In this document: in pieces, positions 1 to 64,000 of the stretch
How the letters are laid out: each line of letters starts with the position of its first letter
How positions within the stretch are numbered: the stretch's first letter is position 1
Assembly (NCBI GenBank): GCA_963788655.1
Contig: CAWBHS010000057.1
Coordinates: 288,001-352,000 of the forward strand
DNA length: 64,000 nucleotides
Source: an uncultured Verrucomicrobiae bacterium
GTDB taxonomy: Bacteria > Verrucomicrobiota > Verrucomicrobiia > Limisphaerales > JAFGQR01
Reading direction: 5' to 3'
Notes under the pieces: model-generated
Databases searched by the model: none
What the model was told of the DNA's origin: nothing
What the model saw: only the letters and a program-made list of their open reading frames with translations
Made by a program: the position numbers and the translations under genes

Positions 1-176
1 CAGCGGGATGCCAAGGCGGACACGAGCGCGTGGGAGCGGGAGGTTGCTTCCCAGCCCCGCAGAGTGTTGCCCCGGAAAACGATGGCCGCCATCGCGACAG
101 GCGGTGACGTGTTGGTGTATGCGCTCTACGGCCTGACCCCGGAGAAAAAGCCCTCGTCCAAACCGCCGCGAAATGA
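1..176 (+). pseudogene. C-terminal end of a type IIG (Eco57I/TaqI-like) RM enzyme, partial at window edge
   Basis: Frame 1 reads QRDAKADTSAWERE-(about 20 aa insert)-DVLVYALYGLTPE, then EKALVQTAAK* after one indel. This matches the typical 'ADTSALEREID.LVY.LYGLT.EE' terminus. Confidence 0.7.
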
Positions 177-653
177 ATGTCCGCATCCAGAAAGACGTTG
201 TGGAACTTGCCTCGCGGAAGCACCGGCAGGCATGGAAGAAAAGTTCCAACGTCAGCGAGCAGACCAAATCAGCCCAATGGGTTCCGTCTGCCGGTCGTGG
301 CGCCAGGTCGAGGTCCGGGGCGAGCCCAGGTGCCAGGTGCCGTCTGCCCGACGCTATGCCAAACGTCCGGGTGCGGGGTGCATCACGCTCTCACCGCCGT
401 TCTTCGCTTCGGGGTAAGGAATCTCTTTTTTCGCAGAGGGGTGCGAGTCGAAGGGGGGGTAGGGGGGCTTTCGGGGGCCGGGTTGAGCGAATGGAGGGCT
501 GCTTTACCAAAGTTGGTTTTTGGAAATTTCGACAGGTAATGTGCACTACCAGGAGTCGCAACGGCACGGTCCAGATCGCACCGTCGAAGAAGAACAAGCG
601 ATTGGATTCGATTTGCGGTTTCAACGACTTTCATTACCATCGCGCCAAATTAC

Positions 654-857
654 ATGATCTGGATCGCCCCATCGGAAAAGGACACAGCCAACGGTACCCT
701 GGAAAAGAATCTCTGGGCCGCGGCCGACCAGTTCCGCGCCAACTCCGGCCTCAAATTCCAGGAATACTCCGCGCCCGTCCTCGGCCTCAACATCAACAGC
801 TACGACGACGACCCGCACGATGCCACCGGCCGCTTCGACTTCGTCCAAACCAACTGA
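654..857 (+). pseudogene. hsdM: Internally deleted type I RM HsdM remnant
   Basis: N-terminal [27 protein letters not shown] is joined directly to the mid-protein [13 protein letters not shown] segment; the NPPF motif is absent. Confidence 0.8.
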
Positions 858-866
858 ATCAATTTT

Positions 867-3800
867 ATGCCGCGCAAGAAAACGATCAATCCTGCTGCTC
901 CGAAGGCGGGCGATTCCATCTCGTCGATCAAATATCCCGCCAAGCGGAAGAACATCCCGCCGGCGGGGCTCGAAGCGCAGGGCGTGCTTCAGGAGGCCCC
1001 TCGCCTTCGCTACGAATACAACCCGCATCTGCCGCCGGAGCTTCGCTCGGCCACGGATGCGAGGGAGGCGGACAAGCTGCCGGAGCTTCTGGCCATTGCG
1101 CGAAAACGCGCACTGTCAGCCGACGAGGCGAAGGTACTCGCGGACGCCCTGCGCCGCCACGAGCCGTGGCTGGAGTGGAGCGGGAAGCGCGAGAAACCGT
1201 GGTTCGAGGTCGATCCGGTGGCCCTGCACATGCACGAGCGCATGTCCACCCAGGCCATCCTGCGCGTGTTGGCGCGGGAGGATGTCGAGCGCGATCTCTT
1301 TGCCGATCCGCAGCACGATTATGCCAAGGCCGTGCAGTTCTACCAGCACGACATGGACTGGGCGAACCGCATGATCCTCGGCGACTCGCTCCAGGTCATG
1401 GCCAGCCTCGCCCGGCGCGAAGACCTCGCGGGCAAGGTGCAGATGATCTACATCGACCCGCCCTACGGCATCAAGTTCGCCTCGAACTTCCAGCCGCAGC
1501 TCGGCCAGCGCGACGTAAAGGACCGCGAGCAGGACCTCACCCGCGAGCCGGAGATGGTCAAAGCCTACCGCGACACCTGGACGCTCGGCATCCACTCCTA
1601 CCTCGCCTATCTGCGCGACCGGCTGCAAATGGCCCGCGAACTCCTCGCCGACTCCGGCAGCATCTTCGTGCAGATCAGCGATGAAAATCTGCATCGCGTC
1701 CGGTGCGTGATGGATGAGGTGTTTGGGGCGGGGAATTTCGTTGCCACCGTCATCGTTGCAGAAAACGGGTGCACCAAAAAGGAGGCACGACTGGAGCCAA
1801 TCAATGACTATCTCCTGTGGTATGCGCACGTGACATCGCGAAGGTTAAGACACGAACCGTCTACACTTCACGAAGAAGCGGATGAAGGCGAAGAAGGTAC
1901 GGTTCAATTCAAATCTTTTCACCAGATGGTGAGGCACGACGACTAAGCGATGGCGACGTGGCTGACGCTGCGGAATTGCGATCAAAGGGATCGGCGTCTG
2001 CATTTGCAAGCGATCCGCTGACTTCTGGCGGCGAATTTCGCACCCAACTATTCGCGATCAGTTTCAAGGACCAGATCTTGGAATCCGCCGCGGAATAACT
2101 CATGGAAGACTCAATCGAGGAATCTATGACGGCGTGCCTTGCGTCAGATCGGGTTGATGGCGGGCAAGGGCAGATTCGCTATCGGAAGTTCGTTGACGAT
2201 TATCGCAGCGCAGTGCCGTTGACGAATTTGTGGACCGATGCAGCGCGGAAGCACTGACAAGATTTACGTCGTCCAAACGACTCCAAAGGTGGTTCAGCGC
2301 TGCATCTTGATGACCACCGACCCCGGCGACCTCGTGCTGGACCCGACGTGCGGGAGCGGGACGACGGCGTATGTGGCCGAGCAGTGGGGCCGGCGCTGGA
2401 TCACCTGCGATTCCAGCCGGGTGGCGCTGGCGCTGGCCAAGCACCGGCTGTTGACGGCGAAGTTCGATTACCACCAGCTTCGCCCGCTGAGCGCGGAGGA
2501 CGTGGCGCGCAATCCGCACGGGACGTGGCTGAGCGGGGACACCCTCGCCGCGCCGGACGAAAAGCGGCAGAGGACTGCCGCACTCCAAGACGCTTCGCGA
2601 AGTTCAGGGGCGTCAGATGGTGCGCCAGCTTTTGGACTGCGCCAGTCCTCTGGCGCTTTTTCCACGGGCAAATTCACCTTCAAGTGCAAGACGGTGCCGC
2701 ACATCACGCTCAAGAGCATCGCCCGCAACACCTCGCTTGATCCCATCTTCGCCAAACACGAGCCGATCCTCGCGGATAAGCTGACCCAACTGAACCGCGA
2801 AGTCGCCAAGGTCGGCGCGGCGCTCAAGGAGAAGCTGGTGGAGAAGCTGATCCACAAGCATCGCGAATCCGGCGCGAACGCCGTGACGGACGCCGACACC
2901 CGCCGCTGGCTGCTGCCGGACACGCAGCCGGTCTTGATCCGCTCGTTCCCCGCGAAGAAGCCATTCAAGGGCGTGACGCCGAAGCAGGCGGAGGCTTATC
3001 GCGCCGCGATTCCCAAAGGCGGCTGGCAGGAATGGGAGATCCCCTTTGACACCGATGCCAACTGGCCGAAGCCCTTGCAGGAAGCATTGACCACCTACCG
3101 CGACGCGTGGCGGGCCAAGATGGACGAGGTGAACGCCTGCATCTCCGCCAACGCCGAGATGGAAGAACTGGTGGACAAGCCTGAGCCAGTGAAGGGCGTG
3201 GTGCGGGTGAGCGGCCCGTTCTCGATGGAAGGCGTCATCTCCGTGGAAGACGGCCCCGACACGCCGATCGGCGGAGCGCCGGACGAACTGGAGACTTTCG
3301 ACGGCGACGCGGCGGTGCAGAACGCCGAGGCGCATCTCGATACGATCATCCGCCTGCTCAAAGCGAGCGGCGTAGATTTCCCCGGCAACAAGAACATGAA
3401 GTTCAGCCGGCTCGATCCGCTGACGGATGCCGCCATGATCCATGCCGAAGGTGAGTGGGACACTGCGGCGTTTGGAGTCCCGCCTTCAGGCGGCTCGGGC
3501 GAACCGGCTAAAGCCGGGACTCCGAACGAGAGTTCCCGCCGCGTGGCCGTGAGCATCGGGCCGGCGGTCGGCAACTTCAGCGCGATGCAGGTGGAGGAAA
3601 CGCTGCACACCGCGGGACGCCGGAGCTATGACGACATCGTTTTCGCGGGCTTCGGCTTCGATGCCACCGCGCAGGCGATCATCGATGCCGATCCGAATCC
3701 GCGGGTGCGCTGCCACATGGCGCTCATCCGCCCGGACGTGGCGATGGGCGACCTGCTCAAGACGCAGCCTGGGAGCCAGCTTTTCACCGTCTTCAGCGCC

Positions 3801-4187
3801 CCGCGCGTGAAAGGCCCGACGAAGCAGGCGGACGGCGAGTTCACCGTCGAGGTCGAGGGGATGGATGTCTATGACCCGGTGAGCAACACGCTTTTCCCGA
3901 CGGACAAGGAGCGGATCGCCGCGTGGTTCCTCGATGCGGATTACGACGGACGGACGTTCTGCATCTGCCAGGCGTTTTTCCCGGACAAGAGCAAGTGGTC
4001 CAAGCTGGCCAAGGCGCTCGGCGATGCCGACGTGATAGACGAAGGTGCGTTCGAGGCGTTGAGCGGCTTGACGAGCCTGCCCTTCCCGCGCCCCGAGCGG
4101 CGGGGCAAAGGCGAGACCTGGCGCGTGGCGGTGAAGGTGATAGATCCGCGCGGCAACGAAGGTTTGCGGGTGCTGACGATCAACTAA
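867..4187 (+). CDS. mod: Type III RM DNA methyltransferase (Mod), frame broken around 1780-2240
   Basis: IYIDPPYG in ORF 867-1946 and LDPTCGSGTT in ORF 2238-4187 (beta-class motif order); C-terminal VKVIDPRGNE; upstream of res. Confidence 0.9.
2560..2660. repeat. REP-like inverted doublet (family A) inside mod
   Basis: 29-nt arms at 2560-2588 and 2632-2660, 26/29 complementary; each arm has its own hairpin GCG(G/C)CAG-AGGA-CTG(C/G)CGC. Confidence 0.85.
3469..3528. repeat. REP-like inverted doublet (family B) inside mod
   Basis: GGAGTCCCGCCTTCAGGCGG...CCGGCTAAAGCCGGGACTCC; the same motif is intergenic at 17186 and 62989-63100. Confidence 0.85.
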
Positions 4188-4225
4188 CGGCATGTTGTCG
4201 TGCCGCCAACCAAATGGATTGATTT

Positions 4226-5407
4226 ATGAAACTGAAATTTCGCAGAAATGCTCACACGTTGAAGGCGGAGAATTTCGGCCCGATCAAGTCGGGCCGGGTG
4301 GAATTTGGCGACCTCACCATCCTGGTCGGCCCGCAGGCCACCGGCAAAAGCATCTTCCTCCAACTGCTCAAGTTGCTCGTTGACATCCGGCACGTAAAGT
4401 ATGAGTTCAAGCGTGCCGGCATTGACTGGCAAAACAAGTTCGAGCTTTTTCTGGATGTCTATTTTGGGGAAGGCATGAAGAACTTGAAGCAACCGGGAAC
4501 GCATGTGGAATTCGGTGGCGCGCCGGAAAATCTGGAATCTCTAGTCGCCGATACCAAGGCGGCGAAGGGCGAATCCATGTTCTTCATCCCCGCCCAGCGC
4601 GTGCTCACCCTGCGCGATGGCTGGCCCCAGGCCTTCACGTATTACGACCCGGGCGTTCCCTTCACCGTGCGCGAGTTCAGCGAAGAACTGCGCCTTTTGA
4701 TGACGGATCTGTCGCCCACCGAAACCTTGTTCCCCGTGCCGCGCCGGTTGAAACAGGAATTCCGCGACCTGCTCCAGGCTCATGTCTTCCCGGGTTTCAA
4801 CCTCAAGATTGACCCAGCGCGAACACAGAAGCGCCTGGTGCTGACGGCGGGTGAAAACGGAGCGGCCTTGCCGTTCATGGTCTGGTCTGCCGGTCAGCGT
4901 GAATTCGTTCCGCTGCTGTTGGGCTTGTATCATCTGCTCACCCCGGCAGGATCGCCCCGGCGGCAGGGGGTGAAATGGGTTGTGCTCGAGGAGCTGGAGA
5001 TGGGCCTGCATCCGCGGGCCATCAGCATCGTCATGCTGATGGTTTTTGAATTGGTTTCACGTGGTTACCGCGTCTGCATCTCCACCCATTCGCCGCAGGT
5101 GTTGGATGCCGTGTGGGCCTTGAAGCACTTGCACGAGTGCCGGGCCAAGCCTTCCGCCTTGCTCGAAGTCTTCGACGCCCCCGCGACTCAGGGTATGCAA
5201 AGCCTCGCGGAGAAAGTGATGAAGAAGCGCTCCAAAGTTTATTACTTCGACCGCGAAGGTGAAACCATCCGCGACATTTCCGACTTGAATCCTGATAAAG
5301 AAGAAAGCGGCGAAAGCGGTTGGGGCGGGCTTTCCGAGTTCAGCGGCCGGGCCAGCGAAGCGGTCGCAAAAGCGGTTGCAAACGCAGGGAGAAAGGCCCA
5401 GTCGTGA
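4226..5407 (+). CDS. ABC-type ATPase (AAA_15/AAA_21-like), defence-associated
   Basis: NFGPI, Walker A GPQATGKS, signature WSAGQRE, Walker B/D-loop VVLEELEMGLHP, H-loop STHSP; no TM segments or long coiled coil seen. Confidence 0.9.
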   Translation: MKLKFRRNAHTLKAENFGPIKSGRVEFGDLTILVGPQATGKSIFLQLLKLLVDIRHVKYEFKRAGIDWQNKFELFLDVYFGEGMKNLKQPGTHVEFGGAPENLESLVADTKAAKGESMFFIPAQRVLTLRDGWPQAFTYYDPGVPFTVREFSEELRLLMTDLSPTETLFPVPRRLKQEFRDLLQAHVFPGFNLKIDPARTQKRLVLTAGENGAALPFMVWSAGQREFVPLLLGLYHLLTPAGSPRRQGVKWVVLEELEMGLHPRAISIVMLMVFELVSRGYRVCISTHSPQVLDAVWALKHLHECRAKPSALLEVFDAPATQGMQSLAEKVMKKRSKVYYFDREGETIRDISDLNPDKEESGESGWGGLSEFSGRASEAVAKAVANAGRKAQS

Positions 5408-5871
5408 GTTTCAAAGATGCGGTGGAGTCCACTCCACATCTTGAATGGTGTGCTGGCCTGCAAGCGTTGCGGCGAGAGGACAAGCCACACATTGACCCAG
5501 AAGACCCGCGGCGCTTAAGCGGTAGTGTAGATGTTGATACGGCCTGGCTACAGCTTGATCCGCATGGTAATCGCTGGGATTTTGCCATCGCTTATCAGCA
5601 TGCCAACCGTGCCGAAGAATTCGTTTACTGGGTGGAGCTCCACACCGCGAGCGACTCGCAGGTGAAGAAGGTGATTGCGAAGGCCAACTGGTTGTTGAAC
5701 TGGCTGAAAACCAGCGGCCAACGCCTCAACGCGTTTGAACGCGAAATCCTTTGGGTCGCCAGCGGTGCCACCACGTTCACGCTCACCTCGTTCCAGAAGA
5801 AGCAAATGGCCTTGGCGGGACTGCAACATCGCGGCAAGGTGCTCCGCATCCCCAACCAATATCCCGACTGA
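5404..5871 (+). CDS. 155-aa hypothetical protein, possible PD-(D/E)xK-like nuclease
   Basis: GTG start overlaps the ATPase stop (GTGA); pattern RWDFAIAY...WVELH followed by a basic helix (VKKVIAKANW). Confidence 0.65.
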   Translation: MSFKDAVESTPHLEWCAGLQALRREDKPHIDPEDPRRLSGSVDVDTAWLQLDPHGNRWDFAIAYQHANRAEEFVYWVELHTASDSQVKKVIAKANWLLNWLKTSGQRLNAFEREILWVASGATTFTLTSFQKKQMALAGLQHRGKVLRIPNQYPD

Positions 5872-5883
5872 GCGAAACAGCGT

Positions 5884-8800
5884 ATGCCCGAAATCCAGAT
5901 TCCCATTCAGCCAGTCGAGAACCCGATTCTTTGCTCGCCCTACAAGGAGCCGGATCAACACTGGCTTTACGACACCAAGACGGGCATTCCCACGAAGACG
6001 CCCGGTCGCCGGCCCGCGAGTTACTGGTTCAAGACCGAACGCACCGGCAGCGCCCAAATGTCGTTGCTCGCCGAAGAAGAACGGGACGACCTGCCGCTGG
6101 TGAACGCGCTCCGCGAAGACGTGCGCCGTTGGCGGGGCTCGAATTGGGAGAACGCCAGCGAAACGACGAAGAAACTGCTGCGCCATTGGTGGCGCGAAGA
6201 TCGGGGACGACGGTTGTTCTTCTGCCAGGTGGAGGCCGTGGAGACGATTATTTATCTTCGGGAGATTCTGGCCCTTGGCAAAAAGCCCCGCTGGACGCCA
6301 AAGCTGACGCTCGATGATTTCAACACGCTCAGCCATGGGAAGAACCCGCGCCCGGAGGAATGGATGGCGCGAGTAGCGCAGCATCCGAAGTTGGCCGACA
6401 TTCCAAATGAGGCAGGAGCAAAGGCGATCCACCGTTACGCCTGCAAGATGGCCACGGGCAGCGGCAAGACGGTGGTGATGGCGATGCTCATCTCGTGGGC
6501 GTTTTGCAATCGGGGCACGAAGCCGGGCGATCCGCGTTTTCCGCGTCGGGCGCTGGTGCTATGCCCGAACCTCACGATCAAGGAACGGCTGAACGTGCTG
6601 CGCCCCGGCGACCCGAACAACTACTACGAGATGTTCGACATCGTGCCGTCATCGCTGCGTCCCGAACTGGCCAAGGGCAAGGTGCTCGTGACCAACTGGC
6701 ATTGGCTGGCACCCGAAGCGGAGGTTCAAAACGTGGGCGGTGCGCCCATCGTGCGGCTGGGCGCGGAGAGCGCCGAGGCTTTTGCACGTAATCGCTTGGG
6801 CGATCTGTGGGACGAGGAACCGCTGATGGTCCTGAACGATGAAGGCCATCATGCCTACCGACCCGCACCCGTGGACGAGGATGTTAAACTTTCCGCCGAG
6901 GAAAAAGCCGACCGCGAAGAAGCGACGGTGTGGGTGAGTGGGCTGGACAAGATCAATGCCGCCTGCGGCATCGGCATTTGCGTGGATATGTCGGCCACGC
7001 CGTTCTACCTGCATGGCAGCGGTTACCCGGAAGGTTCGCCGTTCCCGTGGATCGTCAGCGACTTCTCGCTGGTGGACGCCATCGAGAGCGGCATCACAAA
7101 GATTCCGCGTCTCCCGGCGATTGATAACACGGGACGGCCCGACCCGAAGTATTTCAAATTGTGGGATCACATTGTCCGCGACTTACGCGCTGGGGAGAAA
7201 CTTACCGGTGGTAAGCCCAAGCCTGCGGTGGTCTATCGCAAGGCCGAGGATGCGTTGTTGACGCTGGCAGGCGAGTGGAAACAGAAACTCGAACAGGTCA
7301 CCTCCTCCGCACCCGGACAGGATCGCACTCCGCCGGTGATGATCGTAGTCTGTGACAACACGGATATAGCCAAAGAGTTTTACCGCGCCATCTCCGGGGA
7401 AGAACTCATTGAGGCAGACGTTCCCGATGAAGAGGATGACGATGAGGATGAAACCCCAAAGCGACGGAAGAAAAAGGCCAAAGCCAAGAAACACTACGGC
7501 GCTGGGCTGCCCGGTTTCTCCGAGTTGTGGAATCGTGAGGGAGCAGAAGTAACGCTGCGCATTGACTCCAAGCTGCTCGCTGCCGCCGAGAGCGAAGACC
7601 CAAACACCACGAAGAAAGAAGCGGCGGAGGAATTGCGGAAGATTGTCTCGACCGTGGGCCGCGTCGGCGAAGCCGGCGAGCACATCCGCTGCGTTGTCAG
7701 CGTGAACATGCTCAGTGAAGGCTGGGACGCAAACAACGTGACGCATATTCTCGGCCTCCGCGCATTTCACAGCCAGTTGCTTTGCGAGCAAGTGGTGGGG
7801 CGGGGCTTGCGTCGTATAGATTACACGCCCGACCCCGTAACGGGATTGTTGACCGCTGAGTACGTGGACATTTTCGGCGTGCCGTTTTCCCTCATTCCTT
7901 TCAAGGGCCGCGAGCCAGGCGGAGGCCCGCCTCCGGAAGACCGCCCCAAGCACGAAGTCATGGCGTTACCCGAGCGGAAGCAATTCGAGATTCGATTTCC
8001 CGTGGTCGAAGGCTACGTGGTTTCACTCCAGCGCAACCTGGTGACCGCCGATTTGGGCAAAGTTGAGCGCACGAAGCTTGATCCGTGGACAACGCCAACG
8101 GATGCCTTCGTTCGTCCGCAGGTCGGTTATCAGATCGGCCATGCCAGCGCCCACGGCGGCTTCGGTTTTGAACTGGTGAATCGCCAGGAATATTACGACT
8201 CAGTTCATCCGCAGACCATCGAGTTTGAGATAACGCGGGAAATTGTCCGTGCGCTTACCGAGGCGGCGCATCCCGGCAAGGAGCGTCTGCGACGCGAGAG
8301 TCGCAGCGCGTTGTTCCCACAGGTGCTCCGAATCGTGCAGGGTTATATGCGGGAGCGCGTGGAGTTCAATGGCTTGAATCCTTGTGAGGTAGGCTTGCAG
8401 ACGTATGCCCAGCACATCATCGGCCGGTTGATTGCCGCGATCACGCCGGACGACAGCAAAGGCGAAGCGCCGTTGCTGCCACGGTTGAACCGCTACAAAC
8501 CGATTGAAAGCACTGAGAAGGTTCACTTCAAGACAGTGAAGCCGGTGCAAGTCACGGGAGCCAGCCACCTGAACTTTGTCGCGTGCGACACCAACTCATG
8601 GGAGCAAGCGGCCACATTCCAACTCGAAAAGCTGGCGAAAGAGGGTGTGGTCTATTGCTACGCCCGTAACGACCGTCTGGAGTTTAACATTCCTTACGAG
8701 CTTTACGGGAATCCCCAAGTGTATGAACCGGACTTCATTGTCCGACTTCGCAACTCTGTGAGTGTGGTGACCGAAATCAAAGGCAAGTCATACGAAGACA

Positions 8801-9078
8801 CAGATGCCAAGCATCAGGCGGCGCGACGGTGGGTCGCAGCAGTGAATCATTGGGGCAGGCTTGGCGAGTGGGACTTCATGGTCTGCCGCGAGCCGCAACG
8901 ATTGTCCGACGAGTTTGCGAAGCTCGTAACCTCACGAAACGAACGCATCCGCGCCGTGGCCGCGGAGTTGAAAACACAGGCCGAAGGTGAGGTTGGGCGG
9001 CTGCGCTCCCTCGGATGGACACAGGCAGACTTTGCGCGAGCGCTCAAGGAATTGCTGGAAACCAAGGGGGGGCTGTAA
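5884..9078 (+). CDS. res: Type III restriction endonuclease (Res)
   Basis: KMATGSGKT, NDEGHH, MLSEGWD, QVVGRGLR helicase motifs; C-terminal YEPDFIV..EIKG nuclease motif. Confidence 0.93.
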   Translation: MPEIQIPIQPVENPILCSPYKEPDQHWLYDTKTGIPTKTPGRRPASYWFKTERTGSAQMSLLAEEERDDLPLVNALREDVRRWRGSNWENASETTKKLLRHWWREDRGRRLFFCQVEAVETIIYLREILALGKKPRWTPKLTLDDFNTLSHGKNPRPEEWMARVAQHPKLADIPNEAGAKAIHRYACKMATGSGKTVVMAMLISWAFCNRGTKPGDPRFPRRALVLCPNLTIKERLNVLRPGDPNNYYEMFDIVPSSLRPELAKGKVLVTNWHWLAPEAEVQNVGGAPIVRLGAESAEAFARNRLGDLWDEEPLMVLNDEGHHAYRPAPVDEDVKLSAEEKADREEATVWVSGLDKINAACGIGICVDMSATPFYLHGSGYPEGSPFPWIVSDFSLVDAIESGITKIPRLPAIDNTGRPDPKYFKLWDHIVRDLRAGEKLTGGKPKPAVVYRKAEDALLTLAGEWKQKLEQVTSSAPGQDRTPPVMIVVCDNTDIAKEFYRAISGEELIEADVPDEEDDDEDETPKRRKKKAKAKKHYGAGLPGFSELWNREGAEVTLRIDSKLLAAAESEDPNTTKKEAAEELRKIVSTVGRVGEAGEHIRCVVSVNMLSEGWDANNVTHILGLRAFHSQLLCEQVVGRGLRRIDYTPDPVTGLLTAEYVDIFGVPFSLIPFKGREPGGGPPPEDRPKHEVMALPERKQFEIRFPVVEGYVVSLQRNLVTADLGKVERTKLDPWTTPTDAFVRPQVGYQIGHASAHGGFGFELVNRQEYYDSVHPQTIEFEITREIVRALTEAAHPGKERLRRESRSALFPQVLRIVQGYMRERVEFNGLNPCEVGLQTYAQHIIGRLIAAITPDDSKGEAPLLPRLNRYKPIESTEKVHFKTVKPVQVTGASHLNFVACDTNSWEQAATFQLEKLAKEGVVYCYARNDRLEFNIPYELYGNPQVYEPDFIVRLRNSVSVVTEIKGKSYEDTDAKHQAARRWVAAVNHWGRLGEWDFMVCREPQRLSDEFAKLVTSRNERIRAVAAELKTQAEGEVGRLRSLGWTQADFARALKELLETKGGL

Positions 9079-9080
9079 TC

Positions 9081-9527
9081 ATGCCAAACCAGAACTATCG
9101 CGTGGTCCTGGACACAAATGAAGTGGTTGGCGCTGGAACAGGCTGGTTGGATCATGGTGTTCCGGTTCCAGACAAGAACTCGCACCGTCGCGTTTTGATC
9201 CGGGTTGCGGAGTCGCACACCGGACTCTACAGCGGCAAAATCGTGGGCGAATATTTGGAGAAGCTCGTGGACCTCGGGCATCCGAAGGAGCGAGCGGTGA
9301 AGATGATCACCTACCTCATGGGAGCCTTCAGCCCGGTGAAGATCGTTTCCAAGTCTGCGCCCGTTCCTCCCGCCGATCCCGATGACGAAGTTGTTCTGCT
9401 CTGCGCAATTGACGGCAATGCCGATTACCTCGTCTCCAAGGACAAACACCTGACAGACATCAAAGGTAGTTACACCAAGCCGGTGATTGGACGAAGTGGC
9501 GAGTTGTCTGGGGCTTTGGGAGCGTGA
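9081..9527 (+). CDS. PIN-domain protein (VapC-like putative toxin)
   Basis: VVLDTN...DPDDEVVLLCAIDGNADYLVSKDKHL. Confidence 0.88.
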   Translation: MPNQNYRVVLDTNEVVGAGTGWLDHGVPVPDKNSHRRVLIRVAESHTGLYSGKIVGEYLEKLVDLGHPKERAVKMITYLMGAFSPVKIVSKSAPVPPADPDDEVVLLCAIDGNADYLVSKDKHLTDIKGSYTKPVIGRSGELSGALGA

Positions 9528-9557
9528 ATCATTGACAGATTCCCCTTCGGGTCGCGG

Positions 9558-9690
9558 TTGCGCGTGATTGATTGGGAGCAGCCGGCGAACAATGATTTCC
9601 TGCAGGTCAGCCAGTTCAGCGTCACCGGGGCGCTCTACACCTGCCGGCCGGATCTGGTCGGTTTCGTCAACGGCCTGTCGCAGGTGGTCA
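9558..9690 (+). pseudogene. hsdR: Type I RM HsdR N-terminal fragment
   Basis: RVIDWEQPANNDFLQVSQF..RPDLVGFVNGL, cut before the ELK motif. Confidence 0.8.
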
Positions 9691-10624
9691 GCCGACGTTG
9701 CCGCGTTTTACTCTTTCCTGCGGTGACTTCAATGTGGCCGGCCACGCGCCACACGTCCGCCCAATCCAGTCGAAGCAATTCCGATGTCCGCAGTCCGGCC
9801 AAACCACCGATGGCAAGCATCGCCTGCATGGAGCCATGGGCCGCTTGCAACAAGTCTTGAAATTCACTTGGCTGGTAGAACTGGACTTCGGCGGTGTTGG
9901 CGCGTTCCGGACGCATCGCTTCGGCTTCGTTCAAGCGGTGCGTCGGCGGCAGGTAGTCTTTGCGAATAGCCCATTGATGGAATTGCCGGATGGCCGCGCG
10001 GTAATGGTTGCGGCTCTTCGCGGAAAAATCACTGAGCGTGCCAATGAAGGCGTCTAAATGTTCCTTGCCCAGGTCGCAGACGGCGGTGTTAGGGAACGTG
10101 TCGGCGAATTTACGGAGCTGGATTTCCCGATTGTAGGCATATTTTGAGGAGAGTTGCGCCCGCTGACCGTTGGTAGCACGGGTTCTGGGTGCGATGGAAC
10201 CTAGAAACTCCGTCACGGCTTCGTTGATGTCTTTGCGCCCGACATTGGCAACCGTGCGCAGATAGCCGGTGACGGCCTCGCCCAGCGTACGCCCGCCCAG
10301 TTTGACCGCCGCCTCGGCAAACTCAGAAACAGCAGCCAATAGGGAGACGCGACGCCCAGTGGACTGGTAGAAGCCTTGCAGCCGTTCAAATGCGGCAAGG
10401 GCGTCGCGGGACTGAGAGGCGGTGAGGGCGACCGCTTGCGAGCCCTTAGCCAATTCGCGCACGGCCCGCTCGGCGGCTGCGCGGGCTTCCGAATAGGCAG
10501 CGAAAGTTTGCATCCGGCGTTTGCCTGCAACGCTATAAGCGACCCGGTAGTAATTGAACTTTCCGCTTCGAGCGTAGATTTTCGCCTGGCTATTGCGATG
10601 GCGGATGGTGACGGGAAACTTCAC
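9690..10624 (-). pseudogene. int: C-terminally truncated tyrosine integrase
   Basis: LAGLRTSELLRLDW and KSKT present; sequence breaks into the hsdR fragment before the HxxR and catalytic Tyr motifs. Confidence 0.85.
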
Positions 10625-10647
10625 TCGACGGTCAGAAGTTCGGGGTG

Positions 10648-10669
10648 AATTCTGTGCAAATTCTGTGCA
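10648..10669. repeat. 11-bp tandem direct repeat, possible integrase arm-type site
   Basis: AATTCTGTGCA x2 between the tRNA 3' end and the integrase start. Confidence 0.55.
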
Positions 10670-10705
10670 AGATTGTTGAGGATTACCGTTATCCTCAGTG
10701 TTTTT

Positions 10706-10790
10706 TGGTGCGCATAGCAGGACTTGAACCTGCACGGGTTTCCCCACTACCACCTCAAAGTAGCGCGTCTGCCAATTCCGCCATATGCGC
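10706..10790 (-). tRNA. tRNA-Leu(GAG)
   Basis: GCGCATA acceptor stem, anticodon arm CTACT-TTGAGGT-GGTAG, long variable arm, GGTTCAAGTCC T-arm, encoded CCA; 85 nt. Confidence 0.97.
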
Positions 10791-10976
10791 AAGCTGCGGC
10801 GCTTAATGAACCAACCCAAACCGGAATCTGCAAGCCCGAAATATCGGTCCGTCCCCGGCAATTGACCGGAGGCCCTCGAGGTCGAGGCGGCCCGGCCAAG
10901 AGGTGACTGCCGCGGCCGCCGATTTTGTCGCAGATTTGCTATGGCGTTTTGGGCGGCGCCTGCTTATTCTTTGGGC

Positions 10977-12368
10977 ATGCCAGAAAAGAAAATGAACCAG
11001 ATCCCGCGGGATTTGCGGGAGCTTTTTCAGAAGGGCATGGCAGCGTTGCAGCGGCAAAACTACGATTATGCCATTGCCATTTTTAATCAGGTGCTGACCC
11101 GCGAGCCGGGGTTTTTCGACTGCCGGCAAAGTCTGCGGGCGACCCAGTTCAAAAAAGCCGGCGGCGGCACGACCTTTTTCAAGAAAATGTTCGGCGGCGC
11201 CAATCCCAATCTCGCCAAAGCCAAGCTGGTGATGCAGAAAGATCCGGCCGAAGCCATGGCCGTCCTCGAACAGGTGCTCAACAGTGATCCGCCCAACACG
11301 GGAGCCCACAAAATGATGGCCGACGCCGCGTTGGCTGCGGGTTTTCCGCTCACCGCCTGTTTGTCGCTGGAGATCCTGTTGAAAGGCTCCAACAAAGACT
11401 TCGATTTGGCCATGCAATACGGCGCGGCGCTGCGGGCCAGCGGGCAAATTGAAAAGGCCGAAACGGTTTATACGGACCTGGCCCGGCAGTATCCCAACAA
11501 GGGCGAAGTGACCCAGGCGCTCAAAGATCTTTCCGCCAAGCGCACGTTGCAGGAAGGCGGTTATGACGCCCTGTCCGACGGTTCCGGTTCCTATCGCGAC
11601 ATCTTGAAAAACAAGGAGGAAGCCATCGCCCTGGAACAAGAAAAACGCGAAGTCAAAACCGAGGACGTGGCCAACCGGTTGATCCAGGAATATGAAACGC
11701 GATTGGCCACCGAACCCGGCAACGTCAAGCTGATGCGCAACGTGGCCGAGCTTTACGCGCAAAAACAGGACTTCAACCGGTCCCTTGAGTATTATGAAAA
11801 GATCCGGTCCACAGCCAGCGGCGCGGACGCGTCCCTCGAAAAGGCGATTGCGGAAACCACGTTGCGTAAATTCGATTACGAGGTCGAACAGCTTGATCCC
11901 AACGCGCCCGACTATGACGCCCAAGTGGCCCAACTTCAGGCGCAGCGAACCGAGTTTCAACTCCGCGAATGCCAGGCCCGGGCCGAAAAATATCCCACCG
12001 ACCTGCAAATTCGGTTCGAACTGGGTCGGTTGCTATTTGATGCCGGCAAAATCAGCGATGCGATCCAGGAATTGCAGAAAGCCCAGGCCAATCCCCAACG
12101 TCGCTTGCAAGCGATGAGTTTGCTGGCGCAGTGTTTTGCCAAACGCGGCATGAACGATATGGCCGCTCGGAAATTCCAAGAAGCCTTGAAAGAAAAACTG
12201 GTCTTCGACGAAGAGAAGAAGGAACTGATCTATAATCTGGGCTGTGTGTACCAGAAGACCGGCAAAGCCGAGGAAGCCATCGAGCAGTTCAAACAAATCT
12301 ACGAAGTGGACATCGGCTACAAGGACGTTGGCGCGAAAGTCGATGCCTATTATTCGAGCCAGGGTTGA
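10977..12368 (+). CDS. Tetratricopeptide repeat protein
   Basis: Repeated helical TPR patterns (e.g. YNLGCVYQKTGKAEEAIEQFKQI). Confidence 0.85.
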   Translation: MPEKKMNQIPRDLRELFQKGMAALQRQNYDYAIAIFNQVLTREPGFFDCRQSLRATQFKKAGGGTTFFKKMFGGANPNLAKAKLVMQKDPAEAMAVLEQVLNSDPPNTGAHKMMADAALAAGFPLTACLSLEILLKGSNKDFDLAMQYGAALRASGQIEKAETVYTDLARQYPNKGEVTQALKDLSAKRTLQEGGYDALSDGSGSYRDILKNKEEAIALEQEKREVKTEDVANRLIQEYETRLATEPGNVKLMRNVAELYAQKQDFNRSLEYYEKIRSTASGADASLEKAIAETTLRKFDYEVEQLDPNAPDYDAQVAQLQAQRTEFQLRECQARAEKYPTDLQIRFELGRLLFDAGKISDAIQELQKAQANPQRRLQAMSLLAQCFAKRGMNDMAARKFQEALKEKLVFDEEKKELIYNLGCVYQKTGKAEEAIEQFKQIYEVDIGYKDVGAKVDAYYSSQG

Positions 12369-12373
12369 CCATC

Positions 12374-13300
12374 TTACTTGTCGCGCTGCAACAAATAGGT
12401 GGCCAGCGCTTCGAGCGCCTGCGCTTTTCCGCGAAAAACTTTCAAAGCTTGAAACGCCCGTCCAGTCAATTGATGGGCAATCTGGCGCGATTTCTCCAAT
12501 CCCAGGATTGCCGGATAGGTGGCTTTGCGGGCGGCCGTGTCTTTGCCCGCGGTCTTGCCCAATTGTTCGCTGGTTTGGGTGACATCCAGGATGTCGTCGA
12601 TGACCTGGAACGCCAATCCGACGTGATAGCCGAAATCCGCGAGCGCCTTCAGTTGGGCGGGCGGGCAATTGGCGCTCATGCCGCCCAGTTTAACGGAACA
12701 GCCGAGCAAGGCGGACGTTTTACGCTCGTGAATGTAACGCAGTTCCGGCACGGACAGCGACCGGCCTTCCCCTTCCAAATCCGCCACCTGGCCCGCCACC
12801 AGTTGCCGCGAGCCAGCCGCCCGGGCCAATTCGAGGATGATTTGCTGATGCGAATACCGGCGGTTACTCCGGCATTGGGCGGCGATCTCGAAGGCTTGGG
12901 TGAGCAATCCGTCGCCGGCCAGGATGGCGATGCCTTCGCCGAACACCTTGTGGTTGGTGGGTTTGCCCCGGCGGAAATCATCATTGTCCATCGCGGGCAA
13001 ATCGTCGTGGATGAGGGAATAGGTATGAATGCATTCCACCGCGCACGCCAGCGGCAGGGCGTCTTCTTCCCGCCCGCCGCAGGCCTGCGCGGCCGCCAGA
13101 CAAAGCGCCGGCCGCATGCGTTTGCCACCGGCAAACAGCGAATACCGCATGGCCTTATGAATGGTGGGGGGCCGCGCGCTCGCCTTGGGCAGGAAGCGGT
13201 CCAAAGCCTGGTTGACCGTCTTCATCCGCGATTCCAGATAGTCGGCCAGGTTGAATAACCGGGCGGTGGGCGCCTTAGCGCCTTTGTTAGTGGCTGCCAT
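12374..13300 (-). CDS. ispA: Farnesyl/geranylgeranyl diphosphate synthase
   Basis: GGKRMRP, LIHDDLPAMDNDDFRRG, FQVIDDILD, GKTAGKD. Confidence 0.95.
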   Translation of the reverse strand: MAATNKGAKAPTARLFNLADYLESRMKTVNQALDRFLPKASARPPTIHKAMRYSLFAGGKRMRPALCLAAAQACGGREEDALPLACAVECIHTYSLIHDDLPAMDNDDFRRGKPTNHKVFGEGIAILAGDGLLTQAFEIAAQCRSNRRYSHQQIILELARAAGSRQLVAGQVADLEGEGRSLSVPELRYIHERKTSALLGCSVKLGGMSANCPPAQLKALADFGYHVGLAFQVIDDILDVTQTSEQLGKTAGKDTAARKATYPAILGLEKSRQIAHQLTGRAFQALKVFRGKAQALEALATYLLQRDK

Positions 13301-13420
13301 GGCCAGGGTTGTATGAAAAGAACCGCCGCCAGCGCAAGTGCAGATTGGTGAATTTTTCTATTGCGTTCACGGGCAGGCCCATTAGTTTAACCCGCTTTGA
13401 TTTATTGATTTGAGAAACTT

Positions 13421-13684
13421 GTGAACGCAGAACTTTGCAGACTAGCATTGGCGAAAGTGGGCAACCCCAATACGCTCATCAACTTGGTTTCCCGGCGCGT
13501 CCGCCAACTGACCGCCGGCGGTGGCGGGATCAGCCGGCCGTTGGTGGAGGACACCACCCACATGGGCGCGGCCGATATCGCCTTGCGTGAATTGATCGAG
13601 GACAAGATGAGCTGGGAAACGCTGGAAGAATTGCAATTGCTGGAGGCCGCGACGCCGAAGCGGCGGCGCAAATCCGCCTCCTAA
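13421..13684 (+). CDS. rpoZ: RNA polymerase omega subunit
   Basis: LINLVSRRVRQL...DIALREL, 87 aa, upstream of smpB. Confidence 0.8.
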   Translation: MNAELCRLALAKVGNPNTLINLVSRRVRQLTAGGGGISRPLVEDTTHMGAADIALRELIEDKMSWETLEELQLLEAATPKRRRKSAS

Positions 13685-13709
13685 CGTTCGCAGCCAATTT
13701 CACGAACCG

Positions 13710-13735
13710 CAGCCAGAAGGGCTTCCTTCTGGCTG
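13710..13735. other. 11-bp stem-loop between rpoZ and smpB
   Basis: CAGCCAGAAGG-GCTT-CCTTCTGGCTG; only a weak U-tract follows. Confidence 0.5.
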
Positions 13736-13744
13736 GTTCTATTT

Positions 13745-14203
13745 ATGGCCGAAATTGCTAAAAACGCGAAGGCGCGCCGCGACTATCACATCCTTGATAC
13801 CTTTGAGGCGGGCATCGTCTTGAAAGGTACCGAAGTCAAATCGTTGCGCGGTGGGCACGGTCAGATTCGGGACGCGTACGCCACGGTGGATGGCGAAGGG
13901 GAACTGTGGCTGCACAACGCGCACATTGACGAATACAGTTTCGGCAACTGGCAAAACCACCAGCCCAAAGCCCCGCGCAAACTGCTGCTGCACAAAAGCG
14001 AGATTCGCAAACTCTTTGGTCTGGCCTCGGTGAAGGGCCACGCCATTGTGCCGCTCTCCATGTATTGGAAAAACGGCAAAGTCAAAGTCTTGCTGGGCGT
14101 TGGCAAAGGCAAGGCCGAATACGACAAACGCGAAGCCATCAAACGCCGGGACGCTGACAAGCAATTGCGCCAAGTAACGATGCACCGGCTCAAGCGGGGG
14201 TGA
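13745..14203 (+). CDS. smpB: SsrA-binding protein
   Basis: NAKARRDY, EAGIVLKGTEVKSLR, RKLLLHK, YDKRE. Confidence 0.98.
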   Translation: MAEIAKNAKARRDYHILDTFEAGIVLKGTEVKSLRGGHGQIRDAYATVDGEGELWLHNAHIDEYSFGNWQNHQPKAPRKLLLHKSEIRKLFGLASVKGHAIVPLSMYWKNGKVKVLLGVGKGKAEYDKREAIKRRDADKQLRQVTMHRLKRG

Positions 14204-14262
14204 AGCGGCAGCAAACCCGAAATCCGAAAGCTGAGTCCGAAGTGCCCCGGCGCTGCTATTAA

Positions 14263-14408
14263 CACTACCGCGACACTTTCACCGATAGGCGCGCGGCCTT
14301 TAGGCCGCTTCAAGCACCCAAGGCCAATCAGCGGCTTGCGGGATAGGACGGTGAAGCGGCGTAAACGCCGCGCTCCTGCCGCGATTCGCCGGAACTTTCG
14401 CTGTAGTG
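14263..14408. mobile_element. 146-bp MITE, copy 1
   Basis: Imperfect CACTAC...GTAGTG TIRs, TTAA on both flanks; inverted relative to copies 2 and 3. Confidence 0.85.
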
Positions 14409-14452
14409 TTAAATCTCGGATTTCGGGTTTCTTTCGGCCTTCGGATTCTGCC

Positions 14453-16821
14453 TCACTGCTTCGGCCAATTCAGATGCCGGCGGAGAAAGTCGAACGTGCC
14501 GACACCATGGATCGTGTGCGGTCCGTCGAAGAACTCGATATCGGTGCGGTCGGTAATGCCCAGTTGCGCATAGAACGCGCCGCACTTTGGCAAATTCGTA
14601 AGCCACCCATTCGTCCGGCGCCACGCCGTCATGATGACCGCGTTCGACCATGAACGGCCGCGGCGCAATCAACGCCGCCATCTCCGCGTAGTTGAACGTG
14701 TGGCCCAGGTCGAATTCCGGCATCTCGTATTCGCCAGTGAACAGGTAGCTGTAAGGCGAAGTCCACGGTGGCGTTCTTCGTCATCCATTCATTGAAATCC
14801 CCAGAACAAATCGAGAGGCAATAGCGGTCCAACACGGCCGGCACGCGCATGGCCGTTTTGCCGCCGTACGACAGACCCGTAGAAGGCAATGCGTTGCGGA
14901 TCGACAAACGGTTGTTCGGCTCAGCCAGTCCAGAATGCGTTCGTGCTGGGCGATGATGACGGAGAACAATGATTTCTTCAGCGGATTGGCTTTGCGTTGG
15001 AGTACCCGGAACGCGTCGTTGCCACGATACGGATTATGGGGCGCGAACACAATATAACCGCGCTCGGCCAGGCGCGCCGCAAAAGCCTGGTAAGCCCGAT
15101 AAGCCGCCGGCGTTCGGATCGTCCGTGATGGTGTCATACGGCAGCCCTTCCAGCCCATGCTGACACACCACCACCGGACGGCGTTCTCCCGGTTGCAGAT
15201 CCTTGGGCAACAGCAGCACCCCCCAGGCAAACACATCCGGCCAGACATCGAGCACGACATCGTAACCCCGCCACGATGGCTGGTCGTAAACCAGGCGGGT
15301 TCGCGCATTGGCCGGCAGGGAAGCGGGTGGAAAACGCCCAATGACGTCTTCCCAGAACTTGGTTTTCCAAGCCGCAACCGCGGTCTGCCAATCCGCTGCC
15401 GAAGTGGCATTGATATGCCGCCAGAACTTCTGATCGCGAGTTTGTTCGCACCAAGCCAACAAGCGTTGAGTGTGGTCCACCAGTTCCGTTACCTGCCGGT
15501 GCTGGCGTTCATCGGGATCAAATCCCTGACGCAGATCAACCGGGGCTTTGCCGTTGGGAACGAGGTCGCGAGTGGGCACTTTAAGTGCCGCCAACAAAGA
15601 CCGCAGCGCCGGCGCTGACCCCGGCCCCATGACCACACCTTCGTTGCCATAAACAAAATCAACGAACGAATCGACCAGCGGTTGCACCAAACGGTTCGCG
15701 CGTTTGACCTCGATTTCGGCACGACTAAAGTCCGGCGTTGTCCACTTGCCCGGCGCGGCCCCGCGGCGGCCGCCTTGGGGAGCAGGCGGACCTTCGATAT
15801 CCGGCGCCTGACTATATTCCACGATCAGCGAACGCGGGGCAATCAGGCTGGCAATTTCCGCATCCCCAAACTCGCGCAACAAGCCAAACACATTTCGGTA
15901 GATCGGTTCTTCCCAGACGCGCTGGCGCGAGTCGAAGTAACCGCTGACCACTGTGGCATCGATACGCGGATCGAGCGCCGCGGCGTAGAATCCGATCAGA
16001 GCCCCTTCCCCGTAGCCGGCTACGCCAATCTTGGGATGCCGCGCCGCGGACGGGCCACCTTCGGAACCGCCACGGGCAAACCAGTCCACCGCCGCCAGGA
16101 CTTTTTGCACTTCGTAGCCAATGATGTGGCGCCCCAGTTCGTACGCCTGACGATAAATCCATTCGCGGTGCGGCTGATTGGTGAAGCGGCCAATTCGGGC
16201 GGTCCCCGACCAAGTATCCCGGCGGTCCACCAGGGTGAGCACCAGGACTTCGCAGCCATTTTCGGCCAACCGGCGGGCAAACTGTTTTTCGCTGGGAACA
16301 CCCAGCGCCAGGCCGGAAATCATTTCCGGCGTTTGATCGGCATCGGGAATGGCCACCACGTCGGCAACCGCCTCGGTTTTGGGCTTGAGCCACAAGCCTT
16401 CGCCATAAACTCCCGCGAACACTGGCCACCGCACGGCATAGACCACGTATTGATCTGCCTCGGCCACCTTGGCGGACGTGATCGTGCTGTTGACATATTC
16501 CAAGGCCGGAACCGGCACGCACGAGTCCACCGCGCCAATGATGGTGCGCAGATGCTCGCGATTGGGTTCAACGGACTTTTCATAAGCTGCGCGTGAGGAA
16601 AAATCCCGATGCCACAAGTTCGTTCGCTCGTCGATGGACCGTTCGAGCTCGCGCATGAGGAAGCGGTCAATGCCGGCAACCATGCGGGCGGATAGATCGC
16701 CCTGCCAATCGAGGGGTTGCGTACCGGCGAGCGGAGCGTTGGCCGGTCCCTGGGCGCCAAGCGATAGCGGGGCCAACCCAGCCACGAGCGCAACCGTTTG
16801 GAGATAGCGTTTCAGTTGCAT
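14453..16821 (-). CDS. Secreted tandem alpha/beta-hydrolase (dienelactone hydrolase/esterase-like), frameshifted
   Basis: Signal peptide; GYGEG and GLSYGG nucleophile-elbow motifs, CQHGLEG; assembled from 5 ORF pieces. Confidence 0.8.
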
Positions 16822-17004
16822 GCAGTGTTCATGCAGGCTAGGCAGGAAGCGCCGGCACGTCGAGCGTGGATTATGGTGCGGTGGCATTTGTGTCGGTGCG
16901 AATCAAAGACCAACGATTGAGCCGGATCCGAAGCCCAGACATGAATGGGGCTTGTGTTTCCAGAAAAGTGTTTGTTCCGAGCGCCGAGTTTTGGATGGCT
17001 CCCT

Positions 17005-17077
17005 TTCACCGCCAAGGCACGAAGGGCGCAAAGGATATTGGCAAGCACCTTTGCGCCCTTCGTGCCTTGGCGGTGAA
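17005..17077. repeat. Perfect 30-bp inverted repeat with 13-nt loop
   Basis: TTCACCGCCAAGGCACGAAGGGCGCAAAGG and its exact reverse complement. Confidence 0.95.
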
Positions 17078-17185
17078 TCAGACCATCCGCCCGCAGTCGT
17101 AACGGTCCAAGCCGATCTTCGCGTCACCGGGAGGTGCGGCTTGCTTTCCCGTGGATCATCACGGTTGGAGAACTTGAGCACGCTG

Positions 17186-17209
17186 CCGCCTGAAGGCGGG
17201 ACTCCAAAC
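17186..17209 (-). repeat. Solo REP-like unit (family B)
   Basis: Reverse complement GTTTGGAGTCCCGCCTTCAGGCGG is identical to 3470-3493. Confidence 0.85.
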
Positions 17210-17236
17210 CGAGCAGGGCTCAAACTGCGCGACCAA

Positions 17237-17995
17237 TCACTCGCGCGCCCGCAGCGTGCGGAGGCGGTCGCGGAGGGTGGCGGCCCGTTCGAATTCCTGG
17301 GTGGAGATCGCCTGTTCAAGCTCCTTTTCCAAACGCTCGAGCTCGGTCAGTGGGCGGGTTTGTTCGAGCTGGGTGGCCAATTCTTTGAGCGCCGTCAGGG
17401 ATCGTTGGTTTTCAAAGCAAAACGTCTCGTCATCCAACTCGGGTAAATGTTCGATGTCGCAAACAGCTTCCCGGATGATGGATTGGGCGGCGGCGTAACG
17501 TTGCTCGTTCAGCTCGATCATGGCCCGCGCAATGGCGTTCATCCGCAGCAGATAGGGCCGCCACCGTTCGAGATACTCCTGATCGTCTTCCTGGGAGGCA
17601 TACCGATGGACGAAATCAAACACGCGGAGATTGCGCGCCGTGTCGCGCTCGGTCAGCGCCCATTCCTTGAGCTGAAACAACTGCAGATAGCGATAGTAGT
17701 AAAGTGTTCCCTCTTGAAACAACTCCTCGCAGTCCGTCGGATTGAGTTCGAACAGTTCCTCCTTGCCCGCAGCCCGGACTTGCTTCAATCGCTCGAGGTG
17801 ATGATCCAGCAGCGATTCGCAACCGTGGGGCTTGAGGCCATCGGGCCGACCGTCCAATTCATATTGTTCAAGTCCCATCGGCAGCCGCACTTGCACTACC
17901 CAGCGCCCGCCGGCCAATTGCACGAGACGCGCATCGTCGTCCGGGTCATAAGGCCAGGAATCCAGCAACTCGCGGAGGTCGGTCGATTGGCTCAC
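17237..17995 (-). CDS. UvrB/UvrC-motif-containing protein
   Basis: C-terminal LEQAISTQEFERAATLRDRL UVR motif. Confidence 0.8.
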   Translation of the reverse strand: MSQSTDLRELLDSWPYDPDDDARLVQLAGGRWVVQVRLPMGLEQYELDGRPDGLKPHGCESLLDHHLERLKQVRAAGKEELFELNPTDCEELFQEGTLYYYRYLQLFQLKEWALTERDTARNLRVFDFVHRYASQEDDQEYLERWRPYLLRMNAIARAMIELNEQRYAAAQSIIREAVCDIEHLPELDDETFCFENQRSLTALKELATQLEQTRPLTELERLEKELEQAISTQEFERAATLRDRLRTLRARE

Positions 17996-18064
17996 GGGAT
18001 CAACTCAACGGATCACAAATCACGGCGAACATGGTTCACGCAACCAGCCAGCAGGCTCCCGCTT

Positions 18065-19057
18065 TCACCGGCGGCCGACGGCATCGATGACTCCTTTGCA
18101 TTTGATGCAGGCGTCGTAGGGATCGGGGACTTCCCATTCGTCCACCATGATCCAGCCGCGGAAGCCGCCGTCGCGCAGCAACCGCAACGCTTTCGTGCAA
18201 TCCGTGTGTCCGGCCCCGCATGGCAAATGCGTGGAAGTGCCGCCGTCGCGGAGCGTGCCGTCAGTGTCGCAAAACTGCACGTAACCGATGTTCTTCACGC
18301 CGACCCGTTGCAGCATTTCTTCGGGTCGGCCCGTCGAACCGGTCATCAGGTCAAAATGGCTGGGATCGTAAATGCCTTTCAACGCCGGGTGATTCGCCCC
18401 GTGCAGAATGCGCAGGTAATGATCCTCGGTGTTGAACACAAACACGGGCTCGAGTTCGAAGCACGCCAACAGTCCCTGGTCCGCGGCCATCTTGCCGGCC
18501 TCGTGAAACGTGTGCGCCAAGCGCTCGATGGCCTGGTCAAGCGTCTGGCTGCGCAAGCCACCACCCGGCCACATCCCGACGCACGCGCAGCCCAATTGCT
18601 TGGCCAGTCGCAGGCGATCGCCCAAATCGTTCAGCCAGTTCTGTCGCACCGTGCGATCGGGATCGAAGGCGCCGCCCGCGCCCAATTGAATCGAGAAGAT
18701 GGTCAAACCGTAGAGATCGTAGAGCCGGCGCAACGCGCGAACGCGTTCCGTTTCACCGGCGGCGGGATAGCCGCCCGAGGGCCAGTCTGACACCAGTTCC
18801 ACGCCGTTGAAACCGTGGCGGGAAGCAAAGTCCAGGAGCTCCCAGATCGGATAGTTTTTCCTGTATTTGTGCGAACCCGACTGGAAGCCATTCAGCCCGA
18901 CGGCGGTTTTCCAGACGGAAGCCGGCTCGGCGGCGGAACTATGAGCGGTAAAGGCCGGCAGTGCGAGGGCGCCGCCCAGCAGTTGGAGAGCGGTTCGTCG
19001 CGGCATGCCCGGGCGGATTTCCGTCGTAGCTTGGTGGATAGGATGTTCTGGCGTCAT
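18065..19057 (-). CDS. Sugar phosphate isomerase/epimerase (xylose isomerase-like TIM barrel), Tat-exported
   Basis: PRRTALQ twin-arginine leader; GFNGVEL, FELEP, YDPSH, IMVDEW. Confidence 0.85.
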   Translation of the reverse strand: MTPEHPIHQATTEIRPGMPRRTALQLLGGALALPAFTAHSSAAEPASVWKTAVGLNGFQSGSHKYRKNYPIWELLDFASRHGFNGVELVSDWPSGGYPAAGETERVRALRRLYDLYGLTIFSIQLGAGGAFDPDRTVRQNWLNDLGDRLRLAKQLGCACVGMWPGGGLRSQTLDQAIERLAHTFHEAGKMAADQGLLACFELEPVFVFNTEDHYLRILHGANHPALKGIYDPSHFDLMTGSTGRPEEMLQRVGVKNIGYVQFCDTDGTLRDGGTSTHLPCGAGHTDCTKALRLLRDGGFRGWIMVDEWEVPDPYDACIKCKGVIDAVGRR

Positions 19058-19256
19058 ATCCAAAGCTTTGCAAACCACGCGTGCGGCTGTCAAAAGCTTA
19101 AATTCGCCAACCAATGGGCATTTGCCCACGAGTCCTTAACCAAATATTTCACACACGTCGTCGGCTATAGGTTGTTCGTGTTTTAAGTTCAGTGGGAAAC
19201 ATCCGGGTTAAGGAGTAAGCTTGCCTACCACACCCCCGACTGATAAACCCTGGCCC

Positions 19257-19890
19257 ATGAAACGCATTTCTTTATTCGCATTGGCCCTGGTGACCGCGTG
19301 CAGTTTTCAACTGGCGGCCGCCGAGTCGGAAGCAGGCTTTGTCAGCTTGTTTGACGGGAAGACCTTCAATGGTTGGAAGAAGGCCGTGGAACATCCGGAC
19401 ACGTGGAAAATCGAGGATGGCGCACTCGTCGCCCACGGTGATCGCAATCATCTTTTCTACGTGGGCGATCTTGCGCCGTTCAAAAACTTTGAACTGCGCG
19501 TGGAGGTGATGACCAAGCCAGGCTCCAATGGCGGCATCTATTTCCACACCAAATACCAACCGGACGGCTGGCCGAAATACGGTTTTGAAACGCAGGTCAA
19601 CAACACCCACGGCGATTGGAAAAAGACCGGCAGCATTTACGACGTGGTCAACGTCCGCGAATCCGCCGCCAAGGACAACCAATGGTGGACCCAGGACATC
19701 ATCGTGAATGGCAACCGGGTGCATCGTGAAGATCGACGGCAAGACGGTTGTGGACTACACCGAGCCACCGGGAACCAAGCCGGGCAAAGATTTTACCCAC
19801 AAATTGGACGAAGGCACTTTCGCTCTGCAGGGCCACGATCCGAACAGCACAATTTATTACAAAAACATTCGGGTGAAGCGGCTGCCGTAG
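19257..19890 (+). CDS. DUF1080 (3-keto-disaccharide hydrolase family) protein, one frameshift near 19720
   Basis: [35 protein letters not shown]. Confidence 0.88.
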
Positions 19891-19937
19891 TGCAAAGTCC
19901 AGATTGGATTTTTTTATTTGAACGATCACCGCTTGCT

Positions 19938-21854
19938 TCACAGCAAGCGGTGTTTCTTTGCCCGATCGCAGGCCCGAGGGATATTCCACTTTTCCTTTTC
20001 CAAGAGTAATTGAGCTTGCTCGTAATCCAATCCCGTCAGGTCTCGCAGGATGCGCGTGGCGCGGTCGCGTAGCTTGATGTTGGAGGCTTTGACATCGACC
20101 ATCAAGTTGCTGCGCACTTTGCCCAATTGGACCATGGCCAGGGTGGTGAAGAGATTTAACACCAGCTTGGTGGCGGTGCCAGCCTTCAAACGCGTCGAGC
20201 CGGTCAGCACTTCGGGACCAACCTTGGGTGCAATCACAAGGTTCGGCCGGTCGGCGTGCGGGATCGTTCAGACTGGGATTGAAACAGAGCAACACGGTGC
20301 CCGCGCCACGCCGCTTGGCCTGCCGCAACGCGCCCCAAACAAACGGGGTGCGTCCGCTGGCCGCAATGCCGACCACCACGTCCCGGCGGTTTACGCCGCG
20401 AAACTCGACCGCGTGCGCGCCGGCCACCGGATCATCCTCGGCCCCTTCGAGGGATTGCCAAAGCGCCGGCGCCCCGCCGGCCAAGATGCCCTGAACCATG
20501 TCTGGAGGCACGCTGAACGTGGGCGGACACTCGCTGGCATCCAACACCCCGAGGCGGCCGCTGGTGCCGGCGCCGACGTAAAACAAGCGTCCGCCACTCC
20601 GGAAAGCGCGGACAATGAGCTTGACGGCGCGTTCAATGGCATGGCCTTCCGCCAGCAGAGCCGCGGGGATTTTGGCGTCTTCACTCAACATCAACGCAAT
20701 GGCCTCGCGCAACGGCGAGCTGGTCGAGATTCAGCGAACGCGGATTCCGTTGCTCGGTGGGCGACTGGAGCAGCACTTGGGTAAGCTCGGTCGGTTCACG
20801 TTCGCTGCCGGCTGCTTTCGGGACCGGGAGTATTGCGGGTGGGGCATTGAGTTCCGGGCCTTGATTGCCAAGGCTTGCACACAACTGTTTCGCCAGCTCA
20901 ACGGCGCCCCAGGCACCCTCGCGGTTCAACGGAGTGATAGGGGCCTGCGGCCAGTGCATGCGCAGTTCGCGCCGGACGCGCGCAACGAACTTTGGCTGTT
21001 TGAGCAGAACGCTGCCGGCAAATACGAACTGCACCGGGTCGCCTTTGCCGGCCAATCGGCGGGCACAAGCCACCGCGGCTTGCGACAATTGGGAAGCGGC
21101 CATTGCGAGAATGGCGGAAGCCAGCCGGTCGCGCTGAGCCCAAGCCGCAAACACTTCCACCGCCAGGGACGCGACGTCCGGCTTGGCCGCGTTCTGTGCC
21201 CAGCCCACGAGTTCTTCCGGTTCGTTGAGTTGCAGTCCGCGCAGCAGGCGCTGTCCCAGCGCGGGCCAGGCACCCGTAATGTCGAATTCGTTCACCACCG
21301 CCTTCAGCGCGTGCAGGCCAATCTCATAACCACTGCCCTGGTCCCCGAGGATGTGCCCCCAGCCGCCAACTTTTATCGTTCGCCCGTCGGTCGCACGGCC
21401 AAAACAGCAGGAGCCCGTACCGCTGATCACCAAGACGCGACAAGGAGTCCTTGGGCGCCTTGGAGATTTGATGCTTGTTTTTCGCCTTCCGACTGCCGCC
21501 CGCCGTTCGCTGGCCAGTCGCAGCCATCAAGCCGGTCTCCAAATCATTGGTGGCGTAGCACGGCACTCCCGGCCAGACTTTCGCCGCCGCCCGGCGAATG
21601 CGTTGGCGATCGGACTCCGTCCGCGCGCCGGCCATGCCGATGGCGATGACGGATGGGATGGGCATCTGCGAATGGATAAGCCGAAAATGTCCGGCAAGCT
21701 GCGCGTCGGTCAGCAGCCATAGATTCGCCGGGCCGGCTTCGATCCGCTGAAGCAGCTCGCCGGTCAACTTCGTCGTCAGGGCGACGGTGTGCGTGGCGCC
21801 GCACTCGATTCCGAGCAACGCCGGTGGGCCTGATGCTTGGGTTTTGGTTCGCAT
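19938..21854 (-). CDS. murQ: Fused BadF-type amino-sugar kinase / N-acetylmuramic acid 6-phosphate etherase, frameshifted
   Basis: Kinase motifs ISGTGS and [13 protein letters not shown]; MurQ motifs [44 protein letters not shown]. Confidence 0.88.
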
Positions 21855-21959
21855 TGCCGCGTATCTTTTGGCAGGCGCAAAGTTTTGCCAAGGCAAAGTG
21901 CAAGGCCGTCACGGAAACCTTCTTTCTAAACCGGCCCATTTGGGTTATTGATTTTGAAC

Positions 21960-22214
21960 ATGACCGATTGGCAACCAGAGATTTTGCAGGCCCTCGTGGA
22001 ATTGGAGAAGGCGGTGAAGGCGACGCCGGGGGCCGGTGCCCGCCCTGATCTGCCGGCGTTGTTCACCCGGATCGATGAATTGACCCGCCAATTGCCGGCC
22101 AATACGGATCCGACGCTGCTCCACTACCTGCACAAGAAGAGCTATGAGAAAGCCCGCTTATTTCTGCAAGGCCGGGACGCGGAAAACCAAGTCGGCAATT
22201 GCCGGCATGTTTAG
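21960..22214 (+). CDS. Small hypothetical protein
   Basis: 84-aa helical ORF directly upstream of mnmE. Confidence 0.65.
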   Translation: MTDWQPEILQALVELEKAVKATPGAGARPDLPALFTRIDELTRQLPANTDPTLLHYLHKKSYEKARLFLQGRDAENQVGNCRHV

Positions 22215-22239
22215 GGCGGCCAGTTTTTGAAGATTCACT

Positions 22240-23617
22240 GTGATTGATGACACCATCGCCGCGATTGCGACCCCCCTGGGAGAGGGCGGTTTGGCGGTTG
22301 TGCGCCTGTCCGGACCGCAGGCATTGACGGTAGCCGAGCAGTGTTTTCAGCCGGTGGGCAAATCATCCCAGATGCCCGCCGCGGCACCGTCGCACACCAT
22401 TCATTACGGACGAATCGTCCGGGCGGGACGAACGGTGGATGAAGTGCTGCTGTCGATCATGCGCGCGCCACGCACGTTCACGCGGGAAGATGTTGTGGAA
22501 ATCTCGTGTCACGGCGGCCTGTTGCCCGCGAAGCTGTTACTCGACACCTTGCTGGAGAACGGCGCGCGGTCTGGCGGAACCTGGCGAATTCACCAAACGG
22601 GCGTTTCTCAATGGCCGGATTGACCTGGCGCAAGCGGAAGCGGTGGCGGATTTGATTCATTCGCGCACGGAACTGGCTCTGACCGCTGCCAACGAGCAAT
22701 TGGCCGGCAAGCTCTCCCGGCGCATCAATCAATTGCGCGATGATTTAATGCGCGTGTTGGCGCACGTCGAGGCGCACATTGATTTCCCGGACGAAGATAT
22801 TGCGCCGGACACGCGGGACCAATTGCTGGGACGGTTGGAGCGCGGGATTGGCTTCATGGACGAACTGCTCCGCACGGCGGATGAAGGCCAATTGTTGCGG
22901 CGCGGCATTCGCGCCGCGATTGTGGGCCGGCCGAACGTGGGCAAGTCCAGTCTGCTCAACCAGTTGCTGGGGCATGATCGCGCGATTGTGTCGGCCATTC
23001 CCGGCACCACGCGCGACACGATTGAGGAAACGGCAAACATTCGGGGCGTGCCGGTGGTGTTCGTCGATACCGCGGGCTTGCGTGAGTCCGGCGACGAGAT
23101 TGAAGCCGAAGGCATCCGCCGCAGCCAGCAGGCGCTGACGACCGCGGAATTGATTTTGCACGTGCTCGATGCCGCCGAAGCCCTCACGCCCGCCGATGAA
23201 AGATACCTGACTGAGTTCGCGGCCAAGAAACGTATCCTCGTGGGCAACAAAATCGACCTGGGCCGCAAACTACGCTTGCCGGTCGGGGCTGGAGAGCAGG
23301 CGGCGGTCGTCGAAGTGAGTTGCTTGACCGGCAAAGGACTGGAGGAGTTGAAACAGGCCATTAAGCAGATGGTCTGGTCCGGTGAAATCCAGGCGGACAT
23401 GCTGCAAGTGATGATCAACTCCCGGCACCAGGAAGCATTGAAACGGGCGCGCCAAGCCACCGTGCAAACCGTCGAGGCCTTGCAGGCCGATCATTCGCTG
23501 GAACTGGTGGCCCTGGACTTGCGGATCGCGGTCAATGCCGTCGGCGAAATCGTGGGCCAAACCACCACCGAGGATTTGCTCGACTCGATTTTTAGCCAAT
23601 TCTGCATTGGTAAGTAG
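22240..23617 (+). CDS. mnmE: tRNA modification GTPase MnmE, one frameshift near 22570
   Basis: DTIAAIATP, GRPNVGKSS, GTTRD, DTAG, NKID, FCIGK terminus. Confidence 0.97.
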
Positions 23618-23762
23618 CACTACAGCGACAGTTCGGTGAATCGCGGCAGGAGCGCGGCGTTTACGCCGCTTCACCGTCCTATCCCGCAAGCCGCTGGTTG
23701 GCCTTTGGTGCTTGAAGCGCCCTAAAGGCCGCGCGCCTATCGGTGAAAGTGTCGCTGTAGTG
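23618..23762. mobile_element. 145-bp MITE, copy 2
   Basis: Perfect 13-bp TIR CACTACAGCGACA/TGTCGCTGTAGTG; flanks GTAG (includes mnmE stop) and GCAG. Confidence 0.85.
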
Positions 23763-23881
23763 GCAGTTCTGCGGCAGTGCAATTCCTTGTGCTTCATTGC
23801 CGGTACCCCACAAAGCTGGGGAGGCGCAATTCGTGGGAATCTTCGCCCGTGATTATCGATTGGTGTCCTCGTGGCGGAGGC

Positions 23882-26800
23882 TCACGGTTGGCGCGGTGTC
23901 ACTACCCGATAGAAACGGCTGGACAGACCCGTGGGATCCGTGACGGTTTCAACGTGGTTGGTACTTCGTGCCGCTACATCCGCAAGACGGGTCCAGGCAC
24001 CGCTGCCCAGCATGCTTTGGTACTGCATGGAGTAAGTGAGGTTCGCGGTGGCTTCGAATTGCAGGGTCGTCAAGCCCAGGATCGTGCTGATCTCCATCTG
24101 CAGCAAACTCAGCGCGTTGGTCGGATTGGTGCCAGCTTGATATTCCTGCCCGTCCCTCATCCCATCACCGTCGCTGTCGGCATTCGGGTCATCGACTCCG
24201 TAGGCCGACTCCCACTCGTCGGGCAGGCCGTCGGCATCGGTGTCGGCCAACACGGTAATAGTGGCGACCGCGCTCAGAGTGCCTCCGCTGGGCGTGGCGA
24301 GATTTCGAATCCAGGAACGGTATTGCAGGGTCGTGGCCTGGGTCGGTGCGGTGAAGGTGTAGAAATCCTCCGAGCCATCGAGAAAATGCGTAGCCATCAG
24401 CGTGGAGCCCCGCCGCCACTCGTTCGAGAAGAGCGGAGGACTGGCGGTAAACTCCACGCTCAATGTCACGGTGCCGCCGGCAACCACTGTTTGACTGAGC
24501 GGTTGCTGGAGAATGATCGGCGTGATGAGCGGGTAAAGATGGGCGGTGGCGCTCATAACGGTTCCCTCCGCGCCGGAAACGGCCACATCATAGGCGCCGC
24601 CATCCGCGGCCTGCACATCGGCGATCGTGAAGCTGGTATTGGTGGCATCCGGCAGATCGAGCCCGTTGAAGCGCCACTGGTAGCGGAGTGGGCTCGTGCT
24701 GCTTGCCAGGACGGTGAACGTGACGTTCGTGGTGGGGGCGGCCAAGGGATCTGGACGGACGCGCACGAAAACATCTCCAGGCTGAGTTAGGATATGGGCC
24801 GGCACGAATACGCGCAGCACCGCAGACTGGCTTTGGGCTGATCCCGCTTCGTTAAACACGATTACCGAGTAATCGCCGGCGTGGGCCGGCTGAAGCCCGG
24901 TCAAGGTGAGCGTGGCCCCGTTTGCCCCGGCAAGGGGAGCGCCGTGGAAAAGCCATTGGTAAAAGAGCGGAGCGGCTCCGGCAGCCACAACCTGAAAGGT
25001 TGCCTCCCCGGCCTGCGGGACCGTCACATTGCTCGGCTGCCCGGTGATCAGTGGCGCCGAGCCTCCAGAAAACGGATGGCCCGGCGTGGCGACAGCGGCC
25101 GTCCAACTCGCCGGATCATTGCCGTAAGCATCGCCGGCCAGGCGCTGCAAAGACGGCCCACTACCGTCCGCGGCCGTGGGCCAGGGCGTTTTGTCATTGT
25201 AGCGCACCACGTCCACGGCGATGTAAGGAACGAGGCCATTCGTGTGGGGTAGGCCGGGCCGCTGCAACTCCAGGTGTTCCCCACTGTCCTGGAGAACGCC
25301 CGTCCAGGGGCCCAGGATGGGAACTTCGTTTGGCACGGAATACCTGGTGCGGAAGTCTTCTGGATTCGTGGCCACGACCAAGAGCAATTGATCGGGCACG
25401 AGCAGGAGGTTTGTCGGGAACGCAAATCCCAGCCCGTCCAATCTCCAGGTGTTCGTCCAACGCTCCGGATCGAACAGCGCCACGTTCGTGATGGCGACGT
25501 TCTTTAGTTCGACAAACTCATCATCACCGGCAGCCGGGTGGTAATGGATTTCGTTGATCACCACCGGCCCGGTCCGGGGGCCTAGATTGGCCGCTCGCAA
25601 ACTCGGGGCACCCTGCGCGGGAAAGTCCTCTTCACCGGTACTCAGCACGTAACGGCCAAACGTCTCGCCCGGCGGCGCCGCCCCAAAGCTGAAGCCGTGG
25701 CTGTAACCCGTCAGGTTCGTCGTCGCGTCGCCCGAGAACAGGTACACCGCCTCGCCCGTCGAACTGAACGCGAAGCTGTTATTCGTACCAGGCGTCGGAT
25801 TGAAATCGCTTTCTTCGAGAACGAGATAATCACTCGCGGCAATGATCGAGCCGGTTGGCAGTCGATACTTCATCGGCTGGCCAGGATCGTCCGTGAGGAA
25901 CCAGCCGCCGAGATCGACGGCGCCGGCAGTTGGATTGAACAGTTCCACCGCGTCGGTCTCTGGTGGCACGCTGGCGGAGAGAACTTCGTTGACGAGGACC
26001 GGGGCGATACCCGGTTCCGGATCGTCGGCGCCCGGCGATCCGCCGACCACCGCGCTGGAACGCCAGTTGGCCGGATTGTCCGGATCGGCGTTCCCGTCCG
26101 AGCTTCGCGGCACCAGCGAGAAGCCATAGCCGTCCGGAGGCACCGGCCACGGCGCCTGATCGTCGTAGGCCACGGACACCGCCGGCGTGCCCAGCACGTG
26201 CGCAATCCGGAGCGTTTCGCCGCCGTTGGCAAGCTTGCTCGTATAGCCGCCGTTCACGGCGACCCCCGGATAGCGAGTGGCGAACCGGGCGGGATTGCGG
26301 GCCAGCACGAAAAACTGCCCCGGTGGCAACCGCGTGCCGTTGGGAAACGTAAACGTGATGCCGGACGTGAACGTCATTCCCCCGAGGTTCAAGGTGTTGG
26401 TGCCCGTATTCTTCAGTTCGAGGAATTCATACTCATCGCCATCCACCGCGGTTCCATTCGGGTCCAAGCCCGGGAGCGGGTGATACATAATTTCCGTGAT
26501 GCGTAGCGCGTCAAAGGCCTGCGCCACCTCGAACGTGGCTTCCATGAGCGCGCTCCACGTCGCACCATCGAATGAGCGTGCGCGGACCACGGTGCTCTCT
26601 TCGAGCGTGACCGGCCCAGCGTAAAGGTTGGCCGCCGATGACACCGTTCCGGCCCACGTCCGGGGATCGCTCCCGTCGAGCGTGTAGTAAATCGAGCCGG
26701 CAGGTGCGCTGAGAGTCACCACGGTTCCGGTCACCACCGTGCCGCCGAACTGGCTAAGCAATGGCGCGGCAAGCGTCGGATAAATTCCCGCGGACGTCAG

Positions 26801-29800
26801 TTGCCCCAGCACGATGGACGAGCGCAGGTCGAGGTAGCAATTAGGATTCACCGCAAGTTGGTTGACGAGGTTGAGCCAGTCCCCGTCCCGGGTGTAGGGC
26901 GTGGTCCGTCGCGCGTCCCCCCAGCGCGCGGACTCGGCAATGATGGCGAGATCGATTTCCGCCTTGCGCGCCAGAAAGCGGGCTTTGGCCGACGAGGGTG
27001 TGAAGACGCCGTCGTTGAAGAAATGCTTGTGAATGCGGTCGGCCGCCCGCAGGCGGAAGGTCGGATTGGCCAGCAACCGGTGCCACATCCATTCGGGGCT
27101 GCTGTCGAGCACCGAGGCGTCACCGGCACTGGAGGGCGCCGCCGTGCGATCCGCGTTCACGTTCAACATCGCGATCTCCGCATCGTGGACGAAGAACCGG
27201 AACCCGGCGCGCCCATCGCGAGGTCGGATGGCATACCAGTTGTTGGGCCGGCCGGAGAAGGTGGAAATCGCCGAATCCAGGTTGGCCGTGTAAAGGGTGA
27301 TCAGCATGAAATCAATCAGGTTGTCGGCGTCGAGATAGATGGGGAAAGCGGAATTGCGCGTGCCATCGGGATTGTTGCCAAGCAGCCGTTGGTAAGCCGC
27401 CTCGGTGCTGACGCCGGCCCGGATGAGATTGTAGAGTTCCGTCCAGCCCGTCATGTCGCCGTCAGTCGCGTAAAGCGTGAACGTTCCCCAGTTCACTTTG
27501 ACCACGTCATAGTCTGCCGGCGCGCCGCCAAAGTAGGCGGCGGCGAAGCTCGCTTCGGGGCGTTCTTGCGTATTGGCGAGCCCCCAATACTGGCCGTTGA
27601 GATAGAGGTGATAGTAGTCGCTGCGCGTGGAGGGTTCGCCCATGGCCCGTTGGGTGTCCCGGGAAAAAACATCGCGGAGATAGACCGCGTTGTTGGGATT
27701 GCCACAGCAGTCACCAATGAAACTCCAGGAATCATTCTGGTCCATCCGCAAGTCGAATAATTGGAAAGTGTCCAGCGGCGAACTGGGGAACATCCGGTAA
27801 TTGAGCGCGCTGGCGCCGTACTCGCCCCGGAAAAAGAGGCGAAACGCATGCTTGGGGTTGATGACCATTCGGCTCTGGCCACCGCGGATGCGAACCCCGG
27901 CATCGATCTGAAAACCAGCCTTACCATCGGGACGGAGAAGTTCGACGGAGCCGGGCCGTTCCCAATTCCGTCCGTCACCGCTCGGATTGGCGTAAATTCC
28001 CTGCGCACCGAACAGGTCGTCCTGATCCATCACAATCGAGAATGAAGGAATTGACTTCAGCGCGTCGCGAATCTGACCGCTGTAGGCCGCGTTGGTCACC
28101 ACTCGCGGGTCCATGCCGTAATCCAACACCTGGCCGGTAGGCAAGGGCGACGCCGGCCAACCCGGTGGTGACTGGCCATCGGGCGACTGGCCGACCACGT
28201 CGTTTACAAAAACGTACGTGTGCGTGTCCACGTCGGTCGGAAGCCAGCCGGGCTTGAACGCCGCGGCGCGCAGCGTTGTGGTATCGCTGATCGTCAGCGT
28301 GTTGGTGTAGATCGTTCCGTGGCTTGCCGTCGGCGGGCTGCCGTCGAGCGTGTAACGGATCTCCACCTCGGGCGTCGCCGAGGTGATCGCCAGGGAAATC
28401 GGCACGTCGTAGAACCCGCGGTCCACACTGAATTTAGTGTCCGCCACCTTGCCGAGATAGGCGTCAGTGTTGTTGCGCGCACCGGGTGTGGGCGTTTGGA
28501 GATAGCCCGTGGTGAGTGCCGGCGCCAATTCCGATTCGCCAATCAGCTCCGCCCGGATCAGGAAGTCCGGGCTGCTCGCGGCATCGTTCAATCCTTGAAG
28601 GGCCAGGAGGTGAGCTCGCGCAGCCAGGGAGGCGGCCTCGGGTGTCACATCGATGGACTCCGCCACGCGCGCCGCGGCCAAGGGGCGGTCCGTGAGCGCA
28701 GTCGCGTCGAACGGCAGCGGAACGCCGGCCGTGCCCGGCGCATTACGGCGCGCGATTTCCTGGCCGTCAAGATACGCCACGAAACCATCGTCGTATTGGA
28801 GGCCCAAGGTGACCTTGTCGAACACGGTGGCGTTGTCCAGCGTGAACGGCATTCGCAAAAAGGCCGAAGCGTTGACGCCCGCCATCACCGCACCGACGTC
28901 GGTGCTCACCAGCGAACTCGACACCGCCGATTGCGGGGCGAAGTCACTTGTTCATGAGATAGGCCTCCACCGCCTCACGCTGCGCAGTCGAGACGGAATC
29001 ATAGACGAGGATTTCGGCGATGTCGCCGTCGAGGAACTGGCGGCCAAAGTCAAGGTTGCCCACGGTCAGTTGCGTATCGGCAGCGTAGCTGGCCTGCGCA
29101 TGGAAGGTGCCGCCCGCGCGGTAATCGTTGGTGCCACTCTCATTAAGAATGCGCAGGATCTTCGTGCTGGAAGCCGCGTCGAAGGTAGCAGTGAGGAGGT
29201 AATTTTTTTCCGCCGTCAGATTCGCGGCCGGAAACGCCGCCAGACCGTCGTCGAATGCATCACCCGGCGGCGCAGTGAACCATTTCACCCGCTGGCTCGT
29301 GGAGTCGCTGATGCCCAGCGCATAGCCGCTGATATCGCGGTAATTCCCGATGAAGATGGCGCCGCGTTCTCCGCTGTCAATGCTGGCGACGACATAGACG
29401 CTGAGGGGATTGAGGCGCAGGTCGGCATCATCGACCAGTGTCAGTCCGTCGATATTCCCGTTGAAACGGATCACCGTCCGTTCCCCCTGGGGGAAGGTCG
29501 CCGTTGTGCGCCGAGGGGTTCCACGAACGCTATCAACCCAGTTGCCGTGCAGGCCGCCCGCATCGTCCCACGCGGTCAGGTTGCCGCTGGCATCGGTGGT
29601 GACGCCCGCGTCGGCGGCGAGCCACAGTCGGCGTCCGGTGGCAGGAGGCTGTGGCGGGTCGCTGAGGCCGTAACCAACGCCATTCGTGCCGTCCAACCAA
29701 TCGGTGGGGATAAAATCGGGCAGGGTCCAGTTCGTGCCCAACGTAGCATTGGTGGGAATCCACACGCGGGTGGCCGCATCCGCCGCCACGAGTTTCGTGA

Positions 29801-30248
29801 CGGCAAACGGAGCCGCCTCGCCGTAAGATATATCCACCCGCTGGGCCGGATAATGGAACTGGCTGGCGAGGGTCACGCCATCCGGCTGGACCAATCCCAG
29901 GTACCCTCCGCCGGCGTTCAGACGAAAGTTGGTGTGCAATTCCTCGCCCGCGACTGCGCGATCCTTGCCGGAAGCGAAAATGATGAGGAATTCGTCCGGC
30001 AGCAGTGTGACCTGGGGAAGCCGCCATTTCCGCAGTAGCCCGGAATCATCCGTCAAGAACCATCCGTCCAGGCTCACCGTCGCGGTGCCGGGATTGTGCA
30101 GCTCAATCCAATCGGAATGGTCGCCATCGGTGTCCGTGAGCGTCCGGGCATTGGACGCCATGAACTCACTGATGACCGCCTGACCGGGCGCATTGCTCGC
30201 GCCCAGACCGAGCGCGAGCATCCACACGCTGGTCCATCGCCATCTCAT
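23882..30248 (-). CDS. About 2100-aa secreted protein: lamin-tail, LamG-like, FN3-like, CotH kinase, Ig and TSP3-like domains
   Basis: VISEFMA/ITEIMY/INEIHY lamin-tail starts; RIRGGQSR and YLNGQYWG CotH motifs; YTLDGS; DADGLPDEWE. One extra base near 28945 splits the ORF (NK-TGAC vs NKYF). Confidence 0.85.
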
Positions 30249-32613
30249 GGTTTGTGCAAGCGATAGAACTTAACGCTGCCGGCGCCTACCGGAAAGAGGT
30301 CTTCGACCACCAACTGGTCGCCTTCCGCGGCACCCGGGCCCAAATCCGTCCAGGTGGTAGCCGGGAGCGTGGGTGAGGATTCCAGGTTGAATCCGGTGCC
30401 GGTGGCTTGCGACCACGAGATGCGCACTCCCGGTCCCTGGGCCAAGGCGGCCGCTTCGATTACCAGAGTTGGTTGGGGGAGACTGAAGTATTTCTCGTTC
30501 AAGTAGGCCTCGACTTCGGCCCGCTGGGTCTCGGAGACGGAGGAGTAAATAAGGATTTCGGAAATGTCTCCCCGCATATACTGGCGATTCCCCTGCAGAT
30601 AACCGAGGGTCAATTGCTCGCCGCCATACGGAATGGGATCGAGCCCACCCACGTTCCCCGCTTCGGTTGCATTCACGAAGAGGGTTTTGAGGCCGGCGCT
30701 GGTGCGGGTTGCAGTCAGCAAAGTGGGCACCTGGTCGCCCAAAGCGCCTCCCGCCGGTTCCAGACTCTGGGGCGGAGCCGTGAACCACTTGACCAGCCCG
30801 GGAGTGCCGTCGCTGATGCCCAAGGCCCAGCCCGCCACGTCCACGTAGTTGCCGACGAAGACCTGCCCGGCCACCGTGTTGTCCACGCTGAGCACGGTGT
30901 AAATGCTGAAGTCCTGCAACTCGAGCAGACCGGCCCCGGCGAGGTTGAACCCGGAGGAACCACTGAAGCGAACTACCGAATGGGATCCGTTGGGAAACAT
31001 AACCTGCTCTAGTGTGGGAGCGCCAATCGCGATGCCGCTGTGGAGTTCGCCGGGCGCTTGATCCGTCCAGCCAAACACCGGGACTGGCTGCTGCGTGTTC
31101 ACGCCGGCATCGGCTCGCAGCCACAACACCATGCCGTTGGTCGGTGGAGCGTTGTTGGCCAGGGGATCGGGTTGAAAATACTTGGCGTTGAGATACGCCT
31201 CGACCTCGGCCCGCTGGAACGCGTCCGCCGAATCGAAAACCAGGAGCTCCGCGATGTCGCCTTGCAAATACTGGCCGATCGGTCCCAGATACCCGACCGT
31301 CAACGCCCCGCCCCCGCCCCCGTAATCCAGGGTCGCCCCGCCCAGCGAATCGGCCAGCGTGCCGTTGACAAAAAACTCTTTGGTCCCGTCGCCGAATGTT
31401 CCCGTGAGCAGGGTCGGCACATGGTTGTCCAAACTGCCCGCTGCTGGTTCCATGCTTTGCGGCGGTGCGGTAAACCATTTCACCCGGCCGGGTGTCGAAT
31501 CGCTGATGCCCAGCGCCCAGCCAAAGGTGGGCTTGAAGTGGCCGATGAAGATCTCCGCGGCCACGCTGTTGTTGACGCTGGCCACGGCGAAAACGCTGAG
31601 ATTGGGCAGCTCCAGGTCCACGTCATTGTCGAGGTCGAAACCGGCCGCGCCGTTGAAGCGAATGACCGGGTGGGATCCGTTGGGAAAGGAGGCTTGTGCC
31701 AGGGCGGGACTCCCGACCGAAGTGCCGTTGTGCTGGCCGCCCGGCGCCTGATCCGCCCAATCAAACACCAGAACCGGCTGGGTTGTGTTCACGCCGGCAT
31801 CCGCCCGCAGCCACAACACCATGCCGTTGGTTGGCGGGGCGTTGTTGGCCGGAGGATCGGGTTGAAAATACTTGGCGTTGAGATACGCCTCGACTTCCGC
31901 GCGCTGGAACGCGTCCGCCGAATCGAAAACCAGGAGCTCCGCGATGTCGCCCTGCAGATACTGACGGTCGATCCCAGATACCCGACCGTCAGCGCTCCAC
32001 CCCCACCGCCGTAATCCAGGGACAGCCCGCCCAGCGAGTCGGCCAGGGTGCCGTTAACGAAAAGCTCTTTGTTTCCGTCACCGAAGGTTCCTGTGAGCTG
32101 CGTTGGGACATGGTTGCCCAGACTGCCGGCTGCCGGTTCCAGGCTTTGCGGCGGCGCGGTGAACCATTTTACCCGTCCCGGCGTTGAATCGCTCACTCCC
32201 AACGCCCAACCAAAAGTGGGCTTGAAGTGGCCGATGAAAATCTCCGCGGCCACGGAGTTGTCAACGCTCGCCACGGCAAAAACGCTGAGGCTAGGCAATT
32301 CCAGCTCCGCATCGTTGTCGAGATCAAAACCGGACGCGCCGTTGAAACGGATGACCGGGTGGGATCCGTTGGGAAACGAAGCTTGTGCCAGGCTGGGATT
32401 TCCAACCGCGGTGCCTGAGTGGCTGCTGCCCGGCGCTTGATCGATCCATTCCGAAACTGCTTCCGGTTGCTCGGTCACCAGGCCGGCGTCCGCCTTGAGC
32501 CATAGTACCTGATCGGTTTCTGGCGGCGAGGCGGCCAGCGCCGCGGTGGCGAAGGTGAAGCCCACGGCGGTCAGAACCACCGCGAGAAGAGAGGGGGCGA
32601 TTTGTTTGGTCAT
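30245..32613 (-). CDS. Secreted protein with three tandem 230-aa LamG/ConA-like repeats, frameshift near 31965
   Basis: Signal peptide; LWL(K/R)ADAG...GDI(A/S)E...VEAYLN.KYF x3; DNA periods of 690 and 689 bp. Confidence 0.85.
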
Positions 32614-32770
32614 AAGCGGGTGTGTTGTGGATTGGGTTACTATTCTCGGAATACTCTCTGTTGCCCGGATCCGGATCGAGGCGTTCGCGCCTTGGGCTCC
32701 GGCCATGGTTCCGGCAAGAAGCTATCCGTGGTTTTCATGCCGAAATCTTTCCCCAACCGACAAAAACCAG

Positions 32771-33736
32771 CTACCGTTTTTCGTCTATTCTCTTATCTTT
32801 TCTGTTAATTCCACTTTTGGACCGATCTCGATGAGTGTAGTGGCTGGGCGAAACGCCCATGAAGGACCGGAAGGTGGCGTTGAAATGGCTCAAGCTCTCA
32901 AAACCAACCTCCAGGGCAGCCTCCGTCACGTTGTGTCCGGCCTCGCTCAGCAGCGCCGCAGCCCGATGAATGCGATAGCCCTGCAAATACTTCACCCAGG
33001 ACATGCCCAACGCATTCTGAAATAGTACCTTCAGGCGTGATTCACTCATCCCGGCAGCGCGGGCTACGTTCTTCGCGTAAATCGGTTCCGGGTAATTCTC
33101 ACGCAAATATTGCAACGTGCGTGAAACCGGCCGCCAGTCCACCTCCAAACACTCGGTGCCGATGTTCCGGCCTTCCGCCTCCTCCCAACGCAGGAGCAGG
33201 ACCATCGCCTCCAATAGCAGGCTGCGCAGTCGGATTTCCCGGCCAAAGCGCTTCTGCTTAAATTCCGTCACTGCTTCCCCAAGCAACTCGGTCAGCCGCC
33301 GCCGCAGCGGTCCCGGCGGGCGAACCAGTCTTTCCTCCAAGGATTGCTTGGCGGTGAAACGGCTCAAGATGCGTGGGCCATCACGTTGCGGCCCCATCTC
33401 GACCACCACCGACGGCAGGAAGAAGATCGTGATGAACCGGAGCGGATATTTGGTGATACGGCCCCAGTGCGGCACGCCCGGGCCGGCCAGGAACAAGTCA
33501 CCCGGCCGCCGCTCGGCTTCCTCATTTTCCACCATCGAAATGCCTACGCCGGCCAGCACAATGCCAAATTCACAGTAGGGATGACGCTCGGGATGAGGAG
33601 TCGGCGGCCCGGCCAGGATTTCACCGTGCCGGATCCAGATAGGACTCGTTTCGCTGAGCGGCTGGCGTGATTCCGTCACTTCCAGCAGCCAAGCCAGTTC
33701 CGGCAGCTTGGTACGATGCGCGGCGACATCTTTCAT
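32771..33736 (-). CDS. AraC-family regulator with cupin sensor
   Basis: HPYCEF cupin; C-terminal VTEAALEVGFESLSHFNATFR. Confidence 0.95.
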   Translation of the reverse strand: MKDVAAHRTKLPELAWLLEVTESRQPLSETSPIWIRHGEILAGPPTPHPERHPYCEFGIVLAGVGISMVENEEAERRPGDLFLAGPGVPHWGRITKYPLRFITIFFLPSVVVEMGPQRDGPRILSRFTAKQSLEERLVRPPGPLRRRLTELLGEAVTEFKQKRFGREIRLRSLLLEAMVLLLRWEEAEGRNIGTECLEVDWRPVSRTLQYLRENYPEPIYAKNVARAAGMSESRLKVLFQNALGMSWVKYLQGYRIHRAAALLSEAGHNVTEAALEVGFESLSHFNATFRSFMGVSPSHYTHRDRSKSGINRKDKRIDEKR

Positions 33737-33906
33737 AGTGGTAATACGGCCAGCAGCCTAGAATGGTTTCATTGGAAGGTCAATTGGTACGTAAGCCGGC
33801 GGCTCGGGCGCTGGATTATCAGGCTCAGTGGAATTGGGGGGACGCGGAAACGCGAATCGCTCCCCATGCGGCGGCGGCTGAAGCAGGCGGCGCAACGTCG
33901 TTCGGC

Positions 33907-34707
33907 TCACGCCGGATAATCAAACGCCACCCCGTGTTCCAGCAACCGGTAGCGTTCGCCAATGCCCTGAAGCTGGAGGTTGGTGCGCAGCATTTGCGGC
34001 GGCTGGCAGTTGTCCGGAAACAGATCGTGATGGCAGGGAATCACCACTCGCGCGTCGAGACGCCGGGCAAGCTCAGCCGCTTCGGCCGGGCTCAAATTGC
34101 GGAACGCACCATTGATGACCGTCACTAGAATATCGGGCTTGTGCGCAGCCACGGCGTCCGCCAACAGATCGTGGTAGCCGGTGTCGCCAGTGAAATAGAC
34201 CGTCGGACCATCCTTCACAAAGCACAGGTAGCCGACGTGCGTGAGATCGTCGCCTCCCAACGGAATGGCGAAGGTGGCACGCACGGTGAGGTCATCCAAC
34301 GTCACACTCTTGTTCGGCCAGACCATCGCGATTTCAGCGGCAGGGACGCCGAGCGTGTGCAGCTTCTCGACCGTCTCCGGCGGCGCCAGGTAGGGTCCCC
34401 GACCACCGTTCTCTCGATAAGCCGCCAGAGTCTCCGGATCGAGATGGTCCTGATGGCTGTGGGTCAAAATGTAGAGGTCCATGCCTGCCAGTTCTCGGGC
34501 CGGCAACGGTGGTGGAAATCGGCGGTCGAAATCAAATCCATGTTGCTCACCAATCGCTTTGCATGAGTTGGAAAGGTACGGATCCAGGACCGCCATTTTG
34601 CCGGCCGGACTTTTGAGGATGAATCCCGACTGTCCCAGCCACCACAACGTAACGGAATTGGGCCGCGTGGGGTGAGAACGGATCTGGTTCAGGGTCAAAG
34701 CACTCAT
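33907..34707 (-). CDS. MBL-fold hydrolase (UlaG-like)
   Basis: WWLGQSGF, THSHQDHLD, FTGDT, IPCHHD. Confidence 0.9.
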   Translation of the reverse strand: MSALTLNQIRSHPTRPNSVTLWWLGQSGFILKSPAGKMAVLDPYLSNSCKAIGEQHGFDFDRRFPPPLPARELAGMDLYILTHSHQDHLDPETLAAYRENGGRGPYLAPPETVEKLHTLGVPAAEIAMVWPNKSVTLDDLTVRATFAIPLGGDDLTHVGYLCFVKDGPTVYFTGDTGYHDLLADAVAAHKPDILVTVINGAFRNLSPAEAAELARRLDARVVIPCHHDLFPDNCQPPQMLRTNLQLQGIGERYRLLEHGVAFDYPA

Positions 34708-34716
34708 GAATTGGTC

Positions 34717-35499
34717 TTAAAACTCGCGCGCATAGCCGGCCGTCCAGCCGCCATCGACCGTCAGGATCGCGCCATTAAAGTAGGAACTCTCCGGGGCGGC
34801 CAGGAATAACGCGGCGTGGGCGATTTCCTCCGGCGTGCCGGGCCGGCCGAGGGGGACGTGAGCCAGCATGGCTTGGACGCGGTCGTTGAACTTGCCGTCC
34901 GAATCGTAGAACAGTTGCTTCGTGCCTTCGGTCAAGATGGAGCCGGGCGCGATACAATTAACGAGGATGCCCTGCGGCCCCAATTCCAACGCCATGGATT
35001 TCGTGAGATTCACCACCCCGGCTTTCGCCGCCACAAACGGACTTTGCAGCCGAAGCGGCACCAAACCGACAATCGATGCGATGTTGATGATGCGCCCGGA
35101 TCGCTGGTCCAGCATCGGCCGTGCAGCGGCCCGACTCACATAAAAAAGCCCGGTTAGGTCCACCCGCAGGATGCGGTCCCACTCGTCCAAGGGGAAGGCG
35201 TCGATCGTCACGCGGTGTTGCAGCGTGTTGACACCCGCATTGTTGACGAGGATGTCGAGCCGGCCCAAGCTCCGCACCGTTTCGGCAACGCCCGCTTCCA
35301 CCTCGGCGTTCTGGGTCACGTCCAACCGCAGCGCCAGCGTCCCTGGGAAACGCGCCGCGGCGGATCGGGCTGTCTCAACGTTGATGTCGGCATAGACCAC
35401 GCGCGCTCCGTTGGCGGCGAGGACATCGGCAATCGCTTGCCCGAGGCCCCGGCCGGCACCGGTCACCAATGCCACTTTGCCTTCGAGATCGACCTTCAT
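34717..35499 (-). CDS. SDR oxidoreductase
   Basis: TGAGRGLG, NNAG, FVAAK at the YxxxK position. Confidence 0.9.
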   Translation of the reverse strand: MKVDLEGKVALVTGAGRGLGQAIADVLAANGARVVYADINVETARSAAARFPGTLALRLDVTQNAEVEAGVAETVRSLGRLDILVNNAGVNTLQHRVTIDAFPLDEWDRILRVDLTGLFYVSRAAARPMLDQRSGRIINIASIVGLVPLRLQSPFVAAKAGVVNLTKSMALELGPQGILVNCIAPGSILTEGTKQLFYDSDGKFNDRVQAMLAHVPLGRPGTPEEIAHAALFLAAPESSYFNGAILTVDGGWTAGYAREF

Positions 35500-35807
35500 A
35501 AGTTTAACGCGAGGATCGAGGCGAGTTGGCACCGCCGGTGACGTCCCAACGAGGTAGCCACCTCGCCGCCGCAGCTCTACGGGTCATCCCAAGTAGCCGT
35601 GATGTATTCATATACTTGCCGCTTGTTAGCACAGAGGGCCGGGAGCACGCATCTGTTTTTTGGGCGATTCATGGTTGTTTTTCCTCGAATCGAAACCGCT
35701 CGTGGTCCTCAAAAACAGTGAAAAATAATCGAAAAAGACAAGCCTGCTTCGCTCACTGCCCTTACGCTGTTCACGATGAAACCAAACTCCAGTCCTTGGG
35801 TCACCGC

Positions 35808-37851
35808 ATGAGCAGCAGCTCGCAAGTGCTTGACGTGCGTGAGCAGACAACGGCGCCACCTCAACCCGCGCGGTCCGCTTGGCTGGCGTTCTATCGGCAG
35901 ATGCAGCTCATCCGGCTTACCGAAGAACGATTCGTGCGTTCGCACCAGCGCGGGTTGATTCACGGCGCGTGCCATACCTATATCGGCCAGGAAGCGATTG
36001 CGGCCGGCGTGGGCGCTCATCTGCGGCCGGACGATGTGGTGTTCAGCACCCATCGCGGACACGGCCACGCCCTCGCCAAAGGACTCGAACCGCACCGGCT
36101 CTTTGCGGAGCTTTACGGGCGCGAGACCGGTTGTTCGCGCGGACGCGGCGGCAGCATGCACTTGTTTGCGCCGGAGATCGGGCTGCTCGGCACCAGCGGC
36201 ATCGTGGGCCCGTGTATTCTGCAAGCCGCCGGCGCGGGTTGCAGTTTTCAAGTCCTGAAAACCGATCAGGTGGCCGTCGCGTTCTTCGGCGATGGCGCCG
36301 TGAGCAATGGCGCATTTCACGAAGGGTTGAATCTGGCGAGCCTTTGGAAGTTGCCCGTGCTCTTCGTCTGCGAAAACAACCAATACGCGACGGAAATTGC
36401 CTTTGCCGATGCCACCGCCAACCCCAGCGTGGCCAACCGCGGCGCGGCCTACGGTCTGCCGGGCGTCGAGGTGGATGGCAACGACGTGCTGGCGGTGGCA
36501 GCCGCGGCGTGCGAGGCCGTGGAACGTGCGCGCTCCGGTGGCGGGCCGACGCTACTCGAGTGCAAAACGTACCGCATCCGTGCCCACGCGGAGGGAATGG
36601 GTGATTTCACTTATCGCACGCGCGAGGAAGTCGAGCACTGGAAAACGCAGTGTCCGATCGCGAAATTAAAGCAACAGGTGCTGGAGGACAGATCCGGCTG
36701 CCGCCGACTGAACTGGAGGCCATCGACCAGGAGGTCACCGCGCTGGTGGAGGCGGCGCATCAATTCGCCGAAAGCAGCGCCTATCCGGCCGCCGAATCCG
36801 CCACCCAGCACGTTTATGCCCCCGGCCCGCCGGCGCCCCGGCGGCGCGATGTTCCGATGGTTTCGCGCGAAGCCGCGCGAGTTGACCTTCATGAAAGCGA
36901 CCCTCGAAGCGCTCACCGAGGAGATGGCGAAGAATCCGAAGATTCTGGTGTTCGGCGAAGGCATTGGCGAACGCGGTGGCAATTTCGCCACGACCACGGG
37001 ACTTTTTGCCCGGTATGGAGCCCGGCGGCTGCGCGACACGCCGATTTGCGAGCGCGGCTTCGTGGGCCTCGCCGGCGGCGCGGCGATGAGCGGCACGCGG
37101 CCCGTCGTGGACTTCATGTTCGCCGACTTCGTCCTCGATGCCGCCGGCGAAATCATCAACCAGATTGCCAAGATGCATTACATGAGCAGCGGGCGCTTGA
37201 AGATGCCCGTGCTGCTGCGCGGCTGCATCGGCATCGGCCACTCGGCGGCGACGCATCACTCCGGCAGCTACTACTCGATGTACGCGCAACTTCCCCGGCC
37301 TGCGCGTCGTCGTGCCGTCCTCACCGCGGGATGCCAAGGGTCTGCTCAAGACCGCCCTCACGTGCGACGATCCGGTGCTCTTCCTCGAACACCGCGAGTT
37401 GCTCGCCCTGAAAGGCCCCGTGCCCGAGGAGGAATATTTCATTGATTTCGGCCAGGCTGCCGTCGTGCGCGAAGGTAGCGATGTCACCGTCGTCGCCCTC
37501 GCGCTGATGGTTCACCAGACGCTGCAAGCCTGCGACGCGCTCGCGCAGGAAGGCCTTTCCGTCGAACTCATCGATCCGCGCACCGTCGCGCCGCTCGATG
37601 TGGAAACCATCCGCCAGTCCGTGGCGAAGACAGGCCGGCTGTTGATTGTGGACGAGTCGTTCGGCCACGGCGGCATCGGCGCCGAAATCGCGGCCCAATT
37701 GGCCGACCAGGGCTTCGACGATCTGGATGCGCCCATCCGCCGCCTCAACGGCGCGCCCACGCCCACCCCGTACAGCCCGCCGCTCGAAGCCGCCGTCGTG
37801 CCGAACGCAACGACCATTGCGCAGGCGCTACGCGACCTTTGTGACGAGTGA
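35808..37851 (+). CDS. Fused E1 alpha/beta of a 2-oxoacid/acetoin dehydrogenase-like complex (module 1), frameshifted
   Basis: HRGHGH, GRGGSMH, GDG..CENN ThDP motif; DTPICE and HHS beta motifs. Confidence 0.9.
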
Positions 37852-37853
37852 GA

Positions 37854-37909
37854 GGCAGGAGGCAGGAGGCAGGAATCAGGAAACAACAAACAGGAAACAG
37901 ACGACGGGA
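37854..37909 (+). repeat. Degenerate heptamer tandem repeat (GGCAGGA-like)
   Basis: GGCAGGA x3, ATCAGGA, AACAACA, AACAGGA...; inverted counterpart at 38292-38319. Confidence 0.8.
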
Positions 37910-37926
37910 GAGAGAACGATATCAAT

Positions 37927-38311
37927 ATGGCAGTGCAATCAATCAAAGAGTTGACGGTTTACAGGAAAAAGCTACGCGCTCGCGATGCGCGTGTTTGAAA
38001 CGAGCAAGCGATTTCCCAAAGAAGAAGTGTTTGCACTTACGGGTCAGATTCGTCGGTCTTCGCGTTCGGTGTGTCAGAATTTGCGCGAAGCCTGGGCGAA
38101 ACGGCGATACCCAGCGCATTTTGTCAGCAAGCTGACCGACTGCGACGGGGAGAATGGCGAAACCGAGACCTCCCTCGATTTCGCCCACGACTGTGGCTAC
38201 ATCTCGACGCATGAACACTCCGAGTTGGTGGGGCTTTGCCTTGAAGTCGGCAAAATGCTCGGCTCAATGATCCAGAAACCCAAACCGTTCCTCCTGTCTC
38301 CTGATGCCTGA
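37927..38311 (+). CDS. Four-helix-bundle (23S rRNA IVP / bAvd-like) protein, frameshift in A-run near 37968
   Basis: ELTVY, FPKEEVFALTGQIRRSSRSV, GENGET, KMLGSM. Confidence 0.9.
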
Positions 38312-38328
38312 CTACTCACCCCTTTCCC

Positions 38329-39525
38329 ATGCCCACGTCCATCACCATCATTGTTCCGCGTCTCGGCTGGTCCATGGAGGAAGCCACGTTTGCTGGTTGG
38401 CTGAAGCAACCGGGCGAGACGGTTAAAGCCGGGGATTTGCTGTTCACGTTGGAGAACGAAAAAGCTTCGCAAGAAGTCGAGTCAATCGACGCCGGGATTT
38501 TGCGCCTTCCACCCGACGCGCCGCAGGTGGGCGACGTGGTGAAGGTCGGTGCGTTGCTGGGCTATCTCGACGCGGAAGGCGAATGCGATGCACCCGATGT
38601 CAGTTCGCCTCCGTCACCACCAACGAAAGAACAAAACCCGACTCCGTCCATGGAAACGAGCACAGTCGCATCGGTTGCAGAGCGCGCCAATGTCGCAACC
38701 GGGGCCCGCACCGCTCACGCTGCCATCAGCCCGCGGGCTCGCCGGCGCGCGGCTGAATTGGGCGTGGACGGGAGCCGGTTGCGCGGCAGCGGGCGCGCCG
38801 GGCGGGTGGTGGAGGCCGATGTGCTGGCGGCTGCAAAGCAGTCAACGCCCTCCAATCTCTCCACAATGCGCCGCCTCATCGCGCAGCGCACCGCCGAGAG
38901 CTTCGCCGCCGCGCCGCATTTCTATCTGCGCACCGAGGTGGACGTCACCGCGCTGCAGCAACTGCGCGCGCGCCTCCTGCCGGACATCGAACGATCCACT
39001 GGCGTGCGCCTGACACTTACCGACTTGATTCTGCGCGCCCAGGCCCGGGCTTTGCGCGAATGCCCTTTCGCCAATGCCATCTGGGAGAACGGTCGAATCA
39101 CGCCGCTTGCCGACGGCGACGTGGGCCTGGTCATCGGCTTGCCGGAGGGCCTGATGATTCCCATCGTTCGTTCCGTTGATGCTGCTGAACTGGGGGCACT
39201 GGTGCAACAGCGAGCCGCCCTGGTCGAAACCGCACGTGCCGGCAAGCTGACCAACGAAGCCATGGAGGGCGGAGCCACCAGCCTCTCGAATCTCGGCAAC
39301 TCCTGCGTAGATGAATTTTCCGCCGTCCTCCCGCCCCCGCACAGCAGCATCCTGGCGGTCGGCCGCGCCACGACGCGCCCTTTCGTGGTGCAGGAACAAC
39401 TCGTCATGCGTCCCACCCTCAAGCTTTGCCTTTCCGTGGATCACCGCGTCATGGACGGCGGCCCGGCGGCGGAGTTTCTGGGCCGCATTGTCGCGGGACT
39501 GGAGCAACCGGAAATCCTCGCATGA
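38329..39525 (+). CDS. Dihydrolipoamide acyltransferase E2 (module 1)
   Basis: Lipoyl domain ENEKA, peripheral subunit-binding domain, DHRVMDGG. Confidence 0.92.
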   Translation: MPTSITIIVPRLGWSMEEATFAGWLKQPGETVKAGDLLFTLENEKASQEVESIDAGILRLPPDAPQVGDVVKVGALLGYLDAEGECDAPDVSSPPSPPTKEQNPTPSMETSTVASVAERANVATGARTAHAAISPRARRRAAELGVDGSRLRGSGRAGRVVEADVLAAAKQSTPSNLSTMRRLIAQRTAESFAAAPHFYLRTEVDVTALQQLRARLLPDIERSTGVRLTLTDLILRAQARALRECPFANAIWENGRITPLADGDVGLVIGLPEGLMIPIVRSVDAAELGALVQQRAALVETARAGKLTNEAMEGGATSLSNLGNSCVDEFSAVLPPPHSSILAVGRATTRPFVVQEQLVMRPTLKLCLSVDHRVMDGGPAAEFLGRIVAGLEQPEILA

Positions 39526-40991
39526 CCTCTCATTCAACTCACATTCTGCAAAACTACATCAACGGACGCTGGCTGGATTCCGCGTCGGGCCAGCGGGGTC
39601 GCTGCGTCAATCCGGCCAATCGCGAGGAAACAGTCTGCGAAGCTCAGGCTTCCGTGCCACAGGACGTTGAGCAGGCCATCGCGGCGGCGGCGCAGGCGTT
39701 TCGGGATTGGGGGCAAATGCCGGCACCTCGACGCGCGGCGTTGCTGCAGGAGTTCTGGTTTCGAATGAAGTCCCGGGAGGAGGATTTCGTGCGCACCATC
39801 ACGCGCGAGAACGGCAAGACCCTGCGGGAGTCGCGCGCGGAATTTCAGGCCGCCCTCAAAGAAGCGGAATTCCAAATCGGTCAGGGTCGCCGGATTGCAG
39901 GGAAGCATCTGCCGTCGGAAGTGCCGGGCGTTGCCTGCTACCTTAGGCGCCGGCCGCTCGGGGTGGCCACCCTTATCACTCCGTGGAACTTCCCGCTCAA
40001 CGTCGCCTGCCGCAAACTCCTCCCGGCGCTCATCGCCGGCAATTGCTGCGTCCTCAAACCGTCCGACCTAACGCCAATGTCGGCGGCGCTGCTGTTCGAG
40101 CTGCTGCACGAAATCAGCCTGCCGCCAGGCGTGGCAAATCTGGTCACCGGTCGCGGCTCCGTCATTGGCGATACGCTCGTCACACACCCGACTGTCCAGG
40201 CGGTGTCGTTTACTGGCTCGACCGAGGTTGGCGTCGGCATCGCGCAAAAACTCGCGGGCCGCGCCACCAGAGTTCAACTGGAAATGGGCGGCAAGAATCC
40301 GCTCGTCGTACTGGCGGACGCGGATTTGCCCAAAGCCGTCGAAGCCGCCGTCGTGGGGGCGTATAGTTGCAGCGGGCAATGGTGTACTTCGACCAGTCGT
40401 GTCATCGTCGAGCAAGCGGTTTACGCGCCGTTCCTCGAACAGCTCGTGGCGTCCGTGAACACCCTGACCGTCGGCGATGGCTTCGACGAGACGAGTCGCA
40501 TGGGGCCGGTGTGCGGGACACAGCAGTTCGAGAATATTCTGCGTTACCTGGAACTGGGCAAATGCGAAGGGGCCCGCTTATGCGCCGGGGGCAAAGCATT
40601 GACCGAGGGCAAATTGGCGCAGGGCTGCTTCATTGCGCCGACGGTGTTTGCGGACGTTGCGCCCGGCATGCGCATCGCCCAGGAAGAAATCTTTGGCCCG
40701 GTGCTGGTGGTGATGCCGACGAAGGATTTCGACGAGGCCCTGCAACTGGCGAACGCGACGCAGTTCGGATTGGCGTCGTCGATCTACACGAACGACCTGG
40801 CCAAGGCCCAGCGTTTCGTGGCGGAAAGCGGAGTGGGGCTTTGCCATGTGAACCTCTCGACGGCGTGGAAGGAACCGCAACTGGAGTTTGGCGGCATCAA
40901 GGAATCCGGCCGGGGCCTGCCGGAAGCTGGCGAAAGCGGGCTTGAGTTCTTCACCACTCACCAAGCCGTGTATGTGAAGGAGCAGGCGTGA
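39522..40991 (+). CDS. Aldehyde dehydrogenase
   Basis: TPWNFP, FTGST, LEMGGKNP, GQWCT, EEIFGPV. Confidence 0.95.
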   Translation: MTSHSTHILQNYINGRWLDSASGQRGRCVNPANREETVCEAQASVPQDVEQAIAAAAQAFRDWGQMPAPRRAALLQEFWFRMKSREEDFVRTITRENGKTLRESRAEFQAALKEAEFQIGQGRRIAGKHLPSEVPGVACYLRRRPLGVATLITPWNFPLNVACRKLLPALIAGNCCVLKPSDLTPMSAALLFELLHEISLPPGVANLVTGRGSVIGDTLVTHPTVQAVSFTGSTEVGVGIAQKLAGRATRVQLEMGGKNPLVVLADADLPKAVEAAVVGAYSCSGQWCTSTSRVIVEQAVYAPFLEQLVASVNTLTVGDGFDETSRMGPVCGTQQFENILRYLELGKCEGARLCAGGKALTEGKLAQGCFIAPTVFADVAPGMRIAQEEIFGPVLVVMPTKDFDEALQLANATQFGLASSIYTNDLAKAQRFVAESGVGLCHVNLSTAWKEPQLEFGGIKESGRGLPEAGESGLEFFTTHQAVYVKEQA

Positions 40992-42715
40992 AGTTCGGCC
41001 AACTCGAGTTCAGTCCCGCCGTGAATCCCGGTGTGCTCGACACGGGCACTTGGAGTCCGGTCTCGGCGTGGGAAGCCATTCGGGCCGCGAACTACGAATG
41101 GCTGGCCGCGAAACAGGCGGCAACGGAACACCAACCGCTTCCGTCCAGCGAGCGACTTAAAGCGCATGATCCCTCCGTCGCCTGCCAGCCGGAGGCTGTC
41201 TTCTTTTTCGCCAGTCTCCCGGATGGACAGGACGTGATCCTCCGTATTGGCCGGAAGGAAGAGTCATCCCTGCTTGATCCACCCATCGGGCAAAGTCCGC
41301 TGCCGTCGGGTGATTGGCTCACCGCGTTCCCTACGGACGCCGCCGTGCTCGACCGGTTCTGCCGAAAGCTGAAGCCGGAGAAGGGACCGCGCGCCCTGGG
41401 TGCCACCCCGCGGCTCGGCATCGGCACGCGCATGACCACGGCGGTGTGGCCGGCGATATTCGACACGATGCAGCAACGCGGCCTGGCCGCGAACGCTCTG
41501 CAGAACTCCGTTCGCGAATTGAACCTGCTGGACGATGTGCTGGCCGGCCGGCCGCCCGAGACAAATTACTCGACCGGCATCGGCACCGTGGAATGCGGTT
41601 GGACCGGCAGCACTTACGAAGGGCTTTGGGCCGCCGGCGTGCTCGCGGCGCTGAAGCACAACGGTGCGCTCCGCTACGGCGCGGATGCCGACCACCTGCA
41701 AGTGAAACGCGGTCCCGAGGGCGTCGCCCACGCGAAGCGGCTGATCCGGGCCGCCCGCTATTATTCGTTCTACACTCTCGACATGGCGGATATCCTCAAC
41801 TACGCCGCACTGAACGAGTCGTCCGCGTCAACGGCGGAAGCGTTTCTCGAATCAGCCATCCCGGACGCAACCGAACGGCGCGGTGTCATCGAACACCACA
41901 CCAAGCCGTTCCAGGTCGGCAGCCTCACCTGCCATCTTGATCCTCCGGCAGTCGGCCGTTTCGTCGGCAAGTACTGGGACACCCTCGCGGTATTGGGTGA
42001 ACTGGCGACTTACATTGCATCGTTGAAGGAAGAACCACACTTCGACCTGGAACTTACCGTGGACGAGCACCCACCCGAAGTTGCCGCGTTTGACTGTCTC
42101 ACCACGAATGAAGAGGTCTTGTTTCTCGCTCGCGAAATTCAACGGCGACAACTTCCGATCACTCATCTTGCGCCGAATTTCGGGCAGGAAAAAGGTTGCG
42201 ATTACCGGTGTCCGGACGGGCTGGAAGGGCTGGCGCAGCGGGTTGAAGCCCAGTTCCACATTGCGGAGGAGTTCGGTCTGATGCTGGACGTGCACTCGGG
42301 CGACGACCTGAGCGCCGCGACCCGCCGCGTCTTCGGCCGGGCCACGGGCGGTAAGTTACACTTCAAAGTGTCGCCGATGCTCCAGCTTATTTTCGCGGAA
42401 GTGCTGCAAGAATTTCATCCCGAGTTGTTTCGCCGCTGGTGGGAGGATGCGCTGACCTACGCCCAACGGGAAGCGGCCAATGGTTCAACAATCGCCAGTG
42501 ACTGTCTCGCGCAGCTCCAAGTCAGCGCCGAACCCCTGCCCTCTCCAAAGCACGCGGTCTTTCACTATTTTGGCTTTCCGTTTGTCGGCCGGCGCGATGC
42601 GCAGGGTCAGTTTCTCCACCGCCACGAGTTCTACACGCTCTCGCCGGCGTTCTATCGCGCGCACCGCGAGCGCATCGCGGCGTACCTCGGCGAATTGGCG
42701 GATGACTTGTTTTGA
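40988..42715 (+). CDS. Tagaturonate epimerase (UxaE)-family protein
   Basis: QNSVREL, YGADADHL, VHSGDD, LHFKVS. Confidence 0.75.
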   Translation: MKFGQLEFSPAVNPGVLDTGTWSPVSAWEAIRAANYEWLAAKQAATEHQPLPSSERLKAHDPSVACQPEAVFFFASLPDGQDVILRIGRKEESSLLDPPIGQSPLPSGDWLTAFPTDAAVLDRFCRKLKPEKGPRALGATPRLGIGTRMTTAVWPAIFDTMQQRGLAANALQNSVRELNLLDDVLAGRPPETNYSTGIGTVECGWTGSTYEGLWAAGVLAALKHNGALRYGADADHLQVKRGPEGVAHAKRLIRAARYYSFYTLDMADILNYAALNESSASTAEAFLESAIPDATERRGVIEHHTKPFQVGSLTCHLDPPAVGRFVGKYWDTLAVLGELATYIASLKEEPHFDLELTVDEHPPEVAAFDCLTTNEEVLFLAREIQRRQLPITHLAPNFGQEKGCDYRCPDGLEGLAQRVEAQFHIAEEFGLMLDVHSGDDLSAATRRVFGRATGGKLHFKVSPMLQLIFAEVLQEFHPELFRRWWEDALTYAQREAANGSTIASDCLAQLQVSAEPLPSPKHAVFHYFGFPFVGRRDAQGQFLHRHEFYTLSPAFYRAHRERIAAYLGELADDLF

Positions 42716-42727
42716 ACCACCAAGACC

Positions 42728-43400
42728 ATGCAACTCTTCATTGACAGTTCCAATCCCCAGGAAATCCTCACGGCTCGGTCGTGGGGCATCATCGACGGCG
42801 TAACTACCAACCCCTCGCTCATGGCGAAGGGCGGGCCGGACATGCAAGCTACGCTCCGCCAGGTGCTGGAAGCGTCGCCCGGCCCGGTCTTCTGCCAGGC
42901 CATCGGCTGGAAGGAGGTGGCGCCGCTCACGGCGCAGGCGCGTTGGCTCCACCGCTTTTCCGACCGCATCATCGTCAAACTTCCCATCAGCATCGCCGGG
43001 CTTCAGGCGGTCCGGGATTTGAAGCAGGAACTGCCGAGTCTTCGTCTGGCCGTCACGGCCGTCAGCAGCGTCGCGCAAGCCTACCTGGTGGCCAAGGCGG
43101 GCGCGGACATTGTGGCACTGTTCAACGGTCCGCTGGATTTGGAACAGGACGAACCGGTTCAAATCGTCGCGCCCGTGCGGGCGATTTACGACCGCTACGG
43201 CTTCAAAACGCAAATCCTGTCGGCCGGCCGCTTTGCCCGCGCCTTCGGCGAATACGCCGCGGCCGGCACGGATTATTGCACGCTGCGGATGGAGTTCCTG
43301 AAGTTGCTGTACGAACACGCCTTCACCGACAAACGGATGAACGGTTTCCTGCACGACTGGCAAACGGTCTTCGGGAACATGACCTGGCCGGAAGCCGAAG
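42728..43400 (+). CDS. Transaldolase / fructose-6-phosphate aldolase family; reads through into the next SDR
   Basis: LFIDS, GVTTNPSL, IIVKLP. Confidence 0.88.
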
Positions 43401-43465
43401 ACAAAACACGGGGCAGGAGGCAGGAAGCAGCAGACCGAAAGCGGATTCCTAACTCTGTCTCAGCC

Positions 43466-44251
43466 ATGAACACTCTCGACCTCTTCAAACTTGACAGCCA
43501 GGTGGCAGTGGTGACGGGCGGCGCGCAGAACCTGGGGCGCCAGCACGCGCTCGCGCTGGCCGAGGCGGGCGCCGACGTGGCGATTTGCGATCTGGCGGAA
43601 GATGCCGGCCGCGTCACCGAAGCTGAACTCCAGGCGCTCGGTCGGCGCGCCTTTTTTGCGAGGGTGGATGTCACGCAAACCGAGCAAGTGGACGCCTTCA
43701 TCAGCCAGGTCGTCCAGCGCCTGGGCCCGATTGACATCCTGGTAAACAACGCGGCGGTTCCGTCCGAGGGAATCGCGCTGCACGACGTCAGCGACGACCA
43801 GTGGCGCCGGATCATCGATGTGAACCTGTCCAGCCTCTTCTACGTGGGCAAGCGGGTGGCGCGGCAGATGATCGAGCTCGGCCGAAGCGGGCGGATCATC
43901 AACATCGCTTCCATGAACGCGATAATCATTGGCAACCTCGCCCCGCGGCACAACGTCACTTACTGCGTTGCCAAAGCCGGCGTGGCGCACCTGACGCGCG
44001 GCATGGCCGCGGAGTGGGCGCCCTATGGCATTCGCGTCAACGCCCTCGCGCCCGGTTTCATCCATACGCAACAGACGGCCGCGAGCGCGAACATCCCGGA
44101 AATCCTGGAGCGAAACCTCGCCAACACCCCACTGAAGCGCTACGGGCGGATCGACGAATTGAAGGGGGCCATTGTTTTCCTCGCCTCCGAAGCATCCTCG
44201 TTTGCCACCGGCAGTGTGGTGACCTTGGACGGCGGCTTTACGGTTTGGTGA
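43466..44251 (+). CDS. SDR oxidoreductase (gluconate/polyol dehydrogenase-like)
   Basis: TGGAQNLG, NNAA, YCVAK, DGGFT. Confidence 0.92.
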   Translation: MNTLDLFKLDSQVAVVTGGAQNLGRQHALALAEAGADVAICDLAEDAGRVTEAELQALGRRAFFARVDVTQTEQVDAFISQVVQRLGPIDILVNNAAVPSEGIALHDVSDDQWRRIIDVNLSSLFYVGKRVARQMIELGRSGRIINIASMNAIIIGNLAPRHNVTYCVAKAGVAHLTRGMAAEWAPYGIRVNALAPGFIHTQQTAASANIPEILERNLANTPLKRYGRIDELKGAIVFLASEASSFATGSVVTLDGGFTVW

Positions 44252-44276
44252 GGCGAGATCTGAAACGTTTGATTGC

Positions 44277-46578
44277 ATGAACAAAACCACGACCTACCTG
44301 AGCGATGCGCGCCCTGCTTTCGTGCCGCATGAAATCGATTGCGGCAAGATTCCGGCGTATCGCTACCCAGGCACGTTGCAATCCGAACTCCGCGCGGGAA
44401 CCCTCACCCCTGCCGAGGCGGTGGCCTTGCTGGAGGACATGCTGGTCATCCGGGAACTCGAGGAGATGATCGTGAAGCTGCGTTCCGGCGCTTACGAACC
44501 ACTTCGGGGCTTCAACTATCGCGGCCCGACCCATGTTTCCGCGGGCCAGGAAGGCACGGCGGCCGGCGCGTGCGCGGCGCTGCAATGGACCGACAACATC
44601 ACCAGCACCCATCGCGGCCACGGGGAAAGCCTCGCCAAAGGGACGGTAGCCATCCGCCAAATGAGCGAGGAGCAGTTGCGTCGGCGTGTGCCCCAGTGTG
44701 ACTCCACCCAACGCGACGAACTGGTCGAGGCCGCCATCGAACAACACCTTTATCGCACAATGGGGGAGCTGTTCGGCAAAGACGACGGATACTGCCGCGG
44801 GCGCGGCGGCTCGATGCACATCGCCGATTTCACGGTCGGTCACCTGGGCGCCAATGCCATCGTCGGCGGCGGGGTGCCCATCGCCACGGGCGCGGCTTTG
44901 GCCAACCGCTACCTGGACCGGGACAGCGTGGTTTGTTGTTTTGCCGGGGACGGCGCTTTTGCCAACGGCGTGGTGCTGGAGTCGCTGAATTTCGCGGCCC
45001 AGGCGCAGTTCACCAATCATTTGTCGGTCGTTCGGAAAAGCGGTCTGCCCATCATCTTCCTGGTGTGCAACAATCACTATGGCATGACGCATCGGACCGA
45101 TGGCGAAGTCATGGGAATCCAGCACCTGGCCCGCCGGGCCGCCGGATTTGCCGACAACAACCTGCACGCCGAGATTGTCAACGGCATGAATGTGCTCGCG
45201 GTCCGCGACGCCGTGACGGCGCGGCCGGAACCTCTGCGGCGAAGGTCAAGGTCCGGTCTTTTTGGAGATGGACTGCTACCGTTACTGGGGCCATTCGTTG
45301 AGCGATCCGCGCCACGAATACCGCACCCGGGAAGAGGAAGCGGCGTGGAAAGCGATCGATCCTATCGCGGCATTCAAGCAGGAAATTGTGGACAACGGCT
45401 TGCTGGACGAGTCCGGTCTCGCTGCGTTGGAGAAGCGTGTCGCCGCGCGCAATGCCCGCGCCGCCCAACGCGCCGCCGCCGCGCCGGATCCCGCCGCCAA
45501 GGACGTGCTGACGTTCCTGTACACGGACACCGCCAGCGAAACAGTCCCAGCCGAGTTCGCCCAGGTTGAATTTTTCGGCCCGCTGCCGGAGGTCAAACGC
45601 CTGAACGGCGAACTCATTTACAAGGATGCCATCAAGGAAGCGCTGGCCCAGGAAATGGCGCGCGACCGGCGGGTGGTTCTTTACGGCGAAGACGTCGCCG
45701 ATTACGGCGGTGCTTTCAAGGTGACGAAAGGTTTGCTCGAAGCATTCGGTCGCGACCGGGTGTTCAACACCCCCATCAGCGAAGCCTGCATTTGCGGCAC
45801 CGCCTGCGGGGCAGCCATGAACGGGCTGCGGCCGGTGGTCGAGTTGATGTATTTTGACTTCGCCCTCATGTCCTCCGATCAGATCAGCAATCAGGCGGCA
45901 AAATGGCACTACATGAGCGGCGCGCAGACCGAGGTGCCGCTGGTCATTCGCTGTTCCGCCGGTGCCGGCAAAGGTTATGGCGGGCAGCATTCCCAGACGC
46001 TCGAATCCATGTTCTGCCACATCCCCGGGCTTTATGTCGTTTATCCCGCGACGCCGTACGACGCCAAGGGATTGCTCAAGGCGTCCATTCGCGACAATAA
46101 CCCGGTCCTGTTCGTCGAGTCTCAAGCGCTCTACGGAATGAAAGGGCCGGTGCCCGAAGACGACTATCGGGTTCCTCTCGGCGTCGCCGAGGTCAAGCGC
46201 GCGGGCACCGACATCACTCTGGTCGCCTGGGGCCCGGTCGTTCATGACTGCCTCAAAGCCGCCGAGCAACTGCGCGCCGATCGCGGGGTCAGCGCCGAAG
46301 TCATCGACCTGCGCAGCCTCGTGCCGCTCGATATCGAAACCGTGTTGTGCTCGGTGCGAAAAACCGGTCGCTGCGTGGTCGCCAGCCAAGCGATCCATAT
46401 CGGCAGCTATACCGGCGAGATTGCTTCCACCATTCAGGACGAAGCCTTTGACTACCTCGATGCCCCGGTGAAGCGAGTCGGCGCCAAAAACGGCATCGCG
46501 CCCCAGTCGCACATCCTCGAGGCGGCGTTCCTGCCGAACGTCAACGATATCCTCGCCGCCGCGCAAGCGATCCTTTGA
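44277..46578 (+). CDS. Fused E1 alpha/beta (module 2), frameshift near 45230
   Basis: HRGHG, GRGGSMH, GDG..CNN, NTPISE, QHSQ. Confidence 0.9.
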
Positions 46579-46586
46579 ATCCAGCC

Positions 46587-47945
46587 ATGGCCACGCCCAT
46601 CCTCATGCCCAAGTTCGGCCAGATGACCGAGGAAAGCGTCATCGTCGAGTGGCGCAAGCAGGAGGGCCAGCCGATTGCGAAGGGGGACATTCTCTTCACG
46701 GTCGAAACCGACAAGTCGGTCATGGACGTGGAGAGTTTCGATGAAGGCACTTTGCTGAAGATCGTCGTGCCGCCGGGTATCAGCGTTCCGGTCCAAAGCA
46801 CCGTCGGATTTCTCGGCAATCCGGGCGAGGCCGTTCCGGCGGCAACACTCACCGCTCCGGCGGTTCGCACGGAAGCTGCCGATCAGCCCATCGTCAATCC
46901 GGAACCAGTCTCGCAAACTGGTGCCTTCAAAAGCCCGACGGCGAATTTCCCGCCTGCGTCAAATCCGGCCCCGGCCCCGCAGCCGCCACCGGCTCCCCCC
47001 GCGCGTTTTTGCATCAGTCCGCGGGCCCTGGCGCTGGCCCGGAAATGCGCGATTGATCCGTCCGGCATTCCCGGTTCCGGTCCCGGCGGGCGCGTGGTGG
47101 AGAAAGATGTGACGGCTTACCTCGAGCAGCAGGGCTACCATCAACTGCGCATTTCGCCTGCCGCCAAACAACTCGCGGCCCAAGAGCGGATTGATATTTT
47201 GAAAGTTCAAGGAAGCGCGGAGGCCAGGACGATTACGGTGGCTGACATCCAGCGCGCCGGGGCGGAGAAGCCCCGACCCTTGAGCCGCATGCGGCAGGTG
47301 ATTGCCCAGCGCCTCACCCGGAGCGCCACTACCATTCCGCATTTCTTCGTCACCGTGGAAGTGGACATGACTGAATTGGCCGGTTGGCGTGCCCGGCTCA
47401 AAGCACAGGGCGCGTCTTTTACGATCATGGACTTTGTCTCGCAGGCGGTCGTGTTGTCGCTGAAAGAGTTTCCCGCCGTCAACAGCTCGACCGACGGCCG
47501 GAGCGTCCGCGGGAACAGCCACGTCCAACTTGGCCTGGCGGTTTCGCTGGAAGAAGGCCTGGTGGTGCCCGTGATCCGTGCCGCGGAAGAGCTGACGCTT
47601 GCCGAATTGAGCCGCCGCGCCCGCGAGCTCGCCGAGAGAGCCCGTGCCGGCACGCTGGCGCCGGACGAGATGGCGGGCAGCACGTTCACCATTTCGAACC
47701 TGGGCATGTTCAACGTCGAGAACTTCACCGCGATCATTAATCCCGGCGAAGCCGCGATCCTGGCCGTGGCCAGCATTCGCGATAAACCCGCGGTACGTGA
47801 AGGTCAGGTCGTCGTGCGCTCGCTTATGAAGATCACCTTGTCCTCCGACCACCGTCTGATTGACGGCGTGGTGGCGGCGCGGTTCGTCAATGCCATCAGA
47901 CAGAAACTGGAAGACCTCGAATTATGGAAGCGGTTGACGTCGTAA
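46587..47945 (+). CDS. Dihydrolipoamide acyltransferase E2 (module 2), two subunit-binding domains
   Basis: ETDKS lipoyl site, ISPRA../ISPAA.. repeats, DHRLIDG. Confidence 0.92.
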   Translation: MATPILMPKFGQMTEESVIVEWRKQEGQPIAKGDILFTVETDKSVMDVESFDEGTLLKIVVPPGISVPVQSTVGFLGNPGEAVPAATLTAPAVRTEAADQPIVNPEPVSQTGAFKSPTANFPPASNPAPAPQPPPAPPARFCISPRALALARKCAIDPSGIPGSGPGGRVVEKDVTAYLEQQGYHQLRISPAAKQLAAQERIDILKVQGSAEARTITVADIQRAGAEKPRPLSRMRQVIAQRLTRSATTIPHFFVTVEVDMTELAGWRARLKAQGASFTIMDFVSQAVVLSLKEFPAVNSSTDGRSVRGNSHVQLGLAVSLEEGLVVPVIRAAEELTLAELSRRARELAERARAGTLAPDEMAGSTFTISNLGMFNVENFTAIINPGEAAILAVASIRDKPAVREGQVVVRSLMKITLSSDHRLIDGVVAARFVNAIRQKLEDLELWKRLTS

Positions 47946-48125
47946 TCCGGATGGCAGCCGCTGACAGCCTGCCCGGCGAGCCTATTCATTCACTCCCCAC
48001 CGTGAGGCGATAGTGGCCCTGGCAGGGAAAAAACCGCAAACCTTGAACCGAATACCGGTGGTGCCAGCGGCCGGCTTGCGCTACAAACCAAGCTGCTTAC
48101 TGACTGGTAAAAACGTTATCGACCT

Positions 48126-50611
48126 ATGAATAAACGAACATTCAACTCCTTCACCCTCACTCTGGTCAGTGCCGCCTGCTGGTGGCCTGTCGCCGGGTGG
48201 TCCGTAGCCCCGACCGAATTCGAACTGGGCGAAGCCGCCCGCTGGGCCGCGGCTAAATTCGAGGCCGTGGCCGATACCGCCAAACCCAGTCCCGGCCTCT
48301 ACGTCCTCGCCAATAACGATCCGGTGCAACTCAATGCGCGGGCCGGCAAGCCCATGCGCATCGCGGACCAGTCCTACTCCCGCGGACTTTATTGTCACGC
48401 CATGAGCAAGGTCATCGTCCGCCTGCCGGGCCGCGGCGACGGAGTTCACGGCCATCGCCGGTGTGGATAGCAACGACAACACGAGCGGCGGACAAGGCAG
48501 CGTTCACTTCGCGGTGCAGGTGAACGGCCAGGAACGCTTCAAATCTCCCCTCTTGCGTGAAGGCATGGCCGGAGTGCCGGTCAAGGTGGATTTGGGCGGC
48601 GCCACGGAGTTCATCCTGCTGATCGATGACGGCGGCGATGGCATCAGTTGCGACCAGTCGGATTGGGCCGAAGCCCGGGTAAAGCTCGAGGACGGGCGCG
48701 CGTTCTGGCTGGCCGACCTGCCCCTCTCCGAAGGCGCTGGCCGCAAGCCGATCAGTGCGGACCCGCCGTTTGCCTTCACGTATAACTGGCAAGCCCTCCG
48801 CCGAACTGCTTAAGAACTGGAAGGTGGCGCGTTCCCGCCGCGACCTGGATGCCCAGCGTGTCGAGCACGTTCAGACCTACACCGACGCCGCCACCGGTCT
48901 GCAAGTGCGTTGTGTGGCGGTCGAATACCGGGATTTTCCGACCGTCGAGTGGACGGTCCATTTCAAGAACACCGGCCAGACGGATACACCAGTTCTGGCG
49001 GATGTCCAAGCGCTCGACACCCAATTCGACAGCGGCGGCAAAGGCGATTTCACCCTGCACCATCACAAGGGCACTTTTGTCCGCGTGGACGATTTCGAGC
49101 CGTTGACTACCCTGTTGAAGCCGAATCAGCAGGAGCGGTTTGCCCCGCCCGCCGGCCGCCCGTGCGGTCACGTCTGGCCCTATTTCAACCTCGAGTGGGC
49201 GGGACAGGGCGCGATCGTGGTCGTGGGCTGGCCCGGACAATGGGCGGCAACCTTTGCGCGCGATGCCGGCGTCAACCTGCACCTCACCGCCGGGCAGGAA
49301 CGCACTCATCTCCGGCTGCAGCCCGGCGAGGAAATCCGCACGCCCCTCATCGTGGTCCAGTTTTACCGCGGCGACTGGATGCGCGCCCAGAACGTCTGGC
49401 GCCGCTGGATGATCGCGCATAACATTCCGCTTTCCGGCGGCGAGAGTCCCAAACCGCTGTTGACGCCGTGCAGTTCGCATCAGTTTGGCGAAATGATCCA
49501 CGCCAACGAAACCAACCAGGAGTTTTTCATCCAGCGCTATCTGGACGAAAAGCTGAATCCCGATTACTGGTGGATGGATGCCGGCTGGTATGTCAACCAA
49601 TCCGGCTGGCCCAACACGGGCACATGGCTGGTGGACAGCAACCGCTTCCCGCACGGCTTGCGGGCCATCACCGACTACGGGCATGCCCGCGGGGTGAAAT
49701 CCATCGTCTGGTTCGAGCCGGAACGCGTGACCCCGGGCACCTGGTTGTTCGAGAAACACCCCGAGTGGCTGCTGAAAGGCACCCTCCTCAACCTGGGCAA
49801 TCCGGCGGCGCGTCATTGGCTCACCGATCACATCGACCAACTCCTCACCGAACAGGGCATCGATCTCTATCGTCAGGACTATAACATCGACCCGCTTGGT
49901 TTTTGGCGCAGCAACGACACCGCAGACCGCCAGGGCATCACCGAGAACCACTACGTCACCGGTTACTTGGCTTACTGGGACGATCTGCAACGCCGGCATC
50001 CGGGGATGCTGATCGACTCCTGCGCCTCGGGCGGCCACCGCAACGACCTCGAAACGATGCGCCGCGCGCTGCCGTTTCTGCGCAGCGATTTCATCCAGAA
50101 CGCCGTCGGCAACCAGGGCCACACCTACGGGCTATCGTTCTGGCTGCCGTATCATGGCACCGGCACGGACCAGGATGGCACCTATGATCTGCGTAGCGCG
50201 ATGGACTGCTCGCACTTCATCGCCTGCTGGGACATGCGCAACCGCAAGCTTGATTACAATCGCCTCCGCAAAATCGTCAACGACTGGCGGGGCTACGCGG
50301 ACAACTACTTCGGTGATTACTATCCGCTGACACCCTACACGACTTCGAACGACGCCTGGATGGCCTGGCAATTCGATCAACCCGAGCAAGGTCGCGGTCT
50401 TCTGCAAGCCTTTCGCCGCGCGACCAGCGTGTATGAATCCGCCCGTTTCAAACTGCGCGGACTCGAACCGGACGCGCGGTATGTGTTAACCAACCTCAAT
50501 TCCGGCAACGCGCAAACGCTCACTGGACGCGAATTGTCAGAACACGGGTTCTCCGTGGCCATCGAAGCCCAACCGGGTGACACGGTGATTACCTATACCA
50601 AGGCGAAGTGA
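48126..50611 (+). CDS. Secreted NPCBM + GH36-like alpha-galactosidase, frameshifted
   Basis: Signal peptide, RGLYCHA..DQSDWAEA NPCBM, MDAGWY, WFEPE, RQDYN, DSCASGG. Confidence 0.85.
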
Positions 50612-50658
50612 GCGCGTAAAAACCGGTTGATGGGTTCCGGCACCATTCTCCGACTCCC

Positions 50659-52837
50659 ATGGTTTGCGGACCTGATAAACGTCGATGGCGCCACGCCGGT
50701 CGCGGCCTAACACTGCAGCGACAGTTCCGGCGAATCGCGGCAGGAGCGCGGCGTTTACGCCGCTTGACCGTCCTATCCCGCAAGCCGCTGGTTGGCCTTG
50801 GGTGCTTGAAGCGGCCCAAAGGCCGCGCGCCTATCGGTGAAAGTGTCGCTGGAGTGCTAAGCCGTATCAACTCACTTCGCCCAAGCTGGTTGAGGGGGGT
50901 ATTCTATTTGGTGCTCGGTGCCGCCGGATTCGGCATCGGCTCGCTGATTGGCATCGCCGACCCCGTGCCGCCCGCAACACTACCAGAGCCGGGATTCTCA
51001 TTGGTCTGCGGGGGTGCGACGAACGCAGCGGCGTCAGACTGGATCGACCCGCACTCGGGGCTTATTGCGCGACACTTGGTCACCCGCTACGCGAATTTCA
51101 ACGCGGTCGAATGGCGATTGGAACTCGAACAAGCCGAGCCACGGCCCAGTCCTCCCATAGTGGAACAGGTCCAGGCGGGTGACTTTACGCTCCCCTGCCC
51201 GGTCGGCGAGCCGTTGACCTTGCATTGGTCGGAAGGCAGCCACGAAAGCGCCACGGATTTCCAGCCTCGGGAAACGTTGTTGCGGTTGGGCGCAACGAGC
51301 GAGTTCACCCCGCAGGAAGGCCGTTCTTCCGATGGGGTGATGCCGTATTTCAACCTCGCGCGTCACGCCGGGGGCGGCTGGATCGTGGCGGTAGGTTGGA
51401 CGGGGCAATGGCAGGCGAGATTTACGCGGGCTACCAATGGCCCCGTGCGGGTGCAGGTCGGACAGCAGCGCTTCCATGCGGTGCTCCGTCCCGGCGAACA
51501 CTTCCGCACACCCGCCGTGCTCGTCATGCCGTACCGAGGTGATTGGCTGGACGGGCAGAACCAGTTCCGGCGGCTCATGCTCGCCCGTTTTACTCCGCAC
51601 CCCGACGGAAAAGCGCCGGAGCTGCCAATCGCCGCGTCGGGTGCGACCATCGGCTTCAACAATTTTAGCGAATCCAACCAGCTTGCTGCCGTGGACAATG
51701 TCATTGCCAAGCACCTGCCCGTGGACACCTGGTGGATCGATGCCGGTTGGATGGAAGGCGGTTTTCCTATGGGCCAAGGCAACTTTGACCCGGACCCGCA
51801 GCGTTTTCCGCGCGGGCTGCGTCCGGTCGCCGATCGGGCGCACGCCGGTGGACTCCGGTTTCTGCTTTGGTTCGAACCGGAACGCGTTATGCCGGGGACC
51901 TGGCTGCGCCGGAATCACGAACCCTGGCTGCTGGTCCCGTCGGATCTCCCGGCCGAGCTCAAGTATCAGGACTCCTGGCGGCTGTTGAATCTGGGTGATC
52001 CGCAGGCGCTCGCCTGGCTGAAGGCGCACATCTCTCAACTCATTGACCGTTGGGGCATCGATGTGTATCGCCAGGACTGCAACCTCCATCCGGCCTGTTA
52101 TTGGCGAACCGGCGAACCGCCCAACCGCGTCGGTCTGACTGAGGCGCGCTACGTCGCGGGGCTCTACGACTTCTTGGACTTCCTGCTTCAGGAACATCCG
52201 CAACTGCTGATCGACAACTGCGCCAGCGGCGGGCGGCGTCTCGATTTTGAAATGATGCGCCGCAGCGTGGTCCTCTGGCGTTCCGACCATTGTTGGCAAC
52301 CAGAGGCCGACCAGGCCAAGACCTATGGCCTGTCCCTGTGGCTTCCCTTGCAGGGCCTCGGGTCCATCTCTGCTCAGCCCTATGTTTTTCGCAGCGGAAT
52401 GGGCAGTTGCGCGACCTACGCCTTTAACTTCTACTCCGAGAATGAGCCTTTCTGGAAACCGCTGGACCGGCTCATTCGAGAAGAAAAGCAGGTGCGGCAC
52501 CTGTTTGCGGGTGATTTCCATCCGCTCACTCCCTGGAGCACGAACCGGCAGGACTTCATTGCGTGGCAATTTCATCGCCCGGACCTGGGTGAAGGGTTGG
52601 TCCAGGCCTTTCGCCGCGACCAGTGCATTTATGAGGCCGCGCGCTTCAAGCTCGTTGGGCTCGATCCCATACCCGTTACGTCGTGACCGACCTGGATTCC
52701 AGCGAGGTGAAAACGCTCTCTGGCCGCGAACTGCTGGAAACCGGTCTGTCCATAGATCTCAAGCAAAAACCAGCAGCCGCACTGATAACGTATCGAAAGC
52801 GGGAGAGCCTAACCAAGTAATCAAAAACCAACTATGA
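50659..52837 (+). CDS. Second GH36-like alpha-galactosidase; start uncertain, frameshift near 52670
   Basis: IDAGW, WFEPE, RQDCN, DNCASGGRRLD. Confidence 0.85.
50711..50856. mobile_element. 146-bp MITE, copy 3, in frame within the GH36 5' region
   Basis: TIRs as in copies 1 and 2; CTAA on both flanks. Confidence 0.88.
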
Positions 52838-55800
52838 AGATTCGACATGTCTGTTCAGTGATAACGGGACTATGGCTGCTGAGCAGCGCCGGCACTGCTG
52901 AGGCCGCGCCTATTCTCGGCCAGGTGCTCTCGCTCGACAGCCCGGATCAATGGGTTTTGGCCGCCGACCCGGAAAATGTCGGCAAGCAGCAAGCGTGGTG
53001 GAGCCGCCCGCAAACCAACGCCAAACCGGTGCGAGTTCCCGGCATCATGCAGGAAACGCTGGGCGAATACCACGGCGTGGCCTGGTATTGGCGCCCGGTG
53101 AAGGTCCCGCGCAATCCGCATCCGGAGGGACGCTATATTCTGCGTTTCTGGAGCATCGATTACGCCATCGAGGTTTGGGTCAACGGTAAATTCGCTGGCA
53201 ATCACGAAGGCGTCGATACGATGGTCGAATTTGACGTGACTGAAGCGATCCGTCCGGAAGCGGACAACCTGGTGGCGGTGCGGGTGATCAATCCCAGCAA
53301 TACCCCGATCGACGGGTTTGCGATCCGCGCCTGTCCGGGGCGGAACAAGTCGGATCCATGGTCACCGGGGTCGTCCTACAACAGCGGCGGCATCCAGGAT
53401 TCCGTCGAGTTACTGCTCGCGGCGCCGGTGCGAATCGAATCGCTTTACCTCAAGCCCGATTGGCAGACCGGCGAGGTGGCGGCCAAGGTGAACGTGCGCA
53501 ACGCCACGGACCAGCCGGTGAAGGGAAACCTGACGCTGAGCGTCGCGCTGGCTGCCGGCGGGGAAACACTCGATCTCACCACCGACGGCCGCTGATCTCG
53601 CCCCAGGAGATACGCTGGTGAATGCCCACGTCCGCGTGCGCGACTTCCAACTGTGGGACCTCGATCATCCGGTGCTCTACCGCGTCACAGCGCGGGTGCG
53701 GCGTGAGGGAAGCGAGTCGATCGACGAGAAGTCTGCCACGTGCGGCTTCCGCGATTTCCGATTTGCGGATGGCTATTTCCGCCTGAACGGCAAACGGATT
53801 TTCCTCAAGAGCGCCCATTTTGGCGGAGAAGTGCCCCTGACCTACCTCGTGCCGCTCGATCCCGGGATGCTGCGGAAGGATTTTCTCAGCATGAAGCTCA
53901 TGGGCTTCAACATGGCCCGCTGCATCGCCGGACTGGGCCGGCGTTATATGATGGATCTGGCAGACGAGATCGGCTTCCTGGTGTATGACGAATCGTATGC
54001 CGCGTGGTGCGTCGCGCCCTCGCCGCAGATGGCCGCCCGTTGGGACCAGACCACGGCCGGCATGATCCGGCGCGACCGTAACCATCCCTCCGTCGTCATC
54101 TGGGGATTGTTGAACGAGACGGGCAACGGCCCGGTGTTCATGCACGCGGTGGATTCCCTCGATTTCGTGAAGCAACTCGACGACACCCGCGTCGTGATGC
54201 TCAACAGCGGGCGTTTCGACGGCATGATGCTGGAACGTTCCGATGCGCCGCAACAGGTATTGCCGCAAGCCTGGGTGCAGGGGCGGGCTTTCCAGGTGCC
54301 CTTTGTCGCGCGCAACAGTTCGGGCGCCGACATCAACTACGACGGCTCAACCTTTCCGGCGGGCGCCCTTGCGCTGCACGTGGGCATGAGCGGGGAGCCG
54401 GCGGTACTCCGCTTTACCGCCCCCACTGATGGCGAGTATCACGTAACGGCCCGCTTCCAAGGCATCGCGGGATCGGCAGCGGGCGGGCCGGCCACCACCG
54501 GCGCCGGATACGTGGTGGCGGGCGGAAAAACCGTGTTTTCGGACAAGATCAATTGTGACGGACGCCCAAACGAAGCGTCATACGAAGGCCGCGCGACGCT
54601 CAAAAAGGGCGAAGTGATCGATGTCGTCTCCGGCTCGGGCAACGCCACCTTTAACAGCGACACGATCCGCGTGGACCTAACGGTCGCAGGCCCGGATGGA
54701 GTCGCCCACAATGCCACCAAGGACTGGTCCATCACGAACCAGAATCCCAACGGACTCTGGTCCTACGGCTATATGCCTGCCGGCGTCGTGGACTCCGGCA
54801 GATTCATCCCGTTCGAGCAGACCTTTGACGGAGTGCGCCGGAGCATTGGCAGCTTGAGCAATCCCGGCTCGAACGAATGGGAGGATGTGCTGGCCGACAA
54901 GCATCCGTATCAGCCATGCCCGCACACCGCACCCGGTCATCCACACGCTGCGCACGATCGACGGCGGGGGCCGGCCGCTGTTCATTTCCGAGTACGGCTT
55001 TGGCAGTGCCAACAACCTGTTCCACTTGCGGGGGCATTACCAGCAAGCCGCCGCCGGATACGCGTATGATCGAAAAACGCTCGATGCGTTGTTCGGAAAA
55101 TTCTCCGACGATTGGAACCGCTGGCAACTCGCCGATACGTTCGGCAACATGGAGAATTACTTCCGCCGCTGTATCGCGATGGAAGCGCAAGGCCGGCTCC
55201 TGGGCACCAGTGCCATTCGCGCCAACTCGAACGTCGTCGCCCACAGCCTCACCGCCTGTCACGACACGGTGATGGCAGCGGAAGGACTCATCACTTCCTT
55301 CCGCGAGCCCAAGCCGGGCGTGTTCGACGCGATGTGGGACGCCTGGGCGCCGCTGCGTTTCAGCGTCTTCGTCGAGCCGGTCCAGGCCGTCCGCGGCGGC
55401 TCGGTACATGTCGAAGCCGTGTTGGTCAATGAGGATGCCCTCAAACCAGGCAAATATCCGGTGCGCGTGCAAGTGATGGGGCCGGCCGGTTACTTCGCAT
55501 TGGACACGTCCGCCTCGATCGAAATCCCCAAGACCCTGACCCGGCCGGAACCGCCGTTTGCGAAGCTGATCTTCGCCAAGGAGGTCAAGCTCGACGGACC
55601 CGCGGGCCGCTACAAACTGTTTGCGTTCTTTGCGAACGGGGCGGCGGCGGAAGGCGGCGAATACACCTTCTGGGTGGACGATCCGGCCGCGATGCCCCAG
55701 GTGGATACAACGGTGACGCTGTGGGGAGAAGATAAGGGACTGGCGCGCTGGTTGACCGCAAAAGGAATCAAAACCCAACCCTTCGGCCCCGTCGCAGTTC

Positions 55801-56393
55801 CGCGCGAGCTGATCCTGGTGGGACAGGTTCCCGGCGACGATTTCGCGGCGTTGACGAAGCGGATCGAGGCCGGAGCCACCGCGGTGTTCCTCTGTCCGTC
55901 CGTGTTCGCCCAGAAAGGCCAGCCGACCGCTTTGTTGCCACTGGCAAACAAAGGTAGCTTGGTGGCCGTCCATGACTGGCTCTACGAAAACAATGACTGG
56001 GCCAAAAGCCACCCGATCTTCAAGGGGCTGCCCACGGGCCTCCTTGATTACCAGTTCTACCGCGAGATTCTCGGGGACACGTTTTACAGTGGCCAGGCTC
56101 CACCGGACGAAGTCGTCGCGGGGATGATCAACACGTCGATCGGTTACAGTTCCGGCCTTACGGTGGCGGTGTATCGGCTCGGGCAAGGTCGCCTCGTGCT
56201 CAACTCACTGCGCGTGCGGGAGAATCTGTCCGTCGAAAACTCCCACCCAGTGGCCGAGCGGCTGTTGCGAAACATGCTGAATTTTGCCAAGGCAGAATCG
56301 CCTGAGAAATGGCAGCGACACTTGCGATTGGCCGACTGGAGCGCGGCGTTCACGCCGCTTCAACGTGCGCAATTGCTGACGCCTCGGCGTTGA
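52834..56393 (+). CDS. Secreted GH2-family glycoside hydrolase, frameshifted
   Basis: GVAWYWR, GFRDF, RNHPSVVIWGLLNE, ISEYG. Confidence 0.88.
56338..56362 (+). repeat. Solo REP-like unit (family C, as inside the MITE)
   Basis: GGAGCGCGGCGTTCACGCCGCTTCA vs GGAGCGCGGCGTTTACGCCGCTTCA in the MITE. Confidence 0.8.
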
Positions 56394-56477
56394 AAGACGT
56401 CAGACACGGCAAAGGGATTTCCAAACGGATGCTTTCGGGTATTTTGCGTGGTTCGCGGTTCCTGTGTTCTTTCCACC

Positions 56478-56575
56478 ATGAATTCCGACCTATTGTTCAA
56501 AGCAGAAAGCTACAAAATCATTGGCGCGTGCTTCGAGGTTTACCGGGAGAAAGGTTGCGGCTTCCTGGAACCGCG
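56478..56575 (+). pseudogene. GxxExxY protein N-terminal fragment
   Basis: ESYKIIGACFEVYREKGCGFLEP, then breaks. Confidence 0.8.
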
Positions 56576-56611
56576 TCTCCGCGCTGGAATGTTCATCCGG
56601 AAAAATGAGGA

Positions 56612-57120
56612 TCAAGCGCCTACGCCACCTCCGCGAACTCGTGCAGGAACAGCCCGTACCTTACCGCCCGCCTTGGCGGTGAACACGGCCGCGTTGCGCC
56701 ACATCTCCGCCCGACGGTGGTGAACAATCCGCTGTGGCCCAGCCGCACCCACCAGCGTCGAGTGAAGGCTCTGCACCGGGCCGTCGAAGGTGATCGCCAC
56801 CACCTTACCTTTCGGTTCGGGCGCGTCTTCGTAATCGCGGTTGAACTGCGACGGGAAGACCAGATAGCGCCTGTCATCCGCGCTTTCCCGCAACGCCAGG
56901 TGCGTACCGGACCAGTTCCTCGGTCGTCGCGTGCAACAGCAACTGCTCCTGGCCGGTGTCCGTGACCTTCTGCTCCTTCGGCACAAAGAACTTGCCGGCC
57001 AAGGCGATTTCTTCCGCCAGCGAACCGAGGCCGTCCGGCTCCTCCTTGACCGTGTTGACCATCGCGGAGGCTGCCGTGCTGGCGCCGGTCCAAATTCCGC
57101 CGTCCGATTATCTGGGTCAC
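56612..57120 (-). pseudogene. Internal fragment of a large TIR/Roc-COR-type protein
   Basis: Multi-frame pieces QEQLLLHATTEELVR, YLVFPSQFNRD, VRLGHSGLF, MWRNAAVF; recognised by resemblance only. Confidence 0.5.
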
Positions 57121-57197
57121 CCGGCGTGGCGGCAGCGAATCGAGGTGCTACGCGAAGCCGGGCGACAACTGCGCACGTTCCACCGCCCCGACCCAAC

Positions 57198-57233
57198 GAC
57201 AACCTTTTGTCGCGTATGCAACAAAAGGTTGTC
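57198..57233. other. 13-bp inverted repeat
   Basis: GACAACCTTTTGT-10 nt-ACAAAAGGTTGTC. Confidence 0.8.
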
Positions 57234-57383
57234 AGACTCAATCGCGTTGCAGTTGGCGATGTTCGGCGGACGGTGAACCAAAGGTAGCCGCGGGGCGGCA
57301 AGAAGCATATGGGCCTGCCCAAGCGTCATAATTCCGAACAAATAGCTTTCTACTCAGTGGAGACAGGCAGAACCTTGATGCCA

Positions 57384-57877
57384 ATGAACCAACTGAAAAA
57401 GCGATTCTCCGTGATCCGCGGAGCGTCAAAAAAGCAACCTGCCATCAGTTGCATGATAGCGTGCGGTAGGGATTCATATCTGAAAGCCGTCGAGAGGCAA
57501 TGTGTCCCGATCATTGAGGGCTACCTGGCCTACAAGGACAGGAATCCGATCATTCTGTTGGATGTGACAGAGAGAAGATTTACGTCTATCGGTACGAGGA
57601 GTTCAAGAAGGGGCTGAGTGAGCGCGGGCAGACGTCACTGGCCGAGCAGTACAACCGGGTGCTCAGGGAAGAGCAGTTCATTATCTTTGTGCGGGACCGT
57701 AAGAAGAAGAAGCTCCTATCGTATTCTCTGGAGCGGCCTGTCGTGAAGTGGCGATATAAATTGGAACAGGCAGAGACGCCTCCTCCGAGCATGGCAGAAC
57801 AGCTGAGGGGTGAGCACAGAAGCGGTAGCGCGCGGCAGCCTACCGTGTACGCCGGCTGGGCGGCGGGCGAAAGTTGA
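57384..57877 (+). CDS. Hypothetical protein, frameshift near 57575
   Basis: PIILLDVTER / YEEFKKGLSERGQTSLAEQY / FIIFVRD pieces; lower GC than flanks. Confidence 0.5.
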
Positions 57878-58899
57878 CGGAGGTGAAGGATCCCGCCATA
57901 GTTCCGAAGTTGGAGCGTTTGCTTCAAGACCAAAATGAGGTTGGCGGGAGTCCATATGACCGAACAGAAATGGATTCGGAGCAGCCTTCGTCGGTTGAGC
58001 GAGCAGTTGAGAGCCGAAGGGCATCCAGCGAGCACCGGAACGGTTGGCCGCCTGCTAAGAGAAATGGGCTTTTCCTTGAAGGCAAATCAGAGAAAGCAGG
58101 GTCGGTCCGGGATGCCCCGAAAGGGACGAGCAGTTCAGGTACATCGCAGCCCAGAAACAATGTTTCATCGCGGCCAGCTTGCCCGTCATTAGTATCGATA
58201 CAAAGAAGAAGGAGTTGATAGGCCCTTTCAGGAGCAAGGGGAAAACGTGGTGTAGGCAAGCGGAGGAGGTCAACGAGCATGACTTCCCTGGTGTGACTAA
58301 GTCCCCGAGCTGTTCCCTTTGGAATCTACGACATCGCGAAGAATCAGGGACATGTCTATGTCGGTGTGTCGAACAACACGCCGGAATTCGCGGTCTGCTC
58401 CATTGCGCGCTGGTGGCAGGGTAAGGGACGTCGCTCGTATCCAGGCGCAAGGGGAGTGCTCGTGTTGGCAGATAGTGGGGGAAGCAATGGCTGCCGAGCG
58501 CGGGCCTGGAAACTCAGCGTCCAAGAGAGTCTTTGCGATGAGTTTGGCCTGTCAGTGACCGTCTGCCACTTTCCAACGGGGTGTTCGAAATGGAACCCTG
58601 TCGAGCACCGCCTGTTCAGCTACATCAGCAAGAATTGGGAGGGGAAGCCGCTGAAGACCCTGGAGATTATGTTGGCATGTACTACAGGGTACAAGATTAC
58701 GGCGACTGGATTAAAGGTCACAGCCTTTCTTGATGAAGGAGCCTACACGAAAGGCCGAAAAGTGACGAGCGGGGATTTCGAAGGCCTCAATGTGGAATCT
58801 CATACGGTCTGTCCCAAGTGGAATTACACCCTGCGTCCGAGGCGGTTCGGCAACAAGAACCAGATTACTTGTGGGACCGGGTTGGCTCACGACGAGTGA
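57840..58899 (+). mobile_element. ISAzo13-family transposase, frameshifted and lacking its normal N-terminus
   Basis: RRLGGGRK, GFSLKAN, VISIDTKKKELIG, ADSGGSNG, HFPTGCSKWNPVEHRLFS, WNYT. Confidence 0.9.
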
Positions 58900-58906
58900 T
58901 GGTGCC

Positions 58907-59413
58907 ATGACCTTCGTCACCATTGATTTCGAAACGGCCGACCATGGCCCTGACAGCGCCTGCGCAATCGGCCTCGTCCGCGCTTCCGACGATAGAATCG
59001 TTACGCGGAAATGCTACCTGGTGCGCCCACCGAGGCAGTCCTTCTTTTTTTCGGACATACATGGAATCACTTGGGAAAAAGTCTGCGACCAGCCGACTTT
59101 CGCTGCTGTGTGGCCCGAAATCCAAGAACTGATTCTTGGCGCGGAGTTCCTTGCCTCACACGGCGCGAGCTTTGACCGCCGCGTCCTCAAGTCCTGTTGC
59201 CAGGTGGCAAACGTAATCTCGCCACAAATACCCCATGTCTGTACGGTGAAGCTCGCCCGTAACACTTGGGGCATCCACCCTACCAATCTTTCCATGGTCT
59301 GTAGGCATCTGGGACTCCGACTAAATCACCACGAGGCTCTCTCGGATGCTGAGGCATGTGCAGGAATCGTAATTGCGGCCCGTAAGTGCGGAGCGGAAAT
59401 CTGCCTGTCGTGA
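58907..59413 (+). CDS. DEDDh 3'-5' exonuclease (DnaQ-like)
   Basis: TIDFETA, SHGASFD, HHEALSDAEAC. Confidence 0.92.
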   Translation: MTFVTIDFETADHGPDSACAIGLVRASDDRIVTRKCYLVRPPRQSFFFSDIHGITWEKVCDQPTFAAVWPEIQELILGAEFLASHGASFDRRVLKSCCQVANVISPQIPHVCTVKLARNTWGIHPTNLSMVCRHLGLRLNHHEALSDAEACAGIVIAARKCGAEICLS

Positions 59414-59514
59414 CCGGCTCGCTGATCTCCCCGCGCTGTTCTGATAAGATCACTCGGAATTGAGTTAGACCAATTCGTGGCGGGGGAGTTCCTGAGCCAC
59501 CCGTTGCGGCTATT

Positions 59515-59660
59515 TCCGAACAGCGGGTCCATTCTATTCGGGCGTTTTCGTCCATCCGAATCAGTGGCGGCCAAAGGTGTTTGCAGCTTTCGCCGGGGAG
59601 TTTCTTCGTCGCATCCAGGCCGAGTATGCTGCCGAGGGCGGTTTCACTGGTGGCGTGCTC
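59515..59660 (-). pseudogene. 3' fragment of a UbiD/MqnL-family decarboxylase
   Basis: Manual translation EHATSETALGSILGLDATKKLPGE....WPPLIRMDE. Confidence 0.7.
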
Positions 59661-59994
59661 CGCCGCAGGGTGTCCGGGAGTTTGCAGTCAGCCAGCAGGA
59701 GCGGGATGAATCGGCGTTCGGCGTTGGACGGATCGCGAAACAGCACGGTGCTGCGCTCCAGCCCCACCCAGTCCGATCCCAACGCCGCCGGTGACAGGCA
59801 GGACACCAGCGTGCGCGACGCTTCCAGCCTGCGCTCGATGGCCAGGTAAATACCGTCCCCCGGCTGGATGACCCACTCATCAAACCACACGCGCAGCCCC
59901 GTCGCCCGCAGCCGTTTTCTGCTAGCCGCCGCACCCGCGGCTTGTCCGCATGGTTGTGGCTCAGGAAAACGTCGTATTGGAAGGCTGTGGTCAT
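59661..59994 (-). pseudogene. TIR domain, truncated N-terminus of a larger protein
   Basis: YDVFLSHNHADK, VWFDEW, SDWVGLE, FIPLLL. Confidence 0.85.
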
Positions 59995-60003
59995 GGCGGG
60001 AGG

Positions 60004-60399
60004 TCAGAGCGGGTTCTCAGCGATACCGGCAGCCCACGGTTTCTTGCCGAGTTTTCCATCCAGAGTCGCGAGTTTAAGGCCGTGGCTAGCAGCCAATCGC
60101 ACCAGATGAGCGTCCGTCACGTCCTTGCTGGTGGAAAGTGCCGGCAGCGAGTCCGCCCGAGTAGCGTCGGTGATAAAACGATGCGCCTTTAATTGCAGGA
60201 TCGCGGCCAGAGCCGTCCTGGCATCCGCGAAGGAAGCGCCGTAAGCTTGGCTCATGCTCACCCGCAAGAATCCCATCTGGGTGATCGGCGTGGTGGCAAA
60301 GGCGGCCGTGGCGTTCAACCAGCGGTTGGCGCGGGCGTGATCTGCGTGGCCCGCCCAGGCGCAGGCGAGCAAAAGATTCACGTCCAGGAGATGGCTCAC
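60004..60399 (-). CDS. vapC: PIN/VapC toxin
   Basis: LLDVNLL, TQMGFLR, TDAHL, LATLD. Confidence 0.88.
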   Translation of the reverse strand: MSHLLDVNLLLACAWAGHADHARANRWLNATAAFATTPITQMGFLRVSMSQAYGASFADARTALAAILQLKAHRFITDATRADSLPALSTSKDVTDAHLVRLAASHGLKLATLDGKLGKKPWAAGIAENPL

Positions 60400-60647
60400 G
60401 AGAGATCCTCCAGGACGGCTTTGACCCGCTCCGGAGTCATAGGCGGCGCACTTGTTGGCGCGACCAGCACGGGCCGTCCGAACTTTCCTCGAACTAGCCG
60501 GGCGCGTTTGGGTTGGTCGCGTTGCAGGATGAGCTTCTCACCCACCACGGCAAACGAAACCTTGTCGCCCGGCTGGAGATGCAGGGCCTTGCGGAACCGG
60601 TTGGGAATTACCAACTGACCTTTGGTAGAAAGCGTTGCCGTGCTCAT
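60396..60647 (-). CDS. vapB: AbrB/MazE-type antitoxin
   Basis: LSTKGQLVIP..R..L.L.PGD; overlaps the toxin start. Confidence 0.88.
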   Translation of the reverse strand: MSTATLSTKGQLVIPNRFRKALHLQPGDKVSFAVVGEKLILQRDQPKRARLVRGKFGRPVLVAPTSAPPMTPERVKAVLEDLS

Positions 60648-60873
60648 GCCGAAATTCTTACCTGTCTTACACCAAGGTGCAATGGGTTTTTTCCGGACTG
60701 GGGCGTTCGCCCAGAAGGGTGCGACAATATCAAGCGGTGACCGGCGTTGGACGGGTCGCGGAACATGCTGAACTTCGCCCAGTCAGAGGTGCGGCAGGAG
60801 ATTTCATGCCAGAAAAAAGTCGCGAAAATCCGTAAACCTGTCGCAGAATGACGTCCGTATCAGAAACATCGCG

Positions 60874-62967
60874 ATGAGAACTCGAATTCAACCTGCGCGG
60901 CACTGCTGTATTGCGCTTGCCGTGGCAGTATTTTACTCACTCCCAGCAATTCATGCTGCCGACATGCCAAGCCTTGCCCCCTCAGCGGCACGCAAGGGCA
61001 TTGCCCTCCATGTGTCCAAGCTGGGTGACAATTCAGACGGACGCAGTTGGCAGACGGCTTTTCACACCATTCAAAAAGCGCTGAATGCCGTGCCGGATAA
61101 CCAGGGCGGCCATCACATCATCATTCGCCCGGACACCTACGCGGAGGCCAATCTGTATCCGGCGCACCCCGGGGCGGCCGGCGCATACAACGTGCTCGAA
61201 GGCGATTGGGATGGCCGCCTCGGTTCAGGGGCCACGGGCTGGGTGGTGATCGATTCCGGCGCGCCGCAGGTCGTTGTGCGCACCAATCCCAAAGCGTCCA
61301 CCGGCAATCCCGCCTTCATGATCCTGCCGGGCGGAGAGCCAGATAAAGAGACGGGCTTGAAGAGTGTCGATTGGTGGGGCCCGTGGCGTTGCGACCCCAG
61401 CTTCTCCGCGGCGATCTGGGACCGCTGGGAGTTTCACCGCCTTTACGCAACCGGCTCGGAGGGCGGGATGGGCTGGGACATGACCTGCCGGGCGGGTTGT
61501 GAGTTCTCGGTCATCGTGGAAGACTGTGTCGGCCTGGGCCGGTTTGCGGGCGCGAGTGTCATGGGCCACGTGAACCGCCCCGAGGAACCGGTGGTATTCC
61601 GCCGCTCGTTCTTCATGTGTCTCGATGTGTGGGGGGACGCCGGCGGGGCCTATGTGCGCGCCCACAATAAGGTCATGCCCAAAACGCCCGACGCGGTGTT
61701 CGAGGATTGCACGATTGTGGGACCGGACAACGCGCTCCAGGTGGGTTATCCGAACTTCGAGGGTTACTCGCGGGTGAAGTTCACGAACTGCCGGTTAATC
61801 GTCCTCAACTTCTCCCAGCCCCACGGCACGCCGGCCACCGGGGTGATCTACAGCGACCTGAAGGGCAAGTTCCTGCACGTCGATCTGGAGAATTGCACGT
61901 TGATGGGCTACAAAATCTTTGGTGCGCTGAACGACGACCTCTTCACTTACACCACCACCGGCACGAACCGCGCCTACGTTCAATACCGCCAATCCGTGCC
62001 GGCCGGTTTCGAGCGTCTGCAGTTCTGGCCGGTTGAGGCGTTCAGCGACCTGCTGCCGGCGCGGTTCGTCCGTCCCGGAATGGCGGACCTCGGCCGGCCC
62101 AAGCTGATCAAGTTGCCCTTCGCCCTGAGCCGCACGATGGAGAACACGCCGGTCCTTTACCAGTCGCGGCCCCTGCTCGTACTCAACCATCGCGACGATA
62201 CCAAGGGCAACACCGATGATTACACGAACAGCATGCATCTCTACATTCGGGATTTGACAACGGGCGAGGAGGTGGCGCGCTTCGGCACCGGGTTTTCCTT
62301 TGCGAACGCGTTTGTCCGCGGCCCGGAACTGAACGTCTTCGCGAGCGAGGGAAGCAACCGCGATTGGTTTCAGAGCATTTATCGCTTCTGGTCCACGAAC
62401 CTCACCAACTGGAACCGGGAACTGGCCGTTCCGAAGGAGGAAGGCGAACACCTTTTCAACACCTCCGTTTGCCAGGATGCGCAAGGTTATCTCATAGCGT
62501 ATGAAGCGGACAAGCCGGTTAAATTCTGCTTCAAGTTTGCGCGCTCGAAAGATTTGTCGCATTGGGAGAAGCTTCCGGGCTTGACCTTCACCGGCGCCAA
62601 CCACGAGTACAGCGCCTGTCCGGTCATTCGCTACTTTGCCCCCTATTACTACGTCATTTATCTCCACCAGGCCGTGCCGGGCCATAAAGGCTGGATTTCC
62701 TTTCTCGCCCGCTCAGCCGACCTCGCCACCTGGGAACTGAGCCCGTTCAACCCGATCCTCGAAGCCGGCCCCGGCGAAGGAATCAACAACTCGGACGTGG
62801 ACCTGTTCGAATACGAAGGAAACACCTACTTGTTTTACGCCACCGGGGATCAAGCCACGTGGGGTGCAGTGCGGGTGGCTCAGTTTGCCGGCCCAATGAA
62901 AGAATTTTTCGTCCGCCACTTTCCTGAAGGGGCACCCGTTGTCAGAGTGAGCGCGCGCCAACCGTGA
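60874..62967 (+). CDS. Secreted two-domain protein: beta-helix-like N-terminus plus five-bladed beta-propeller glycosidase-like C-terminus
   Basis: Signal peptide; VSKLGDNSDGRSWQTAFHTIQKAL; SKDLSHW, SADLATW, NNSDVD. Confidence 0.65.
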   Translation: MRTRIQPARHCCIALAVAVFYSLPAIHAADMPSLAPSAARKGIALHVSKLGDNSDGRSWQTAFHTIQKALNAVPDNQGGHHIIIRPDTYAEANLYPAHPGAAGAYNVLEGDWDGRLGSGATGWVVIDSGAPQVVVRTNPKASTGNPAFMILPGGEPDKETGLKSVDWWGPWRCDPSFSAAIWDRWEFHRLYATGSEGGMGWDMTCRAGCEFSVIVEDCVGLGRFAGASVMGHVNRPEEPVVFRRSFFMCLDVWGDAGGAYVRAHNKVMPKTPDAVFEDCTIVGPDNALQVGYPNFEGYSRVKFTNCRLIVLNFSQPHGTPATGVIYSDLKGKFLHVDLENCTLMGYKIFGALNDDLFTYTTTGTNRAYVQYRQSVPAGFERLQFWPVEAFSDLLPARFVRPGMADLGRPKLIKLPFALSRTMENTPVLYQSRPLLVLNHRDDTKGNTDDYTNSMHLYIRDLTTGEEVARFGTGFSFANAFVRGPELNVFASEGSNRDWFQSIYRFWSTNLTNWNRELAVPKEEGEHLFNTSVCQDAQGYLIAYEADKPVKFCFKFARSKDLSHWEKLPGLTFTGANHEYSACPVIRYFAPYYYVIYLHQAVPGHKGWISFLARSADLATWELSPFNPILEAGPGEGINNSDVDLFEYEGNTYLFYATGDQATWGAVRVAQFAGPMKEFFVRHFPEGAPVVRVSARQP

Positions 62968-62988
62968 GGGTGTGTTTGGGAATTCCGG

Positions 62989-63100
62989 GTTGGAGTCCCG
63001 CCTTCAGGCGGTACGGTGTCCGCCCGCCGGAGAGTGTTGAAATCATACCAGCGCGCCAAGTCTGCCGGCGTATTACCGGCTGAAGCCGGGACTCCAAACG
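62989..63100. repeat. REP-like doublet (family B), intergenic
   Basis: TTGGAGTCCCGCCTTCAGGCGG ... CCGGCTGAAGCCGGGACTCCAA. Confidence 0.88.
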
Positions 63101-63147
63101 GTGACGCGTCCCTGATCGCCCATTCTGGAACGGTGTGCCGTCCGTCG

Positions 63148-63278
63148 CGCCAGCGTTTGGAGTGCGTCCGGCTTGCCGGCGCTTTCGCCCGGGGAGAGGC
63201 GGCCAACGCGTTGCAGCCGGCGCCTTTAGTTTTTGCACACGCGGTGTCCAATGAAAGCGGGAGCAAGCTCCACGCACT
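63148..63278. repeat. REP-like doublet (family A-related), intergenic
   Basis: CGCCAGCGTTTGGAGTGCG...GCGCTTT and AAAGCG...CGCACT. Confidence 0.7.
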
Positions 63279-63285
63279 GGCGTAA

Positions 63286-64000
63286 TTACTCAAACGTCCA
63301 CGGCGACGTATCCACGCCGAGTTCCTCGAATAGGAAGCTGTAGATGTCCGCTAGTTCGGCGACGCGATCCCGCAGGGATGATCCCATGCCGTGTCCGGCG
63401 CTGGCCGTCATGCGCAACAGGATCGGATGCTCCGAACTCGTGGCGGCCTGGAGGGCGGCGGTCATTTTGCGCGAGTGCGCCGGGTTCACGCGACCGTCAT
63501 GTTCGCCGCAGGGAAACAACACCGCCGGATACGCCGTGCCGGCCTTGACGTGATGATAGGGGGAGTAGGCGTAAAGCGCCTTGAACTGCGCCGGATCCTT
63601 CACGCTGCCAAACTCGGTCACGTTGAACGCGCCATTGGGATCCAGTTCCACGCGCAGCATGTCGTAAATGCCCACGCGCGAAACCACGGCGCGCGCTAGC
63701 TCAGGCCGCTGGGTCAGGAATGCGCCCATCAAGAGTCCGCCGTTGCTGCCGCCCATGACCGCCAGTTTGGCCGGGCGCGTGTATTTGCGTTTGATGAGGT
63801 GTTCAGCGCACGCGATGAAGTCGTCGAACACATTTTGCTTGTTCGTCAGATTACCGGCTTTGTGCCATTCCTCGCCGAACTCGCCGCCGCCGCGCAGATT
63901 GGCGATCGCATACACGCCGCCGGCATCGAACCACACGCGCAGCGTCGGATTGAACCGAGGCGTCAGACTGATCCCGTAGCCGCCGTAGCCGTAGAGAATC
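63286..64000 (-). CDS. Prolyl oligopeptidase (S9A), 5' part outside window
   Basis: NLRGGGEFG, GGSNGG, HDGRV, AGHG. Confidence 0.95.
   Translation of the reverse strand, partial: ILYGYGGYGISLTPRFNPTLRVWFDAGGVYAIANLRGGGEFGEEWHKAGNLTNKQNVFDDFIACAEHLIKRKYTRPAKLAVMGGSNGGLLMGAFLTQRPELARAVVSRVGIYDMLRVELDPNGAFNVTEFGSVKDPAQFKALYAYSPYHHVKAGTAYPAVLFPCGEHDGRVNPAHSRKMTAALQAATSSEHPILLRMTASAGHGMGSSLRDRVAELADIYSFLFEELGVDTSPWTFE

Follow-up and report, generated by a model that had tools for sequence, protein, structure and literature searches.

The window, a 64,000-nucleotide stretch of DNA from an uncultured Verrucomicrobiae bacterium, contains a type III RM operon in which two further genes on the same strand lie between mod and res (Table 1). 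The first begins with ATG and encodes an ABC-type ATPase, the second begins with GTG and encodes a small partner protein. Both reading frames are open and they overlap by 4 nt in a GTGA, with the partner's GTG (5404-5406) placed over the TGA of the ATPase (5405-5407). The mod stop codon (4185-4187) is followed after 38 nt by the ATPase start at 4226, and the partner stop codon (5869-5871) is followed after 12 nt by the res ATG at 5884. The GTG start of the partner coincides with the column at which its aligned homologues begin. Because both proteins match profile HMMs over their full length and the partner has 284 homologues, the pair represents real genes and not chance ORFs. A preliminary description of this DNA had portrayed two intact, GTGA-coupled genes filling the mod-res gap with spacers of 38 and 12 nt amid decayed neighbors. 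The reading frames and coordinates agree on the first point, and the surroundings on the second: mod is in pieces, an integrase-like ORF is truncated, and only fragments of hsdR and hsdM are left. Promoter and terminator scans gave counts at or below chance expectation and do not inform the operon structure.

Table 1. Features of the mod-res operon and its surroundings, in window positions.
Feature	Position	Strand	Basis
Type III mod pseudogene	867..4187	+	PADLOC MTase_III PDLC03632 in two pieces, three-frame reading, intact homologues
PDC-M56A, ABC-type ATPase, 393 aa	4226..5407	+	PADLOC PDLC04710, Pfam AAA_21 and AAA_15
PDC-M56B, 155-aa partner	5404..5871	+	PADLOC PDLC04711; AF2 fold
Type III-like res, intact, 1064 aa, BPTD_3080 family	5884..9078	+	NCBIfam NF046055, Pfam ResIII
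PIN_3-domain gene, 148 aa	9081..9527	+	Pfam PF13470, 2.8e-10; start 2 nt past res stop
Type I hsdR N-terminus remnant	9561..9680	+	Pfam HSDR_N, 2.1e-8, profile 100-138/198; PADLOC REase_I, 1.5e-6
Truncated tyrosine-integrase-like gene adjoining tRNA	9635..10654	-	Weak sub-threshold Pfam matches
tRNA-Leu(GAG)	10706..10790	-	ARAGORN

The lesions of mod are two frameshifts and one nonsense codon. Its N-terminal part (867..1943) matches PDLC03632 at 5.8e-72 over profile positions 7-319 and its C-terminal part (2238..4187) at 2e-71 from profile position 464, both in frame 3. The middle stretch, probably the target-recognition region, is readable in frame 2 only and is interrupted by a stop codon (2096-2098) at a position that is Trp in two intact homologues (G249 and G185). 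Res matches NF046055 at 1.3e-273 and 910 bits (cut-off 800) across profile positions 1-969 of 970. With a Res equivalog above its cut-off and an adjoining Mod, the host operon is a type III RM of the BPTD_3080 family, though its Mod is a pseudogene. The PIN_3-domain gene downstream has no PADLOC match. The operon is flanked by short N-terminal fragments of type I hsdR and hsdM, and the integrase-like gene gives Phage_int_SAM_1 at 9.6e-5 and Phage_integrase at 3e-4 (only profile positions 4-66 of 172), both below the Pfam threshold. The 3′ 29 nt of the tRNA-Leu (10706..10734) are repeated exactly at L039:110-138, which corresponds to window positions -1690..-1662, 1.69 kb upstream of the window start. 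This repeat therefore bounds a 12.4-kb island, and the pair is located on this decayed tRNA-Leu island. A search of sequencing runs for the source organism found none, the best share of words being 0.10; the pair region is nearly without read cover in four sequencing runs, which says nothing on absence.

Both proteins match the PDC-M56A and PDC-M56B models of PADLOC-DB v2.0.0 along their full length, and the two genes are adjacent, on the same strand and in the order of the models. The ATPase scores 5.5e-140 and 464.7 bits against PDLC04710 (residues 11-385 on profile 3-379 of 382), and the partner 2.2e-35 and 119.8 bits against PDLC04711 (residues 2-143 on profile 7-145 of 151), of which it is the sole match in its own genome. 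Judged by these profiles, the pair is a member of the catalogued candidate family PDC-M56 and not a new module, and the novelty claimed in the preliminary description falls with this match to an already named candidate. A routine PADLOC run would flag the locus, and the module is not a discovery. PDC denotes a phage defence candidate (Payne, Hughes, Fineran, Jackson 2024, bioRxiv 10.1101/2024.01.29.577857). The accessible part of that study presents 145 PDCs as “guilt-by-embedding” predictions, untested according to its authors, and describes the mining of BREX, DISARM and type I only (Payne et al. 2024, 10.1101/2024.01.29.577857). A literature search did not find the term “PDC-M56” in any paper of the collection searched. 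A second member, on a plasmid of Opitutaceae TAV5, matches both models equally well.

The hallmarks of an ABC ATPase are invariant in 29 aligned ATPases. These include Walker A (G35..G40-K41-S42), the Q-loop residue Q124, the signature S221-x-G223-Q224, Walker B E255-E256 with the catalytic Glu, and the H-loop residue H288. In Pfam, AAA_21 (62 bits against a cut-off of 27) and AAA_15 are the sole families, and no TOPRIM, HNH or fused nuclease domain is found; motif alignment and Pfam thereby agree with the earlier assignment of a protein with all ABC motifs and no TOPRIM or HNH extension. The AF2 model has a pLDDT of 81.9, and a conserved C-terminal motif (residues 365-374) lies in a low-confidence loop of it. 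The best Foldseek match is PtuA (8ee4_D, E 7.9e-9, TM about 0.4), and the nearest solved structures are the PtuA proteins of Septu and retron systems, which act with a nuclease partner. The protein encoded at 4226..5407 is an ABC ATPase, structurally closest to Septu PtuA.

The partner has no Pfam or NCBIfam family (0 families in NCBIfam), a Pfam search across 35 family members gives nothing consistent (AHJR-like in 2 of 35, best E 0.024), and a PDB profile search returns nothing below E 0.76. A sequence link to nuclease families was thus not found in Pfam, NCBIfam, PDB profiles or family-wide Pfam, nor was a partner homologue found in phage records. The AF2 model of the partner is a confident one (pLDDT 95, pTM 0.90), and its top Foldseek and VIA-align matches are nearly all PD-(D/E)xK nuclease domains, with structural Z scores of 6.4 for Card1, 6.3 for VC1899, 5.8 for Can2, 5.2 for NucS, 5.0 for BspD6I and 4.9 for FokI. 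These scores are middling: the best falls in a range that the tool rates common, and all are below 8. In an atlas comparison, the nearest named cluster carries PDDEXK_11 (score 0.79). The model therefore points to a restriction-endonuclease-like fold with middling structural scores. Of the nuclease-like character that the preliminary description had proposed to check by structure search, the identity of the best matches stands; strong scores did not follow, with Z at most 6.4 and nothing at E 1e-3 or better in a Foldseek search of the PDB.

Conservation in the partner is concentrated on D45, D59, E78-x-H80 and K93, which are invariant in 41 of 41 sequences with identity down to 35%. In the AF2 model, D59 starts strand 60-64 and E78-x-H80 lies within strand 73-82, a placement that we take to be canonical for the PD-(D/E)xK motif. 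His80 stands in place of the canonical Lys of ExK, and the invariant K93 is on the following helix. D45, D59, E78-x-H80 and K93 may together form the active site and are offered as its candidate residues on the strength of this model. The D..ExH variant had been recognized from the letters of the DNA and is upheld by the invariance of D59 and E78-x-H80. The accompanying remark that the partner is unlike known effectors also holds: sequence-level resemblance to AriB, PtuB and GajA-TOPRIM is absent, and a PADLOC scan of the partner returns PDC-M56B alone.

Of 35 related loci, 33 have the ATPase gene immediately ahead of the partner gene; in the remaining two, the partner gene occupies the very start of its contig. 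The partner is truncated in two loci (L033 and L035), so the pair does decay. It is patchy over at least eight phyla at 55-77% identity, with the partner turning up in just one of 400 further genomes drawn from the phylum, and one copy resides on a mobilizable plasmid. Embedding is recurrent, as the neighborhood survey of homologues called for in the preliminary description brings out: RM-type operons enclose 13 of the 36 copies (11 type III, one type I and one DISARM- or Druantia-like), with spacers of about 40 nt or less. The 11 lie between type III mod and res or beside their remnants, in three type III families, and the type I copy (L025) lies past hsdS and upstream of hsdR. The suggested enrichment of homologues near defence genes is upheld to that extent and fails for about 20 of the 36 copies, which have no defence gene among the two nearest ORFs per side; support from defence islands is therefore partial. 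Many of these stand amid housekeeping genes; their neighbors include IDH and AlaRS, PDH and PFOR, and Rho. No RM remnants came up beside the approximately 20 stand-alone copies in a tblastn search with mod, res, hsd and DISARM-like proteins as queries, although heavy erosion could hide some. Context labels are unclustered on a 30-row tree (13 changes, where shuffling gives a mean of 13.3), and embedded and free copies are intermixed.

The pair occurs in none of 11 Res-family loci, the closest relatives of the present RM. The junction is empty in G249 and in one metagenome contig, where mod is followed directly by res, and in G185 it holds the validated defence gene SoFic (PDLC03963, 1.9e-59). 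In G223 the pair and a Res homologue are on separate contigs. An uncharacterized 174-aa gene is also found at a type III mod-res junction. In unrelated operons the insertions fall in the gap separating the stop codon of one gene from the start of the following one, and the pair is intact while its host RM has decayed in 6 of 11 type III contexts (the window, L006, L018, L019, L020 and L029). The pair is independent of any one RM family.

The reading that we favor, at a probability of roughly 60%, is that the pair constitutes a self-contained two-component anti-phage module, with the ABC ATPase as sensor or scaffold and the nuclease as effector, embedded as cargo in the mod-res operon. A PtuA/OLD/AriA-like ATPase would hold or license the small restriction-endonuclease-fold nuclease in a putative complex. 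Upon sensing infection through a presumed trigger, the ATPase would allow its partner to cut nucleic acid via D45, D59, E78-x-H80 and K93. The module would ride in the type III mod-res operon as tightly packed cargo, without dependence on that RM.

It is unlikely, yet deserving of consideration, that the pair is instead a guardian of the RM, sensing when anti-restriction proteins (DNA mimics, for example) inhibit it and responding with abortive infection as PrrC and PARIS do, the embedding ensuring co-expression with the RM. On this view PDC-M56 would be a genuine guardian of RM systems, with a D-ExH-K nuclease of unusual kind and an ATPase that detects anti-restriction proteins or restriction complexes that have stalled, which we consider just as doubtful. 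The repeated nesting of the pair in methyltransferase-nuclease operons of five kinds fits this idea, and the highest-ranking PADLOC match of the ATPase apart from its own model is to AriA (4.7e-18, partial). The available portion of PMC12707154 presents PrrC and PARIS as guardians of RM systems, and according to the accessible text of Payne et al. 2024 (10.1101/2024.01.29.577857), anti-defence proteins trigger several of the systems built on ABC ATPases. However, mod is a pseudogene here and thus no working RM is left to guard; the approximately 20 copies with no RM gene detected alongside, their intermixing with embedded copies on the tree and the separate contigs of G223 also speak against guarding. 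Were it true, selection for co-transcription would explain capture at the methyltransferase-nuclease junctions in operons of the type I, type III and DISARM-like kinds, and mod-res junctions of type III operons in general would form a hotspot of new defence genes that has yet to be mined.

The persistence of intact pairs beside decaying RM genes, the insertions between stop and start codons of unrelated operons, the existence of a relative with an empty site, the free change of context on the tree and the clean two-gene insertions amid housekeeping genes could also suggest a selfish cassette, persisting for its own sake either as a toxin-antitoxin-like addiction pair or as a self-mobilizing pair whose nuclease aids insertion at operon junctions. 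This is quite improbable. A search of 1..11000 turned up no terminal repeats around the two-gene cassette, the two-gene unit is without a recombinase, and intact genes by decayed neighbors are equally consistent with selection for defence. The ABC ATPase and nuclease pairs tested so far are defence systems, as far as the available text of Payne et al. 2024 goes. Operon-tight spacing (38, -4 and 12 nt) and the same arrangement in other type III operons would also suit integral accessory subunits of a four-gene RM variant, which is very improbable: the host operons are diverse, with three families of type III, one type I and one DISARM-like operon among them, the Res-family relatives do without the pair, and the many stand-alone copies contradict the idea. 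A housekeeping DNA repair pair, with a Rad50/SbcC-like ATPase and a nuclease, finds an echo in the Foldseek match of the ATPase to Rad50 (4ncj_C, 5.8e-7), yet it is scarcely credible given the sparse and patchy distribution of the partner, the copies on island and plasmid, and an ATPase model whose secondary structure shows no long coiled-coil helices.

A self-contained defence module remains the preferred reading, and one yield of the analysis is a structural hypothesis for PDC-M56: an effector of predicted restriction-endonuclease fold with invariant D/D/ExH/K residues, paired with a PtuA-like ABC ATPase, for which mutants can be defined. Guilt-by-embedding is extended to type III operons, with the mod-res junction as a recurrent cargo site in three type III families. 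That the pair outlasts its host RM in 6 of 11 type III contexts hints at selection or addiction.

Among known systems, Septu PtuAB, including its retron-associated forms, likewise consists of an ABC ATPase with a separate small nuclease encoded just downstream. Among solved structures PtuA comes closest to the present ATPase, yet with a TM of only about 0.4, and the NCBIfam PtuA model NF041760 gives 22.2 bits, where its cut-off is 500. PtuB belongs to the HNH nucleases, whereas the partner has no HNH match and is predicted to adopt a restriction-endonuclease-like fold. Gabija GajA and OLD give partial matches; Pfam finds no TOPRIM in the ATPase, which is 393 aa long against 528-675 aa in solved OLD and GajA chains. 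PARIS and PrrC are built on ABC-type ATPases, as here. PrrC is a single polypeptide, in contrast to the two proteins of the present pair. Its embedding in a type I RM locus (PMC12707154; Payne et al. 2024, in the parts available) is paralleled by L025, and it is an anticodon nuclease (PMC12707154, same part). AriA aligns with the ATPase over residues 185-294 only (4.7e-18), none of the AriB models hits the partner, and AriB is TOPRIM-associated in the accessible text of Payne et al. 2024 (10.1101/2024.01.29.577857), unlike the present partner. Many copies of the present family also differ from the PARIS and PrrC guardians in having no RM neighbor. HEC-02 follows the same logic and was found by embedding: the available text of Payne et al. 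2024 (10.1101/2024.01.29.577857) describes it as a validated combination of an ABC ATPase and a NERD-type PD-(D/E)xK nuclease, an effector of the PD-(D/E)xK superfamily. Its HEC-02A model nonetheless matches the ATPase only weakly and partially (1.7e-9, residues 252-296), and the partner has no HEC-02B match. The PDC-M47A model reaches only 1.7e-6 against the ATPase. With PDC-M56 the pair shares everything at the family level, and the present copy and 10 others place that family in type III contexts.

Mod, a 393-aa ABC ATPase gene, a 155-aa partner gene and res follow one another on the same strand. As the preliminary description stated, two intact genes coupled through a GTGA overlap fill the mod-res gap: both are open, the overlap can be read directly, and the spacers are 38 nt (mod to ATPase) and 12 nt (partner to res). 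The ATPase matches PDC-M56A of PADLOC-DB v2.0.0 over its full length (E 5.5e-140, profile positions 3-379 of 382), as does the partner PDC-M56B (E 2.2e-35, positions 7-145 of 151). PDC denotes a "phage defence candidate"; the preprint reporting the addition of PDCs to PADLOC describes them as untested (Payne et al., bioRxiv 10.1101/2024.01.29.577857). The term PDC-M56 occurs in none of the papers searched. Consequently, the module is a catalogued candidate, of which this pair is a real, intact member, and its presentation as new does not stand, since both proteins match an already named system. No NCBIfam family covers the partner, and the ATPase gets only far-sub-threshold matches (MAD3, 42 bits where 420 are required; PtuA, 22 where 500 are). 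Downstream of res, a PIN_3-domain gene with no PADLOC match resembles a fifth operon gene.

Features of the type III operon and of the island around it (L039, sequence upstream of the window start)
Feature	Coordinates	Strand	Remarks
29-nt repeat of tRNA-Leu(GAG) 3′ end	L039:110-138 (window -1690..-1662)		exact direct repeat
hsdM N-terminal fragment, type I	L039:850-1224		PADLOC MTase_I 4.1e-13
DUF2283 gene, 69 aa	L039:1517-1726 (window -283..-74)		island left arm, intact; Pfam 2.8e-8
mod	867 to 4187		in pieces
ATPase gene, 393 aa	4226..5407
Partner gene, 155 aa	5404..5871		GTG start overlaps upstream TGA (GTGA)
res, 1064 aa	5884..9078		open
PIN_3-domain gene	9081-9527		starts 2 nt past res stop
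hsdR N-terminal fragment, type I	9561-9680		HSDR_N 2.1e-8
tRNA-Leu(GAG)	10706..10790	minus

The pair is best read as a self-contained defence module of an ABC ATPase and a predicted nuclease (probability about 0.6), which would ride as embedded cargo, independent of the type III enzyme. All ABC motifs are present, with no TOPRIM or HNH extension, as originally described: they are invariant in 29 aligned ATPases (G35..G40-K41-S42, Q124, S221-x-G223-Q224, E255-E256 and H288), and Pfam finds AAA_21 and AAA_15 only, with neither a TOPRIM nor an HNH domain. A strongly conserved C-terminal motif (residues 365-374), a low-confidence loop ahead of the terminal helix in a model of pLDDT 81.9, may be a docking element. 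Two fusions of part of the ATPase to the partner, among 150 representatives listed, hint at a physical link between the proteins.

Among 340 candidates, 284 partner homologues reach E 0.001 or better; those listed (120) are roughly 155 aa long and 59-75% identical (the window's own protein excepted), and none has a name beyond "hypothetical protein" or a Pfam domain. Searched by profile against 1.84 billion representatives, the partner gives 1096 clusters with E no higher than 0.001, of which 727 have E no higher than 1e-10. The AlphaFold2 model of the partner (35 sequences) is confident (pLDDT 95, pTM 0.90). In Foldseek the top rows are nearly all PD-(D/E)xK nucleases (EndoMS, Cdn1, Avs3 nuclease, BsaWI, FokI, BspD6I, BamHI, Card1), yet no PDB match reaches E 1e-3 or better. 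An independent structure search returned Card1 (Z 6.4), VC1899 (6.3), Upx (6.1) and Can2 (5.8), and further down NucS (5.2), the BspD6I small subunit (5.0) and FokI (4.9), values that are middling by the tool's own warning; the predicted fold is therefore termed restriction-endonuclease-like, short of proof. Pfam, NCBIfam and PDB profile searches linked the partner to no nuclease family at sequence level, and the nearest named cluster of the atlas bears the PDDEXK_11 label with a score of only 0.79. Fourteen residues, including D45, D59, E78, H80 and K93, are invariant in 41 of 41 sequences, among them added distant members (35-42% identity). In the model, D59 opens strand 60-64, E78-x-H80 lies within strand 73-82 and K93 sits on the next helix; the first two placements are those at which the PD and (D/E)xK motifs canonically lie. 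This conservation and strand placement thus confirm the D..ExH pattern, to which two further candidate catalytic residues are added. The result is a useful addition, a structural hypothesis for the PDC-M56 effector.

A 12.4-kb island, bounded by the 3′ 29 nt of tRNA-Leu(GAG) and an exact repeat 1.69 kb upstream of the window start, is integrated at this tRNA gene, and most of its genes are decayed. The decay reported for the pair's neighbours is visible in the assembly sequence: mod carries two frameshifts as well as a stop codon at 2096-2098, a position occupied by Trp in two intact homologues, an integrase-like gene with weak matches is cut short, and hsdM and hsdR fragments flank the type III operon, one on each side. 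Other long genes in the window are open, among them res (1064 aa) and an ORF of 1680 aa, which argues against a general assembly error behind the mod lesions. Formerly, the site may have been occupied by a type I system or have lain within one. Relatives' metagenome contigs match mod on both sides of 1727-2297 and skip about 560-590 nt, a pattern that would fit a hypervariable target-recognition region; the same stretch carries the window copy's frameshifts and stop.

Scanning one genome per species yielded 35 loci, mostly metagenome-assembled Verrucomicrobiota, with others in Planctomycetota, Acidobacteriota, Lentisphaerota, Kiritimatiellota, Myxococcota, Bacteroidota, Pseudomonadota and Bacillota. 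The ATPase lies immediately upstream of the partner in 33; in the remaining two the partner stands at the contig's first bases. Of 400 further genomes sampled from the phylum, one is matched by the partner model. A mobilizable Opitutaceae plasmid carries a distant pair, confirmed as PDC-M56 A and B, and the phage records searched held no copy.

Neighbours of 36 copies, window included, were classed by PADLOC, Pfam and tblastn (on either side, the two greedy-called ORFs closest to the pair). A defence neighbourhood, which the anti-phage proposal implied, is found for part of the family. Type III mod and res flank the pair, or remnants of them adjoin it, in 11 copies and represent three families: PDLC03632 with NF046055 (window), PDLC03646 with PDLC03654 (L003, L010; res remnant in L018) and PDLC03636 with PDLC03648 (L001, L004, L006, L008, L019, L020; mod remnant in L029). 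One copy follows hsdS upstream of hsdR in a type I operon (L025), one is flanked by a DrmMI-like methyltransferase and a DruE-like helicase (L021), and three (L002, L015, L031) have genes of defence type at distances ranging from a few hundred to a few thousand bases. By contrast, about 20 have no defence neighbour among the ORFs classed (6 of these with one flank missing), many being flanked by housekeeping genes (IDH and AlaRS, PDH and PFOR, Rho, RNR, KAS). All spacers of nested copies are about 40 nt or less. A tree built from the concatenated pair (30 rows) shows no clustering of context labels, which need 13 changes where shuffling gives 13.3 on average; embedded and free copies therefore fall in the same lineages. 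Between the pair and hsdR, L025:3806-4802 holds two further ORFs, of 214 and 103 aa, that neither Pfam nor PADLOC recognises. Just 5′ of the type III mod, a 426-aa ORF (L020:3890-5170) has partial pAgo/SIR2-associated PADLOC matches (8.6e-16), an indication of a more extensive defence island in this genome.

That the pair guards the restriction-modification system, as first proposed, is doubtful, because mod is dead in the window and many copies have no such neighbour. A selfish element, either an addiction cassette or a self-inserting one, is improbable, even though the pair outlasts host operons and its insertion sites fall after a stop codon and ahead of the following start. In six of the 11 type III contexts (window, L006, L018, L019, L020, L029) the restriction-modification genes are broken or remnants and the pair is open; the pair also decays, with the partner truncated in L033 and L035. 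The distribution contradicts both integral restriction-modification subunits, a very remote prospect, and housekeeping repair, which is scarcely credible.

For the embedded-cargo module, relatives of the operon are informative. Res-family proteins were detected in 28 of 400 further genomes sampled from the phylum, and the pair is absent from all 11 Res-family loci retrieved from these. Where Res is 50% identical (genome G249), res follows mod after about 30 nt. Where it is 56% identical (G185), the gap holds a 356-aa Fic plus wHTH gene (L042:4485-5555; Pfam Fic 1.5e-21, PADLOC SoFic 1.9e-59), SoFic being a validated defence gene. A third gap (G227) holds a 174-aa ORF (L045:4320-4844) with no Pfam or PADLOC match. 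A depth-16 contig from metagenome run X2 joins window 4185 to 5884 with 15 other letters between and 74 matching letters on the shorter side; as a single contig it is a lead to a relative of the operon without the 1.7-kb cassette. These junctions provide evidence, a second useful addition, that type III mod-res junctions are recurrent cargo sites.

The solved structure closest to the ATPase is Septu/retron PtuA (8ee4_D, E 7.9e-9, TM ~0.4), followed by Rad50. In sequence-profile comparison the closest matches are an OLD-family enzyme, PtuA and GajA, every one of them partial. As a self-contained module, the pair would work in the manner of Septu or HEC-02.
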